NCBI GenBank assembly: GCA_965198065.1
Contig: CBDAON010000004.1
Span: forward strand, 2,592,001 to 2,656,000
DNA from: Longimicrobiales bacterium
GTDB taxonomy: Bacteria; Gemmatimonadota; Gemmatimonadetes; Longimicrobiales; Gaopeijiaceae
Direction of reading: 5' to 3'
DNA: 64,000 nt
The translations under genes and the position numbers were made by a program. The notes beneath the pieces are model-generated. The model was not told the DNA's origin. It searched no databases and saw nothing but the letters and a program-made list of their open reading frames with translations. Below are positions 1 to 64,000 of this stretch, in pieces (the stretch's first letter is position 1; the number at the start of each line of letters is the position of its first letter).

Positions 1-633
1 GAGAAGGAGGTGGGGGTCGCCATGGTGGACATCGGCGCCTCCTCCACCCAGCTCGCGGTCTACTACGAGGGGAAGATCCGCCACGTGGGCACGCTGCCGA
101 TCGGCGGCGACGCCCTCACGAACGACCTGGTGCGCGGACTGTCCGTGCCGTTTGCCGAGGCCCAGCGCGCCAAGGAGCAGCACGCGGTGGCCTTCGCGCA
201 GCTCGTGGATCCCCAGGAGACCATCGACCTCCCGGGGCCCGGGCCGGGACAGCGGCGCCACGTGGCGCGGGAGCTCATCGCTCACATCGTCGAGCAGCGC
301 CTGGACGAGCTGTTCAGCCTGGTCGAAGGAGAACTCGAGCAGAAGGAGCTGCTCGGCCGCCTGGGCGCGGGGGTTGTCCTCACGGGGGGGACGGCTGCGC
401 TCCAGGGGCTGGTCGAGATGGCAGGGCAGGTGTTTGCTGCGCCGGTCCGGGTCGGCGTGCCCGAGGAGGGGCTCGCTGGGCTCGCGGATGCCGTTCGCCG
501 GCCCCGCTTCTCGACCGTGACTGGGCTGTGCCTCTACGGGGCGGACCGCTTCTACGAGACCGGAGAGGGGGCCTCCACCCTCTCGTCCGGCGTGGTGTCG
601 CGCATCGGAGCTTGGATACGGGAGTTCTTCTGA
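1..633 (+). CDS. ftsA: Cell division protein FtsA (5'-truncated by window edge)
   Basis: Actin-like motifs VDIGASST and VVLTGG, C-terminal amphipathic tail IGAWIREFF, directly upstream of ftsZ. Confidence 0.96.
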   Translation, partial: EKEVGVAMVDIGASSTQLAVYYEGKIRHVGTLPIGGDALTNDLVRGLSVPFAEAQRAKEQHAVAFAQLVDPQETIDLPGPGPGQRRHVARELIAHIVEQRLDELFSLVEGELEQKELLGRLGAGVVLTGGTAALQGLVEMAGQVFAAPVRVGVPEEGLAGLADAVRRPRFSTVTGLCLYGADRFYETGEGASTLSSGVVSRIGAWIREFF

Positions 634-664
634 CTTCATGAACCTGGAGACGAGTGAGGACCCG

Positions 665-1867
665 ATGATGATCTTCGAATTCGACGAACCCCGGGCCGAG
701 AATGCCCACATGAAAGTCGTGGGCGTCGGGGGGGCCGGCGGGAACGCCGTCAATCGCATGGTGGACGAAGACCTCGAGGGGGTCGAGTTCATCTCCGCGA
801 ACACGGACGGGCAGGCGCTCCGACTGTCTCAGGCTCACGTGACGATCCAGCTGGGAAAGAAGCTCACGCGGGGCCTCGGGGCGGGCGCGCGCCCCGAGAT
901 CGGGCGCCAGGCCATCGCGGAGTCGGAGGACGAGGTGCGGCGCTCGCTGGAGGGGGCCGACCTCGTCTTCATCACGGCCGGCATGGGGGGCGGAACCGGG
1001 ACCGGCGCCGCGCCCCTGATTGGGGACATCGCGCGGGAGATCAACGCCCTCACGATCGGGATCGTCACGCGGCCGTTCGCGTTCGAGGGGAAGAAGCGCC
1101 TCCGTCAGGCCGAGCAGGGGCTCGCCGAGCTCAGGCGGTCGGTGGACACGATGATCGTGGTGCCGAACGACCGTCTGCTCTCCGTGGTGGGGAAGGGGAC
1201 GACCTTCCGAGACGCCTTGAAGAAGGCGGACGAGGTGCTCCTGCACGCCACGCAGGGGATCTCGGACCTCGTGCGCGTGACGGGCGAGGTGAACGTGGAT
1301 TTCGCGGACGTCCGCACGGTGATGGCGTGCCGTGGGCCGGCTCTCATGGGGTCAGGCTTCGGCGAGGGGGACGACCGCGCCGTCGAGGCGGCGCAGGAGG
1401 CGGTCTCGTCGCCGCTCCTGGACGACGTCTCGATCCGGGGGGCCAAGGGCGTCCTGATCAACATCACGGGGGGCATGGACCTCGCCATTGACGAGGTGAC
1501 CCAGATCTCTACGATTATCCAGGAAGAAGCCGGGGAGGACGCTGAGATCATCTTCGGGGCCGTGCACGATCCGTCCCTGGAGGGTAAGATTAGAGTGACT
1601 GTGATCGCCACCGGGTTCGATCCCGGCGAGGAGGCGAGCGACCGGAAGGTGATCCGGCCAGACTTCCGCCGGGGCGCCGTGCCCCGGTCCTCGAGCCGCG
1701 GTCCGGCTCGGCTCCCGCTGCGTACGCCGCTTCGTGCCGCTGTGGGTGACGGGTCGGCGCCGGAGCGTGAGGCCCAACCGTTCCACCGGCCTCCCGAGCG
1801 GGTCGTGGACCGGAGCCACCTCGGCGATTTGGACATACCGACGTTCATTCGTCGGCAGATGGACTAG
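665..1867 (+). CDS. ftsZ: Cell division GTPase FtsZ
   Basis: GVGGAGGNAV, tubulin signature GGGTGTG, NVDFAD, C-terminal LDIPTFIRRQ. Start set at ATG 665 after GAGGA; ORF opens at 638. Confidence 0.99.
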   Translation: MMIFEFDEPRAENAHMKVVGVGGAGGNAVNRMVDEDLEGVEFISANTDGQALRLSQAHVTIQLGKKLTRGLGAGARPEIGRQAIAESEDEVRRSLEGADLVFITAGMGGGTGTGAAPLIGDIAREINALTIGIVTRPFAFEGKKRLRQAEQGLAELRRSVDTMIVVPNDRLLSVVGKGTTFRDALKKADEVLLHATQGISDLVRVTGEVNVDFADVRTVMACRGPALMGSGFGEGDDRAVEAAQEAVSSPLLDDVSIRGAKGVLINITGGMDLAIDEVTQISTIIQEEAGEDAEIIFGAVHDPSLEGKIRVTVIATGFDPGEEASDRKVIRPDFRRGAVPRSSSRGPARLPLRTPLRAAVGDGSAPEREAQPFHRPPERVVDRSHLGDLDIPTFIRRQMD

Positions 1868-1890
1868 AGGCGACCGGGGAACGCTCTCCG

Positions 1891-3276
1891 GTGACCTTGG
1901 CCCGAGCAGCGGGCCGCTCCACTGCCGGGCATCGGAGAAGCGACAGCGTGCTCGATCGTCTTTCGACGTACGCTTCGAAGCCGCTGGGCGCCCTGGCAGG
2001 GGCGTTCGGCTGCGTGGGCGTCGCGGCCCTCGTGCTGGCTCCCGGTTGGGGGGAGACCCCGGACGCGGGGTACCTGGCGCCCCTGGCAGCGGTCTCGGCC
2101 GAGGAGTACCGGGTCGAGTTCCTGCGTCCGGGCACGACCTTCGGAGAGATCCTGTACACGGCGCGCCTGGACGCGAACGAGCAGGAGAACCTTCTCCTGG
2201 CGTTCCAAGAGCACGCGGACCCCCGGCGGCTCAGCGGAGGCACGGAGGTAACGCTCCGGTTCCTCCGGGGTGGGAAGGCGGTGCGCGGGGTGGACGTAGC
2301 CGTCACGCGCGACGAGCTCGTGCGGCTCGAGCGTGACCCGTTCGGCTGGACGTCCCATGTCGTCCCGACTCCCGTGTGGGTGGACACGCTCGCGACAACC
2401 GGGACGATCGAGACCGACCTGTGGACGGCAGTGGTTGGGAGCGACGGCTTTTCGGCGGTGCCGATCGCGGACCGCGCGCAGGTCATGTACGCCCTGGCCC
2501 AGGTGTTCCAGTGGCAGATCGACTTCCACCGGCAGATCCAGCCGGGTGACTCCTTCCGGCTCATCGTCGAGCGTGAGGTGCGTCCCGACGGGAGCATGAG
2601 GAGGAGCCGGATCCTGGCTGCCGAGGTTATGAGCTCTGGCGGGGCCGTGCACGCGATCTGGTTCGACCTCCACGGGGACGGGGTAGGCGGGTACTACGAC
2701 CTCGCCGGGGAGTCGCTCGAGCGTCCCTTCCTCGTGGCTCCTCTCGAGTTCCGCCGTATCTCCTCGGGGTTCTCGAACGGTCGTCGCCACCCGATCCTGA
2801 ACGTCATTCGCGCGCACCGTGGGGTGGATTACGCGGCGGCGATCGGGACGCCGGTGATGGCGACCGGCGATGGCGTGGTCACGCGGAGAGGCCCCGACGG
2901 AGGCTACGGCAACCTGGTAGAGATCCGCCACTCGGGCGGCTACGTCACCCGCTACGGTCACCTGAGCCGCTTCCAGGCGGCGGTGAATCCGGGGACCCGC
3001 GTGACACAGGGCCAGACGATCGGGTACGTCGGGATGACGGGCCTCGCCACCGGGCCGCATCTCCATTACGAGATGTACCAGAACGGACGGCCCCGCGATC
3101 CGCGCACCCTCGATCTCCCTCCAGGCGATCCCATTCCGCTGAATGTGCGGGACCGGTGGACCGCCGAGTTCGTCGTGCGGTACGCCATGCTCGTGAACCT
3201 CTCCTCGTCTCCCGACCTGCGGGTGGCGGACACGGGGTTGATCCCCGCGGATAGCGGGGCCGCGCGGAACGAGTGA
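1891..3276 (+). CDS. M23 family metallopeptidase (MepM-like murein DD-endopeptidase)
   Basis: Zinc motifs HRGVD and TGPHLHYE intact, GYGNLVEIRH, N-terminal hydrophobic anchor; start uncertain. Confidence 0.9.
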   Translation: MTLARAAGRSTAGHRRSDSVLDRLSTYASKPLGALAGAFGCVGVAALVLAPGWGETPDAGYLAPLAAVSAEEYRVEFLRPGTTFGEILYTARLDANEQENLLLAFQEHADPRRLSGGTEVTLRFLRGGKAVRGVDVAVTRDELVRLERDPFGWTSHVVPTPVWVDTLATTGTIETDLWTAVVGSDGFSAVPIADRAQVMYALAQVFQWQIDFHRQIQPGDSFRLIVEREVRPDGSMRRSRILAAEVMSSGGAVHAIWFDLHGDGVGGYYDLAGESLERPFLVAPLEFRRISSGFSNGRRHPILNVIRAHRGVDYAAAIGTPVMATGDGVVTRRGPDGGYGNLVEIRHSGGYVTRYGHLSRFQAAVNPGTRVTQGQTIGYVGMTGLATGPHLHYEMYQNGRPRDPRTLDLPPGDPIPLNVRDRWTAEFVVRYAMLVNLSSSPDLRVADTGLIPADSGAARNE

Positions 3277-5315
3277 TCTCCGCCGCAGGGATTCTCATCA
3301 TCTTGCTCGGGGCGGCCGGAATGATTCTGGCCGCCCTGTTGTATCTCAGGGCGGAGATCCACGTCCGGGGAAGACGGGCGCTCCTCGGGCTACGGCTCGG
3401 AGCTCTCGCCGTCGTGCTCCTCCTCCTGCTGGACGTCCGACTTCCGGGAGAGGATCCGAGTCGGGAGCCGCGAACGGGGGTGAAGTGGGTGCTCGTGGAT
3501 CCCGACCTGTCGCTGGTCGTGCCCTCGGGGACGAACGGGTCCCTGTGGGATGCCGGGATCGATCGAGTCGAGACGGAGGTCGCGACGGGTGCCCAGGTGG
3601 CCTTCGCGACGCCGGGAACGAGCGGGCCGGAGGGGGCGGATCTCTCGGGACTCGTGCTCCGGACGCCGTCCCACCCACCGGGGGACCTGGCGGAAGGGAT
3701 TGCCCGCCTGGCCGAAGCGGGAGCGGACTCGATCGTCGTCCTGTCGTCGTTCCGGCGTCCGCCGGGCTTCCTCGAGGTGCTGGAGCGGAGGACCCCGGTA
3801 GCCGTGCGGCTCGACCGGCTCGGCGGGGAGCCCGTCCGGAACGCCGGGATGGCCGAGCTCGTCCTTCCCGCCGCCCGGTCCGCGGGGCAGCCGGTCACGG
3901 GAAGGGTCTCGGTCTTCGGAGAGGGGGGGGCGGCCGGCGACACCGTCGCGGTGGAGATCCGATCCGGCGGGACGCTCGTGGACGCCGTCCGGCTTCCGCT
4001 TCCCGGCCCTGGCGCGCTGGCGTCCGCCGAGGTCCGCCTGCCGCCCACTCCCGACACGGGCCTCTTCCGCGTCACCGCGCGGGCGCTGCTCGAGGGGGAC
4101 GCCTTTCCGCCCGACGACGAGCTCGCCCGGTGGATTCGCGCGGGTGAGCTCGAGAGCGGCATCGTGCTCGTCTCGTTCGAGCCGGGGTGGGGGCCTCGGT
4201 ACCTCCTTCCCGTGCTCGAGGCTGTCACGGGGCTTCCGGGCGAGGGATATCTCGCGCTCGGGGACGGCCGGTTCCTCCCGCTGGGAGACGGAGAGGAGAA
4301 CCTCGCAATTGTCGGGCTCGAGTTCTTCCTCGACCGGACGAACCGAGCGGCGCTCCTCGTCCTCCACGGAACCGGGGAGTCGATCCCGCCCTGGGCATCG
4401 AGCGCTGCGGCCGCTCACCCCGCCGTCCTCCACTTTCCCGTGGGTGCCGGAGGCGCGGCCTTGGCCGGCATCGAGCTGGGCTCGACGGTGGCCGAGGAGC
4501 GAGTCGTCGATCCGCAGCTTCCTGCGTCCGCGGTGTCCCCCTTTCTCTCGGGCGTTGGGCTCGGCGGCCTCCCGGCGGTGACGGCACGTCTATCGATCGG
4601 TGAGCCCTCGAGCACGCAGGTGGCCGTCCGGGGGCGACCTGCGGCGGGTGGGAACGAGGCCCCTCTTCTCTTCCTGGACGAGACCGAGGCGGGACGCCGT
4701 GCCGTGTCCCTGGCGGACGGGTTCTGGCGCTGGGGAAGCCGCGACGGTGAGGCGCGAGACGCGTACCGAGCGCTCTGGGGTGGGGTCGCGAGCTGGCTCC
4801 TCGACCGTGCGGACCCCCTCGTCGAAGAGGGCGTCCGTCCGGCGGCTCAGGTGCAGCCCCGCGGCGTTCCCGTGCGGTGGGAAGTGTCTCCGGGCTTGGA
4901 GGGTGCCGAGCTGAGCCTCTTTCCAGTTCAGGTCCAGGACGGCCCTCTTCCGACGGACGGAGAGGGCGTCTCCGGTGCCGCCGAGTTCCGTGGGCTGATG
5001 ACACCCGGCGAGGACGGGATCGCCTCGACGCCCGCGATGGACCCGGGCGTCTACCGCTTCGAGGTACGGGATCCGGGCACGGGGCTGAACGGTCCCCTCC
5101 TCACGGCGGGGCTCGTGGAGGTCGAGGCGTGGGCCCCGTCGCTCCGCCATCCGCCACTGGACGTTCCCGAGCGACTGGACCCGGCGCCCTTGGAGGATGC
5201 GGGCGTGGCCGAGAGCGCGGGACGTCCGCTTCGGACCCATCCCCTTCCGTACTTCGTGCTCCTCGGTTTCCTCTGCGGGGAATGGCTCGGGCGCCGGCGG
5301 GTCGGACTCCGGTAA
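3273..5315 (+). CDS. Membrane-anchored hypothetical protein (two N-terminal TMs, probable Ig-like and GATase-like domains, C-terminal TM)
   Basis: GTGA overlap with the M23 stop; hydrophobic N-terminus; C-terminal LLGFLCGEWLGRRRVGLR resembles the EW..RR..GL tail of vWA-associated membrane proteins. Confidence 0.7.
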   Translation: MISAAGILIILLGAAGMILAALLYLRAEIHVRGRRALLGLRLGALAVVLLLLLDVRLPGEDPSREPRTGVKWVLVDPDLSLVVPSGTNGSLWDAGIDRVETEVATGAQVAFATPGTSGPEGADLSGLVLRTPSHPPGDLAEGIARLAEAGADSIVVLSSFRRPPGFLEVLERRTPVAVRLDRLGGEPVRNAGMAELVLPAARSAGQPVTGRVSVFGEGGAAGDTVAVEIRSGGTLVDAVRLPLPGPGALASAEVRLPPTPDTGLFRVTARALLEGDAFPPDDELARWIRAGELESGIVLVSFEPGWGPRYLLPVLEAVTGLPGEGYLALGDGRFLPLGDGEENLAIVGLEFFLDRTNRAALLVLHGTGESIPPWASSAAAAHPAVLHFPVGAGGAALAGIELGSTVAEERVVDPQLPASAVSPFLSGVGLGGLPAVTARLSIGEPSSTQVAVRGRPAAGGNEAPLLFLDETEAGRRAVSLADGFWRWGSRDGEARDAYRALWGGVASWLLDRADPLVEEGVRPAAQVQPRGVPVRWEVSPGLEGAELSLFPVQVQDGPLPTDGEGVSGAAEFRGLMTPGEDGIASTPAMDPGVYRFEVRDPGTGLNGPLLTAGLVEVEAWAPSLRHPPLDVPERLDPAPLEDAGVAESAGRPLRTHPLPYFVLLGFLCGEWLGRRRVGLR

Positions 5316-5325
5316 CGAGGCGTCG

Positions 5326-6249
5326 GTGCGACTGTTCCGGACGGCGGAGGAGGAGAGGAGCGGGCTCTGGAAGCGGGCCCTGGACCTCGCCCTGACGGAC
5401 GTGAGGGTCCTCGCGGGCGGGCTGGATCACGAGACGTTCGAGCAGCTCGATGAGAGGCTCCTCGCCGCCGACTTCGGAGTGAAGGCGACGCTGCACCTCG
5501 TGGATCACGTGGAGGGGCTGGCCCGCCAAGGGAAGGTCTCCGCCGGGAGCGGCCTCCGGGAAGCCCTGAGAGGAGAGGTCGCGCGGATCCTCGAGGCGGT
5601 CCAGGACAGCGGCCTCGCGGAGGCGGCCGACGGACCCACGGTCTACGTGATTGTCGGAGTGAATGGGGTCGGAAAGACGACGTCCGTCGCGAAGCTGGCC
5701 CATCGGATCACGGGGGAGGGACGATCCGTCCTGGTCGCCGCGGGGGACACCTTCCGGGCGGGTGCCGTGAGCCAGCTGGAGGAGTGGGCGAGGCGCACGG
5801 GCGCTGAGCTCGTCCGGGGGTCGGAAGGAGCGGATCCCGCGGCCGTGGCCTTCGACGCGCTCGAGGCCGCCCGGGCCCGGGGCACGGACGTGGTGCTGGT
5901 GGACACGGCGGGCCGCCTCCACACGCACCGCGGGCTCATGGACGAGCTCCGGAAGCTGGACCGCGTGATCCGGCGAAGGATCAAGGGGGCGCCGCACGAG
6001 ACGCTTCTCGTGCTCGACGCGACCGTGGGTCAGAACGCCGTCTCCCAGGTCCGCGAGTTTCAGGGGGTGGTGTCCCCGACGGGGATCATCCTGGCCAAGC
6101 TGGATTCGACCGCACGCGGCGGAATCGTGGTCGCGCTCGCGAATGAGTTCGACCTTGGGGTCAAGCTCGTGGGGGTGGGCGAGGCCGTGGAAGACCTCGA
6201 GCCCTTCGATCCGGAGGCCTTCCTAGCGGGCGTCTTCGAGGGCCCGTGA
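5326..6249 (+). CDS. ftsY: Signal recognition particle receptor FtsY (NG domain only)
   Basis: GVNGVGKTT, DTFRAGA, DTAGR, AKLDSTARGG; start placed at GTG 5326. Confidence 0.96.
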   Translation: MRLFRTAEEERSGLWKRALDLALTDVRVLAGGLDHETFEQLDERLLAADFGVKATLHLVDHVEGLARQGKVSAGSGLREALRGEVARILEAVQDSGLAEAADGPTVYVIVGVNGVGKTTSVAKLAHRITGEGRSVLVAAGDTFRAGAVSQLEEWARRTGAELVRGSEGADPAAVAFDALEAARARGTDVVLVDTAGRLHTHRGLMDELRKLDRVIRRRIKGAPHETLLVLDATVGQNAVSQVREFQGVVSPTGIILAKLDSTARGGIVVALANEFDLGVKLVGVGEAVEDLEPFDPEAFLAGVFEGP

Positions 6250-6253
6250 TCCG

Positions 6254-8407
6254 ATGGACTACTCCCAGCTGGACCGACCCGTCCAGTTCCTGAAGGCCGT
6301 GGGCCCGCGCCGGTCCGACGCCCTGAAGAAGCTCGGAGTCGGCACGGCCAGGGACCTCCTCTTCCACGTTCCTCGCCGTTACGACGACGCCTCGACGATA
6401 CGACCGATCGCCCGCCTCACCGTGGGCATGGACGTGACGGCCGTGGGACGGGTCCGCTCCAAGGGGATCGTCCCGACGCGCTCCGGGCTCAGGATCTTCC
6501 AGGCGGTGCTCGAGGACGAAAGCGGCACCATCACCTCGTCTTGGCCCGGTCAGCCGTGGCTGGACCGGAAGATCCGGGAGGGCGACGAGCTTCTGGTGAC
6601 GGGCCCGGTCAAGCACTACCACGGGCGCCAGATCCACCCGCGCGAGTTCACGATCCTCTCCCGTGCTCGGCGTCCGGGGGGGGAGGCTGAGGGCGTGGAT
6701 GGACAGCCCGCCGGAGCTGCTGGCCCGGGTGAGAAGCCGAGGGGCGCGATTTTCGTAACCTATCCGGCGGTGGACGAGGTCCCCCAGTGGGTGCTCCGCG
6801 CCATCTTCCAGCGGAACCTGGACTGGCTCCTGGACCAGATTCTCGAGGAGGAGTACCTCCCCGAGGAGACCCGGGATGCCCTCGGGCTGACCGGCCTGCG
6901 AGACGCCTTCCAGCGCGTGCACCGTCCGTCCTCGATCGAGGATCCGGAGGAGGGTCGGCGGCGGCTCGCCTTCGACGAGCTCTTTTTTCTGCAGCTCGTA
7001 CAAGCCCTCGTTCGCTACCGGACGTCCGAGGCGGAGCCCGGGATCCGATTCCAGCGGACGAACGCCCTGATCCGTCCCCTCCACGACGGACTTCCCTTCC
7101 CGCTGACCGACGCGCAGGCCCGCGTCTTGAAGGAGATCTACGACGACCTGACGTCGGGCCGCCGCATGAACCGGTTCCTTCAGGGAGACGTGGGGGCGGG
7201 AAAGACCCTCGTGGCCTTTTTCTCCATGCTTCTCGCGGCTGAAAGCGGATACCAGTCTGCGCTCATGGCGCCGACCGAGCTCCTGGCGGAGCAGCACGCC
7301 GCCACGCTCCGCGGGCTGATCGAGAGCGCAGGACTCGCTCTGGAAGTCGTGCTGCTCACGGGCCGCATGGGGGCGCAGGACAAGCGAAGCTCTCTTGCGG
7401 CGCTCGCGGCAGGGCCCCCAGCCTTCATTGCCGTCGGCACCCACGCTCTGATCCAGGAGGGAACCCGTTTCGCGAGGCTCGGGCTCGTCGTGGTCGATGA
7501 GCAGCACCGCTTCGGGGTTCGACAGCGGATGGCGCTTGTGGACGGAGTCGCATCGGAGACGAAGCCCCACGTGCTCGTGATGTCGGCGACCCCGATCCCC
7601 CGCTCGCTCGCGATGACCCTCTACGGGGAGCTCGACCTGAGCATCCTGGACGAGCTCCCTCCGGGGAGGACGCCGGTCGAGACCCTCCTTCGGTTCCCGG
7701 GGAGGCGGGAGCAGGTCTACGCCCGCGTCCAAAAGGAGCTCGCCCGGGGGCATCAGGGCTACGTCATCTATCCACAGGTGCAGGAGTCGGAGAAGACCGA
7801 CCTCCGGGCGGCCACGGAGGAATACGAGCGCCTCTCGGGAAAGGTCTTCCATGAGTGGAAAGTCGGCCTCTTGCACGGCCAGCTCCCCGCGGAGGAGAGA
7901 GACCGGGTGATGCGAGGGTTTCGGGACGGAGAGTTGGATCTGATCGTGGCCACGTCCGTCGTCGAGGTCGGAATCGACGTGCCCAACGCGACGTTTATCG
8001 TGATCGAGCACGCGGAGCGCTTCGGCCTGAGCCAGCTCCATCAGCTCCGGGGCCGCGTGGGGCGGGGGACCGCGCCAGCGGTTTGCATGCTCATCGCCGA
8101 GGCAGGGGGCGAGACGGGCGAGCGGTTGAAGGTGTTCCGGGACACGAACGATGGGTTCCGAATTGCCCAGGCGGACTTGAGGATTCGGGGCCCGGGCGAT
8201 CTCTTCGGGGCCCAACAGCACGGTCGGGATCCGCTGCTCAGGTTCGCGGACCTTAGCCGGGACGAGCCGCTGCTCGACCGGGCCCGGTCCCTTGCCCGGG
8301 GGGTCGTGGATGAGGATCCGGAGCTCTCGCGCCCCGAGCACCAGCGGATTCGGGACTTGCTCGAGAGGCGGCACCAGGAGCGCCTGAAGATGTGGAAGGT
8401 GGGCTGA
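6254..8407 (+). CDS. recG: ATP-dependent DNA helicase RecG
   Basis: QGDVGAGKT, DEQHRFG, SATPIPR, FGLSQLHQLRGRVGRG, N-terminal wedge domain. Confidence 0.98.
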   Translation: MDYSQLDRPVQFLKAVGPRRSDALKKLGVGTARDLLFHVPRRYDDASTIRPIARLTVGMDVTAVGRVRSKGIVPTRSGLRIFQAVLEDESGTITSSWPGQPWLDRKIREGDELLVTGPVKHYHGRQIHPREFTILSRARRPGGEAEGVDGQPAGAAGPGEKPRGAIFVTYPAVDEVPQWVLRAIFQRNLDWLLDQILEEEYLPEETRDALGLTGLRDAFQRVHRPSSIEDPEEGRRRLAFDELFFLQLVQALVRYRTSEAEPGIRFQRTNALIRPLHDGLPFPLTDAQARVLKEIYDDLTSGRRMNRFLQGDVGAGKTLVAFFSMLLAAESGYQSALMAPTELLAEQHAATLRGLIESAGLALEVVLLTGRMGAQDKRSSLAALAAGPPAFIAVGTHALIQEGTRFARLGLVVVDEQHRFGVRQRMALVDGVASETKPHVLVMSATPIPRSLAMTLYGELDLSILDELPPGRTPVETLLRFPGRREQVYARVQKELARGHQGYVIYPQVQESEKTDLRAATEEYERLSGKVFHEWKVGLLHGQLPAEERDRVMRGFRDGELDLIVATSVVEVGIDVPNATFIVIEHAERFGLSQLHQLRGRVGRGTAPAVCMLIAEAGGETGERLKVFRDTNDGFRIAQADLRIRGPGDLFGAQQHGRDPLLRFADLSRDEPLLDRARSLARGVVDEDPELSRPEHQRIRDLLERRHQERLKMWKVG

Positions 8408-8418
8408 CTCCTGGGGAT

Positions 8419-8446
8419 GCTCGGCGCAGAGCGTCGCTGGCCGAGC
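8419..8446 (+). other. GC-rich hairpin between recG and asnS
   Basis: GCTCGGC pairs with GCCGAGC, with an inner CAG/CTG pair; no U-tract. Confidence 0.35.
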
Positions 8447-8471
8447 GAAGGGACCAACCACGGAGGAATGG

Positions 8472-9773
8472 ATGACGGTCGCGCGCTACACGGAGGTCCG
8501 GGACCTCCACGCTCACGAGGGGGACGAGGTGACGGTTGCCGGATGGGTGGAGGGGCTCCGCACGCACGGGAAGGTCGCGTTCGCGCTCGTCCGCGACGGG
8601 ACCGGGGTCGTCCAGTGCGTGGTGGCCCGAAAGGAGGTGGGGGAAGAGGCTTGGGAGCAAGCCGTTCAGCTCACGCAGGAGACCTCGGTCGCGGTGCGCG
8701 GATCGGTCCGGGCGGACACGCGCTCCCCGGGCGGATACGAGCTTGGCCTCGTCGGGCTCGAGGTCCTTCACCGCTCGGAGGAGTACCCCATCCAGCCCAA
8801 GGAGCACGGTGTCGAGTTCCTCATGGACCATCGCCATCTCTGGATCCGTTCCACCCTCCAGCGGGCAGTCCTACGGGTACGCTCCGAGGTCATTCAGGCG
8901 GTCCACGACTTCTTCTACGGGCGAGGTTTCACCCGGATCGACAGCCCGATTCTCACGGGCTCGATCGGGGAGTCCGCGGGCACCCTGTTCTCGACGGACT
9001 ACTTCGGGGAAACGGCCTACCTGGCCCAGACCGGCCAGCTCTACATCGAGGCTGCGTGTCCCGCCTTTCGGAAGGTCTACTGCTTCGGCCCCACCTTTCG
9101 CGCGGAGAAGTCCAAGACGCGGCGGCACCTGACCGAGTTCTGGATGGTCGAGCCCGAGGTCGCGTTCGCTGACTCCGACGCGAACATGGCCCTCCAAGAA
9201 GAGCTCGTGAGCTATCTCGTGGGGCGTGCCCTGGAGCGGTGCGCGCCAGAGCTGCGGGCGCTCGAGCGCGACACGTCGAGGCTCGAGGCCGTCCAACCTC
9301 CCTTCCCGAGGATCCCGTACACGGAGGCCGTCGAGATCCTTCGCTCGAAGGGGAGCCAGATCGAGTGGGGCCAGGACCTGGCCGGGTCGGACGAGACACT
9401 CCTCGCGGGCGAGTTCGAGGTCCCCGTCATGGTGTACAACTACCCGCGCGAGGCGAAGGCCTTCTATATGAAGGAGAACCCCGACGACCCCCGTACCGTG
9501 CTGTCGAACGACATGATCGCCCCGGAGGGGTACGGGGAGATCATCGGAGGAAGCCAGCGCGAGGATGACCCGCGTCGCCTGGTCGCCAGGATCCGTGCCG
9601 AGGGACTCCCGGAGGAGGCGTACTCCTGGTACCTGGACCTCCGCCGCTACGGTACGTTCGTCCACTCGGGGTTCGGTCTCGGCATCGAGCGGACCGTCGC
9701 GTGGATCACGGGGCGCCCCCACGTCCGTGAGCTCATTCCCTTCCCACGGCTGATGAACCGGCTGACCCCTTGA
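8472..9773 (+). CDS. asnS: Asparagine--tRNA ligase
   Basis: OB-fold N-terminus, FRAEKSKTRRHLTEFWMVEPE, GEIIGGSQRE, WYLDLRRYG, HSGFGLGIER; GGAGG RBS. Confidence 0.97.
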   Translation: MTVARYTEVRDLHAHEGDEVTVAGWVEGLRTHGKVAFALVRDGTGVVQCVVARKEVGEEAWEQAVQLTQETSVAVRGSVRADTRSPGGYELGLVGLEVLHRSEEYPIQPKEHGVEFLMDHRHLWIRSTLQRAVLRVRSEVIQAVHDFFYGRGFTRIDSPILTGSIGESAGTLFSTDYFGETAYLAQTGQLYIEAACPAFRKVYCFGPTFRAEKSKTRRHLTEFWMVEPEVAFADSDANMALQEELVSYLVGRALERCAPELRALERDTSRLEAVQPPFPRIPYTEAVEILRSKGSQIEWGQDLAGSDETLLAGEFEVPVMVYNYPREAKAFYMKENPDDPRTVLSNDMIAPEGYGEIIGGSQREDDPRRLVARIRAEGLPEEAYSWYLDLRRYGTFVHSGFGLGIERTVAWITGRPHVRELIPFPRLMNRLTP

Positions 9774-9780
9774 CGTCTCC

Positions 9781-9829
9781 GCCAGGGCCTGGCCCAGTGG
9801 TGGGTTCGTTTTGACCCACTATCCCTGGC
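9781..9829 (+). terminator. Stem-loop just downstream of the asnS stop (possible terminator or 3' stabiliser)
   Basis: Outer GCCAGGG/CCCTGGC stem enclosing TGGTGGGTT-cgtttt-GACCCACTA; no clear poly-U. Confidence 0.4.
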
Positions 9830-9944
9830 CCACGGTCCTTGCCCCCTGCCCCCGGACGGCCACAGTATGCCGGGGATCAGCCGCTAGTCCGAGGCGACGG
9901 TGCGAGACCGATTCGACCGATACCCGATCCGACGAGGAAAGCCC

Positions 9945-11117
9945 ATGTTGCGATCCGACCGCGTGAACCCGACAACTCTTCTTGGTCTCTCGCTCCTCTT
10001 CTTAGCCGGTTGCGGAGGGGCGCCCGAGGAGACCGCGTCTGCCGAGTCCGCGATGCCGGCCGAGGCCGAGGGGGGATTCAATCTGCCGCCGAGCGGAACC
10101 ACCGGAACGCCCGCGGATCAGACGCCCGACCCGGCTGCAGCCGGCCTCCCGAACCCGAACCCCACGCTGGTCACGAACTGGGGCCCGCTTCCCGGGGGAC
10201 GTGAATGGGGGTCCACGGCCGGAATCGACGTCGGTCCGGACGGCCACATCTGGGCCTATGACCGGTGTGGCGCGGGCGGCGGGTGCGACCAAGACCGGAC
10301 GTTGGATCCGGTCTTCAAGTTTGACCGGAACACCGGGGAGGTCCTTACGAGCTTCGGCGCCGGCTTCTTCATGACGCCCCACGGGATCCACGCGGACGAC
10401 GAGGGGAACGTCTGGGTCACGGACTACCAGGGGAACGACGAGGGCACCAAGGGCCACCAGGTGTTCAAGTTCAGTCCCGAGGGCGAGGTCCTGATGCGCC
10501 TCGGTGTCGCGGGCGTCACCGGGAGCGACGGCCAGCACCTCAACCAGCCGACCGACGTGATCGTCGCGCCGAACGGGGACATTTTCGTATCGGACGGGCA
10601 CAGCGGACAGGGATCGGACCCGGCTCCGGGATCCACCGGCCGGATCATGAAGTTCAGCTCGACCGGCCAGTTCATCATGCAGTGGGGACAGATCGGAAAC
10701 GGCCCTGGGGAATTCCGGACGCCTCACGCGCTCGAATTCGACTCGCGCGGGCGTCTCTACGTGGCCGACCGCGGGAACCACCGCATCCAGATCTTCGACC
10801 AGGAGGGGAACCTGCTCGACACGTACTATCAGTACAGCCGGATCAGCGGCATCTTCATCACCGCTGACGATATGCTGTACGCGATTGACTCCGAGACGAG
10901 CCCCACGGGCCATCCGGGGTGGATCAGCGGCATTCGCGTCGGCAGCGCGTTCGAGGATCGGGTCACCGCGTTCATTCCACCGCACGAGGGCGAATCGCGG
11001 CCCGTCGCTGGCGAGGGGGTGGCCGTGGACCAGGACGGCAACATCTACGCGGCCGAAGGACCGGCAGCGAGGCCCGTGGTCGACGGTGGAATCACGAAGT
11101 ACGTGCTGGGCATGTAG
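9945..11117 (+). CDS. NHL-repeat beta-propeller lipoprotein (peptidyl-alpha-hydroxyglycine alpha-amidating lyase-like)
   Basis: Lipobox LAGC; repeated NHL units (PHGIHADDEGNVWVTD, PTDVIVAPNGDIFVSDG, PHALEFDSRGRLYVADRGNHRIQIFD); start ATG 9945 after GAGGA. Confidence 0.88.
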   Translation: MLRSDRVNPTTLLGLSLLFLAGCGGAPEETASAESAMPAEAEGGFNLPPSGTTGTPADQTPDPAAAGLPNPNPTLVTNWGPLPGGREWGSTAGIDVGPDGHIWAYDRCGAGGGCDQDRTLDPVFKFDRNTGEVLTSFGAGFFMTPHGIHADDEGNVWVTDYQGNDEGTKGHQVFKFSPEGEVLMRLGVAGVTGSDGQHLNQPTDVIVAPNGDIFVSDGHSGQGSDPAPGSTGRIMKFSSTGQFIMQWGQIGNGPGEFRTPHALEFDSRGRLYVADRGNHRIQIFDQEGNLLDTYYQYSRISGIFITADDMLYAIDSETSPTGHPGWISGIRVGSAFEDRVTAFIPPHEGESRPVAGEGVAVDQDGNIYAAEGPAARPVVDGGITKYVLGM

Positions 11118-11145
11118 CCAGAGAGCGGACGGGCCCGTGCTCGGG

Positions 11146-11667
11146 TCACTCGAGCGCCGCGAGGAGGAGGTCGAGCGCCAGGGTGTGTATCCCTGGCGCT
11201 TGGCTTTCCCTCGGGCCCGCGACGTTGAGCATGGGCGGACGGGAAAACGAGGCGAGCCAGGAGCGGACCCGGTCGGCCGGGAGCGGGCCGCTCGGGATCA
11301 GGTCGATCACGAGGACCGGCCGCCCGAGCCGCTTTGCGACCTCGAGCGTGTAGGCCGTCCCCCCAGCGGGGGGCCCTGCGGACAGGATGAGCGTGGCGTC
11401 GGCGTCCCGCACGTTCCGCTCCGTCCGATCCGCGTAGTCTGCTGTCGGGGTCTCGCGAAGGCCCGAGTACCGCTCGGGAATCACGCCGTCCTCGGCCCGT
11501 CGTCCCTTCGGCACCCAGCCGGCTCGCGGGATCCCGAGCGCGATGGCCGCGTCCAGGGCCGCGCGATCCACGCCCGTCTGGCCGCCGGACCGGATCTCCC
11601 GAACGCGCACGAGACGACCTTCCCTCACGACCCGGGGAGCGCCGGGTGGAGCGTGCGGATCCGACAA
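11146..11667 (-). CDS. Putative molybdenum cofactor carrier / circularly permuted YpsA SLOG-family protein
   Basis: ISGGQTG-type motif SGGQTGVDRAALD, GWVPKGRRAEDG, RTERNVRDADAT, GGTAYT, LNVAGPRES; start uncertain. Confidence 0.88.
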   Translation of the reverse strand: MSDPHAPPGAPRVVREGRLVRVREIRSGGQTGVDRAALDAAIALGIPRAGWVPKGRRAEDGVIPERYSGLRETPTADYADRTERNVRDADATLILSAGPPAGGTAYTLEVAKRLGRPVLVIDLIPSGPLPADRVRSWLASFSRPPMLNVAGPRESQAPGIHTLALDLLLAALE

Positions 11668-11699
11668 CGCACCTCCCTCGGTCTCGGCCCGAGAGCTCG

Positions 11700-12737
11700 A
11701 TGGCTGACATCGTCGTGAACCTGCGGGACGGACGACCCATCTGGTCCCTTCCCGAGTGGGCCATCCGGGAATTGGCTGCCGCGCTTCCGACCGGGTGGAC
11801 GATGCACTTGGAGGATTCTGCCACGGACGGGTCGGGGGATGGCCGCGCGGCTCCCGACTCGGGCGTGATCCGGGTGATGGCAGGAGCCCGAATCTACCTG
11901 GGCTTTGGCGTCCCCGCGGAGGTTCTCGAGGCCGGCGAGGGAAGCCTCGAGTGGGTGCACTCGGCTGCGGCTGGGGTCGGAGGGTCGCTTCACGATGCGA
12001 TGCGGCGAAATCGGGTGCGCTTCACGAACTCGGCGGGGGTCCACGGCCCTCCGATCGCGGAAACCGTCGTGGCTATGCTCCTCCACTTCGCCCGCGGGCT
12101 CGACTTCACGGTCGCCGCCCAGCAGGCCGGGCGGTGGAACGACGCCCCCCTTCTCCGGGCCGACACCCCCGTTCGGGAGCTCTCGGGCATGAAGGTGGGG
12201 ATCCTCGGGTACGGGGGAATCGGACGGGAGGTCGGTCGGCGTCTGAGGGCCCTAGGCTCGGAGGTGTCGGGGCTCCGGCGGTCGCCTCCGGCCGTCGAGC
12301 GGGACGAGATGGGTGTCATGCTCCTCCATGGGGAAGACGGGCTCGTCCGGCTCCTCGGGGGAAGCGAGGCCCTCGTGGTCGCGGCGCCTGAGACGCAGGA
12401 GACCCGCGGCCTCCTGACCGCGGAGCGAATCCGCTCGCTCCCCCGGGGCGCGGTCCTCGTCAACGTCGCGCGAGGCCGGCTCGTGGACGAAGACGCGCTC
12501 GTGGATGCACTCCGCGACGGGCACCTGAGGGGGGCGGGACTCGACGTGTTCTCGACCGAGCCCCTCCCGGAGGGGCACCCGCTGTGGGGGCTCCCGAACG
12601 TGCTCATCACGCCTCACACGTCGGCCGTGTCGCGCGGGTTCTGGAGACGGGAAATGGAGCTGATCCTCGATAACCTCCGACGGTTCCTCGCGAACCAGAC
12701 GCTCCTGAACGAGGTGAGCCGCGAGCGGGGCTACTAA
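11700..12737 (+). CDS. D-2-hydroxyacid dehydrogenase (NAD(P)-dependent)
   Basis: GILGYGGIG Rossmann motif, VNVARG, LDVFSTEPL, ITPH catalytic His. Confidence 0.93.
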   Translation: MADIVVNLRDGRPIWSLPEWAIRELAAALPTGWTMHLEDSATDGSGDGRAAPDSGVIRVMAGARIYLGFGVPAEVLEAGEGSLEWVHSAAAGVGGSLHDAMRRNRVRFTNSAGVHGPPIAETVVAMLLHFARGLDFTVAAQQAGRWNDAPLLRADTPVRELSGMKVGILGYGGIGREVGRRLRALGSEVSGLRRSPPAVERDEMGVMLLHGEDGLVRLLGGSEALVVAAPETQETRGLLTAERIRSLPRGAVLVNVARGRLVDEDALVDALRDGHLRGAGLDVFSTEPLPEGHPLWGLPNVLITPHTSAVSRGFWRREMELILDNLRRFLANQTLLNEVSRERGY

Positions 12738-13615
12738 CCGCCCTCGGCTCCGGAGCGGTGCCCGGTTACGGGGCCTTCCCGTGAAGGCCCGGCCTCCGCG
12801 TCTCCCTCGCGCGCCTTTACCTCGTCCCAGAGAGCATCGAGCTCCCCGAGCGTCGCGCCGGGGATCGGGACGCCGCGCTCCTTTGCGAGCGCCTCCACGG
12901 ATCCAAATCGCCTCTGGAACTTGACGTTGGCCTGCTCGAGCGACGTGACGGCATGCGCTCCCGTCAGGCGGGCCAGGTTCACCACGGAGAAGAGGAGATC
13001 CCCCATCTCGGCCGCCAGGGTGTCCGGATCGCCCGCGGCCAACTCCCGCTCCACCTCCGCCAGCTCTTCCTTCACTTTGGCGAGTGCCCCAGCAGCCTCG
13101 CTCCAGTCGAACCCCACGCCCGCCACGCGCTCCTGGATGCGATGAGCCCTGAGGAGCGGGTCGAGGCCCTGGGCGAGCCCATCCAGCGGGGAGCGGTCGG
13201 CGCGCTCGCGCGCCTTGATCGCTTCCCACGCCTCACCCTCGCCCCCGAACAGATGTGGATGGCGCCGGACCATCTTCGCCTGGAGGAAGCTGACGACCTC
13301 GTCACGCGTGAAGCTCTCGTCCTCTTCCGCCACGACGATCTGGAACGCGACGTTTAGGAGCAGATCGCCGAGCTCCTCCAGCAGGGCTGACGGATCCCCT
13401 GAGTGGATCGCGTCCACGGTCTCGTGGGTCTCTTCGACGAGGTGGGGGACTAAAGAGCGCGCAGTCTGCTCCCGGTCCCAGGGACAGTTCGCGCGCAGGT
13501 ACTCGACGAGGGCGAGCGCGTTGTCGAGAGCGCCGGGGACGGGGGGGAACCGGCCCGTCGGGGCCTCCACCTCCACCTCCGCCCGCTCGCCCCCACCCTC
13601 GTCCCCGAGGACCAC
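12734..13615 (-). CDS. mazG: Nucleoside triphosphate pyrophosphohydrolase MazG
   Basis: CPWDREQT, EETHET, EELGDLL, KMVRRHPH, second domain KVKEELAE...EMGDLLF; GTG 13615 with GGAGG. Confidence 0.95.
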   Translation of the reverse strand: MVLGDEGGGERAEVEVEAPTGRFPPVPGALDNALALVEYLRANCPWDREQTARSLVPHLVEETHETVDAIHSGDPSALLEELGDLLLNVAFQIVVAEEDESFTRDEVVSFLQAKMVRRHPHLFGGEGEAWEAIKARERADRSPLDGLAQGLDPLLRAHRIQERVAGVGFDWSEAAGALAKVKEELAEVERELAAGDPDTLAAEMGDLLFSVVNLARLTGAHAVTSLEQANVKFQRRFGSVEALAKERGVPIPGATLGELDALWDEVKAREGDAEAGPSREGPVTGHRSGAEGG

Positions 13616-13703
13616 CGGCGCCTCCCGAGTCGATCGCAGGCCGACCGTTCCGTGTCCGATCGTTCCTTGCTGGAGGGGTACTTTGTCGCATCTTTGTGCG
13701 ACC

Positions 13704-14852
13704 ATGTCAACCGACCCCCGTAGCCGGGCGTGGGTCGAGGTGAATCCTCGAGCCCTCCGGCGAAACCTGGAGCGCGTTCGCGAGGCGGTTGGAGGAGGGG
13801 TCGGGTTGCTGCCCATGGTCAAGGCGGACGCGTACGGGGTCGGGCTCGAGGAGGCCGTGAGGGCGGTGGAGCCCGCCGGGCCGTGGGGATACGGGGTCGC
13901 GACCGTCGAGGAAGGCGCGAGGGTTCGGGGCGCGGGCAGCGAGCGTCCCGTCCTCGTCGTCTCGCCCGTCCCGCCCGGGGCGGTGCAGGCGGCCTTCGAG
14001 CTCGGCCTGACGCTCTCCGTCTCCGACCTCCGCGTTCTTGAGGCCATCGCGGAGACGGCCGATCGGCTCGGAGTGGAGGCTGCCGTACATCTCGACGTGG
14101 ATACCGGGATGGGGCGCTCCGGATTCGACTGGCGCCGGGTCGCGGAGTGGGGTCCGGAGGTCGCGCGGTTGGTGAGAGGCCGGGTCCGATTGGAGGGGGC
14201 GTTCACCCACTTCCACTCGGCGGACGAGCGGGACCCGGCGAGCGTGACCCTCCAGGCCGAGCGGTTCACCGAGGTCGTGGATGCCCTCGGAGCGGTGGGG
14301 CTTCGCGTTCGGCTGGTCCACCTGAGTAACTCAGCGGCGGCCCTCCGCCGGCCGGAGCTCGCGGCCGAGCTCGTGAGACCGGGAATCTTCCTCTATGGGG
14401 GGCGGGCAGGCGAGAGGCTCCCCGAGCCCGAGGAGGTCGTCCGGCTCCGTGCCCGGGTCGTCCTGATCCGGGATGCGACCTCCGGATCCACGCTGGGGTA
14501 CGGAGCGACGCACGTGGCCGCGGCGCCCGAGCGATGGGCCACGGTAGGGATCGGGTACGGCGACGGCCTCCCCCGGGCGCTGGGAAACCGGGGAGCTGCG
14601 CTGGTTCTGGGAAGGAAGGTGCCGATCATCGGACGGATCTCAATGGACCTGACGGTGGTAGACATCACCGGCCTCGCGGATCTGGAGGTGAGCGTGGGCA
14701 CAGCGGTCACCTTCATCGGGGCCGAGGGCGAAGCGCACATCTCGCTCGACGAGGTCGCCGCCCAAGCGGGAACGATCAGCTACGAGATCCTGACCGGGCT
14801 CGCGGCCCGCCTGCCGCGCATCTGGGCGTCCGGCCCTGTCGTGGAATCATGA
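13704..14852 (+). CDS. alr: Alanine racemase
   Basis: PLP motif MVKADAYG, VDTGMGRSG, RPGIFLYG, GYGDG, GRISMD, TISYE. Confidence 0.97.
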   Translation: MSTDPRSRAWVEVNPRALRRNLERVREAVGGGVGLLPMVKADAYGVGLEEAVRAVEPAGPWGYGVATVEEGARVRGAGSERPVLVVSPVPPGAVQAAFELGLTLSVSDLRVLEAIAETADRLGVEAAVHLDVDTGMGRSGFDWRRVAEWGPEVARLVRGRVRLEGAFTHFHSADERDPASVTLQAERFTEVVDALGAVGLRVRLVHLSNSAAALRRPELAAELVRPGIFLYGGRAGERLPEPEEVVRLRARVVLIRDATSGSTLGYGATHVAAAPERWATVGIGYGDGLPRALGNRGAALVLGRKVPIIGRISMDLTVVDITGLADLEVSVGTAVTFIGAEGEAHISLDEVAAQAGTISYEILTGLAARLPRIWASGPVVES

Positions 14853-14902
14853 CCGGCGTCCACGCCGATCCCCACACGGACGACGGAAAGGCCTCCCAGT
14901 GA
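14849..14902 (+). CDS. 17-codon mini-ORF MTGVHADPHTDDGKASQ overlapping both neighbours (possible coupling peptide or deletion scar)
   Basis: ATG overlaps the alr TGA (ATGA); its TGA overlaps the next gene's GTG (GTGA). Confidence 0.35.
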   Translation: MTGVHADPHTDDGKASQ

Positions 14903-16212
14903 CGACGAGACTCCTTGGAACGAGCGCCCTGGCAGCCTTTCTCCTCGCGTGGGGGTGCACCGACGCGACACCGACCTCAGACGATCCGGGGCTCATCCCC
15001 CTAAACCCGCGAACCGTCGAGCTCGTCCTCCCCTTCGCGGAGTTCGGCGACTCGCTCCAGCTCCTGAGCGGATACGCGTCCCAGGCGGAGCTCACGGGCG
15101 CGCTCCTGGCCCGGGGGTGGGCGGGAGACCTGGACGCCCACACTCTGGTTCGCTTCGGCCCTCCGGCGGACCGAATCCAAGTGATCCCCCCCGGGGGCTC
15201 CGACACGGTCCCGGACCTAGAGTACTGGCCGATCGAGGGACGCGTCGTCGTCACCTTGGACACCATGGACGCCGTTGGAGACCGTCCGTTCGAGATCAAT
15301 GCGGAAGCGATTGAGACGCCCTGGCACGTGTCCTCGGCGACGTGGGAGCACGCGATCGACACCTTGGTAAACACGGCCCCCTGGCCGGAGCCGGGCGGCG
15401 GTCCGGTGACTGCCCTCGCGGTCGATCGCTGGGCGGGTCCGCGGGACGGGGACGCGGTCTTCTTCTTCCTGGACTCGCTCACGGTCTCGCGATGGTTCGA
15501 TCAGTCGAGGCCGGAGAACGGCCTCCGGATCACGGTAACGGGGCCCGGATCCCGGCTCGGTGTCGAGACTGTGGAGCTCGTCTACCTCGTCCGGTCCTCC
15601 ATCCATCCGGACACGATCGTCGAGCTCGACGCCCTCTCGAGCGAGACGACCGTCGTGTACTCGCCGGAGCCGCAGCCGCTGGAGGGCGCATTCCGGATCG
15701 GTGGGGCGCCCGCACATCGGGCGGCCGTCCACTTCGACCTTCCGGAGGCCGTCGAGGGGGACACCTCCACCTGCGAGGGAGCCCCTTGCACGATCGAGAT
15801 CCTCGCCGACCGGCTGGTCTACGCGGGGCTCCGCCTGTACTCCCACGGGACGGCTCCCCTTGGGCTCCAGCCGCTGGACTCGATCTCGATCGACATGCGT
15901 CCGGTGCTGCTCCCGAGCCGCGTTCGCCGCTCCCCTCTGGGGCCCAGCGCGCAGACCATCCCGAAGATGGTCGCTCCGGAGCTGTTTTCCCCGGGATCGG
16001 CGTCCATGGTCGAGCTTCCGGTGACGCGATACCTGAGGGAGCTGTTGACGGACCCCCCGGACGGATCCGATGCGACGTCGCCCGTGCTGATGCTCCTCAC
16101 GACCTTCGAGCCCTGGTCGCTCGAGCACGCCACGTTCTGGGGACTCGGGAGCGACAACGAGCCTACCCTTCGCCTCGTCCTCAGCTGGACGGAGGGGCTA
16201 GGGCTCCCATGA
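14899..16212 (+). CDS. Hypothetical lipoprotein
   Basis: Signal peptide with lipobox LAWGC; beta-rich acidic body; stop overlaps the next ATG. Confidence 0.75.
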   Translation: MTTRLLGTSALAAFLLAWGCTDATPTSDDPGLIPLNPRTVELVLPFAEFGDSLQLLSGYASQAELTGALLARGWAGDLDAHTLVRFGPPADRIQVIPPGGSDTVPDLEYWPIEGRVVVTLDTMDAVGDRPFEINAEAIETPWHVSSATWEHAIDTLVNTAPWPEPGGGPVTALAVDRWAGPRDGDAVFFFLDSLTVSRWFDQSRPENGLRITVTGPGSRLGVETVELVYLVRSSIHPDTIVELDALSSETTVVYSPEPQPLEGAFRIGGAPAHRAAVHFDLPEAVEGDTSTCEGAPCTIEILADRLVYAGLRLYSHGTAPLGLQPLDSISIDMRPVLLPSRVRRSPLGPSAQTIPKMVAPELFSPGSASMVELPVTRYLRELLTDPPDGSDATSPVLMLLTTFEPWSLEHATFWGLGSDNEPTLRLVLSWTEGLGLP

Positions 16213-17393
16213 CGCCTCGGGTGCGCTCAGGCGGGAACTGGAGTGCCATCGCCATGCTCGGCGCGGCGCTCGTGGCCGCACCGTCCCAGCTAGAGGCGCA
16301 GTCGCTCGTAGCGCGGGCGGGTCTCGGGCTGCCGGTCGAGCCGCTCGATGCTCGAAGCCGCGCCATGGGCGGAGCCGGGATCGGGCTCTCGGGCGCTTAC
16401 CTCCTGGCCACGGATCCCGCCGCGGCGGCGGGGCTCGTGCTGCCGAGCGTGACGGGGAGCTACCAGCCGACGCGCTCCACGCTCACAGACGGAACGCGCG
16501 CGGGCCGGGCCCGCTTCCCCGTTGTTGGTGCCTCGTATCCCTATCGCGCCAATGTCTTCTCGGTTCAGTTCTCGGGGTTCCTCGACCAGGACTGGGAGGT
16601 CAGCTCGGAGAGGGTCCTGACCGTGTCGGGAGGATCCGTGGGGGCCACCGACACGTTTCGATCGTCGGGCGGCATCGGGCAGGCCCGGATCGGGGTGGCG
16701 AGGCGGGTCGCGGAATCCCTCTCCATTGGGCTCTCGCTCGGGACGTACACCGGATCGATGGAGCGGACGTTCGAGCGCGTGCTCGATGCCGACGACTTCG
16801 GGCTCGACGTGGAGCCGTTCGTCATCCAGGGCCGTTGGCGTGCGTCCGGAAAGACTGCGGTGCTCGGGGCGGTATGGAATCCGGGCCCGCTTCTCCAGCT
16901 CGCGGCTTCGGCCGCCTGGTCGGGGGACCTCGAGCTCAGATCTGCCGGGGAAGGGGTCGGCGAGGACGGGACGTATGCAATGCCCTTCGAGCTCAGGGCG
17001 GGAGGGACGTTCACCCTGGCCGGGGACCTGGGCCTCGCGCTCGGGGTCAGCTACGCGGACTGGAGCGGGACTGGGGCCGATTTTGAGAACGAGATGGCCA
17101 GGGGGGCTGCGTGGAGCTACGGAGCGGGCGTCGAGTGGTCGGCCACCACGCTCCTGGGGCGATCCATACCTATTCGACTGGGTGCCCGGCATATCGATCT
17201 CCCGTTCACGTTCGGTGGAGACGCCGTCTCCGAACGGGTCCTGTCCGGTGGCGTGGGTCTCGTCCTCGTCCAGGGCCAGGGGATTCCGCTCGCGCTCCTC
17301 GAGATCGGGGTCGAGAACGGAACCCGGAACGGGGGTGCGGTCTCGGAAGAGTTCTGGCGCACGACCATAACCGTCCAAGTGGCCGGCAACTGA
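16209..17393 (+). CDS. Outer-membrane beta-barrel, FadL/PorV-like
   Basis: Signal peptide; N-terminal ARSRAMGGAGIG...DPAA plug-type motif; alternating hydrophobic beta-strands. Confidence 0.72.
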   Translation: MTPRVRSGGNWSAIAMLGAALVAAPSQLEAQSLVARAGLGLPVEPLDARSRAMGGAGIGLSGAYLLATDPAAAAGLVLPSVTGSYQPTRSTLTDGTRAGRARFPVVGASYPYRANVFSVQFSGFLDQDWEVSSERVLTVSGGSVGATDTFRSSGGIGQARIGVARRVAESLSIGLSLGTYTGSMERTFERVLDADDFGLDVEPFVIQGRWRASGKTAVLGAVWNPGPLLQLAASAAWSGDLELRSAGEGVGEDGTYAMPFELRAGGTFTLAGDLGLALGVSYADWSGTGADFENEMARGAAWSYGAGVEWSATTLLGRSIPIRLGARHIDLPFTFGGDAVSERVLSGGVGLVLVQGQGIPLALLEIGVENGTRNGGAVSEEFWRTTITVQVAGN

Positions 17394-17430
17394 GCGTCGT
17401 GACGGGCCCGGCGCCAGGGCGATCCCGCTA

Positions 17431-17459
17431 TTGGTCTGACCGGGCCGGGGTGGTTCAAT
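17431..17459 (+). promoter_or_regulatory. Candidate sigma70-type promoter of miaB (leaderless spacing)
   Basis: TTGGTC-N17-TTCAAT with extended TG; ATG 7 nt after the -10 hexamer. Confidence 0.45.
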
Positions 17460-17466
17460 TAGGGCC

Positions 17467-18855
17467 ATGACGAGCCCGATCCCACGGGTCCGGCGGGCGT
17501 ACGTCGAGACGTACGGCTGTCAGATGAACATCGCCGACGGCGAGTTGATGGAGGGGGTGCTCGACCGGGCAGGCTACGAGATCGTCTCCTCCCCCGAGGA
17601 GGCCGACGTCGTGCTCGTGAACACCTGCGCGATCCGGGAGCACGCGGAGAGCCGGGTCATCGGGCGGGTCGGCCAGTTGAGCTCGCTCAAGAGAGAGCGG
17701 CCCGACCTCCTCATTGCCGTCACCGGGTGCATGGCCCAGCGGATGGGCGAGCCGCTTCTCAAGAGGGCCCCGTACGTGGATCTGGTCGTGGGCCCGGACG
17801 GGTATCGAGCTCTGCCGGCCCATCTGGAGCGGCTCTTCCAAGACGCCTGCGAGGACCAGCGACCTCGAGCGACGCGGCGCCGGCTCCAGCTCGCTGTGCT
17901 CGAGCTGGATCCGGGCGAGAGCTACCAAGGGCTGGAGCAGAGGCGGAGGAGCGGACCCTCCGCGTGGGTTCCGATCCAGCGCGGCTGCGACCATCGCTGC
18001 ACGTTCTGCATCGTGCCCTACGTCCGTGGTCCGGAGAAGAACCGGGCGCCGGACGACGTGCTGGACGAGATCCGGCGCCTCGCCGAGGGGGACATCTCGG
18101 AGGTTACCCTCCTGGGGCAGACCGTGAACTCGTATCGGCACGGGGAGTGGTCGTTCGCACGCCTCCTCCGAGAGGTCGGTCGCGTGGACGGAATCCGCCG
18201 CGTGCGCTTCACCTCCCCCCACCCGGGCGACGTGACGGACGAGCTCGTGGACGTGATGGGCACCGAGCCGGCCGTGTGCGAGCAGCTCCACCTACCGGTC
18301 CAATCTGGGAACGACCGCACGCTGAAGCGGATGGTCCGGCGGTACACGGTCGCGGAGTACCTCGGGATCGTGGAAGCGGTGCGGGAAGCCGTGCCTGACA
18401 TCGCGCTCTCGACGGACATCATCGTGGGTTTCCCCGGGGAGACGGAGCGGGAGTTCGAGGACACGCTCGACCTCATCCGGCGGGTACGGTTCGACGACGC
18501 GTTCACGTACCGGTACTCGCCGCGAGAGGGTACACCGGCCACGCGGGTTCCCGAGGAAGATCACGTCCCCGAAGGGGAGGCCCAGGAGCGGCTCGAGGAG
18601 CTCATCCGGGTCGCGCGGGAGATCCAGGCCGAGATCAATCGGGGCGAGGTTGGCCGGCTGGAGGAGGTGCTTCTCGAGCGGGAGGCGCGGGATCCGCGGG
18701 AGCTCCGGGGCCGAACGCGGCGAAACAAGGTCGTGACGCTCCCGGCGCCCGGGTGCAGGGTCGGGGACTACGTGCCCGCGGAGCTCACGGCGACCACGGG
18801 AGCCACCTTTTCGGGCGGGCTAGCCGAAGCGCCCATCGCTGTGAACTGTCGGTGA
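17467..18855 (+). CDS. miaB: tRNA-2-methylthio-N6-dimethylallyladenosine synthase MiaB
   Basis: TYGCQMN, NTCAIRE, GCMAQ, radical SAM CDHRCTFC, RFTSPHP, HLPVQSG, TRAM tail. Confidence 0.97.
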   Translation: MTSPIPRVRRAYVETYGCQMNIADGELMEGVLDRAGYEIVSSPEEADVVLVNTCAIREHAESRVIGRVGQLSSLKRERPDLLIAVTGCMAQRMGEPLLKRAPYVDLVVGPDGYRALPAHLERLFQDACEDQRPRATRRRLQLAVLELDPGESYQGLEQRRRSGPSAWVPIQRGCDHRCTFCIVPYVRGPEKNRAPDDVLDEIRRLAEGDISEVTLLGQTVNSYRHGEWSFARLLREVGRVDGIRRVRFTSPHPGDVTDELVDVMGTEPAVCEQLHLPVQSGNDRTLKRMVRRYTVAEYLGIVEAVREAVPDIALSTDIIVGFPGETEREFEDTLDLIRRVRFDDAFTYRYSPREGTPATRVPEEDHVPEGEAQERLEELIRVAREIQAEINRGEVGRLEEVLLEREARDPRELRGRTRRNKVVTLPAPGCRVGDYVPAELTATTGATFSGGLAEAPIAVNCR

Positions 18856-19163
18856 GCAGGCTCACCGGGGCCGCGGGCGTCCTGGGCGTCCTCGTCCTGG
18901 TGACGTTCTTCGCCCGCTGGAACGGAGGGGAGCGGGTCACGCTCGACCTGGGCCTCTACACGTTCTATCGGGTTCCCCTCACCTACGTTGCGTTCGGGGG
19001 CCTCTTCATCGGGATGCTCGTGATGCTGGTCGCGGGAATCCACTCGGACCTGAAGGTACGGCGCTTCCTCCGGGAGCGGCTCGAGGACGAGGACCGGGAG
19101 GAGCGCCGCCGCATCGATCGGAACCAGCAGGACCTCTTCCGCCTCCCCGGCACGGAGGACTAG
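18852..19163 (+). CDS. LapA-family small membrane protein
   Basis: Two TM segments around N...V.LDL, basic/acidic tail; GTGA overlap with the miaB stop. Confidence 0.7.
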   Translation: MSRLTGAAGVLGVLVLVTFFARWNGGERVTLDLGLYTFYRVPLTYVAFGGLFIGMLVMLVAGIHSDLKVRRFLRERLEDEDREERRRIDRNQQDLFRLPGTED

Positions 19164-19196
19164 ACGCAGAGGGACCGGCTCCCTCCGGTAACCCGG

Positions 19197-21503
19197 GTGG
19201 CGGTGGCCTACGCCTCTGGGATCGCTCTCCCGCTCCTGGGTGCCGACGTGGCGCCGGCGCTCCTCGCCTTCGCTCTCTCTCTCGCGCTCGTGTGCCTATG
19301 GCGCCGCCCCTGGCCGCTTGGCGTTCTCCTCGTGGCCGCGGTTGCCGGTGCCTCGTCGGGCTCCGCCTTTCTCCAGACCCGGGCGTGCGACTGCCGGCTC
19401 CGCCTCCCCGTGGACTGGGAAGGACCAGTGGAGGGCCGGCTCCTCGCCCGGTCGGGGGACGGAACCCTTCCGTTTCAGATCGAGGGGGGTGGGGCCGGCG
19501 TGGGGGGCTGCCACGAGGTCGTCCGCGCGTTCGCCCCGCCGGGCGACCGACTCCCGAGGGCCGGCGAGCGCATCCGGGTCGAGGCCCGCTGGGAGGGTCG
19601 GAGCTTCCCCGAGCCTGGGCGCGCCGAGTGGGCGGGTCGCCTTCGACTCGGGGCGGACTGGGAGAGGGCCGACGGCGGCGGGCTCGTCGGACTCGTGCTC
19701 TCCTTCCGTGCTCGCGTGCAGGAACGGATGGTTCTCCTCTGGGGCGAGCGGTCCGCCCCCTTCGTCGAGGCGCTGATTCTGGCGCGCCGGGAGCACCTGG
19801 ATCCGGCGCTCGCCGATGCCTTCGCGCTCTCGGGGATCGCCCACCTGCTCGCGATCTCAGGATTCCACGTGGGCGTCGTGGCCGCGATTCTCTTCGGGTT
19901 GCTGCGCGCCGCCGGGCTCCGCCACCGGGGGGCGGGCCTCGCGTCCACGGCCGGGTGCTGGGGTTACGTGCTCGGGATCGGTGCTCCGCAAGCCGCCGTC
20001 CGCGCGTGTCTGCTCCTCACGCTCCTGGCGCTCGCCCGCCTCCGGGGGCGCCCCGTCGTCGGGGTTGGGGCGCTGGGCTCGGCCCTCCTCATCCTTCTCC
20101 TGGTCAGTCCGGGCTGGCTGGGATCGGTCGGCTTCCAGCTCTCCTTCGCGGGCACCGCGGGGCTCCTTCTCCTCCGGCGCCCTGTGGCCGAGGTCCTCGA
20201 GGAGGTCTGGCTTCGGGCGATCGGGCGGGCCTTTCCCCGGAAACGGGAGCGTGGGTTCGGTGCGGCCCTGGTCCGGTGGGGGGCTGAAGGGACCGCGGTG
20301 GGCCTGGCCGCGACGATCCCCACGCTCCCGCTCCTCGCTTGGCATTTCGTTCGCCTCTCCCTGGTCGGGGTGCCGGCCACGCTCCTCTTGGCCCCGGCCA
20401 TCTCCCTCGCGATCCCGGGGATCGCAGGCAGCCTCGCGGTCTCGGTTGCCTCCGTCCCGCTCGGCACCTTCCTGGCGGGCGGGCCCGCGCTCTTTCTCGT
20501 CGGAGTCGAGGAAGCGGCCCGTCGGATGACGTCGCTTCCCTTCGCTTCCGTCTGGATCTCCAGGCGGGCGCTGCTCACGGCGATCCTAGGCGGGGCCCTC
20601 ACGCACCTCTTTCTCAGACTCACGTTCCGCGGCCGGGTGCGACCTCGCGTCCGGGGACTCGCATCGCTCGGCGGAGGTGGGGCACTCGCGCTGCTCGCGC
20701 CCCTCCTTCCGCTTGGCGGTAGTCTCGAGGTCCACGTGCTGGACGTGGGTCAGGGAGAGGCGATCGCGCTCCGCTCGCCGTCCGGCCGGTGGATGCTGAT
20801 CGACGCGGGTCCGAGAAGCGAGGGATACGACGCCGGGGAGCGACGGGTGGTGCCCTACCTCAAGCGATGGGGCGTCCGCCGACTAGATGCCTTGGTTCTC
20901 ACGCACCCGCACCTGGATCACATCGGCGGCGCGCCCGCGGTTCTCCGGAGCTTCTCGGTACAAGGAATCCTCGACCCCTCCCGGCCATACGGCTCGCCGC
21001 CGTATCTGGAGGTCCTGGAGAGGGCGCGCGACGGGGAAGTGGCATGGTGGACCGCGACCGGCGGTATGACGTTCGACTTCGACGGGATCGAGGTGACGCT
21101 CCCGCATCCGCCTCCCCGCTTTCCGGACGCTACGGAGCCGGCGGACCCGAACGACATCTCGATCGTGCTCCTGGTGCGGTGGGGCGACGCCTCGGTCCTC
21201 CTTACCGGGGACGCTCCGGCGGTTGTGGAGCAGACCCTCCTCCTCGGGCTCTCCCCGGTAACGCTCCTCAAGCTCGGACACCACGGAAGCCGCACTTCCA
21301 CGTCCCCGGAGCTCCTTCGCACGGTGAGGCCCCGAGCGGCCGTGGTCTCCGCCGGAGAGGGGAACCGGTTCGGGCACCCCCACGCCGAGGTGCTGGAGCG
21401 CGTCGGGACGGCTGGGATCGGCCTGTTTCGGACCGACCGGGACGGGGATGTCCGAATCCGTCTCGGCCCGGACGGATCCCTTCAGGTGGGCACTTCGAGG
21501 TGA
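19197..21503 (+). CDS. comEC: DNA internalization competence protein ComEC/Rec2
   Basis: GIAHLLAISGFHV, GFQLSFAG, MBL domain LDVGQG, THPHLDHIGG, LTGD, GHHGSRTS, NRFGHPH. Confidence 0.95.
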   Translation: MAVAYASGIALPLLGADVAPALLAFALSLALVCLWRRPWPLGVLLVAAVAGASSGSAFLQTRACDCRLRLPVDWEGPVEGRLLARSGDGTLPFQIEGGGAGVGGCHEVVRAFAPPGDRLPRAGERIRVEARWEGRSFPEPGRAEWAGRLRLGADWERADGGGLVGLVLSFRARVQERMVLLWGERSAPFVEALILARREHLDPALADAFALSGIAHLLAISGFHVGVVAAILFGLLRAAGLRHRGAGLASTAGCWGYVLGIGAPQAAVRACLLLTLLALARLRGRPVVGVGALGSALLILLLVSPGWLGSVGFQLSFAGTAGLLLLRRPVAEVLEEVWLRAIGRAFPRKRERGFGAALVRWGAEGTAVGLAATIPTLPLLAWHFVRLSLVGVPATLLLAPAISLAIPGIAGSLAVSVASVPLGTFLAGGPALFLVGVEEAARRMTSLPFASVWISRRALLTAILGGALTHLFLRLTFRGRVRPRVRGLASLGGGGALALLAPLLPLGGSLEVHVLDVGQGEAIALRSPSGRWMLIDAGPRSEGYDAGERRVVPYLKRWGVRRLDALVLTHPHLDHIGGAPAVLRSFSVQGILDPSRPYGSPPYLEVLERARDGEVAWWTATGGMTFDFDGIEVTLPHPPPRFPDATEPADPNDISIVLLVRWGDASVLLTGDAPAVVEQTLLLGLSPVTLLKLGHHGSRTSTSPELLRTVRPRAAVVSAGEGNRFGHPHAEVLERVGTAGIGLFRTDRDGDVRIRLGPDGSLQVGTSR

Positions 21504-21509
21504 TACAAT
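21481..21509 (+). promoter_or_regulatory. Candidate internal promoter of fbp
   Basis: TTCAGG-N17-TACAAT with extended TG (TGATACAAT); ATG 9 nt downstream, no SD. Confidence 0.6.
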
Positions 21510-21518
21510 GGATCCACC

Positions 21519-22526
21519 ATGGCCGATACCCACATCGTCACGATCGACCGACACATCGTCGAGGAGGAGCGACGCCACCCCGATGCCCGGGGGGCGTTCT
21601 CGAACATCCTCGCCGACCTCGCCATGGCCGCGAAGGTGATCGCCCGGCAGGTGAATATGGCGGGGCTGATGGACATCCTGGGAAAGGCCGGGCACCGGAA
21701 CGTCCAGGGGGAGGCCGTCCAGAAGCTGGACGTGTTCGCCCAAGAGGTAATCTACCGGGCCATGGACCACACCGGTTACCTCTGCTGCATGGTCTCGGAG
21801 GAGAGCGAGGACTTCATTCCCGTTCCGGAGAAGTTTCCGGCCGGCGACTACGTCCTGGTCTTCGACCCCCTCGACGGGTCGTCCAACATCGACGTGAACG
21901 TGTCGATCGGGACGATCTTCGCGATCCTGAAAAAGGTGTCCGCCAGCGAGCGCGGGAGCCTGGAGGACTGCCTGCAGCCGGGACGCAAGCAGATCGCCGC
22001 CGGGTATGTGGTATACGGGTCGTCGACCATGATGGTGTACACGGCGGGGAAGGGAGTCCACGGATTCACGCTCGACCCGTCCATCGGCGAGTTCATCCTA
22101 AGCCACCCGGACATCCGTATCCCGGATCCCCCGGCCCGCTCGTACTCAGTGAACGAGGCGTACTCCGCCCGCTGGTCGCCCGGGGTCAGGGGCTTTGTCG
22201 ATCACCTCAAGAGAGAAGAGGGCGGCGGGTACTCGTCCCGGTACATCGGCTCCCTCGTAGCCGACTTCCACCGCACGCTTCTCAAGGGCGGGATCTTCCT
22301 GTACCCGGCGGATCGAAGGAGCCCCTCCGGCAAGCTTCGCCTCGTCTACGAGGCGGCACCTCTCGCCCTGATCGCGGAGGCGGCCGGAGGCCGGGCCTCG
22401 AGTGGGCGGCAGGACATCCTGGACCTGAAGCCGGCGGAGCTGCACGAGAGGACGCCTCTCTTCATCGGCTCCCCCGTCCTGGTCACACGGGCGGAGGAGT
22501 TCCTGGCACGCGAATCGGGAGGGTGA
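21519..22526 (+). CDS. fbp: Class 1 fructose-1,6-bisphosphatase
   Basis: [50 protein letters not shown]. Confidence 0.97.
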
Positions 22527-22533
22527 GCCGCCG

Positions 22534-25380
22534 ATGGTGAGGCTTCGAGTCCTGGCTCTCGCTCCGCTCGCCCTCCTCGCCGCGTGTGACGACGGGACCG
22601 GGACGGGGCCGAGGGGTGACGTGCGGGGGAGCGTGATGGTCGAGGGCGTGAGCCTAGTCGGCGTGACCGTGGAGCTGACCGGACCCGAGAACCGGAGCGC
22701 GACGACCGACGGAGCCGGCGGCTACGAGTTCACCGGCGTGCCGACGGGAGCGTACGTCGTCTCGATCCGGAACGTCCCGGCGGACGCGTCGTTCCCCGCG
22801 ACGTCCCGGACGGCTGTCGTCTCGGGGAGTCGAGTCGAGACGGTGAACTTCGTCGGGAACTTCATCCGCACGTCGTCGATCGGTGGAACCGTCCTCGCGG
22901 GGAGCCGGGGGCTCGGGGGTGTGACCGTGCTCCTGACTGGCGACGTGGCTCACTCCGCCATCACCGACGCGAACGGAATCTTCCGGTTCACGGGGCTCCG
23001 TTCGGCCGACTACGTTGTCGAGATCCTGGGATTTCCCGCCTCGGTCACATTCTTCAACACCGCGGCCAGCGTGAGCCTTGCCACCGGGGAGACCCACCTC
23101 GTCACGTTCGCCGGCCAGCCGCAGCTCACCGCGTCCGCGACGATCCGTTCCGTCGTGCGGCGCCTGCCGGACGGAAGCACCGAGGTGGCCGATCCCATGG
23201 ATCTGAAAGGCAGCGTGGAGGTCACCGTCACGGTCGACCGCGGAGAGGACACGCTCGAGTCCCTCGAGTTTCTTCTGGGTGACGTCGTGGTCGGGGCGCA
23301 TTCGTTCCTGATCGGAGGGGCCGCCCCCGTGTCCGCGCCCTTCGACATCGTTTTCCCTCTCGACACGGACGCGTTCGACCCGGAGACCGGAGCGGTCGAG
23401 TACCCGAACGGGCCGCGCCTTCTCCGCGTGCGCCTCGCGACCCTCGAAGGGGGTCCCGACGCATGGCAGACCACCATCCAGGTCCGCCTCCGGAACCAGA
23501 ACACCGTCACGGGCATGGTCACCGCCGAACGGGGTCCGGTTACGGGCCAGGACGGGAACACCTGGCTGGGTGGGGCCGTCACGGTCGTGGCTCGACCCGT
23601 ACTCTACGATCCGTCCGTCTCGATCGCGTCGCTCACGTTCGAGCTCCGGCGGGTCGAGGGCCCCCAGCTCCGGATGCTCGACGTCGAGGGTACGGCTCCG
23701 TTCCAGGGGGTGTTCGGAGGAAGCGGAACCGAGGGGGTGGGGAACGTCGTGGGCTATCAGACGCCGTCGGGAGAGGCGGACCAGGTGCGCGTGCTCGGTG
23801 CTCGGACCCCGGACGGAACTCCACTCACCGGGTTTCCGGTTGTCATCGTCACCGAGCTCCGGGTGGACAACCTGGGTCCAGTTCCGGGGGGCTTCCGCCT
23901 GCCCGAGCAGGGGGCGTCGGCGGACTGCTGCTTGAACAACTGGATCGGCGGCGCGTTCGAGCTCGCGTCGGGCCTGGATGCCGCCTCGGACGGGGGTGTG
24001 GGCGGCGTCTCGTTCTCGATCCACGTGGGTCCGGCCGAGGCCACGGACGCCCAGATCGTGGAGCTCCCCCCGACGACCTCAGGCGCCGAGCTCGACCCCA
24101 CCGACGGGAACTCGGCCTACCGCGCCGTCGCGCGGTTGGGCGATCTCCTCGGGAACACGGCTCTCGTTCCGCTCGCGCCATCGGAGGGAAACCCGATATC
24201 GAACGTCCAAGGGGCCGTTTTCGGCGTGGACACGGGGGCGCCCCAGCTCGCGTTCGGCCCCGGAAGCGTCGCGGATCGCGCCGCGAACCCCGTCGCGGGG
24301 ACATCGTGGCTGCTCGTAGCGACGGAGGAGCTGTCGGGGATCGGTCCGCTCCCCGCGCGAACACGGGTTCTCCGTCGGGCCCCGGGGGTCGAAGGCACGG
24401 CGGCTTGCCCGTTCCCTCAGGTGCTGCCCTGCGCTCCGGCCCGGGACGGGCTCCAGCGGGAGGTGCCGTCCGGGTCGGACGGATACTTCGCGATCGAGAG
24501 CTGGGTTCTGGATCGCGCCGGAAACCGGTCCAACACAGTCTTGCGAACCGTCCTCAGGGACGGCTCGCCCCCGCGCATCCACTCCCTCCAGGTCCCCTCC
24601 GGGCCCGTGGCGGGGTCCGACGCGTCGTTCTCGGCGCAGGTCTCGGACGACATCGACGTGATGAGCGGGACGATCGGCCTCCGCTTCGAGGCGTCTGAAG
24701 AGGACGGAGAGACCCTGACCTTCGCGGCTCCGGGCCGGATCGGGGAACCGTTCTCCGGCGTGCTGACGACGGAAGGGTTCCTGAGCGAGACGTTCCCCGT
24801 CGTGGTGTCGCTCGAGCGCGCGACCGTGGGGACGGAGGAGGACGAGCCCTCCGGCATCCTCCTCCCGCTCGCGGGCGCTCGTGTCACAGTCCTGGACGCG
24901 GTGGGGGGGGTGGCTTCCGCGACGAACGCGCTGCCGGCGCTGGGTGGGGCGGACCCGCAGGGCTTCTCGGTGGCCGTCCGGGGTGAGGCCGGTGGCGTGG
25001 CTGGCTGGGAGGTCGGGGCCGGGGCGGACGATGTCTGCCGAGCGAGCGCCTCGGGCGAGTGCCCCGCGGGGGTACCATCGACCGTCCGCATCACCGCTCG
25101 GGCCCTTGGCCTTGAAGCCGTGTTCGAGCTGCCGTTCCGGCGCGTTCACTTCTACGTCGAGCGCGCCGGCGAACTGGAGTGGATCGGAGCCTCGAGCGCA
25201 CCCACACTGACTGAGGGGACGGGAGAGCGCGGTCGCCTCTGGTCGTGGGACATCGACTGGACGCCGGGCACCGACGCTCCCGAGGGAGCCACGGTCGTGC
25301 GTGCGGCGGGGGTGGACACCGGGGGGAGGGCACTCCTCACGGGCGCGTCGGCGCCGCTGACGGTGCTTGCGGGAAGCTGA
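22534..25380 (+). CDS. Large surface lipoprotein with tandem carboxypeptidase-regulatory-like (prealbumin-fold) and Ig-like domains
   Basis: Lipobox LAAC; two repeats GVTV.LTG...TD..G.Y/F.F.G...G.Y.V; D.AGN/D.LGN Ig-fold motifs; Cys pairs. Confidence 0.78.
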   Translation: MVRLRVLALAPLALLAACDDGTGTGPRGDVRGSVMVEGVSLVGVTVELTGPENRSATTDGAGGYEFTGVPTGAYVVSIRNVPADASFPATSRTAVVSGSRVETVNFVGNFIRTSSIGGTVLAGSRGLGGVTVLLTGDVAHSAITDANGIFRFTGLRSADYVVEILGFPASVTFFNTAASVSLATGETHLVTFAGQPQLTASATIRSVVRRLPDGSTEVADPMDLKGSVEVTVTVDRGEDTLESLEFLLGDVVVGAHSFLIGGAAPVSAPFDIVFPLDTDAFDPETGAVEYPNGPRLLRVRLATLEGGPDAWQTTIQVRLRNQNTVTGMVTAERGPVTGQDGNTWLGGAVTVVARPVLYDPSVSIASLTFELRRVEGPQLRMLDVEGTAPFQGVFGGSGTEGVGNVVGYQTPSGEADQVRVLGARTPDGTPLTGFPVVIVTELRVDNLGPVPGGFRLPEQGASADCCLNNWIGGAFELASGLDAASDGGVGGVSFSIHVGPAEATDAQIVELPPTTSGAELDPTDGNSAYRAVARLGDLLGNTALVPLAPSEGNPISNVQGAVFGVDTGAPQLAFGPGSVADRAANPVAGTSWLLVATEELSGIGPLPARTRVLRRAPGVEGTAACPFPQVLPCAPARDGLQREVPSGSDGYFAIESWVLDRAGNRSNTVLRTVLRDGSPPRIHSLQVPSGPVAGSDASFSAQVSDDIDVMSGTIGLRFEASEEDGETLTFAAPGRIGEPFSGVLTTEGFLSETFPVVVSLERATVGTEEDEPSGILLPLAGARVTVLDAVGGVASATNALPALGGADPQGFSVAVRGEAGGVAGWEVGAGADDVCRASASGECPAGVPSTVRITARALGLEAVFELPFRRVHFYVERAGELEWIGASSAPTLTEGTGERGRLWSWDIDWTPGTDAPEGATVVRAAGVDTGGRALLTGASAPLTVLAGS

Positions 25381-25420
25381 TCGTCGCGGCCGTGAGCTGA
25401 CCGTCGTTCAGGGGAGCTGA
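25341..25420. repeat. Degenerate 20-bp-period tandem repeat ending in GCTGA
   Basis: GCTGA at 25356, 25376, 25396 and 25416; the last three read AGCTGA. Confidence 0.45.
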
Positions 25421-25463
25421 CGACCCGAGCCCGTCGGGAACACTCGACGTGGAGCTCCGAGCG

Positions 25464-26954
25464 TCAGCAGCCCGGGGGGGCCAAGGTCGTGACGAGCCCC
25501 AGCTCCTGATCCACGAGGGGAGCAGAGTAGTCGCCCGAGAAGCAGGCGTCGCAGAAGGGACCGAACTCTTCCACGGCTGCTAGCATCCCCTCGAGGGACA
25601 GGTATCCGAGGGAGGCCACCCCGAGGAACTCCGCGATCTCCTCTACAGAGTGCGTGGCCCCCATGAGCTCCGCGCGGGACGGCATGTCGATTCCGTAGAA
25701 GCAGGGGAAGCGAACCGGGGGGCTCCCGACCCGGAGGTGCACCTCGCGCGCCCCCGCCTCGACCAGGAACTTCACGAGCGAGGTGGACGTCGTGCCCCGG
25801 ACGAGCGAATCGTCCACGACCACGACTCGCCTCCCCGCGACGACCTCCTTCACCGGGTTGTACTTGATGCGGGCGCCGAAGTCTCGGTCCACCTGCGACG
25901 GGCTGATGAACGTCCGGCCCACGTAGTGGTTCCGGAGGAGGCCCAGTTCGTATGGGATTCCGCTCTCTTCGGCGTATCCCAGGGCAGCCGAGTTCGCGGA
26001 GTCCGGGACGGCGACCACGCAGTCGGCCCGAGCCGGATGCTCCCTCGCGAGCTGCCGTCCGAACGCCCGGCGCGCGCGGTCCACGGAGACCCCCCAGATG
26101 TTCGAGTCGGGCCGCGCGAAGTAGACCAGCTCGAAGATGCATGGCGCGACCCTCGGCGCCGCGGGGAGGCTCCGGAGGGACTCGACGCTCGGTCCCTTGA
26201 TCTTCAGAACCTCTCCCGGCCGGATGTCCCGGACGAACTCCGCCGCAATGATGTCGAGGGCGCAGGTTTCGGACGCGACTACGTACGCGTCTCCCTTCCT
26301 CCCGAGGACGAGGGGGCGGTATCCCCGCGGATCGACGGCCGCGTAAATCGTATCGCCCACCGAGATCGCGAGGGAGAACGCGCCCTCGAGCCGGGTGAGG
26401 GCGTCCTCCAGCTGCTCCTCCACCGTCTCGCGCCGGGAGCGCGCGATCAGGTGCACGATGACCTCTGAGTCGGAGGAGGTCTGGAAAAGGGCTCCCTCGG
26501 CGACCAGCTGCTCCCGGAGGGCCTGCGCGTTCGTGAGGTTCCCGTTGTGCGCGATCGTCAGGTCTCCCCGGGCGTAGCGGGTGACGATCGGCTGAGCGTT
26601 CTGCGGGCGGCTTCCCCCGGCCGTCGAGTACCGCACGTGGCCGATCCCCGTGTCTCCCTCGAGGCTCTTGAGATCGCGTGTGGAGAAAGCGTCCGCGACC
26701 AGCCCCTGCCCCTTGAGGACGTGAGCCCGGCCGCTCCCGTCAATCGCGCAGATCCCCGCGGACTCCTGACCCCGGTGCTGGAGCGCGTAGAGACCGAGGA
26801 AGATGAGCTCTGCTGCTCCTTCGAGCCCCGAGATGGCGAACACCCCGCACTCGTGGTGGAGCCCCTCGTCCAGGGACGAAGAGAAGACGTGCAGCGGCAC
26901 CCGCCCGGGCGAACCGCTCCCCTCGGGCGTCATCGCTCCGCGGTTCTCGCTCAT
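25464..26954 (-). CDS. purF: Amidophosphoribosyltransferase
   Basis: Propeptide then [32 protein letters not shown], Fe-S cysteines (PCIFE, PCFYG, CDAC). Confidence 0.98.
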
Positions 26955-29218
26955 GGACGGTCACCCTCCATCAGCCTAGGTATCGCCTCGTGGTACGCCC
27001 TAGCGAGCATCTCGACCTCCACCCGGAGGAAGCCCTCTGGCGCCCGGATCGAGAAGATACCCGATCGTGACCCGACCGTGCCCAGGGGCCGGGCGGGCAC
27101 TTCGTGACGGGCAGCCTCCTCCAACATCACATCCACGGATCCCGGAGAGCAGCTCACGACGATCCGTCCCTGGGTCTCCCCGAAGAAGAGGGCCGCGGGG
27201 GCGATCGCGTCGGTCAGCTCGACCTCGACCCCCCGGGGCCCCTCGGGATCGGCTACCGCCGACTCGGCCAGGGCCATGCCGAGCCCGCCCTCCGAGCAGT
27301 CGTGCGCCGAACGGAGGAGGCCCTTCGCGGCTAGGGAGAGGACGGCTCTCTGGAGCCGGCGCTCGTGAGGAAGGTCCACGCGGGGCGGGACGCCCGCCAC
27401 GATCCCCTCCCGCCGGTAGAGGTATTCGGACGCGCCGATCTCTTCCCGCGTCGTGCCCAGGAGGACGATGACGTCGCCCTCCGTCCGGAAGGCGTGCCGG
27501 GTCGCTCGTGATACGTCGTCCAGGACCCCGACCATCCCAATCACCGGCGTCGGGTAGATCGCCTTTCCGCCGGTCTCGTTGTAGAGGGACACGTTCCCCC
27601 CCGTGACCGGCGTTTCGAAGAACGAGCAGGCTTCCGCAATCCCCAGCACGGCCTCCCGTAGCTGGAAGTAGACGGCAGGCCGGAGCGGGCTCCCGAAGTT
27701 CAGGTTGTTCGTGACAGCCAACGGGACGGCCCCCACGCACACCAGGTTCCGGGCCGCCTCGGCGACCGCCGCCTTCGCCCCTTCCCGCGGATCGAGGAAG
27801 CAGTAACGACCGTTTGAGTCCGTGGTCGCCGCCACGCCCCGGCTTGTTCCGCGGATCCGGATCACCCCCGCGTCACCCCCGGGCCGGATGACCGTGCTCG
27901 TCCGGACCGTTGAGTCATACTGCTCGTAGATCCACCTCTGGTCCGCGAGGTTGGGCGACCGCACCAGGTCCAGGAAGCGCTCGGTCAGGTCTCCGCGCGG
28001 CTCCAGGAGGAAGGCCAGGTCGCGCTCGCGGAGCACCTGGACCTCGGTCGACTCCACGCCCTTCCGCTCGTAGGTGGGGCAGCCCTCCGTCAGGGGAAGG
28101 GCTGGCACATCCGCTACCACGCTCCCGTTCTCCCGCACGCGGAGGCGGCCATCGTCCGTCACGATCCCGACTGCGGCCGCCTCGAGCTCCCACTTCTCGA
28201 GGATGCGTGCCACCCCGGCCTCGCTCCCCCGCCGGGCCACGACGAGCATTCGCTCCTGCGACTCGGAGAGCAGGATCTCGTACGGGGTCATCCTCGCCTC
28301 GCGGACCGGGACCCTGGAGACGTCGAGCTCGACCCCGCTCCCGGCGCGCCCGGCCATCTCCGAGGCGGAGGAGGTGAGCCCCGCGGCTCCCATGTCCTGG
28401 ATGCCTACGATGTGCCCGCTCCGGATCAGCTCGAGCGAAGCCTCGAGAAGGAGCTTCTCCGTGAACGGATCCCCGACCTGGACTCGGGGGCGACTCGCTT
28501 CGTCCGAGTCTTCCGAGAGCTGCTCGGAGGCAAACGTGGCCCCGTGGATCCCGTCCCGGCCCGTCCGGGCTCCCACGACCATGAGCACGTTCCCGATGCC
28601 CGACGCCTCCCCTCGGATGATCTCGTCCGTGCGCATGAGGCCGAGGCACATCGCGTTCACGATGGGGTTCGCGTCGTACGCCCGGTCGAAAAACACGTCC
28701 CCCCCGATGTTCGGGATTCCCACGCAGTTCCCGTAGTCGCCGATCCCCTTCACGACTCCCCCGAGGAGGTAGCGGACCCTCACGGAGTCGAGGTCGCCGA
28801 AGCGGAGCGAGTCGAGCACGGCGACCGGCCTCGCGCCCATCGTGAAGATGTCCCGAAGGATCCCGCCGACGCCGGTGGCGGCGCCCTGGTAGGGCTCCAC
28901 CGCCGAGGGATGGTTATGCGACTCGATCTTGAAGGCGAGCGCCCAGTCGTTGCCGATGTCGATCACCCCGGCGTTCTCGCCGGGGCCCTGGATCACCCAC
29001 GGGGCCTCGGTGGGGAGGAGCCTCAGGAGCCGTTTCGAGTTCTTGTACCCGCAGTGCTCGGACCACATCGCCGAGAAGATGCCGAGCTCCGTAAACGTCG
29101 GGTCCCGTCCGAGGATGCCCACGATTTGCTCAAACTCACTCGGCGACAGGCCGTGCTCCTGGACCAGCTCGGGGGTGAGGGGTGGGTCGCCGGGCCGGGC
29201 CGGCGGGGCCGAGATCAT
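26951..29218 (-). CDS. purL: Phosphoribosylformylglycinamidine synthase subunit PurL
   Basis: [46 protein letters not shown]. Confidence 0.98.
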
Positions 29219-29916
29219 GCGGCAACCCCGGCGAGGCGGGCTGCCAGCGCCTCGAAAAGGCTCCGCCCGTCGGTCGAGCCCAGGATCTCCTCGACCGCGC
29301 GCTCCGGGTGGGGCATCATCCCGAGCACGTTGCCCTCCGCGTTCACGATCCCCGCGATGTTGCGCTCGGACCCGTTCGGGTTCGAGCCGGGCCCGAGCGC
29401 ACCGTCGGGCCGCACGTAACGGAAGACGACGCGGCCCTCTTCCTCGAGCTCCTCGAGCGTCGCCGTGTCCGCGTAGTAGCTCCCCTCGCCGTGCGCGATG
29501 GGGATGCGGAGGACCTGCCCTTCCCGGTAACGGGAAGTGAAGATCGTCCGTATTGTCTCGACACGGACGTGCACGTCCACGCTCCGGAAGCGGAGGCTCT
29601 CGTTTCGGAGGAGCGCGCCGGGAAGCAGACCCGACTCGCAGAGGATCTGGAAGCCGTTGCAGATTCCCAGGACCGGCCCACCGCCCCGGGCGAAGTCCGA
29701 CACGGCCTTCATCACGGGGGAGAAGCGGGCGATTGCCCCAGCCCTCAGATAATCCCCGTGCGCGAAGCCGCCGGGAAGGAAGACGGCCTCGACGCTTCCC
29801 AGCTCGCGTTCCCGGTGCCACACAAACACGGGGTCTAGCCTGGGGAAGAGCTGGAGGGCCTTGTAGCAGTCGTAGTCGCAGTTCGAGCCGGGGAAGGTGA
29901 CGACGGCGACGCTCAT
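29215..29916 (-). CDS. purQ: FGAM synthase glutaminase subunit PurQ
   Basis: [32 protein letters not shown]. Confidence 0.98.
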
Positions 29917-30188
29917 GCGCTCGCCCCACCGACGGGGGTCCCTCCCATGACCGTCACCTGGAAGTCCTCGGTGACCGGGTTCGCGAGGAGCTTCCGGCAC
30001 ATCTCCCGACCGAGCTCGATCGCGGCGTCGGGGCTCTCGGCCCGGAGCTCGATGTCGATCACCTTTCCCACGCGAATTTCCTCGGCCCCGGCGAATCCCA
30101 GCGAGGCCAGCGCGTGCTGGATCGCTTGCCCCTGCGGATCCAGGAGCCCCGGTCGGGGCTTCACACGGACCTCGAGGTGGTAGCGCAT
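29913..30188 (-). CDS. purS: FGAM synthase subunit PurS
   Basis: [27 protein letters not shown]. Confidence 0.95.
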
Positions 30189-30208
30189 CGAGGTCGTCTC
30201 CTCGCTTG

Positions 30209-31123
30209 TCACGATGGTCCCGTGGCCTCGTCGGCGTCCTCGTCGTCGGACGTGGGATACCGCTCCGGTGCGATCTCCCGGTAGTCCATCGAGCGGATCT
30301 CGGCTCCGCCCTCGTCCTCCTCGGGCTCGTCCAGGAGCGGGTCCTGCTCGGGGAGGCGCTCGAGCAGCCCGAGCACCGTGCTGCGGGTTACCCCCCAGAG
30401 CGTGTAGGTGCCGAGGAACGGGAAGATGAAGTACTCGGGGATCGTGAGCGCGGCCGACACGCATGCGAGGAGAATGAGCGACGACAGGGCGGCCCGGGTT
30501 CCCCTGACCGAGAGACGCGGGACGAGGGGATAGGGAACGGGGCTCAGCATGAGGAGCGCGAGCACGATCATGAGGATTCCCACGACCTGCGCGGAAGGGA
30601 CCCCGCCTAGGAGGGGCACGACGCCAGGGGCGGTGAAGAAGGGATAGACGGTGGCGAGCACCATCCCGGCCGTCGGGGAGGGGAGTCCGTGGAAGCTCCG
30701 CTTCGCGTGCCCTCCCTGCTCGACGTTGAAACGGGCGAGTCGGATGACCGTCGCAGAGACGTAGATGAACGACATCACCCAGCTCCACTGCTGGTCAACG
30801 AAAAAGAGCTGGAACGTGATGTACGCCGGCGCCACGCCAAAGGAGGTCACGTCCACGAGCGAGTCCAGCTCTGCGCCGAACCGGGAGCCCGTGGCCGTGA
30901 AGCGCGCGATGCGCCCGTCCAGCATGTCCAGGAGGGCCGCGAACACGATGCACCATGCCGCCCACTGGAAGTCGCCTCGGGCGGCCGACACTATCGCGTA
31001 CACGCCGAAGAAGAGGTTCCCGAGCGTGAACGCCGAGGGGAGGATGATGATGCCCCGCTGGAGCGCGGCCCGCCGAACGCTCGGCTCGCGAGCCGAGCGC
31101 AGGCCCCTTCGGTCCGCCGTCAT
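30209..31123 (-). CDS. pssA: CDP-diacylglycerol--serine O-phosphatidyltransferase
   Basis: LPSAFTLGN, DMLDGRIAR...FGAELDSLVD..SFG, RLARFN, FHGLPSP. Confidence 0.9.
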   Translation of the reverse strand: MTADRRGLRSAREPSVRRAALQRGIIILPSAFTLGNLFFGVYAIVSAARGDFQWAAWCIVFAALLDMLDGRIARFTATGSRFGAELDSLVDVTSFGVAPAYITFQLFFVDQQWSWVMSFIYVSATVIRLARFNVEQGGHAKRSFHGLPSPTAGMVLATVYPFFTAPGVVPLLGGVPSAQVVGILMIVLALLMLSPVPYPLVPRLSVRGTRAALSSLILLACVSAALTIPEYFIFPFLGTYTLWGVTRSTVLGLLERLPEQDPLLDEPEEDEGGAEIRSMDYREIAPERYPTSDDEDADEATGPS

Positions 31124-32094
31124 GCTGGGGTCCCCGCCTCCGGGAACGATGGCGGCTCGTAGGCCGAGAGCTCGGATCTCGTGAGGCGCCGGAAGATCTC
31201 CAGGTACCGATCCCGGGAGGCTAGGACGACCTCCGGGGCGAGGTCCGGCGGCGGAGGCGTGCGGTCCCAGTCCGGTAGCGCGTCCAGCCAGTCCCGGATT
31301 GGCTGCTTGTCCAGCGACGGAGGCGTGGCTCCGGGGTGCCATCCCTCCTTCGGCCAGTAGCGGGACGAGTCCGGGGTCATAACCTCGTCGATGAGCAGGA
31401 GGTCGCCCCCCGGAAGCTCGCCGAACTCGAACTTGGTGTCCGCGAGCAGGATCCCCCGAAGTGCGGCGAGGTCCCGCCCGAAGGCGTAGATCCGGTGGGA
31501 GAGCCCCCGCACCCGCTCCGCCGGTTTCTGCCCCAGCCGGATGACGACCTCCGCAAACGTGATGTTCTCGTCGTGACCCTCGGTCGCCTTCGTGGCCGGG
31601 GAGAAGATCGGGGCCGGGAGCTCTTGGCTCTGAACCAGGCCGGCGGGGAGGGCTTCCCCCGCGAGGGTTGCCGAGTCCCTGTACTCCGACCACGCGGAGC
31701 CGGCGAGAAAGCCCCGCACGACACACTCGATCGGCAGTGGCCGGGTCCGGCGCACGAGGAGCGAGCGCCGCGCCCAACTCTCCCTAGGGACGTCGCGGAG
31801 CCCGGGGACGCGCTCCAGGATCTCGTCCGGGCGCGCGGAGACTAGGTGGTGGGGAACGGTCGGCCCGAGCTGCTCCATCCACCAGGCGGTGAGGAGCGTG
31901 AGCACCTCGCCCTTCATCGGAATCGGCTGCCGGAGGATGACGTCGAACGCGGAGACCCGGTCCGACGCCACCATGAGGAGGAGGCCGTCCCCCGCGTCGT
32001 AGAGATCCCGCACCTTGCCCCGGTGCACGCGCTGGAGCGGGAGCGGGGAGCCGCCGCCGCCCGTTCCCTCCCGCGCCGACTCAAACACGGACAT
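31120..32094 (-). CDS. purC: SAICAR synthase
   Basis: GKVRDLY, DRVSAFD, ECVVRG, DTKFEFG, DEVMTPDSSRYW, LDKQ. Confidence 0.97.
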   Translation of the reverse strand: MSVFESAREGTGGGGSPLPLQRVHRGKVRDLYDAGDGLLLMVASDRVSAFDVILRQPIPMKGEVLTLLTAWWMEQLGPTVPHHLVSARPDEILERVPGLRDVPRESWARRSLLVRRTRPLPIECVVRGFLAGSAWSEYRDSATLAGEALPAGLVQSQELPAPIFSPATKATEGHDENITFAEVVIRLGQKPAERVRGLSHRIYAFGRDLAALRGILLADTKFEFGELPGGDLLLIDEVMTPDSSRYWPKEGWHPGATPPSLDKQPIRDWLDALPDWDRTPPPPDLAPEVVLASRDRYLEIFRRLTRSELSAYEPPSFPEAGTPA

Positions 32095-33589
32095 CGGGCG
32101 CTCCCACCGTGCGCTGCGCCTCGGCCCCGTGCTCGCGGAGGGCCGGCTCCACCCAGTCCTCGAAAAAGCGGTCCACCTGTTCCGGAGCCCGCCCGATGAA
32201 CCGGTCCGGGGTGAGCAGCGCCTGGACCTTGACCTCATCCAACCCGAACGCCGCGTCGGCCGCGATGCGCTCCACGAGATCGCCCGGCTCGCCCGCGCTC
32301 ATGCGCTCCACGGCCGCGAGGGCGTGCCGCCGGATCCGCTCGTGCAGCTCCTGCCGGTCCCCTCCCCTCTCGGTCGCCTGCATCAGCACGGTCTCCATGG
32401 CCAGGAAGGGAAGGTGAACCTCCACGTTCCGGCGGATTACGTCTTCGTGGATCTCCAGCCCCTCGGCCACGTTCTCGGCCAGAACGAGCGCGCCGTCCAG
32501 CGTGAGGTAGCCGTCTGGGATCGACAGGCGGCGGTTCGCGGAATCGTCCAGGGTTCGCTCCAGCCACTGGGTGGCGGCCGTCATCGCCGGATCCTGGTAG
32601 AGCGAGATCACGTGCCGCGCGAGTGCGCAGATGCGCTCCGCGCGCATCGGATTGCGCTTGTAGGGCATGGCCGAGGAGCCGATCTGCTCCTCCTCGAAGG
32701 GCTCCTCCACCTCACCGAGATGCTGGAGCAGTCTCAGGTCGTTCCCGAGCTTCGAGAGCGAGGCCGCCGTTCCGGCGAGGGTCCCGGCAATGGCCGCGTC
32801 CACCTTGCGAGGGTACGTCTGCCCGCCCACGCCGTAGGTTTCCGGTAAGCCGACCTTCGTCGCCACGAGTTGGTCTAGCGCCTCGACCTTCGCGTGATCC
32901 CCATGGAAGAGCTCGAGGAACGACGCCTGCGTACCGGTAGCCCCGCGGACTCCGCGGAATCGGAGCGTCTTCAACCGGAAGCCGATCTCCTCCAGATCGA
33001 GCAGGAGGTCCTGGATCCAGAGGGTAGTCCGCTTTCCGACCGTGGTAGGCTGGGCGGGCTGAAAGTGCGTGTATGCCACGGTCGGGAGGGCTCGGTGATC
33101 CCGGGCGAACGTGGCGAGCGCCCGAACGCATCGGACGACCCGGGCGCGCACGATGGCCAGCGCCTCTCGATGGAGGATCAGATCGGTGTTGTCGCCCAGG
33201 AAGGCCGACGTAGCCCCGAGATGGATGATGCCGCGGGCGGCCGGAGCCGCGTCACCGAAGAGGTGAACGTGTGCCATGACGTCGTGGCGGAAGCGACGCT
33301 CGTAATCGGCCGCGCGGGCGAGGTCCAGGTCGTCCACCGCCGCGCGCATCTGGCGCAGCGCCTCCTCGGAAATCGAGAGCCCGAGCTCCTTCTGGGCCTC
33401 GGCCAGGGCGACCCAGAGCCGCCGCCAGGTGCCGAAGCGGTGGCGGGCGGAGAACACGGACTGCATCTCCCGCGAGGCGTAGCGCTCCGCGAGGGGGTGC
33501 ACGTAGGACGCTGGTCCGGATTCGGTCACGTGGCCGCCGCTCCCCGGCTGCGGGTCACGCGCGGCCCGGACCTCGTCCGCGTCATTCAC
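32081..33589 (-). CDS. purB: Adenylosuccinate lyase
   Basis: PLAERYAS, RHDVMAH, IHLGATS, THFQPAQ, signature SSAMPYKRNP; alternative start GTG 33529. Confidence 0.97.
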   Translation of the reverse strand: MNDADEVRAARDPQPGSGGHVTESGPASYVHPLAERYASREMQSVFSARHRFGTWRRLWVALAEAQKELGLSISEEALRQMRAAVDDLDLARAADYERRFRHDVMAHVHLFGDAAPAARGIIHLGATSAFLGDNTDLILHREALAIVRARVVRCVRALATFARDHRALPTVAYTHFQPAQPTTVGKRTTLWIQDLLLDLEEIGFRLKTLRFRGVRGATGTQASFLELFHGDHAKVEALDQLVATKVGLPETYGVGGQTYPRKVDAAIAGTLAGTAASLSKLGNDLRLLQHLGEVEEPFEEEQIGSSAMPYKRNPMRAERICALARHVISLYQDPAMTAATQWLERTLDDSANRRLSIPDGYLTLDGALVLAENVAEGLEIHEDVIRRNVEVHLPFLAMETVLMQATERGGDRQELHERIRRHALAAVERMSAGEPGDLVERIAADAAFGLDEVKVQALLTPDRFIGRAPEQVDRFFEDWVEPALREHGAEAQRTVGAPDVRV

Positions 33590-35207
33590 CGAGCACGAAC
33601 TCCTGGGTCGCGATCAGCTGGCCGTTCCGCTCGAGCACGAACTGGATACGGGTGCGCGCGGGGATCTGGCGAAGGAGCGTGGAGAGCTCCTCCGCGCTCC
33701 GGATCGGACGCCGTCCGACGCTTAGGATGACGTCTCCCTCGCGGAGGCCGGTTACGCTCTCGATCTGAGGGGACGAGATGCCCACGACCAGCGCCCCGCT
33801 TTCGGAGCCGATGCGGCGCTCGGCACGGATCGCCGGCGTCAGCGTCACCAGGTCCAGCCCATCGAAGAGGCGGACGCGCTCGGCCCGGAGGGACGGAATC
33901 TCCTCGGCGCTCATCGGCACCGCGCGGGCCCGGCCCTCGATGATCACGGACACCGCATCGCCGACCTGCAGGTCCAGGAGCGCTGCGTCGAAGTCGAGCG
34001 GTGTGACGAGCCGGGTCCCGTTCACCTCGAGGAGACGGTCGCCAGCCTCGATGCCTGCGCCGGCGGCCGGAGACTCGGGCGCGACCTGGGCTACCCGCAC
34101 TTCCCGGGTCCGGCCGAAGGCGTCGGCCTCCTCGGGCTCCGCGTAGATACCGACCCAGGCGCGGCGCACCTGCCCGTAGGCGAGGATGTCCTCGGCGATG
34201 CCGAGCGCCCGCTCGATGGGGATCGCGAACCCCATCCCCTCGCTCCCCCCGCTCCTGGAAAAGATCGAGGTGTTCATGCCGATTACCTGGCCGTCGGCGT
34301 TCACCAGGGGGCTGCCTGAGTTCCCCGGATTGATCGCGGCGTCGGTCTGGATCATCCCCAGGTAGAAGCCTCCCTCGTCGCCCGACGGGACGATGTGCCT
34401 GCCGATCGCGGACGTGACGCCCACGGTGACCGTCGGCTCTGGGTTCGAGAGCAGGTTCCCGAAGGGGTTCCCGAACGCGATCACCCACTCGCCGATCCGG
34501 AGGTCGGCTGTGTTCCCGAGGGGCGCGGCGGTAAGGTTCTCGGCGTCGATCCGGAGGACCGCCACGTCGGTGAGCTCGTCCGTGCCCACGAGCTCCGCTC
34601 CGGCGTCCCGCCCGTCGGGGAAGGTGACGAGGATCTGCTCCGCCCCCGCCACGTCGGTGAGCTCGTCCGTGCCCACGAGCTCCGCTCCGGCGTCCCGCCC
34701 GTCGGGGAAGGTGACGAGGATCTGCTCCGCCCCCGCGACGACGTGGTCGTTCGTGAGGATGATCCCGGACGGGTCGATCACGAACCCCGAGCCGAGGGAG
34801 GGAACCCGGCGCGCCTGGGTCGAGCTGAACGCCCCGAAGGGGAAGAAGCTGAGGAACGGATCCGCGACGCGAACCTGCTCCGTCCGGAGCACGTTGACCG
34901 CCACGACCGACGGCGAGACCAGCTCGGAAGCCCGGACGATCGCCGTCTCTCGACTCTCCGAGATCTGCCGGCCGGCCGAGGAACCCGTGCCCGCTCCGGT
35001 CTGGGGCCGGAGGGGGGCGGCGCCTGCCCTCGCTGACAGGCCGGGCGGAGAAGCCTCGGGGTCCGTCCCCACGGCCTCGCCGGTGGAGAGTGCGCTCCCG
35101 ACGTCGCATCCGGCCAAGGATCCGGCCAACCCCAGGGCTGCGACCACCAGCCAGGACAGCGCCCAAGAGGCGGGGCACGACGTCGGAATCCGAACGACCG
35201 GCTTCAT
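33582..35207 (-). CDS. HtrA/DegP-family serine protease with two PDZ domains, probable lipoprotein; carries an internal 29-aa duplication
   Basis: GSGFVI, LTNDHVV, DVAVL, IQTDAAINPGNSG, PDZ motifs; LAGC lipobox; ATG 35207 after GGAGG. Confidence 0.95.
   Translation of the reverse strand: MKPVVRIPTSCPASWALSWLVVAALGLAGSLAGCDVGSALSTGEAVGTDPEASPPGLSARAGAAPLRPQTGAGTGSSAGRQISESRETAIVRASELVSPSVVAVNVLRTEQVRVADPFLSFFPFGAFSSTQARRVPSLGSGFVIDPSGIILTNDHVVAGAEQILVTFPDGRDAGAELVGTDELTDVAGAEQILVTFPDGRDAGAELVGTDELTDVAVLRIDAENLTAAPLGNTADLRIGEWVIAFGNPFGNLLSNPEPTVTVGVTSAIGRHIVPSGDEGGFYLGMIQTDAAINPGNSGSPLVNADGQVIGMNTSIFSRSGGSEGMGFAIPIERALGIAEDILAYGQVRRAWVGIYAEPEEADAFGRTREVRVAQVAPESPAAGAGIEAGDRLLEVNGTRLVTPLDFDAALLDLQVGDAVSVIIEGRARAVPMSAEEIPSLRAERVRLFDGLDLVTLTPAIRAERRIGSESGALVVGISSPQIESVTGLREGDVILSVGRRPIRSAEELSTLLRQIPARTRIQFVLERNGQLIATQEFVLGE
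34559..34736. repeat. Perfect 87-bp tandem duplication inside the htrA-like gene
   Basis: Identical units at 34561-34647 and 34648-34734; protein reads VAGAEQILVTFPDGRDAGAELVGTDELTD twice. Confidence 0.97.
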
Positions 35208-35262
35208 GGTTACCTCCGCTCTCTCTCCTTCCCGTTCCGGATTGCTCCCGGGCACACCGAGC

Positions 35263-35919
35263 TCAGATCTCTTTCCCGAGCGACTTCCAGTCGGCGAGGA
35301 ACTGGTCCAGTCCCCTGTCCGTGAGCGGGTGCTTCAGGAGCTGGTACAGCACCTTGGGCGGCAGAGTTGCGCAGTCGGCCCCGATCAGCATGGCCTCGCG
35401 CACGTGGCGCGGGTGTCGGAGCGAAGCCGCGAGGACCTCGGTCTCGATCCCGTATTCGTCGTACACGGACCGGATCTCCTCCACGAGCTCCATCCCGCTC
35501 TGTCCGACGTCGTCCATTCGGCCCACGAACGGGGAGATGTACGTGGCCCCGGCCTTGGCCGCGACGAGCGCCTGCACGGTGGAGAAGCAGAGCGTGACGT
35601 TCACCCGGATCCCTTCCGCCCGGAGGCTCCGACAGGCTCGAAGCCCGTGTTCGGTGAGCGGTGTCTTCACCACGATGTTGTCGTGGATCTCCGCGAGCTT
35701 CTTCCCTTCTCTCACCATGCCTTCGGCGTCGAGCGCGATGACTTCGGCAGACACGGGCCCGTCCACGGCCTCGCAGATGGCGAGGAAGATCCCACGCGGA
35801 TCCGCGTCGCCCGCGACCTGGGCCATGAGCGAGGGATTCGTGGTAATCCCGTCGATGAGACCCGCCTCGGAGGCGCGCCGGATCTCGGCCAGATCGGCCG
35901 TGTCCAGAAAGATCTTCAT
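35263..35919 (-). CDS. tal: Transaldolase / fructose-6-phosphate aldolase family protein
   Basis: MKIFLDTA, GITTNPSL, NIVVK, NVTLCFS, SPFVGR, AASLRHP, HPLTD.G. Confidence 0.93.
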   Translation of the reverse strand: MKIFLDTADLAEIRRASEAGLIDGITTNPSLMAQVAGDADPRGIFLAICEAVDGPVSAEVIALDAEGMVREGKKLAEIHDNIVVKTPLTEHGLRACRSLRAEGIRVNVTLCFSTVQALVAAKAGATYISPFVGRMDDVGQSGMELVEEIRSVYDEYGIETEVLAASLRHPRHVREAMLIGADCATLPPKVLYQLLKHPLTDRGLDQFLADWKSLGKEI

Positions 35920-36785
35920 CCGCTCCCCCCCAGAGTTGGCGTGCGTTTCCGCGGGCCGGCCGATCTCGCCTCGACTCCGGCGTCTCTCGGATCCCGGTCG
36001 GAGTCGTCCCCGAGACGAGCGAGGGGATACTCCACGTGGGTCAGAAAGAGCCCCTCGGGCGGGGCGGGGGGCGAGGTGACAAACCCCCCGCCGCGGCTGT
36101 CGAGGAGCACCCTCATCTCGTCCAGGGAGCGCTTCCCGCGCGCCACTTCGACCATCGTCCCTACCAGGTAGCGCACCATGTGGTGGAGGAAGCGGTCCGC
36201 CGTGACGACGAACCGGAGCCCCGGCCCGGTCCAGGGCCGCCATCGAGCTTCCGTGACACGGCAGCGCTCGCCACGATCGGGCTGACCCGACTTAGCGAAG
36301 CTCTGGAAGGATCGCTCTCCTGGAATCATCTCGGAGGCCTCGAGCAGGAGCTCCCGATCGGGCGGGGCGGCGGACACGTTCCAGCACCACGGGTGGAAGA
36401 AAGGGGAGGCGGCCTCCCGCTCCGTGCCCAGTCGGTATTCGTAGCTGCGCGCCATAGCGTCGTAGCGGGGATGGAAGCGCGGCTCAGCGCGGCGCGCCTC
36501 GGATACCCAGATCTCAGCCGGGAGACGAGCGTTCAGGGCCGCGCGAAACTCTGCCGCGGACCAGCGCTCCGGAACGTCCACCGAGGCGACCTGACCGAGG
36601 GCGTGCACCCCCGTGTCCGTCCGTCCCGATCCCGTCACGAGGCGCGGGGCCCCGGTCAGATGGAGGAGCGCTGCCTCAATCTCCCCCTGAACGGTCCGGT
36701 CCGACTTCTGTCGCTGCCATCCGCGGAAGGGCGCACCATCGTACTGCACGGTTAAGCAGAAGCGCAGGAGCTCCGGGTCGGTCAC
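35916..36785 (-). CDS. truA: tRNA pseudouridine(38-40) synthase
   Basis: YDG..F.GWQ.Q, GRTDTGVHA, FLHHMVR, APPEGLFL. Confidence 0.97.
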   Translation of the reverse strand: MTDPELLRFCLTVQYDGAPFRGWQRQKSDRTVQGEIEAALLHLTGAPRLVTGSGRTDTGVHALGQVASVDVPERWSAAEFRAALNARLPAEIWVSEARRAEPRFHPRYDAMARSYEYRLGTEREAASPFFHPWCWNVSAAPPDRELLLEASEMIPGERSFQSFAKSGQPDRGERCRVTEARWRPWTGPGLRFVVTADRFLHHMVRYLVGTMVEVARGKRSLDEMRVLLDSRGGGFVTSPPAPPEGLFLTHVEYPLARLGDDSDRDPRDAGVEARSAGPRKRTPTLGGSG

Positions 36786-36791
36786 GCCGAA

Positions 36792-36819
36792 AAGGTAGAT
36801 CGGCGGTAGGCGATGTCAA
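36792..36819 (-). promoter_or_regulatory. sigma70-type promoter of truA (leaderless spacing)
   Basis: On the minus strand TTGACA-N16-TACCTT-N6-GTG; no SD. Confidence 0.7.
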
Positions 36820-37083
36820 GCGAGGTTCGGGGGCTACGACGGAGGGCTGTCCGAACCCGCGCCACGGCCAGAGAGTCGCCCGTTTCCGCGACCTTCCGTA
36901 CCAGCGTCTGGTCTCGGCCACCGACTTGTTGGCGAGGTGGCCCGGACGCAGCCGCAAGCTCGTGCCCTTCCTCGTGGCGCACTCGCGAACCAGACTCCGT
37001 TCGCCGTGATGGCGCATGTTGGTCAAGATTCAGCTTGAGGATGGGCATCGCTTCGACCCAGCTGGAATGCGAGGACTGGCGAG

Positions 37084-37710
37084 ATGGGAACGGACCTTAA
37101 GGACCACTGGGAGAAAGTGTATGCTGCCAGGGCACTAACCGATGTGAGCTGGTATCAGTCCGATCCACGCCTCTCTCTCGACTTGGTTACGCAGGTAGCT
37201 CCGAGCAGGTCGTCTCGCATCATCGATGTGGGCGGTGGCACCTCCTCGTTGGTTGATCGACTGGTCGAATTGGGCTACAGCGGTCTTACCGTCCTGGATC
37301 TCTCGGGACGCGCCCTTTCGGTCGCGCGACGTCGCCTGGGTGACCAGGAGGCACCTGTCCAATGGTTGGAGTCGGATGTGCTTAGGGTCACGTTGCAAGG
37401 GCGATACGACGTCTGGCACGACAGAGCGGTCTTCCACTTCTTGATCGACCGGGATGATCGCCGCCGGTACGTTGATAAAGCCGCGCGGTCGGTACGCCCA
37501 GGCGGCCATGTCATCGTGGCCACCTTTTCGGACGGTGGTCCGACCAAGTGTAGTGGCCTGGACGTGATGACGTACAATCCGCAGAGTCTTCAGAGCGAGT
37601 TCGGCGACCGATTCGAGCTCCATGGAACTCACTACGAGATGCACGAGACTCCTGCTGGATCGACGCAGGCTTTTGTGTACTGCTCATTTCAGACGACGGC
37701 CACACCGTGA
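37084..37710 (+). CDS. Class I SAM-dependent methyltransferase (TehB/TPMT-like)
   Basis: HWEKVY...VSWYQ, IIDVGGG, VLDLS, WHDRAVFHFL, GPTKCSGL; visibly more A/T-ending codons than its neighbours. Confidence 0.9.
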   Translation: MGTDLKDHWEKVYAARALTDVSWYQSDPRLSLDLVTQVAPSRSSRIIDVGGGTSSLVDRLVELGYSGLTVLDLSGRALSVARRRLGDQEAPVQWLESDVLRVTLQGRYDVWHDRAVFHFLIDRDDRRRYVDKAARSVRPGGHVIVATFSDGGPTKCSGLDVMTYNPQSLQSEFGDRFELHGTHYEMHETPAGSTQAFVYCSFQTTATP

Positions 37711-37809
37711 GCCCACCGGGTCTCGGCTGTACCCTGGTCACGGCGCAGTCGAGAGTCGGACTCAGGGAACCCGGAAGCCCGGTCGATCACTCAATAGGAC
37801 GTCAACGTC

Positions 37810-38847
37810 ATGGAGCTTTCAACGCTCATCGGGAAGGTCACGGAGGGGCACGATCTGAGCGTCCCCGAGGCCACCGCGGCCTTCGGCATGGTCATGTCGG
37901 GGGACGCGTCACCCGTGCAGATCGCGGCTCTGCTTGCCGCGCTCCGTACGAAAGGACACGCGGCCTCCGAGGTGGCCGGCGGGGTCCAGGCCCTCCGGGA
38001 CGAGATGATCCGGGTGGAGGCCTCGACCGACCGGGTTCTCGTTGACACCTGTGGGACGGGGGGTGGCTCCGTCACCACGTTCAATATCTCGACGGCCGCG
38101 GCTTTCGTCGTGGCCGGGGCGGGCGTCGGGGTCGCGAAGCACGGGAATCGGTCCTTCACGTCGAAGAGCGGGAGTGCCGACGTGCTCGAGGCCCTCGGCG
38201 TGAACATCCAGCTCACCGCAGACGCCATGGGACGCATCCTGGGCGACATCGGGATCGTGTTCATGTTCGCGCCCCTCCTGCACCCGGCCATGCGCCATGT
38301 CGGCCCCGTCCGGAAGGAGCTGGGCATCCCCACGATCATGAACCTGCTCGGGCCGCTCACGAACCCGGCGGGGGTGAGGCGGCAGGTGGTGGGGGTCGCG
38401 GACCCGGCCCTGGTGCCCCTGCTCGCAAGCGCGCTCCGTGAGCTCGGGCACGAGCGTGCGATGGTCGTGCACGGAGCTCCCGGGATGGACGAGCTGAGCC
38501 CGCTTGGGTCCACCCGGGTGGCCGAGCTCGTGGACGGGGAAGTGCGGGAGTGGAGCGTGCGTCCCGAGGAGGTCGGGGTGCCGCTCGCGTGGCCGGAGGA
38601 GATCGCCGGCGGGTCGCCCGAGGAGAACGCGATCCGGATCGAGGCCGTGCTCGGGGGCGAGGATACGGGCGGGGCGCTTTCCGTGACGCTCCTGAACGCG
38701 GCGGCGGGTCTTTACGTGGCCGGAGCCGTTTCGTCGCTCGAGGAAGGAGTGGATCTGGCCCGCGAGGTCATCGCCTCCGGGGCGGCGCGCCGCTCGCTCG
38801 AGGCTCTAGCTCGGGCGGCTTCGTCCGAGCCCGCTCCCGAATCCTGA
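37810..38847 (+). CDS. trpD: Anthranilate phosphoribosyltransferase
   Basis: DTCGTGG, FNIST, KHGNR, SGSADVLEALG, NLLGPLTNP, DE. Confidence 0.98.
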   Translation: MELSTLIGKVTEGHDLSVPEATAAFGMVMSGDASPVQIAALLAALRTKGHAASEVAGGVQALRDEMIRVEASTDRVLVDTCGTGGGSVTTFNISTAAAFVVAGAGVGVAKHGNRSFTSKSGSADVLEALGVNIQLTADAMGRILGDIGIVFMFAPLLHPAMRHVGPVRKELGIPTIMNLLGPLTNPAGVRRQVVGVADPALVPLLASALRELGHERAMVVHGAPGMDELSPLGSTRVAELVDGEVREWSVRPEEVGVPLAWPEEIAGGSPEENAIRIEAVLGGEDTGGALSVTLLNAAAGLYVAGAVSSLEEGVDLAREVIASGAARRSLEALARAASSEPAPES

Positions 38848-38958
38848 TCAGCGCGGCGACCGACCACGGTCCGGGCGGCGGCCGGAGATCGGGCCCTCGG
38901 GTCACAATGACCTTCGAGAGGCTCCCCCGGATCGAGCCCGCTGCAAAGGGGGTGCGCA

Positions 38959-39567
38959 TCAGTAGCGACGGATCACGCCCACCACCACGCCCTGGACGCG
39001 GACGCGGTCGGCCGCGAAGAGCATCGGCTGAAGCCTTTCGTTCGCCGGCTGTAGCCGGACGCGTCCCTCGGGCTCCCGGTAGAACTTCTTCACGGTTGCG
39101 GAGTCGCCGTCCACGAGGGCCACGACCATCTCGCCGTCCTCAGCCGTCGAGCGGCTGTTCACTATGATGTAATCCCCGTCCCGGATCTGCTCGTCGATCA
39201 TCGAGTTCCCCGCGACCCGGAGCACGTAGTTTTCGCCACCCTTCCGGAGCAGGTCGGGGGGGACGAGGATCGATTCGCGGTTCGAGATCGCCTCGATGGG
39301 CTGCCCCGCCGCGACCTCGCCCAGGAGAGCAAGCTCGACCCCTGCGGGGGCCGAACCGGCGTCCACGAGCTCGATCGATCGGCTCTCGTTGTATGCCTTC
39401 CGGATGTAGCCCTTGCGCGCGAGATTACTTACATGTTCGTGGACGGTGGCCAGGGAGCCGTACCCGAACGCCGCCGCGATCTCCTCGAAGCTCGGTGCGT
39501 ACCCGCGATCCTCGATGTATCCACTCAGGTAATCAAGGATCTCCTTCTGTCGTTTGGTCAGAGCCAT
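38959..39567 (-). CDS. lexA: SOS transcriptional repressor LexA
   Basis: LTKRQ.EIL, wHTH (PSFEEIA...SLATVHEH), cleavage site VAAG, catalytic GNSM and TVKK; GGAGG RBS. Confidence 0.97.
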   Translation of the reverse strand: MALTKRQKEILDYLSGYIEDRGYAPSFEEIAAAFGYGSLATVHEHVSNLARKGYIRKAYNESRSIELVDAGSAPAGVELALLGEVAAGQPIEAISNRESILVPPDLLRKGGENYVLRVAGNSMIDEQIRDGDYIIVNSRSTAEDGEMVVALVDGDSATVKKFYREPEGRVRLQPANERLQPMLFAADRVRVQGVVVGVIRRY

Positions 39568-39590
39568 CCGCGCCTCCGGTGAAAGCTGGC

Positions 39591-39633
39591 CCGAATAGGA
39601 ACCGAAATTAGGATAACCCGAAAGTTGCCCGAA
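39591..39633. promoter_or_regulatory. Candidate LexA operators (2x CCGAA-N6-CCGAA) overlapping the divergent lexA/trpC promoters
   Basis: CCGAA at 39591, 39602, 39618 and 39629 (11-bp period within each pair), flanking overlapping TATCCT (minus) and TAGGAT (plus) -10-like hexamers at 39609-39615. Confidence 0.65.
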
Positions 39634-40512
39634 GCACAAGGACCTGGGATCCGGGTCCCGACCCCTGCGCCGCCCGGGGCCGAAGGAAAGCCGGCGGACA
39701 TCCTGGACCGGATCGTCGCCACGAAGCGGCGCGAGATCGAGGAGCTCCTCCCGCGCCTGAGCGAGATCCGATCGCGGGCCGAGCGCGCCGCCCCGGCGAG
39801 GGGTTTCGCTCAGGCGCTCAAGCGGAGCTCCGTCGCCCTGATCGCGGAGGTGAAGCGTCGATCACCGGGCGCCGGAGCGATCCGGCCCGGCCTGGACCCC
39901 GCGGAGCTCGCCCGGGAGTACCAGGCCGCGGGGGCGTCGGCCATCTCTGTCCTGACCGACCGCGAATACTTCCAGGGTTCGCTGGAGGACCTCTCCCGCG
40001 TTCGGGATGCCGTGGAGGTCCCGGTATTGAGGAAGGACTTCGTCTTGAGCGATGCCCAGGTTTGGGAGTCCAGGGGAGCGGGCGCGGATGCCGTCCTCCT
40101 GATCGTTCGGATCCTGGGAGACGACCAGCTCGCCGGGCTTTGCGCTCTGTCCGAGGAACTCGGCATGGCCGCCCTGGTCGAGGTCCACGACGCCTCGGAG
40201 CTTCGCCGCGCGCTGGCCGTGGGCGCGCGGCTTGTCGGGATCAACAACCGTGACCTCGCGACGTTCCGGGCGACCATCGAGACGACGCTCGGCCTCGCTC
40301 ACCAAGTTCCGGACGGGGTGACCCTCGTCTCGGAGAGTGGTATCCGCGACCCGGACGACGTGCGTCGACTGGGCGCCGAGGGCGTCGAGGCCGCTCTCGT
40401 CGGCGAGGCGCTGCTTCGCGCGGGGAGCCCGGCCGACAAGGCGCGTGAGCTTTCCGCGGTCCCGAGGCATGGCGCCGGGAGGCACGGCACCGGAAGGAAG
40501 GGCCTCCGCTGA
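39625..40512 (+). CDS. trpC: Indole-3-glycerol phosphate synthase
   Basis: [40 protein letters not shown]; only upstream start is TTG 39625, which is uncertain. Confidence 0.96.
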
Positions 40513-40514
40513 GG

Positions 40515-41162
40515 GTGAAGATCTGCGGGGTGACCCGCCCGGACGACGCTCGGGTCGCGGAGCGGGCCGGCGCTTCTCACGTCGGCGCGGTCCTCGTGCC
40601 CGCGTCTACCCGGGCCGTGACGCCCGAGCGGGCGGCCGCGCTCTACGACGCGATCGGGCTTCCCCTCGTGATCGTAGTTGCCGATCTGAGCGCGGCCGAG
40701 GCCGCGGCTTCCGCGACGGAGGCACGCGCTCGCGTGATCCAGCTCCACGGCGGCGAGCCCCCCGAGCGTCTCAGAGAGCTGCGCGAGCGAGGACCGTGGG
40801 AGCTCTGGAAGGCGGCCCGCGTTCGCGGCGCGGACGACATCGAGCGGGCCGTGGAGCGCTTCGGTGCCGAGGTCGATCTCCTCCTTCTGGACGGTTGGCA
40901 TCCGGACGGCCTGGGGGGCATGGGCCGGCGCTTCCCGTGGGAGGCCCTCGCCGCGGCTCGGGACGCGCTCCGGGAGCAGGTCCCGATCGGGGTTGGTGGA
41001 GGGCTCACCCCCGAGAACGTTGCGGAGGCCGTGGCCAGCCTCCATCCCGCCGTCGTGGACGTGAGCTCGGGGGTCGAGGTCGCGCCCGGTGTGAAGGACC
41101 CGGACCGGATCCGCGCGTTCGTCCGGAACGCAACCCACGCCCAGGCAGAGGCGCGGTCGTGA
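40515..41162 (+). CDS. trpF: Phosphoribosylanthranilate isomerase
   Basis: [38 protein letters not shown]. Confidence 0.96.
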
Positions 41163-42397
41163 GCGCCGGTCTCGACCGGCGGTTCGGTCGCTTCGGCGGC
41201 CGCTACGTGCCCGAGACGCTCATCGCGGCGCTGGACGAGCTCGAGGCCGCGTACACCCAGGCGCTCGCGGATCCCGGGTTCCAGTCCGAGCTCGGCTCCC
41301 TTCTCCGGGACTTCGTCGGCCGCCCGTCGCCGCTCACCCGCGCGCGCCGGCTCGAGGAGGCCGCCGGATGGGGTCCGATCTACCTGAAGCGCGAGGATCT
41401 GAACCACACCGGGGCGCACAAGATCAACAACACGATCGGACAGGCCCTCCTCGCGCGCCAGATGGGGAAGCGTCGGATCATCGCGGAGACCGGAGCGGGC
41501 CAGCACGGGGTGGCCACCGCAACCGCGTGCGTGCTGTTCGACATGGAGTGCGTGGTCTACATGGGAACCGAGGACGTGGAGCGCCAGGCGCTGAACGTCT
41601 TCCGGATGGAGCTCCTCGGTGCAGAGGTCCGGCCGGTGGAATCCGGGACCCGGACCCTGAAGGACGCGACGAACGAGGCGATCCGGGACTGGGTCACTAA
41701 CGTCGGCACGACCCATTACATCATCGGCTCGGTCGTGGGTCCGGCCCCGTTCCCCCGGATCGTCCGGGACTTCCAGTCGGTCATCGGGACGGAGGCGAGG
41801 GCGCAGATCCTCGAGGTCGAAGGCCGCCTCCCGTCCGCCGTGGTCGCGTGCGTGGGCGGAGGCTCGAACGCGATGGGGGCCTTCCACGCTTTCGTGGACG
41901 ATCCTGGGGTCGAGCTCGTCGGGGTGGAGGCGGCGGGAGAGGGGATTGGGTCGGGACGGCACTCGGCCTCCCTTGCGGCGGGCACGCCGGGGATCCTTCA
42001 CGGGTCGTTCTCGTATCTCCTTCAGGATGAGGATGGCCAGGTGGCTCCGGCGCACTCGATCTCCGCGGGTCTGGACTATCCCGGAGTCGGGCCCGAACAT
42101 TCCTTTCTGAAGGAGGCCGGGCGGGCCAGGTACGTGTCCGTGGACGACGTGGCCGCGCTCCAGGCCTTCCATCGTCTTTCAGAGCTGGAAGGCATCATTC
42201 CGGCGCTCGAGACGGCTCACGCCGTTGCCTATCTGCTGCTGGGTGGCGGACGGGAGGAAATCGGGCGTGGGCCGGTTCTGCTTTGTCTGAGCGGTAGGGG
42301 CGACAAGGACGTGACACACGTGGCCAGAGTCGAGGGAAGGGAACTCGCGCGGGACCAGGTGCCGCTGGCCGCACCACACACCTCGGGACAAGCATGA
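41159..42397 (+). CDS. trpB: Tryptophan synthase beta chain
   Basis: [52 protein letters not shown]. Confidence 0.98.
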
Positions 42398-44169
42398 CGG
42401 AGATTCCCCGGAAGACCGCCGCCCCGGGGGGGACCGAGACCCTCGACTGGGCGGATCCGACGGACCTCCCCTTGGAGGAAGTCCGCGATGTCTTCCTCAC
42501 GTTGTCCAAGGCACTTCGCGCCTATCAGCTCTACGATCCGAACAACCCCGTCTATAAGCGGTTTGTGCAGAACCTCAGAGAGGCGCTCACCCGCATCTGG
42601 CCGGTTAGGGACCAGCTCCAGATCCTCGTGGAGGAGGAGCGGTTCACGTGGATGGGGGAAGAGGTCTACAAGAACGACAACCGGTCCGAGTCGCTGTCCT
42701 TCCTCTTCTATCGGGACGGCATCCGTGACGTGAGCCTGAAGAAGGGGCTCGAGGAGGAGGAGCTCGAGCCTCTCCTGGACGCGCTCCACCGGGTGAAGAG
42801 CGCCCGCCAGGAAGGGGACGATCTAGTCACCATTCTCTGGGATCTCGACCTGAAGCTCTTCGGCTATACGGCAGCGGACGTTTCGGGCGAGGGCGTCGAA
42901 CTGACGGAAGGGAGGGAGGCCGCGGGGCTTCTCGATGTCGGCGGGGTCCTGAACGCGGAGCTCGGAGAGCTCTCTCCGGTGGCCCAGGAGGAAGGCGAGG
43001 AAGGAGAGGGCGAGCCCTCGTCCGGGAAGCCAGCATCCCCGGCGGGGACCGTCAAGAAGGAGGACTTCAATCCCACCCTCTACGCGCTCGACGAGGACGA
43101 GCTTCGCTATCTGAAGGTTGAGCTCGCGAAGGAGCACGAGCGGGACCTCCGCACGGATGTCCTAAACGCGCTCTTCGACCGCCTCGAGGACAAGGAGGAG
43201 GGCGAGCGACAGGAAGAGATCATCGGCATCCTGAGGACGCTCCTTCCGAACTTCCTCAGCCGGGGGGCCGTGGATTCCGCCGCGAGCGTGATCCGGGAAG
43301 TCCAGGAGCTGCGTGGCAAGAAGACCGTGCTCGCCGAAGGGGCGGAGAGCCTGGCCGAGAGCCTCGTCGACGACCTTTCCTCGAAGGAGGCTGTGGAGGA
43401 GCTGGTCCGCGCGGTCGAGGACGGGAGCGTTCCGCCCGACGCCACCGAGCTGGCCGAGCTGATCCGGTACCTGCGCCCGCTTGCCCTCGCCTCCCTCTTG
43501 AAGGGGACGGAGGAGACTCAGGACGACAAGGTCCGGGAGTTGCTCCGGGAGGCGACGCACGGGATCGCCGAGAAGAGTCGCGACACGGTCATCCGGCTCC
43601 TCACGTCGCCGGATCCCGCGGTTGCGGCTGGCGCCGGCCGGCTCGCCGGCCGGCTCGGCATCACGGAGGCCGGCGGCTCGCTTGCCCGCCTGCTCGAGGA
43701 AGGCACCCCGGAGGTGAAGCGCGCGGTCGTGGAGACCGCGGAATCCATGCCGTCCGCGGCGATCTCGGGCGCGCTCCAGCGTCTTCTCCGGGGAGAGGAT
43801 CGCGAGCTTCGTGTCGCCGCCGCGCGGGTGCTCGGAAAGACCAAGTACGGGCCGGCTGCCGCGGAACTCAAGGCCATCCTGGAGAGCAAGGACTTCCGCC
43901 TGGTGGACGTCACCGAGAAGGTCGCGTTCTTCGAGGCCTACGGAATGCTGGCCGGAGAAGGTGCCGTCGCGTTCCTCGACAAGGTGCTGAACTCGAAGGG
44001 GTTCCTGGGCCGCCGGGAGCCCCCCGAGGTGAGGGCGGGCGCCGCGCTCGGGCTCGGGAAGGTCGGCACGGCGGCGGCGCGGCGGGCACTCGAGAAGGCG
44101 AGGAACGACGACCCCGTGGTGAAGAGCGCGGTGGGCCGGGCGCTCAAGGGGGAGTCCGGTGCCGATTGA
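42394..44169 (+). CDS. HEAT-repeat protein
   Basis: C-terminal HEAT/PBS-like repeats ([22 protein letters not shown]), acidic middle region; ATGA overlap with trpB. Confidence 0.85.
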
Positions 44170-45613
44170 ACGGGAGCACGGGCGCCCGTCGGGCGTCCGC
44201 GCGGCGGTCAACCTCCAGGACGAGGGGCGGAAGATCCTCGCCGCTATGTACGGCGCCCTCCGATCGCTCAAGTTCTACCCACTCGAGAACGAGGCCGTCC
44301 AGCAGGCGCTGAGGGGGCTCCACGTCGCCGTGACGGGCTTCCTCGCGAGGGAGGGAGCCCTCCAGATCCGCGTCGTGGGCGACTTTTTCTTCCTGAACGA
44401 CACGCGCCTCCGGCTCGACCTCCGGAACTTCTCCACGTTCGGCTCGTTCGCCCGAAGCCTGGGCGAGCACAAGCTCGGCGAGGTCATCGTGGACGCCGGG
44501 ATCCAGCTCGAGGAATGGGCTCCGTTCCTCTCGCTGATCCTACGGGCTCCCGATGTGGAAGGCCCGTACGAGCGCTTCGTCCAGCGGCTGCAGGGCACCC
44601 CGGTGGCCCGGATCGATGTGAGCCCGGAGCGGGAGGCCCAGCAGCTCGACCTCGAGAGCGACGCGATGGAAGGAGCCCGGCGCACTTATGCGTACTCGGT
44701 GCAGACGGCCCGCGACGTCCTCTCCGACGTACGGATCGGAAAGGCCGTGAACGCCCGGAAGGTGAAGCGTATGGTCCAGGGGATCGTGGATCAGGTGCTC
44801 TCGAACGAGCCCTCTATCATGGCCATGACGACGCTCCGGGACTTCGACGAGTACACGTTCACCCACTCCGTAAACGTCTGCATCTTCTCCGTCGTGGTCG
44901 GGCAGCGGATCGGGCTCGCCAAGGCGGACCTCTACGAGCTCGGCCTGGGGGCCCTCTTCCACGACGTGGGGAAGATGCGGGTCGAGGCCGAGGTGCTGAA
45001 CAAGGAGGGGGAGCTGACCGAGGAAGAGTGGGAAGCCCTGAAGGCACACCCGACCGAGGGGATGCTGGTCCTCTTCCAGCTGCACGGCTTCATGGACGTG
45101 CCGTACCGCCAGATGCTGGTTGCGTACGAGCATCACATGAAGCAGGACCTATCGGGCTATCCGGCCGTCCAGCGCCCACGCGAGATTGGACTGTTCTCCC
45201 GGATCGTGGCCGTCGCGGACGGTTTCGATGCCGGGAGCTCGGTCCGTAGCTACCAGTACAAGCCCTGGCCGCCGGACGCCGTGCTCCGTGAGATGAGGGA
45301 CAACAAAGCGCGGGGGTTCGATCTGGTGCTCGTGAAGGCGCTCATGACCGCGACAGGCGTGTATCCCGTCGGGACCCTCGTGATCCTGGACACGTTCGAG
45401 CTCGCGGTCGTGACCCAGGCCAACCCCGACCCAACGCGCCTCCACCAGCCGGAGGTGAAGCTCCTCGCGGACACCATGGGCGTCCCGCTCGCGGAGCCGG
45501 TCGTCGCCAGCCTCGACGAGCTGGACCCGACCACCGGCGAGCCGAAGCGCACGATCATCAAGACCACCGATCCGGATCGGTACGACATCCGCGTGGCGGA
45601 CTACGTGGCTTGA
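44159..45613 (+). CDS. HD-GYP domain phosphodiesterase
   Basis: YTFTHSVNV, LFHDVGK, HP..G, EHH....SGYP, IVAVADGFDA, C-terminal GVYPVGTLV. Confidence 0.9.
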   Translation: MPIEREHGRPSGVRAAVNLQDEGRKILAAMYGALRSLKFYPLENEAVQQALRGLHVAVTGFLAREGALQIRVVGDFFFLNDTRLRLDLRNFSTFGSFARSLGEHKLGEVIVDAGIQLEEWAPFLSLILRAPDVEGPYERFVQRLQGTPVARIDVSPEREAQQLDLESDAMEGARRTYAYSVQTARDVLSDVRIGKAVNARKVKRMVQGIVDQVLSNEPSIMAMTTLRDFDEYTFTHSVNVCIFSVVVGQRIGLAKADLYELGLGALFHDVGKMRVEAEVLNKEGELTEEEWEALKAHPTEGMLVLFQLHGFMDVPYRQMLVAYEHHMKQDLSGYPAVQRPREIGLFSRIVAVADGFDAGSSVRSYQYKPWPPDAVLREMRDNKARGFDLVLVKALMTATGVYPVGTLVILDTFELAVVTQANPDPTRLHQPEVKLLADTMGVPLAEPVVASLDELDPTTGEPKRTIIKTTDPDRYDIRVADYVA

Positions 45614-46395
45614 GCATCCGAGCGGCCTTCGCCGAGCGAAAGGTGAAGGAACAGGCCGTCCTGATCCCCTACGTGTGCGCGGGGTTCCCCACGCGGGACA
45701 AGAGCCTCGACCTCCTCCACGCCGCGGCCGACGCAGGCGCCGACGTGCTCGAGCTCGGCATCCCCTTCTCCGACCCGCTCGCGGACGGGCCCACGATCCA
45801 AAAGGCGACGTTTCGCGCGCTCCAGGGAGGGATGAGCGTCCGGGGCGCGCTGGACGTGCTCCGTGACTTCCACCAGTCCCGGAGCACGCCGGTCGTTCTC
45901 ATGACGTATCTGAACCCCATCCATCACGCGGGGCTCGAGGCGTTCGTGTCGAGCGCGAGGGAAGCCGGTGCGGACGGCCTCCTGATCACCGACCTCCCGG
46001 CCGGAGCGGATCCGGAGCTGGAGGAGGCGGTCCGGCGTGGTGGGGTGGATCTGATCCGTCTCCTCGCCCCCACGACGGCTCCGGAGCGCATCCCCCAGGT
46101 GGCCCGGGGCGCCTCGGGGTTCCTCTACTACATCTCCAGGACGGGCGTAACCGGCGCGAGGAGCGAGCTGAGAGCCGAGGTGCGGCGCGAGGTCGAGGCG
46201 ATCCGGAGCGTCTCGGAGCTTCCGGTCGCCGTCGGCTTCGGCGTCTCGACCCCCGCGCACGCGGCGCTCCTCGCCAGGGTGGCGGACGGGGTTGTCGTTG
46301 GGAGCGCCCTCCTGGACGTGGTCGGCTCGGAGGGGGTGGCGAAGGGGGGGGCCCTCCTGGCCTCCCTCCGTGCCGCGATGGACGAGGCGGGGTAA
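45610..46395 (+). CDS. trpA: Tryptophan synthase alpha chain
   Basis: LELGIPFSDPLADGPTIQ, MTYLNP, YYISRTGVTG, VGFGVS, DGVVVGSA. Confidence 0.98.
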   Translation: MSIRAAFAERKVKEQAVLIPYVCAGFPTRDKSLDLLHAAADAGADVLELGIPFSDPLADGPTIQKATFRALQGGMSVRGALDVLRDFHQSRSTPVVLMTYLNPIHHAGLEAFVSSAREAGADGLLITDLPAGADPELEEAVRRGGVDLIRLLAPTTAPERIPQVARGASGFLYYISRTGVTGARSELRAEVRREVEAIRSVSELPVAVGFGVSTPAHAALLARVADGVVVGSALLDVVGSEGVAKGGALLASLRAAMDEAG

Positions 46396-46401
46396 GCGCG
46401 A

Positions 46402-48054
46402 CTAACCCCAGGCTTCTTCCTTCCACGCCAGGCGACCCGCGAGCGTGGGGTCGGGCTCGACGAAAATCGTCTGCGACCGCTCGGCCACCACGGATCCGGG
46501 CGCCGACTTCCTCGGCTTCCGAACGTGCTTCCTGCGTGTCCAGGTGACAGCCACGCTTCCCGAGTGACGAGCCTCCGAATAGAGCGCCGCGAGGACCGCG
46601 GCCTCGACGAGATCCCGACCCGACGGGTTGTCCTTCCGATTCCATCGGAGGATCACGTGGGCACCCGGGACCTGCTCCGCGTGAAGCCACACGTCGTCCG
46701 GCGACGAATAGTGGAACGTGAGCTCGTCGTTCCGGCGAGCGCTTCGCCCCACGCGGACCTCGAGTCCTCCGGTGGTACGGTACTGGTGGTAGGGGAGGGA
46801 GCCGGTCGCCGCGCCTTTCCTCGCTCGTCCCGATCGCTTGCCGGGCCCCAGGGCGTCCGCCACGTCTTCCGGACCGATCGTCCCGTCATGGAGCCGGTCG
46901 AGGAGGCCAGCCCAGCGATCGGCCCTGGCTCGGGCGTCCTCGATGCGTGAGGGCAGCGTTCGCAGCGCTTTTTCGACTCGCGCGGCCTCCGCGTAGCGGC
47001 GATCCGCGTTCTGTTCGGGCCGGAGCGTGGGATCGAGTGCGATCTCGCGCGGTGCGCCATCGAGCCCCTCGACGACCACGCGGTCGGCTCCCGGTAGGAT
47101 CTCGGAGAAGCGCGCCAGGATCAGATCTCCGGCCGAACGGAGCGCGCCGGGGTCCCCGGCGGTCTTGAGCTGGCGCTGGAGCCCGGCGGCCTTCGATCTG
47201 AGGCGGCGGATCCTCTCCTCCAGCCGCTCTACGATTGCGGACGGGACGGAGAGGGAGTGGAGGGGAGGGGCGTCGGTGGAGGCGGCCCGGGCCTGGGCGA
47301 ACACCTCGAGAAGGGATGGGAAGGACCGGGCGTCGCCCAGCCCCAGGGAAACGGGATACGGTTGAGGGCCACTGCCGGTCGGGAGGAGGAACGCGCCCCA
47401 CGACCCGGTGGAGGTCAGCTCCAGCCACCGCTCGAACCCGTCGGGACCGCCGAGGAACGCCACGTTCATGGAAGACGTCCAGGCCACGCGGTCGAGGATG
47501 CGCCGCTCCCTCTCCCGCTCGACGCCCTCCCCATGCGGCCCGACGAGCTCGATCCACTCTGCGGCGTCCTGCGGTTGGCGGCGACCGGTGGACGCCGGGG
47601 GCTCGTAGAGCCCACCCACGACGACGACGCGTCGACCCGCGTGGCGAGGCACGAGGACCTGCCGGATCGCCCGACTCTCTCGCTCGACCAGCACGGCGCT
47701 GAAGAGGTTTCTGGACAGCTCGATCACGAGGTCGAGCGCCTCGCCCCGGCGCTTCGTGGGGTCGAGCTCGATCACGAACGCGCTCTCGTCCTCGAGGGGC
47801 CGCACGCGGGCGACCCGGGCGCGGAGCGGGCGTACGCCCGGGAGCGGCTCGGGAAGCGGCCCGGAGGCGGGGAGATCGGTCACCCATCCGTGAAGGGGGT
47901 GGAGCTCGAACGCGATCGTTCGCTCCTCCGAATGGAGGAGGGCTCTCCGGGGCCCGGCGTCGAGCAGCACGCCCCAGACCGGGGCTCCCTCGAGCGCCTC
48001 CGAGAGCTCCCGGGCGAGGGCGGCAGCGAGGAGTGGATCCCAGCGGACCGACAT
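46402..48054 (-). CDS. Rqc2/RqcH (NFACT, FbpA-like) ribosome quality-control protein
   Basis: Coiled coil with GDLILA, IALDP...QNA..Y, NFACT-R domain GRSARRNDELT...WLHA..VPGAHV...AA.LAA.YS...KPRK..PG.V. Confidence 0.9.
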   Translation of the reverse strand: MSVRWDPLLAAALARELSEALEGAPVWGVLLDAGPRRALLHSEERTIAFELHPLHGWVTDLPASGPLPEPLPGVRPLRARVARVRPLEDESAFVIELDPTKRRGEALDLVIELSRNLFSAVLVERESRAIRQVLVPRHAGRRVVVVGGLYEPPASTGRRQPQDAAEWIELVGPHGEGVERERERRILDRVAWTSSMNVAFLGGPDGFERWLELTSTGSWGAFLLPTGSGPQPYPVSLGLGDARSFPSLLEVFAQARAASTDAPPLHSLSVPSAIVERLEERIRRLRSKAAGLQRQLKTAGDPGALRSAGDLILARFSEILPGADRVVVEGLDGAPREIALDPTLRPEQNADRRYAEAARVEKALRTLPSRIEDARARADRWAGLLDRLHDGTIGPEDVADALGPGKRSGRARKGAATGSLPYHQYRTTGGLEVRVGRSARRNDELTFHYSSPDDVWLHAEQVPGAHVILRWNRKDNPSGRDLVEAAVLAALYSEARHSGSVAVTWTRRKHVRKPRKSAPGSVVAERSQTIFVEPDPTLAGRLAWKEEAWG

Positions 48055-48060
48055 CCAGCC

Positions 48061-48066
48061 AAGCTA
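48061..48066 (-). promoter_or_regulatory. Candidate -10 element of a leaderless rqc2 transcript
   Basis: Minus strand TAGCTT-N6-ATG, no SD. Confidence 0.5.
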
Positions 48067-48204
48067 ACCGATCCGGCGCATGCGGGCCGATTCCCGATGC
48101 GGCCTCCGATCCTACCCGATCGCCGGAGCGCCGCGCCTCCCGCCCTTTCGCTCGACCGCGCCATGCGCGCGTGCCCCCGTACTTGTGCAGACCATCCCCG
48201 GGGT

Positions 48205-48233
48205 TTGACACTCCCTGGAGCGGACTCTATCCT
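48205..48233 (+). promoter_or_regulatory. sigma70-type promoter of the panB operon
   Basis: TTGACA-N17-TATCCT, about 50 nt upstream of the panB ATG. Confidence 0.75.
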
Positions 48234-48285
48234 CCGGCGGCTCTATCGAGCCGATCCCCTCCGCCCTTCCTTCTCCCCCCCCGCG

Positions 48286-49089
48286 ATGACCGTACGCGAC
48301 TTCCTGGAGATGAAGCGGCGCGGGGAGCCGATCGCAGTCCTCACCTGTTACGATTTCCTATTCGCGCGTCTCCTCGAGGAAGCGGGCGTGGACATGATCC
48401 TCGTGGGGGATTCCCTCGGGCAGGTCGTGCTCGGGTACGAATCGACCCTGCCGGTGACGCTCGACGAGATGATCCACCACACGAAGGCCGTGAGCCGCGG
48501 CGCGCCCCACACCTTCAGCGTGATGGACCTTCCGTTCCTCAGCTATCAGATCTCCGACGAGGACGCGCTCAGGAGCGCGGGCCGTGCGTTGAAGGAGTCG
48601 GCGGTACAGGCCGTGAAGCTGGAGGGGGGAGATGAGAAGGCGTGCTCCCGCGTGCGGACCCTCGTCCACGCGGGCATCCCGGTCATGGGGCACGTGGGGT
48701 TCGTTCCGCAGTCCGTTCACTCCCTCAGCGGGAACCGGGTACAGGGCCGGGGCGCGGAGGAGGCGGCCCACATTCGCGCCGAGGCGAAGGCCCTCGAGGC
48801 GGCGGGCTGCTTTTCGGTTGTCCTCGAGCTCGTTCCCGGACGGCTGGCGGCGGAGATCACCCAGGATCTGGAGATCCCGACGATCGGCATCGGTGCCGGG
48901 GTCGAGTGTGACGGCCAGGTCCTCGTCCTTCCCGACGCCCTGGGGCTGAACCCTTCGTTCTCCCCCCGCTTTCTCCGGCGCTATGCGGAGCTGGCCAAGG
49001 AGGCGAGCGTCGGAATCGGCGGGTACATCCAGGACGTGAAGATGCGCCGCTATCCTGGCCCGGAGCACACCTTCGGAGAAGGGGCGTGA
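48286..49089 (+). CDS. panB: 3-methyl-2-oxobutanoate hydroxymethyltransferase
   Basis: LTCYD, LVGDSLG, VKLEGG, MGHVG, VLELVP, IGIGAG..CDGQVLV. Confidence 0.97.
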   Translation: MTVRDFLEMKRRGEPIAVLTCYDFLFARLLEEAGVDMILVGDSLGQVVLGYESTLPVTLDEMIHHTKAVSRGAPHTFSVMDLPFLSYQISDEDALRSAGRALKESAVQAVKLEGGDEKACSRVRTLVHAGIPVMGHVGFVPQSVHSLSGNRVQGRGAEEAAHIRAEAKALEAAGCFSVVLELVPGRLAAEITQDLEIPTIGIGAGVECDGQVLVLPDALGLNPSFSPRFLRRYAELAKEASVGIGGYIQDVKMRRYPGPEHTFGEGA

Positions 49090-50003
49090 CGAACGCGGGA
49101 CCGGGCCCCGCGATCGCGCGAACACTGGCAGAACTCGACGCCGCTCTGGACCCGCTCCGGGAGGCCGGGGCATCGGTCGCCCTCGTGCCCACCATGGGCG
49201 CCCTGCACGAGGGCCACCTCTCCCTGGTGGATCGAGCTCGTCTGCTCGCCGACGCCGTTGTCATGTCCGTCTTCGTGAACCCGCTCCAGTTCGGTCCCGA
49301 CGAGGATCTGGAGCGCTATCCGCGGGATCTGGCCGGGGACGTGGAGCTCGTGGGTCGGCGGGGGGTCGATCTCGTCTTCGCGCCGGCGGAGGGGGAGATG
49401 TACCCCGACGGTCCGCCCCGCGTCCGGGTCGAGCCCGGCCCCATGGCGGAGGGCCTCTGCGGACCGTTCCGGCCAGGCCACTTTGCGGGCGTCCTCACGG
49501 TCGTCGCGAAGCTCTTCGGGCTCATCCGCCCAGCGGCGGCCGTCTTCGGACGAAAAGACCTCCAGCAGGCCGCGCTCATCCGCCGCATGGAGCGGGACCT
49601 GGAGCTGGGCGTGCGGATCGAGGTCGCGCCCACGATCCGGGACGAGGACGGGCTCGCCATGAGCTCCCGGAACGCCCACCTGTTGCCCGAGGAGCGGGAG
49701 CGTGCCCTTGGGCTTTACCGGGCCCTCGTCGGCGCGGACCAGGCCTTCCGGAGCGGCGAGGCCGACCGGGCGGTCCTGGTAGAGAGGGTCGAGGGCGTGG
49801 TCCGGGAGCACGCCGGCCTCGAGCTCCAGTACGTAGAGCTCGTGGACCCTGAGAGCATGGAGTTCCTCGACAGGGCGCGGGCCGGGTCGGCGTTGGCGGT
49901 CGCCGGCTTCTCCGGGGCCACGCGTTTGATCGACAACATCATCCTGGGAGCCGAGTCGCCCGACCCGAGGGTCGGGGCCTCCGTCCCCCGGAGGGGGTCG
50001 TGA
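49086..50003 (+). CDS. panC: Pantoate--beta-alanine ligase
   Basis: VPTMGALHEGH, FVNPLQF, RPGHF.GV, FGRKDLQQ, GLAMSSRN, RLIDN. Confidence 0.98.
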   Translation: MTNAGPGPAIARTLAELDAALDPLREAGASVALVPTMGALHEGHLSLVDRARLLADAVVMSVFVNPLQFGPDEDLERYPRDLAGDVELVGRRGVDLVFAPAEGEMYPDGPPRVRVEPGPMAEGLCGPFRPGHFAGVLTVVAKLFGLIRPAAAVFGRKDLQQAALIRRMERDLELGVRIEVAPTIRDEDGLAMSSRNAHLLPEERERALGLYRALVGADQAFRSGEADRAVLVERVEGVVREHAGLELQYVELVDPESMEFLDRARAGSALAVAGFSGATRLIDNIILGAESPDPRVGASVPRRGS

Positions 50004-50605
50004 CGCTCCACCCGCTCCTCGAGCGCGCGTCCGAGGGGTCGGTTCCCGGCTGGGCACGGGCGGGCAAGGCCCGGCGCGCCCACATGGAGCGGGTGGCCGC
50101 CCTCATGGAGGAGTGGGCCTCCGACTGGAACCTCGGCCAGGACGATCGGGCGCGCTGGAAGGCGGCCGGCTTTCTCCACGACGCGCTCCGAGACGCCGAC
50201 CCCGTTGAGCTTCGCCCTCTGGTTCCCCCCGAGCTCGAGGATCTCCCGGGCGCGCTGCTTCACGGCCCGGCCGCGGCACGGCTCCTGGAGGAGGACGGGG
50301 TGACGGATCGGCCGCTCCTACTCTCGGTAGCGTACCACACCCTCGGCCACCCCGAACTGGACCGACTCGGGCGCTCCCTCTACGCGGCCGACTTCCTCGA
50401 GTCGGGGCGAAAGCACCTGTCCGATCGCGAGGAGGGCCTCCGGGAGAGCATGCTGGCGGATCCCCGGGGCGTAGTTCTGGAAGTGGCCCGGGCCAGGGTG
50501 TCCGAGATGGTGAGGAAGGGGAAGCCGCTCCGGGCCGAGACGGTGGGCTTCTGGAACGGGCTTGTGGGCGAGACCGACGCCCGGTCCACGGAGTCGGCGA
50601 CCTGA
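50000..50605 (+). CDS. HD-domain hydrolase, YqeK-like (symmetrical Ap4A hydrolase family)
   Basis: H..RV, LHD, LLHGPAAA, YHT.G, ADFLE.GR match the YqeK metal-ligand pattern. Confidence 0.78.
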   Translation: MTLHPLLERASEGSVPGWARAGKARRAHMERVAALMEEWASDWNLGQDDRARWKAAGFLHDALRDADPVELRPLVPPELEDLPGALLHGPAAARLLEEDGVTDRPLLLSVAYHTLGHPELDRLGRSLYAADFLESGRKHLSDREEGLRESMLADPRGVVLEVARARVSEMVRKGKPLRAETVGFWNGLVGETDARSTESAT

Positions 50606-51159
50606 TGGCCCGCCGGCGGCGCGGACAGGAGCCTGTCTGGCCCCTCCTCGTCGGCGTGGCCTTGGTCGGAGGAGGGGCCGGCCTGGCCGCGCTCCTTTCG
50701 AGGGGTCCGGCGGAAACGGAGGACCCCATCGACGACCCGCCCACCGGTGTGGAGGTGCCGCTCCCGACGCCCGGGGACCGCGTTCGCGTGGAGGTGCTGA
50801 ACGCCGGCGGCGTCCAGGGGGCGGCCGCCGAAGCCACGGAGATCCTCCGCGCCGCGGGCTTCGACGTGGTCTATTTCGGGAACGCGGCCTCGTTCGGCTC
50901 CGCTACCACGGTCGTTCTCGATCGCACCGGCGCGGGTGGGGCCGCCGGCGCCGTCGCGAGCTCCCTGGGCGCGCCCGAGGTACGGTCCGAGGCGGACTCC
51001 ACCCGGCTCGTGGACGTGACCGTGTTGGTCGGCGCGGACTGGCCGCTCCGGCCGGAGTCGGGCGACGCGCCTGAAGCTGCTACTTTCGAGGACGCGGAGG
51101 CCCCCGGGGAACCGCATCCCTGGTGGGATCTGCGGCGTTTCTTCAACGGGACGAGGTGA
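50605..51159 (+). CDS. Membrane-anchored LytR C-terminal domain protein
   Basis: Single TM, then RVEVLNAGGVQGAA, GFDVV..GNA, DVTVLVGADW. Confidence 0.85.
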   Translation: MARRRRGQEPVWPLLVGVALVGGGAGLAALLSRGPAETEDPIDDPPTGVEVPLPTPGDRVRVEVLNAGGVQGAAAEATEILRAAGFDVVYFGNAASFGSATTVVLDRTGAGGAAGAVASSLGAPEVRSEADSTRLVDVTVLVGADWPLRPESGDAPEAATFEDAEAPGEPHPWWDLRRFFNGTR

Positions 51160-51935
51160 CCAGGGTGCCGAGTGACGAGCGGGGAGGGCGCCGGCGGGAC
51201 CGGGGCGGAGCGTCGGCCCGGAGGGTGCCCGACGGGGGACAAGGAGGCTCGCGCGTGGCCAAGGAGGCCTGGGAGTGGGCGAAGACGATCGTCCTCACTC
51301 TCTTTTTCCTCGTCATCATTAGGAGCTTCCTCGTCCAGACGTTCGTGATCACCTCGGGATCCATGGAGGACACGCTCCTCGTGGGAGACTTCCTCATGGT
51401 GAACCGGCTGGCGCTCGGGACCCGAATCCCGGGGACGCTCGTCTCCACGCCCGGGTACTCCGAGCCTCGCCGACACGGCGTCCTGGTGTTCGATCCGCCT
51501 CACGAGGAGGGGATCAAGCTGGTCAAGCGGCTGATCGGGATGCCCGGGGACACGCTGGAGATGAGGAACAAGCGCCTCTGGGTGAACGGGGTGGTCCAGG
51601 ACGAGCCGTACGTCAAGTGGGGCGACCCCGGTCAAGACCAGGAGGATCCCAACATGATGTGGCAGCGTGAGCACCTGCTGCCGTGGGTCGACCGGGACCG
51701 GTACCACCCGACCCGGGACAACTGGGGGCCATTGGTCGTTCCCGAGGGACACTACTTCATGCTGGGGGACAACCGGGACTTCTCCTACGACTCGAGGTAC
51801 TGGGGTCTGCTCGAGCTCTGGAGGCTGGAGGGGAGGGCGATGTTCTTCTACTTCTCCTACGAGCGCGACTCACCGACGCCGTTCGCGTTCCTCCGCGAGA
51901 TTCGCTGGGGCCGGATTGGTAGCGGGATCCACTGA
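51156..51935 (+). CDS. lepB: Signal peptidase I
   Basis: SGSMEDTLLVGD, VKRLIGMPGD, GDNRD.S.DSRYWG. Confidence 0.96.
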   Translation: MTRVPSDERGGRRRDRGGASARRVPDGGQGGSRVAKEAWEWAKTIVLTLFFLVIIRSFLVQTFVITSGSMEDTLLVGDFLMVNRLALGTRIPGTLVSTPGYSEPRRHGVLVFDPPHEEGIKLVKRLIGMPGDTLEMRNKRLWVNGVVQDEPYVKWGDPGQDQEDPNMMWQREHLLPWVDRDRYHPTRDNWGPLVVPEGHYFMLGDNRDFSYDSRYWGLLELWRLEGRAMFFYFSYERDSPTPFAFLREIRWGRIGSGIH

Positions 51936-53054
51936 CCGGCGGCGGCTCCTGGCCGGCCTTTCCTCGAGCGCCACGAGAGCATTCGCACGAAGCTGACCAC
52001 ACGCGGCGTCGATGTCCCGGCCCCGAGGCTCCCGGATGGCGGCCGCGACCCCGGCAGCCTCGAGCACGGACCGGAAGCGCTCGAGTCGCGAAGAGGTGGA
52101 GGGGAGCCAGTCCTGGTAGGGGATGGGGTTGAAGGGGATCAAGTTCACGAAGGCCCGCACCGACCGGGCCAACTCGGCGAGCGCGGGGGCCAGCTCCTCA
52201 GCGTCGTTCACTCCGCGGATCATCGTGTACTCGAAGGTGACCCGTCGCCCGCTTCCGGCGCGGAACTCCCGGATGGCCTCCATGAGCACGGGAAGTGGGT
52301 AGCGTCTCTCCAGGGGTACGAGCGTCGCTCGAAGTTTGGACACGGGAGCGTGCAGGGAGAGGGCTAGCCCGAACTGCTCAGGTCTCGCCGCCAGCTCACG
52401 GATGCCCGGGACGAGGCCCACGGTCGAGACCGTGATGCGGCGCGCGCCCACGCCGTAGCCGTGGTTCAAGATCGTGAGCGAGGCGAGGACGGCCTCCTGG
52501 TTCGCGAGGGGCTCACCCATCCCCATGTAGACGATGTTCGTGATGGGCCCGTAGCTGTTTTCCTCGGCCCAGCGCCGGGAAGCCCGGAACTGGACGACGA
52601 TCTCACCGGGCGTCAGCTGGCGGGAAAACCCGGCCCAGCCGGTCGCGCAAAACGTGCAGCCCATCGCGCAGCCGGCCTGGGACGACAGGCACAGCGTCAG
52701 GCGGCCCCGGGACAGGATGAGGACCGACTCGACGAGCTCTCCGTCAGATAGCTGCCAGAGGTGCTTAGCCGTTCCGTCCGACGACCTGGAGACCCGCACG
52801 ACTTCGGGCTCCGCGAGCGCGAAGCTCCGCGCGAGCGTCTCGCGGTCACGAGCGGGGAGGTTGGTCATCCCCCCGATCGAGCGAACACCGGTTTCGTAGA
52901 TCCAGCGGAGCACCTGCTCACCCCGATAAGAGGGGGCGCCTACCGAGCGGAAGTGGGCCCCGAGACGGAGTTCGAGCTCGTCGGGCGGCAGCCCTAGGAG
53001 GTCCACCGGCCCGGCGGCTCCGGCGCGCCGGTCCATCTCCGGCACCTCGATCAC
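51870..53054 (-). CDS. rlmN: Dual-specificity RNA methyltransferase RlmN
   Basis: SSQAGCAMGCTFCATG, MGMGEPL, ITVSTVG, SLHAP, NLIPFN, DIDAACGQL; AAGGAGG RBS; 3' end overlaps lepB by 66 nt. Confidence 0.96.
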   Translation of the reverse strand: MIEVPEMDRRAGAAGPVDLLGLPPDELELRLGAHFRSVGAPSYRGEQVLRWIYETGVRSIGGMTNLPARDRETLARSFALAEPEVVRVSRSSDGTAKHLWQLSDGELVESVLILSRGRLTLCLSSQAGCAMGCTFCATGWAGFSRQLTPGEIVVQFRASRRWAEENSYGPITNIVYMGMGEPLANQEAVLASLTILNHGYGVGARRITVSTVGLVPGIRELAARPEQFGLALSLHAPVSKLRATLVPLERRYPLPVLMEAIREFRAGSGRRVTFEYTMIRGVNDAEELAPALAELARSVRAFVNLIPFNPIPYQDWLPSTSSRLERFRSVLEAAGVAAAIREPRGRDIDAACGQLRANALVALEERPARSRRRSVDPATNPAPANLAEERERRR

Positions 53055-53224
53055 GGATCCTCCTTCCTTGAGACGACCCAGACCCGCCGTTAACTTAGCG
53101 GGTCACCTTTCGGGTGTGCGCTCGCCCCCCCTTCGCGCGACCCTCTTGGTAATTCCTTTGGTGACTCTCCAATCGAACTTGTTCCCCCGGTGCCGGCGGG
53201 TGCCTCGCATGGGACGATCGTGGA

Positions 53225-55024
53225 ATGACCGGAAGAGGTGAAGCCGATCGGAACCGGGCGACGCGGCTCCGCACACGCATGGTCGGAACCCTGCGTGCCG
53301 AGCACGCGGGGGCGACGGAGCGGCTGGTGGGCTGGGTCCATCGGCGCCGAGATCTGGGGGGCCTCCTGTTCGTGGACCTCCGGGATCGAAGCGGGATCGT
53401 CCAGGTCTCGTTCGGTCCCGAGTGGACCGAGGCGGCGAGCCTCGAGCGAGCCCGGCGGCTGGGGAGCGAGGACGTCATCGGAGTCGAGGGTGAGGTCGTC
53501 GGTCGCCCCGAGGCCGCTCGGAACATGGAGCTGGCCACGGGCGACGTCGAGCTCAAGGCACGAAGCATCGAGATCCTGAACGCCGCGTCCACGCCGGTGA
53601 TCCCCGTGTTCCGCGGTGGGGACGAGGAGCTTCCCGCCGAGGAGCTCCGGCTCCGGAACCGGCACCTGGATCTCCGCCGCGCGGAGCTCCAGGAGAACCT
53701 CCGCCTCCGGCACGCGCTCATCCTCGCGGCCCGGGATTACCTGGACGGGCTCGGGTTCCTCGAGATCGAAACCCCGATCCTCACGAAGCCCACGCCGGAA
53801 GGGGCCCGGGACTACCTGGTCCCGAGCCGGGTGCATCCCGGGGAGTTCTACGCGCTTCCCCAGAGCCCGCAGCTCTACAAGCAAATCCTCATGACGGCGG
53901 GATACGACCGCTACTTCCAGATCGCCCGGTGCTTCCGAGACGAGGATCTGAGGGCGGACCGGCAGCCCGAGTTCACGCAGATCGACGTGGAGGCATCCTT
54001 CATCGAGCCCGACGATCTCTTCGGCTGGATGGAGGGGCTCATGGGGGCGCTCGCGGAGGTCGGGCACGTGGAGGCCCCGGCCCCCTTCCCGCGGGTGCGC
54101 TACGAGGAAGCCCTGGACCGTTTCGGCTCCGACCGGCCCGATCTGAGGTGGGAAGTCGAGATCTCCACCTGGACGGAAGCGCTCGGGACCGCGGACTCGG
54201 AGTTGCTGCGAGGCGCGGTCTCTCATGGAGGTCGGATCCGGGGGATCCGCCTGGCTGGGGGCGCGAAGCTCTCCCGGAAGGAGATCGAGGGGCTCGAGGG
54301 GATCGCGAAAGGGGCGGGAGCGCCCGGGCTCCTCTGGGCGAAGCGAACGGACGAGGGCGGGAGCGGCCCGCTCTCGCGATGGATGGAAGCCGGTCATTGG
54401 GAGGCGACCCAGGCCATGGAAGGCGACTTGCTCCTCGTGGCCGCGGGCCCGGACGGGGTGACCTCGCCTGCCCTCTCCGCGGTGCGCGGGGCGGCCGTCC
54501 GGGCGCTCGCCCTTCCCATGGTGCGTGACCACGCGTGGGTCTGGGTCACCGAGTTTCCGCTCTTCGTGGAGGACGAAGGCACCCTGGCGCCGAGTCACCA
54601 TCCGTTCGTGCTTCCGGTAGCCGAGGACGTCGCTCGGATCGAGGGGGATCCGGCGTCTGTCCGAAGTCTTGCGTACGACCTGGTGTACAACGGCACGGAG
54701 CTGGGCTCCGGGAGCCTCAGGATCCACGAGGCTGGACTCCAGCAGCGTGTGCTCCGCAGGTTGGGAATGACCGACGAGGAGATCGATCGGAAGTTCGGCT
54801 TCCTCCTCGAGGCGCTGGGATCCGGGGCGCCGCCCCATGGGGGCATTGCCCTCGGGATGGACCGGATCGTGAAGGACTTCGTCGGGGCGGGGAGCCTGAG
54901 GGACGTGATCGCGTTTCCGAAGACCACCGCGGCACGCGCTCTCTTCGAGGGCGCGCCCGCGCTGGCGAATCCGTCGGAGCTCACGGCCCTCGGCCTGGAG
55001 GTCCGCGCCGAGCGGTCCAAGTGA
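53225..55024 (+). CDS. aspS: Aspartate--tRNA ligase
   Basis: GWVHRRRDLGG, PEGARDYLVP, LPQSPQ, CFRDEDLRADRQPEFTQ, GAPPHGGIALG, VIAFPK. Confidence 0.98.
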   Translation: MTGRGEADRNRATRLRTRMVGTLRAEHAGATERLVGWVHRRRDLGGLLFVDLRDRSGIVQVSFGPEWTEAASLERARRLGSEDVIGVEGEVVGRPEAARNMELATGDVELKARSIEILNAASTPVIPVFRGGDEELPAEELRLRNRHLDLRRAELQENLRLRHALILAARDYLDGLGFLEIETPILTKPTPEGARDYLVPSRVHPGEFYALPQSPQLYKQILMTAGYDRYFQIARCFRDEDLRADRQPEFTQIDVEASFIEPDDLFGWMEGLMGALAEVGHVEAPAPFPRVRYEEALDRFGSDRPDLRWEVEISTWTEALGTADSELLRGAVSHGGRIRGIRLAGGAKLSRKEIEGLEGIAKGAGAPGLLWAKRTDEGGSGPLSRWMEAGHWEATQAMEGDLLLVAAGPDGVTSPALSAVRGAAVRALALPMVRDHAWVWVTEFPLFVEDEGTLAPSHHPFVLPVAEDVARIEGDPASVRSLAYDLVYNGTELGSGSLRIHEAGLQQRVLRRLGMTDEEIDRKFGFLLEALGSGAPPHGGIALGMDRIVKDFVGAGSLRDVIAFPKTTAARALFEGAPALANPSELTALGLEVRAERSK

Positions 55025-55038
55025 CGACACGGAGCGAG

Positions 55039-56028
55039 ATGGCGAGCACCGAGAACACGATCACCGAGCACCGTCTGGACGCCGGCGGGGCCGACCACCT
55101 GATGCTCGCGGGCGTGAACGACGCGAACCTGCAGGAGTTGGCCCGGGTCTTCGGGATCCGGGTGGTCCTCCGGGGCGACGAGGTGACTATCTCCGGGGAG
55201 GTCCCGCGGCTGGAGCGTGCCGTTCCCGTCATGCAGCACCTGATCGAGCTTGCCAGGCTTCGCGCGCCGTTCGACTCGCTCGACGTCTCTCGCCTGGCCG
55301 AGGAGTTCGATCGGAAGGGCGCCGACGCTCAGGTACTCATCCGGCAACCGGAGCTCCGGATCGCGCTCCCCGGCATCCGGAAGGTCATCACGCCCAAATC
55401 GCAGGGGCAGGCCAAGTACTTGGAGACGATCTACGAGCACGACATCGTCATCGGGATCGGGCCGGCCGGCACCGGGAAGACGTACCTTGCCGTGGCCGCG
55501 GCCGTGGAAGCGCTCTACCGAAAGCGGGTCAAGCGCATCATCCTGGCGCGTCCGGCGGTCGAGGCCGGCGAGAACCTCGGTTTCCTTCCCGGCGACATGC
55601 AGGAGAAGGTCGATCCGTACCTCCGGCCCCTGTACGATGCACTTGAGGACATGATTCCGAGCGACCGGGTCCAGCGGGTCCTGGAGGACCGGACGATCGA
55701 GATCGCGCCTCTCGCCTACATGCGGGGCCGGACGCTCTCCGATGCCTTCGTGATCCTGGACGAGGCGCAGAACGCGTCGACGGCGCAGATGAAAATGTTC
55801 CTGACGCGGCTGGGACTGAACTCGAAAGTGGTGATCACTGGGGACAAGACCCAGATCGACCTTCCCAGGAGGGAGGACTCCGGGCTCCTGGAGGTCGAGC
55901 GAATCCTCACCGGGATCGAGGGGATCGCGTTCATCTACCTCGGCGGGTCGGACGTCGTCCGCCATCGACTCGTGAAGGACATCATCCGCGCTTACGCCCG
56001 GGCCGATAGACCGGAGCCGGAGTCGTGA
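55039..56028 (+). CDS. phoH: PhoH-family ATPase (YbeZ-like)
   Basis: GPAGTGKT, RPAVEAGE.LGFLPG, PYLRPLYD, AYMRGRT, DEAQN, VRH.LV; alternative start GTG 55021. Confidence 0.95.
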   Translation: MASTENTITEHRLDAGGADHLMLAGVNDANLQELARVFGIRVVLRGDEVTISGEVPRLERAVPVMQHLIELARLRAPFDSLDVSRLAEEFDRKGADAQVLIRQPELRIALPGIRKVITPKSQGQAKYLETIYEHDIVIGIGPAGTGKTYLAVAAAVEALYRKRVKRIILARPAVEAGENLGFLPGDMQEKVDPYLRPLYDALEDMIPSDRVQRVLEDRTIEIAPLAYMRGRTLSDAFVILDEAQNASTAQMKMFLTRLGLNSKVVITGDKTQIDLPRREDSGLLEVERILTGIEGIAFIYLGGSDVVRHRLVKDIIRAYARADRPEPES

Positions 56029-58553
56029 CGCCGGCCTCCGGGTCCGAGCGGGGCCGGTCCGGGGAGACCCCCCTCGGCCGCCTGTCGCGCGCGCCGAAGA
56101 ACCGGTGGCCCGACGGCACCCTTCACCACGGAAGCCGGTTTCTACTCTGGGTCCTCGTCGCGGCTGCCGTGACGTCGTTCTTCCCGAGCGTCCGAGGCCT
56201 CAGGTTCAGCGCGTACCAGCCCGGGATGGTGGCCTCGGAGGATCTGATCGCCGAGGTGACGTTCGGGGTTCCCAAAAACATGGCCGAGTTGAACCGCGAG
56301 CGGGACGCCGCGGCCGCGGTCGTGCCCCCGACCTTCGGCTTTGTTCCGGCGGCGGCCGACAACATGGCCGGGGCGCTTGATCGGTTCTTCGAAGCCACGG
56401 CGGCCCAGGCCGGAGCGGCCGAGCCGGACCAGGCGCTGGACAGCCTCCTCGCCGAGGCCGGTCTCGCCGTGCCGCCGGCCCAGCGGAACCTCCTGCGAGA
56501 CGAGGAGACGCGCGAGGTCCTCGCCGGTACCGCGCGCCAGGCCGTGCTGGAGATCCTACCCGAAGGCGTGCTCGACGAGGGGGCTCCGATCGATCCCGGA
56601 GCGGCCGGAAGGATCCTGATCGTGGAGCCGGACGGGAGCGAGCGCTTCGTAACGCTGGGCGACGTTCGCACGACGCGGGACTTCTACGAGGATGCCGCCG
56701 GGGAGCTGCCACCGGACGCGGGCTCCGAGCTGAACGAGCTCTACCGGATCGCCCTCATCCGCTTCATGGATCCGTCGCTCCGGTTCGACGCGGTGGCGAC
56801 CGGCCAGGACCGGGAGGCGGCTCGGAGGGCGGTGCCGGTCACCAAGGCGACGGTGCTCCAGGGGGAGGCGATCGTCCGGGCCAACCAGCAGGTGGGCGAG
56901 GAGGAGGCCGAGCGAATCCGCGCGTACGAGGAGGCGCTTCGGGGGCAGGGTCTATTGGCGGAGGGTGGCGTGGACGTCAGGGGCTTCATGGCCGGGCTGA
57001 CGCTGAACCTCATCGTCCTCGGTGTCTTCGGCTTCTTGGTCTACCTGTACCGTGACGACGTCTACCGCAACTTCCGCTGGCTCCTCCTCCTAGCGATCCT
57101 GATCCTCGCATTCACCGGTGCCGGCGGGATCGTCGCCCGTAACGGCCTCCTTCCGGAGATGCTCCCGATCGCGTTCGTCTCCCTAGCCACGGCCGTGCTC
57201 TGGGATGGGCGCCTCGCCCTCATCCTGGCCGCCACGATGGCCGCCCTCGTCGGGGCCCAGCTGCCTTTCCAGGACGTGAACGTGTGGCTCCCGGTATTCG
57301 TGGCCGGGTCCGCCGCGGCCCTCTCGGTTCGGGCCGTTCGCCGCCGGGCACAGACCTGGATCTTCATCGCGATCATCGTGGGCGCCTACCTGGCCGTGCT
57401 GTTCGGCCTCGGAGTCGTCCTCGACCGGGACATGGCTCAGGTCATGGAGTCGTTTGCCTGGGCCAGCGGGAACGCGGTCGTGAGCGCGATCCTCGCAATG
57501 GGTTTTCTCCCCGTGTTCGAGTGGTTCACGGGGATCACGACGGACCAGACGCTCCTCGAGTGGGCGGATCCGAACCGTCCGCTCCTCAAGCGCCTTTCGA
57601 TGGAGGCCCCCGGCACGTACGCCCACACAATCAACCTCGCGAACCTCTCGGAGGCTGCGGCGAGTGCGATCGGGGCGAACGGACTGCTTTGCCGGGCGGG
57701 GGTTTACTATCACGACGTCGGGAAGGTTTTGAAGCCCCACTACTTCATCGAGAACCAGCCCTCCGGCCGGAATCCGCACGACAAACTGAAGCCCGCCACC
57801 TCGGCTGCCATCGTGCGGGAGCACGTGACGGAGGGGATCGCGCTGGCCGAGGAGGCGAACCTCCCCGACGCCCTCGTGCGCTTCATCCCGGAGCACCACG
57901 GCACGCAGGAGATCTCGTTCTTCTACGAGCGGGCGAAGAAGGGGCTGGGGGAGGGGGGGGAGCTGGACCCGGAGGAGTACTGCTATCCGGGGCCCCGGCC
58001 ACAGAGTCGCGAGACCGCGATCGTCATGCTCGCGGACTCCGTGGAGTCGGCGGCTCGTTCGCTCCAGGATCCCACCACCGAGCGGCTGAAGGACCTGATC
58101 GACTCCATCGTGGACGACAAGATCCGTCAGGGGCAGCTGGACGAGGCTCCGCTCACGCTGAGGGAGATGGGCCAGATCCGAGATCAGTTCCTGAAGGTGT
58201 TGGGCGGAGTCTACCACACCCGAATCGATTACCCGCAGACGCGCCACCTCACGGAGTCGCACGCGTCCGACGAGGCTCCGACTCCCTCGTCCGCCGCGAG
58301 CGACGGTCCAGCGGAGGGGCCGTCGGATCGTTCCGGGGACGCGGCGGAAGGCCTCGGGGATTCAGGCGAGCGCCCGACCGGCGGCGAGAGGGCGGCCCCG
58401 TACCGCTCGCTTCCCGAGCGCGGTGCCAGGGGAGCCGGGGCCGCCGAGGACGCCAGAGCCTCCAGGGGAGCCAGGGCCGCCGAGGAGGAGCCGGCTCTGT
58501 TCCCGTTGGAGGGGGAGGGCGTCGCCGAGCGTGGCCCGAAGGGCGGAGGCTGA
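56025..58553 (+). CDS. 7TM-HD membrane phosphohydrolase (PgpH-like, cyclic-di-AMP phosphodiesterase family)
   Basis: Extracytoplasmic domain, about 7 TMs, then APGTYAH, YYHDVGK, YFIENQ, EHHGT, YPGPRP, MLADSVE, RIDYP. Confidence 0.92.
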   Translation: MTPASGSERGRSGETPLGRLSRAPKNRWPDGTLHHGSRFLLWVLVAAAVTSFFPSVRGLRFSAYQPGMVASEDLIAEVTFGVPKNMAELNRERDAAAAVVPPTFGFVPAAADNMAGALDRFFEATAAQAGAAEPDQALDSLLAEAGLAVPPAQRNLLRDEETREVLAGTARQAVLEILPEGVLDEGAPIDPGAAGRILIVEPDGSERFVTLGDVRTTRDFYEDAAGELPPDAGSELNELYRIALIRFMDPSLRFDAVATGQDREAARRAVPVTKATVLQGEAIVRANQQVGEEEAERIRAYEEALRGQGLLAEGGVDVRGFMAGLTLNLIVLGVFGFLVYLYRDDVYRNFRWLLLLAILILAFTGAGGIVARNGLLPEMLPIAFVSLATAVLWDGRLALILAATMAALVGAQLPFQDVNVWLPVFVAGSAAALSVRAVRRRAQTWIFIAIIVGAYLAVLFGLGVVLDRDMAQVMESFAWASGNAVVSAILAMGFLPVFEWFTGITTDQTLLEWADPNRPLLKRLSMEAPGTYAHTINLANLSEAAASAIGANGLLCRAGVYYHDVGKVLKPHYFIENQPSGRNPHDKLKPATSAAIVREHVTEGIALAEEANLPDALVRFIPEHHGTQEISFFYERAKKGLGEGGELDPEEYCYPGPRPQSRETAIVMLADSVESAARSLQDPTTERLKDLIDSIVDDKIRQGQLDEAPLTLREMGQIRDQFLKVLGGVYHTRIDYPQTRHLTESHASDEAPTPSSAASDGPAEGPSDRSGDAAEGLGDSGERPTGGERAAPYRSLPERGARGAGAAEDARASRGARAAEEEPALFPLEGEGVAERGPKGGG
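58426..58486 (+). repeat. 25-bp direct repeat (36-bp period, 1 mismatch) in the 7TM-HD low-complexity tail
   Basis: CCAGGGGAGCC(G/A)GGGCCGCCGAGGA at 58426 and 58462. Confidence 0.8.
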
Positions 58554-58601
58554 GACGCTCGGCCTCCGCCGGCCCGCGAGTCGGCCCTCTTGCGTCCTAC
58601 C

Positions 58602-59045
58602 ATGCGCGCCGCCGTCCACATCAACGCTCCCTCCGGGCACCCGCTCCCCCGGGACCTGATCGAGCGGGCGGTGAGGATCGCGCTCGAGGAGGAGGGCGTT
58701 TCGGACGGCGACGTGTCGGTCACCTTCCTGGAGGACGCTCCGATCCACGACCTGAACCGGCGCTGGCTGGGCCACGGCTGGGTTCCGGACGTGCTCTCGT
58801 TCCGACTCCACGATCGGGGTGAGCCGCCCGTCGCGGACGTGTACGTAGGCCTGGAGCAGGCCGAGCGCCAGGCCCGTGACGTGGGCGTGCCTCTCGACGA
58901 GGAGCTCTGCCGGCTCGCGATCCACGGCGTGCTCCACGCGCTCGGGCACGACCACCCCGCGCGGGCGGAGCCCAACGGGAGTGGGGAGGGGATGTTCGAG
59001 AGGCAGGAGACGCTCCTCCAGATGGCGCTCGGGAGGGCCCCTTGA
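58602..59045 (+). CDS. ybeY: rRNA maturation endoribonuclease YbeY
   Basis: LNRRW, DVLSF, HGVLHALGHDH zinc motif; usual phoH-HD-ybeY context. Confidence 0.93.
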   Translation: MRAAVHINAPSGHPLPRDLIERAVRIALEEEGVSDGDVSVTFLEDAPIHDLNRRWLGHGWVPDVLSFRLHDRGEPPVADVYVGLEQAERQARDVGVPLDEELCRLAIHGVLHALGHDHPARAEPNGSGEGMFERQETLLQMALGRAP

Positions 59046-60691
59046 AGCGGATCTCCCGCGGAGGCCGGATCTTCTTCGCCCTCATTCCCTTCGTGTTCGC
59101 GTTCCTCCGCGACCGCCGGAGATTCGTGCTCGTCGGGCGGCCGGCTCGCCGGCGCGAGGCCAGTCACGATAGGCGCGCGCGCCGCTTGGTCGAGACGATC
59201 GCCTCCCTCGGGCCCACCTTCATCAAGCTCGCTCAGATCTTCGGATCGCGGGCCGACCTCGTGCCGGAGCCGTACCTCTCGGCCATCGCGACGCTGCAGG
59301 ACCAGGTGCCGCCGGTCCCCTGGGAGGGGGCGCGTCAGGTGATCGAGACCGAGCTGGGGCGCCCCGTGGACGAGGTGTTCGAGGACTTCGAGGTCGTTCC
59401 CATGGCCGCGGCTTCGCTGGGGCAGGTGCATCGGGCCAGGCTCGAGGGACGGGAGGTCGCCGTGAAGCTCCTCCGGCCCCACGTGGAGGAGACCGTGGCC
59501 CTGGACCTGGACCTGTCGTTCCGCGTCCTCTTCTGGCTGAACATCCTCTTTCCCAACCATCACGTGCAGGGCATCACGAACGTGATCCGGGAGTTCTCCG
59601 TCCGGGTCCGGGAGGAGATGGATTTCCTGAACGAAGCCGAGAACATGGCGCACGCGCGGAGGCTCTTCGCCTCCCTGAAGGGGGTGCGAGCGCCCAACGT
59701 CGTGGGGGGGCTCACGACCCAGCGTCTTCTTGTGATGGAATACCTCAGGGGAACGAAGGCGGACCACCTTCACGACCGCTTCGCTTCGGGGGAGCTGCGG
59801 TTCGACGAGGTGATGGAGAGGCTGACGGGCGTTTACCTACGCATGATGATGACGGACGGCTTCATGCATGCGGATCCCCATCCGGGCAATCTCATGGTGG
59901 CGGAAGACGGGTCGGTCGTCGTCCTCGACTGGGGGATGGTGCTCTCCGTGCCGCGCTGGACCCGGGACGCGATCCTTGGCGTCGCACTGGCCATCGAGCA
60001 GGAGGATCTGGATGGTATGATTAGCGGCATGTATCGGCTCGGCATGATCTCTCCCGAGGTCTCGAGGGGTGAGATCCGCGAGGCAGCCACCGAGATCATG
60101 CAGATCATGGACCGTGCCCGCGGCTCGTCGCGCGAGCGCGTGCAGGAGGTCGTGCAGGAGCTGTGGGACACGTTCTACACGTGGCCGCTCATGCTGCCCC
60201 GGGAGCTCGTCTACTTCTTCCGGGCAGCCGTCCTCCTCGAGGGCATCGGCTTCCGCTACCGCCCGGACTTCAACGGCCTGCACCTGATCCGGAAGGTGAT
60301 CCGGGCCTCCAGGGCGGAGCTCGTGAAGGGCGTGACCCGGGAACCCATTTCCGTCGCGCGGGACGTGCTGGGCGAGGTGACCCACACGCTGCGCTCGGTC
60401 CGAGAGCTCCTTCAGCGGACGGAGCGGGACGAGCTCCGGGTCCGTGTGCATCCCCGGGACGCGCAAGCGCAGGAGCACTTCCTGCACCTTCAGGCCCGTC
60501 GCCTCCTCCTCTCGATCTTCGCGACGGCCACCGCGGTCATCAGCGCCATCATCTTCCTCGAGATCCGGAACGTCTGGCTCCTCGGCCTCGGGCTGGGCGT
60601 CGCTCTCGTGATGTTCGTTCTCGTCCTCTTCATCCCGACCCACCTCCTCGAAAACCCGCTCCGGCACGCGCGGGGGATCCGGCCACGGTGA
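59042..60691 (+). CDS. ABC1/UbiB (AarF) family atypical kinase
   Basis: LGPTFIKLAQ, LQDQVP, AAASLGQVHRA, VAVK, HADPHPGN, LDWGM, C-terminal TMs. Confidence 0.93.
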   Translation: MKRISRGGRIFFALIPFVFAFLRDRRRFVLVGRPARRREASHDRRARRLVETIASLGPTFIKLAQIFGSRADLVPEPYLSAIATLQDQVPPVPWEGARQVIETELGRPVDEVFEDFEVVPMAAASLGQVHRARLEGREVAVKLLRPHVEETVALDLDLSFRVLFWLNILFPNHHVQGITNVIREFSVRVREEMDFLNEAENMAHARRLFASLKGVRAPNVVGGLTTQRLLVMEYLRGTKADHLHDRFASGELRFDEVMERLTGVYLRMMMTDGFMHADPHPGNLMVAEDGSVVVLDWGMVLSVPRWTRDAILGVALAIEQEDLDGMISGMYRLGMISPEVSRGEIREAATEIMQIMDRARGSSRERVQEVVQELWDTFYTWPLMLPRELVYFFRAAVLLEGIGFRYRPDFNGLHLIRKVIRASRAELVKGVTREPISVARDVLGEVTHTLRSVRELLQRTERDELRVRVHPRDAQAQEHFLHLQARRLLLSIFATATAVISAIIFLEIRNVWLLGLGLGVALVMFVLVLFIPTHLLENPLRHARGIRPR

Positions 60692-60887
60692 CGGAGGGTC
60701 GGGGTTGCGGGCGTGCCTCTGCGGGCCAGCGGATTCAGGAAGTCGTCGTACGCGCTCGTCGGTTAGGTGCGGTCGGTCGACAAGCGGCGAGTCCGGAGCG
60801 TCATCAGTGAGGTGAGCCCCCTAGGAGCTCCGGAGGATCGACGAGGGCCTCATCCTGCTCTTCGGTCTGGATCGCTGAGCGCGGAAG

Positions 60888-60896
60888 TGGCAGTAT
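60888..60896 (+). promoter_or_regulatory. Candidate extended -10 of a leaderless bioB transcript
   Basis: TG-G-CAGTAT-N6-ATG, no SD. Confidence 0.4.
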
Positions 60897-60902
60897 TACC
60901 GG

Positions 60903-61904
60903 ATGATCGACATTCGTACCGATTGGACCCGAGACGAGGTCGAGGCGATCTACCGCCTCCCCCTCCTGGAGCTCGTGTTCCGCGCCGCGGCGGTCCACCG
61001 GGAGGTCCACGAGACCGGCGAGGTCCAGGTTTGCACGCTCCTCTCCATCAAGACGGGTCGCTGTCCGGAGGACTGCGCGTACTGCCCGCAGTCCGTGCAC
61101 TACGACACGGGCGTCGAGGTGACCGGCGTGCTCGACCGCGAGCGGACTCTGGGCGCGGCCAGGGCGGCCAAGGGCGCGGGGAGCACCCGATTCTGCATGG
61201 GAGCCGCGTGGCGGTCAGTCCGGGACGGCCCCGAGTTCGACCATGTGCTCGACATGGTGCGGGAGGTGTCGGACCTCGGGCTCGAGGTCTGCTGCACCCT
61301 CGGGATGCTGACGGACGACCAGGCCAAGAGGCTCAAGGAGGCGGGGCTCTACGCCTACAACCACAACCTGGACGCGAGTGAGCGGTTCTACGGCACGATC
61401 ATCTCGACGCGCACCTACCAGGACCGGCTCGATACGCTTGAGCGCGTCCGGCGGCACGACATCTCTGTCTGCTGCGGGGGGATCCTGGGCATGGGCGAGA
61501 CCGAGGACGATCGAATCGACCTCCTCCACACCCTGGCGACCCAGCCCCAGCACCCGGAGTCAGTCCCCATCAACGCGCTGGTGGCCGTCGAAGGAACGCC
61601 CCTGGGGGACCAACCCAAGGTCCCGTGTTGGGAAATGGCGCGGGCGATTGGGACGGCCCGAGTCCTCATGCCGAGGGCGATGGTGCGACTTTCCGCGGGC
61701 CGGGTCGATCTTTCGATGGCCGAGCAGGCGCTGTGCTTCCTCGCCGGCGCGAACTCGATCTTCGCGGGCGAGAAGCTCCTCACGACAGAGAACAACGACT
61801 GGGACGAGGACCGGGAAATGTTCCGGATCCTCGGCCTGACGCCGCGCGCGGCGTACAGGGATGCCAGGCCGGAGCACGTACCGGCTCGGGCGTCCGCGTC
61901 CTAG
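60903..61904 (+). CDS. bioB: Biotin synthase
   Basis: IKTGRCPEDCAYCPQS, RFCMGAAWR, YNHNLD, CCGGILG, ESVPIN, RLSAGR, GANSIF.GEKLLT. Confidence 0.98.
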   Translation: MIDIRTDWTRDEVEAIYRLPLLELVFRAAAVHREVHETGEVQVCTLLSIKTGRCPEDCAYCPQSVHYDTGVEVTGVLDRERTLGAARAAKGAGSTRFCMGAAWRSVRDGPEFDHVLDMVREVSDLGLEVCCTLGMLTDDQAKRLKEAGLYAYNHNLDASERFYGTIISTRTYQDRLDTLERVRRHDISVCCGGILGMGETEDDRIDLLHTLATQPQHPESVPINALVAVEGTPLGDQPKVPCWEMARAIGTARVLMPRAMVRLSAGRVDLSMAEQALCFLAGANSIFAGEKLLTTENNDWDEDREMFRILGLTPRAAYRDARPEHVPARASAS

Positions 61905-62062
61905 GCGTCGTCTGGGAAACGCGCACAGGAGTATCCTCGCCGCCCGGCCGATCGCGGGCCGGCGCCTACGCGAGCCCGAGTGAGCGCGAGAGGGGTTGGC
62001 CGACCTACCTCATCGCCACCTGGCCCAGCACCCAGATCCAGGGTCCCAGCTGGGGGCGGTAC

Positions 62063-62266
62063 TCACGGCCGGCTGCCCGGGTCCTCGTCCTTCCGTGCAC
62101 CGCCCGAGCCGTCCCTCGTCCCCAGCCGCCCCGCGTCCCGGAGCGCCCGTCGGAGCAGGAACTCTATTTGCCCGTTCACGCTCCGGAGCTCGTCGTCCGC
62201 CCAGCGACGCACCGCGTCGAGGACCCTGGGATCGATCCGGATCAGGAAAGCGTCGCGCTTCGGCAC
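62063..62266 (-). CDS. Arc-family ribbon-helix-helix DNA-binding protein
   Basis: FLIRIDP...AVRRWADDELRSVNGQIEFLLRRAL; directly downstream of the SPFH gene. Confidence 0.88.
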   Translation of the reverse strand: MPKRDAFLIRIDPRVLDAVRRWADDELRSVNGQIEFLLRRALRDAGRLGTRDGSGGARKDEDPGSRP

Positions 62267-62314
62267 CGGTGACGAGCCTTCTCGGCCGTGGGGCCCCGGC
62301 GGGCTCGGCTGGCC

Positions 62315-63252
62315 TTAGGAGTAGAGGCTCCCGGTGTTCACGACCGGTTGCGTATGGCGATCGCTGCATAGCACGACCAGGAGATTGGCCACCATGTGGG
62401 CTCGGCGCTCGTCGTCCAGCTCCACGATCCCCTGCGTGGCGAGGTGCTCGAGCGCCATCTGGACCATGCCCACGGCGCCTTCCACGATCTTCGTGCGCGC
62501 GGCCACGACGGCCTGGGCCTGCTGGCGCTGGAGCATGGCGGCGGCAATCTCGGCCGAGTAAGCAAGGTGGCTGATCCGGGCCTCGACCGCCTCGACGCCC
62601 GCGCGCCCCATCCGCTCTTGGATGTCCGCCTTCAGCTGCTCGGAGATCTCCTGCGTGTTCCCGCGGAGCGAGATCTCGTGGTCCTCGCTGTCGTAGGGGT
62701 GCCGGCTCGCCATGTTCCGGAGCGCTGACTCGCTCTGGATCGCGACGTAATCCTCGAAATCGTCCACCTCGAGGAGCGCCTCCGCCGTATCCACGACCCG
62801 CCACACGACGACCGCGGAGATGTCCACGGGATTCCCGTCCCGGTCGTTCACTTTGGAAGGCCGGCCGGACGAGCGGTGGGCGGGCTGGACAACCTTCCCC
62901 GCCGCGTCCCTTTGCTCCTCGACCTTGGCCGCGCCCGTCTCGAAGTTCCGGATCCTGAGGGACACCTTCTTCTTCGTGTAAAAGGGGTTCACCCAGAAGA
63001 AGCCGGACTCTCTAACCGAACCTTGTACGTGCCGAAGAGGAGCAGCACGCGAGCCTCGTTCGGCTGCACGGCGAGGAAACCCGCCATGGAAATGATCGCG
63101 AGGGTGGGGAGGAGGATCGCCGCCGCGATCTCCAGGCTGCCCGGGGCCGGGAGCGACCGGACGAGGGCCAGCGGCCCGCTCACGAGGGCGAGGAGGATGA
63201 TGAGGAGCGGGACCCAGCCGGAGGCGGCCCTGTAACGGATCTCTCGCACCAT
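62315..63252 (-). pseudogene. SPFH/band-7 domain membrane protein, frameshifted near 63021 (possibly a sequencing error)
   Basis: N-terminal TMs and [16 protein letters not shown] in one frame; [14 protein letters not shown]...KVND..GNP...[16 protein letters not shown]...IVEGAVGMV in another; one extra G restores YKGSV. Confidence 0.85.
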
Positions 63253-63277
63253 CGCTGGGACTCCCTCCGCACGAGGA

Positions 63278-63309
63278 GTGATAGTGATACACTATCGTAA
63301 TGATATCAC
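63278..63309. promoter_or_regulatory. AT-rich palindromic operator and promoter region of the SPFH-Arc operon
   Basis: GATAGTG-ATA-CACTATC (63280-63296) and TGATATCA (63301-63308). Confidence 0.65.
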
Positions 63310-63452
63310 AAATAGTGGGGCTCGTCCAGGAGCCAGGAAGTGCGCGCGGGCCTATCCCGGGGACGCCCGTTTCCCGCTGCGGGCGTGGAGGGCCAGCGGA
63401 GCGAGGGCAAGGTGGTGTTGACCGGCCGCCTGGCTTCGGGAGTGGCTCGCTA

Positions 63453-64000
63453 TCAGCCGGCCTCGACGGACGAGGCGATCTCCCGCACGGAGTCGTACAT
63501 CTGCCTCCGCTCCTCGTCCGTGAGGCAGTATGGGGGAATCAGATAGACCGTGTTCCCGAGAGGGCGGAGGAGCAGGCCCCGCTCCAGGGCCTCGTGCTTG
63601 ACGAAGTTCCGGACGCGGCTCAGGTATCCCGTCTCGCCGCCAGTCTCCAGGTCGAACGCCGCAATCGTGCCCGTGACCCTGGGACGGACGGCCGGCGTCC
63701 CCTCGAGGCCTGTGAGGAACCGGCGGTGGTGGTCCTCCATCGTGCGGAAGACCGGCTCCGCCTCGGAGAGGAGCTCGAGCGAGGCGAGCGCGGCCGCACA
63801 TCCGAGCGGGTTCGCCGTGTAGCTGTGCCCGTGCCAGAGTGCCTTACGGGGATCGCTGCTCACGTACGCCTCGTAGACCTCCTTCGAGGCTACCGTCGCG
63901 GCCATGGGAAGAAAGCCGCCAGTTAGCCCCTTGGCAAGGCACACGATATCGGGATGGACGTCGGCCCGGGTGCAGGCGAACCAGTCTCCCGTGCGCCCGA
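63453..64000 (-). CDS. bioA: Adenosylmethionine--8-amino-7-oxononanoate aminotransferase (5'-truncated by window edge)
   Basis: PLP lysine motif [42 protein letters not shown]. Confidence 0.92.

Follow-up and report, generated by a model that had tools for sequence, protein, structure and literature searches.

The window analysed here, a stretch of 64,000 nucleotides, contains a lexA gene set among tryptophan genes: between 37810 and 41162 the order is trpD, lexA (reversed), trpC and trpF. Within the class Gemmatimonadetes trpC was found beside lexA at 102 of 109 loci; outside the class the count was 0 of 10. Aligned with E. coli LexA, the predicted protein has Ala87-Gly88 at the cleavage site and Ser122 and Lys160 at the catalytic dyad; its recognition helix is SLATVHEHV, in which Glu44 aligns with E. 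coli Glu45. The gene adjoining the repeats described below has the DNA-binding domain, the Ala-Gly site and the Ser/Lys dyad of a canonical LexA. The closest relatives of the protein are titled Gemmatimonadota.

Immediately upstream of lexA are four copies of CCGAA, starting at 39591, 39602, 39618 and 39629, which form two exact TTCGG-N6-TTCGG boxes when read on the minus strand (Table 1). The first-pass annotation of this DNA had described these copies as two pairs with an 11-bp period in an AT-rich patch, and both the coordinates and the composition of the patch (53% A+T, compared with 31% for the window) were verified. Their distances upstream of the lexA start are 24 and 51 bases. They are the only two exact matches to TTCGG-N6-TTCGG in the window; in 100 shuffles of the window the mean was 0.30 exact boxes, and two or more occurred in 3 of the 100.

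The two hexamers that had been proposed as promoter elements around one of the pairs were also found in place, flanking the distal box with a spacer of 18 bp, where most relatives have 17 bp. A consensus promoter scan did not call a lexA promoter, and the promoter is predicted here because the geometry of the hexamers is conserved in relatives. Counting from the -10-like hexamer, transcription of lexA would begin at about 39603. Among metatranscriptome contigs (one run, share 0.05) there was a 205-base piece that spans 39385-39584 and, given that span, is uninformative on the start site. The sole in-frame start codon of trpC falls within the distal box, and trpC could thus be influenced by LexA as well.

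Table 1. Features at the lexA-trpC intergenic region and its flanking genes, with positions in the window
Feature	Position	Strand	Basis or remark
lexA, 202 aa, DNA-binding and S24 domains	38959..39567	-	TIGR00498, 198 bits against a cut-off of 111
GGAGG, ribosome-binding-site-like, before the lexA ATG	39573..39577	-	sequence
Proximal box, TTCGG-TTCCTA-TTCGG	39591..39606	-	23.1 bits with the relatives-built matrix; covers the predicted transcription start
-10-like hexamer, TATCCT	39610..39615	-	TA-nnn-T in 73/78 relatives; putative function
Distal box, TTCGG-GCAACT-TTCGG	39618..39633	-	17.6 bits with the relatives-built matrix; same position in 78/78 two-box relatives
-35-like hexamer, TTGTGC	39634..39639	-	TTGCGT, TTGCGC or TTGCAC there in relatives; putative function
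trpC, divergent from lexA	39625..40512	+	only in-frame start codon is TTG at 39625, overlapping the distal box

Conservation of the boxes at lexA promoters

Related lexA promoters were taken from the best 80 of 488 loci, 79 of which had upstream DNA (one was dropped). An exact box was present at all 79, as had been expected if the motif was conserved upstream of orthologous lexA genes, and 78 of the 79 had two, the second lying 25-32 bp from the first. None of these loci had a box on the opposite strand or in the coding controls. The 79 promoters contained 157 half-site pairs at a distance of 11, consistent with a direct repeat of 11-bp period, and the half-sites were invariant while the spacers between them varied. 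These relatives are kin, and the counts are not independent trials. In the two-box promoters TTG-nnn stood immediately before the distal box in every case (78/78), and TA-nnn-T followed one base past it in 73 of 78. This placement indicates that the distal box occupies the 17-bp spacer of the predicted promoter (18 bp at the present locus). In a second, partly overlapping set of lexA loci that included the host genome (the genome from which the window comes), the box was found in 29 of 30. The sole exception was the lexA promoter of one genome (G020; locus L017, contig G020:C10), whose recA and radical SAM genes do carry the box, unlike its lexA.

A wider survey of 301 genomes from the phylum found the strict tandem pattern in 216 of them (one of these, G188, is unpublished), nearly always as a single occurrence, and the reversed control pattern in none. 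All of the tandem-positive genomes belonged to the class Gemmatimonadetes (216/286, versus 0/15 in other classes). Seventeen genomes of the class that were chosen because they lacked the strict tandem all had at least one exact box at lexA. When the search was started from the motif rather than from the gene, lexA was directly downstream in 55 of 80 metagenome loci (40 further stretches were left out of this count); three more of the loci end within the start of a LexA, and many of the others were simple repeats. The same scan of viral contigs gave lexA downstream in 4 of 71 loci, and the matches were mostly due to chance. In the plasmid collection there was no close LexA, every match having less than 60% identity.

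The bare motif is not enriched in the host genome over other spacer lengths: 14 exact TTCGG-N6-TTCGG matches were counted, compared with 8-31 for the other spacers of 0-15, and about half of the 14 fall within predicted coding sequence. The significance of the boxes thus rests on their position and conservation. These genome-wide counts would be expected if the repeats at lexA were chance matches, or plain promoter sequence, in a GC-rich genome. The probability of that explanation is close to negligible, given invariant half-sites around variable spacers in 79/79 promoters and a tandem pattern found in 216 of 301 genomes where its reversed control was found in none.

Boxes at other genes

Genes beyond lexA were scored for a box in the 300 bp upstream, one mismatch being allowed. 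A box, mostly of the form TTCGC-N6-TTCGG, preceded recA in 26 of 30 relatives; among the control windows 10 of 231 had one. A radical SAM gene of the PA0069 family had a box in 21 of 26 genomes (17 exact; host genome included, four partial loci dropped), versus 5 of 190 controls. For dnaE2 the fraction was 14 of 28 (two dropped), and an exact box was present in 4/4 further re-fetched stretches. All 11 promoters of imuA-like genes, a provisional name given to weak RecA matches that were mostly near dnaE2, carried a box. The replicative dnaE paralogue, used as a control, had one in 1 of 20. The background in the host genome was 90 of 2675 genes as delimited by a rough gene caller, and controls overall were at about 3-4%.

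A matrix built from the relatives only gave six sites above 20 bits in the host genome, where permuted matrices gave 0-3. These six precede an imuB-like gene, recA, dnaE2, the radical SAM gene, a DUF5131 gene and lexA. The two uvrA copies, uvrB and recN of the host genome had no box within 400 bp, the best candidates having 2-3 mismatches. The suggestion that the motif would recur at DNA-repair genes thus holds for recA, dnaE2 and the imuA-like genes and fails for recN and both uvrA copies.

Several of the host genes behind these sites were unusual. The best-scoring box precedes the imuB-like gene, which is split by an IS256 element (L001:2517-4270; G000:C4 ~277900-279650) and is the only IMS-family match in the host genome, and dnaE2 is itself split over reading frames (L002:2546-5499; G000:C4 from 291141). 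The broken imuB and split dnaE2 may reflect a decaying mutagenesis cassette, or they may be assembly errors. The box before the DUF5131 gene is exact; a TcmP-family gene follows in the same locus, which lies beside an integrase-like reading frame (L003:2501-4172; G000:C4:503333) and is possibly a mobile member of the regulon.

The recurrence of the box also bears on whether the repeats serve the divergent trpC and tryptophan genes, or are merely incidental to the start region of trpC. The head-to-head arrangement of trpC and lexA in those 102 of 109 class loci, together with the TTG start of trpC inside the distal box of the host locus, would fit such a role. However, the promoters of recA, imuA-like, dnaE2 and radical SAM genes have the same box, and it is retained at lexA in lineages where trpC is not a neighbour: five of the 17 loci without the strict tandem have no adjacent trpC, and all 17 keep the box. 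Given these boxes at repair genes that are not linked to trpC, control of trpC is very improbable as the reason for the repeats.

Comparison with known LexA boxes and the recognition helix

The alphaproteobacterial LexA box is GTTC-N7-GTTC according to the available text of PMC8565304 and PMC3323433. Like the box described here it is a direct repeat with an 11-bp period and a TTC core, but only 7 of 172 Gemmatimonadetes sites match it exactly. The G that precedes TTC in the alphaproteobacterial box was present in 21 of 172 first half-sites and 74 of 172 second half-sites, and in Gemmatimonadetes, unlike in GTTC, it is the two bases following TTC that are conserved. GTTC-N7-GTTC has reportedly also been found in Acidobacterium capsulatum. 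The LexA of the Balneolaeota recognizes the direct repeat TTACACATATTTTWTACATA, which was defined by comparative genomics and confirmed by EMSA (PMC7739468, in the portion of the article available). That system resembles the Gemmatimonadetes one in having a direct-repeat operator and in its regulon, which comprises lexA, recA, translesion polymerases and a radical SAM gene, whereas its letters are unrelated, and its box is EMSA-confirmed where the Gemmatimonadetes box is predicted.

The identical box was found at the lexA genes of Patescibacteria-type loci. All three distinct loci with upstream DNA (L438, L442 and L446; five more that lacked it were left out) had the arrangement TTG-nnn-TTCGG-N6-TTCGG-n-TATAAT or TATACT, which places the box at the same promoter position. 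The L438 protein is the same as a Ca. Falkowbacteria LexA, and that of L446 shares 78% identity with one from Ca. Magasanikbacteria. As in Gemmatimonadetes, these proteins have Glu at the same helix position, but each locus has one box, where Gemmatimonadetes lexA genes usually have two. In its accessible part, PMC7739468 cites Sanchez-Osuna, Barbe and Erill 2017 (PMID 28618189) among three references for direct-repeat recognition by LexA, and Table S2 of PMC8565304, as far as that source was available, includes two Patescibacteria LexA proteins with sites taken from PMID 28618189. The box is therefore likely to be a LexA motif already defined, reportedly by EMSA, in Patescibacteria, with letters that would be the same. 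A metagenome locus with a Spirochaetota-type LexA (L300:901-1565), which has Asp at position 44, carried the same tandem TTCGG boxes. The literature, as far as it was searched, contained no description of an SOS box in Gemmatimonadota. The first-pass claim of an undescribed SOS box can thus be kept, within that search, for the class Gemmatimonadetes, and it is doubtful for the motif as such, because the identical box sits in three Patescibacteria-type lexA promoters.

The fifth base of the half-site was compared with the residue at LexA position 44, the counterpart of E. coli Glu45, which is a base-contacting residue according to the available text of bioRxiv 10.1101/2020.07.14.201889 and PMC13416735. 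Among 130 rows with Glu or Asp, drawn from overlapping sets, 129 had the TTCGG box and none had TTCGC-N6-TTCGC. Ten Lys proteins from other classes gave the C form in nine cases and the G form in none, and the C-type promoter, which 0 of 42 genomes of the class had, was found in 14 of 19 others. A more distant Lys protein (L706) also had a C box. Two Tyr proteins (L555 and L556, helix SVSTAHYH) had TTCGA-N6-TTCGA, reversed and placed after TATAAT; their relatives mostly have His, Phe or Gln at the Tyr position. The named homologues of this family were mostly from Patescibacteria, and some were fused to a PF01555 methyltransferase domain. When viral contigs were searched from the motif, lexA lay downstream of 0 of 57 C-type and 2 of 47 A-type matches, the two being loci already known. 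Chemically, the pairings would make sense if an acidic side chain faced cytosine and a lysine faced the guanine of the opposite strand.

The number of independent residue-base changes was small: one pair at first and, after three loci were added, three changes on the best tree and one on well-supported branches. A tree on which Lys arose only once could not be rejected (p-AU 0.196), and with 1-3 independent changes significance is out of reach for the covariation. None of the recA promoters of 14 scorable Lys-type genomes had a TTCGN-N6-TTCGN box in 1.5 kb. Five Lys-type genomes had nine C-type matches outside lexA promoters, one of them clearly before a damage gene, dinB. In the Lys-type locus L630 (G052:C27), TTCGC-N6-TTCGC lies between lexA and dinB. 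The recA boxes of Glu-type genomes keep C in the first half-site, which goes against the pairing. One proposal is that the LexA proteins of a broad clade, which takes in Gemmatimonadota, Patescibacteria, some Spirochaetota and other groups, read a TTCG-X direct repeat in which the equivalent of E. coli Glu45 sets X: G where it is Glu or Asp, C where it is Lys and A where it is Tyr. This proposal could equally well prove right or wrong.

The same comparison bears on which protein occupies the box. Binding by canonical LexA is a prediction, and the host genome encodes a second LexA-like protein (G000:C4:698592-699197, minus strand) of about 27% identity with an intact-looking DNA-binding domain; most of 41 genomes had such a second, weaker match. 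This paralogue has no Ala-Gly site, no catalytic serine and no upstream box, and it is possibly a conserved non-cleavable regulator. It is the canonical lexA that the box tracks into distant lineages, and the last box base shifts where the helix of the canonical LexA shifts, all of which leaves it improbable that the paralogue or another damage-responsive factor is the protein that binds the box.

Proposed regulation and its significance

Taken together, the two boxes are very likely LexA operators on the promoter of lexA itself, and in the class Gemmatimonadetes the same box likely marks an SOS regulon of small size. The direct-repeat LexA box of the first-pass annotation is supported by its conservation at lexA, recA, imuA-like, dnaE2 and radical SAM genes, and by a LexA helix and box that vary together in other classes; in the host genome it does not extend to uvrA, uvrB or recN. 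Each box would hold one LexA dimer, which would read two head-to-tail half-sites 11 bp, or one helical turn, apart. The distal dimer would then occlude the spacer between the -35 and -10 elements, and the proximal dimer the start site. Once DNA is damaged, RecA filaments would stimulate self-cleavage of LexA at Ala87-Gly88 through Ser122 and Lys160, and the genes would be released; that RecA-stimulated self-cleavage frees the operators is established for LexA, as stated in the available text of PMC8565304. The conserved one-mismatch recA box, TTCGC-N6-TTCGG, may be a weaker site that permits basal expression.

If the residue at position 44 does set the fifth base, one substitution, E44K, would be enough to turn a repressor that reads TTCGG boxes into one that reads TTCGC, which would amount to a one-residue recognition code for SOS-box evolution. 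The pairing of residue and base also offers an inexpensive way of testing how the LexA motif shifts in the course of SOS evolution. The boxes do not represent a new kind of system; rather, they extend the range of direct-repeat LexA sites past the groups reported previously. These data provide a predicted SOS box for an entire class of soil and water bacteria that has hardly been studied, together with a predicted regulon of lexA, recA, imuA/imuB/dnaE2 and a radical SAM gene, apparently without uvrAB and recN.
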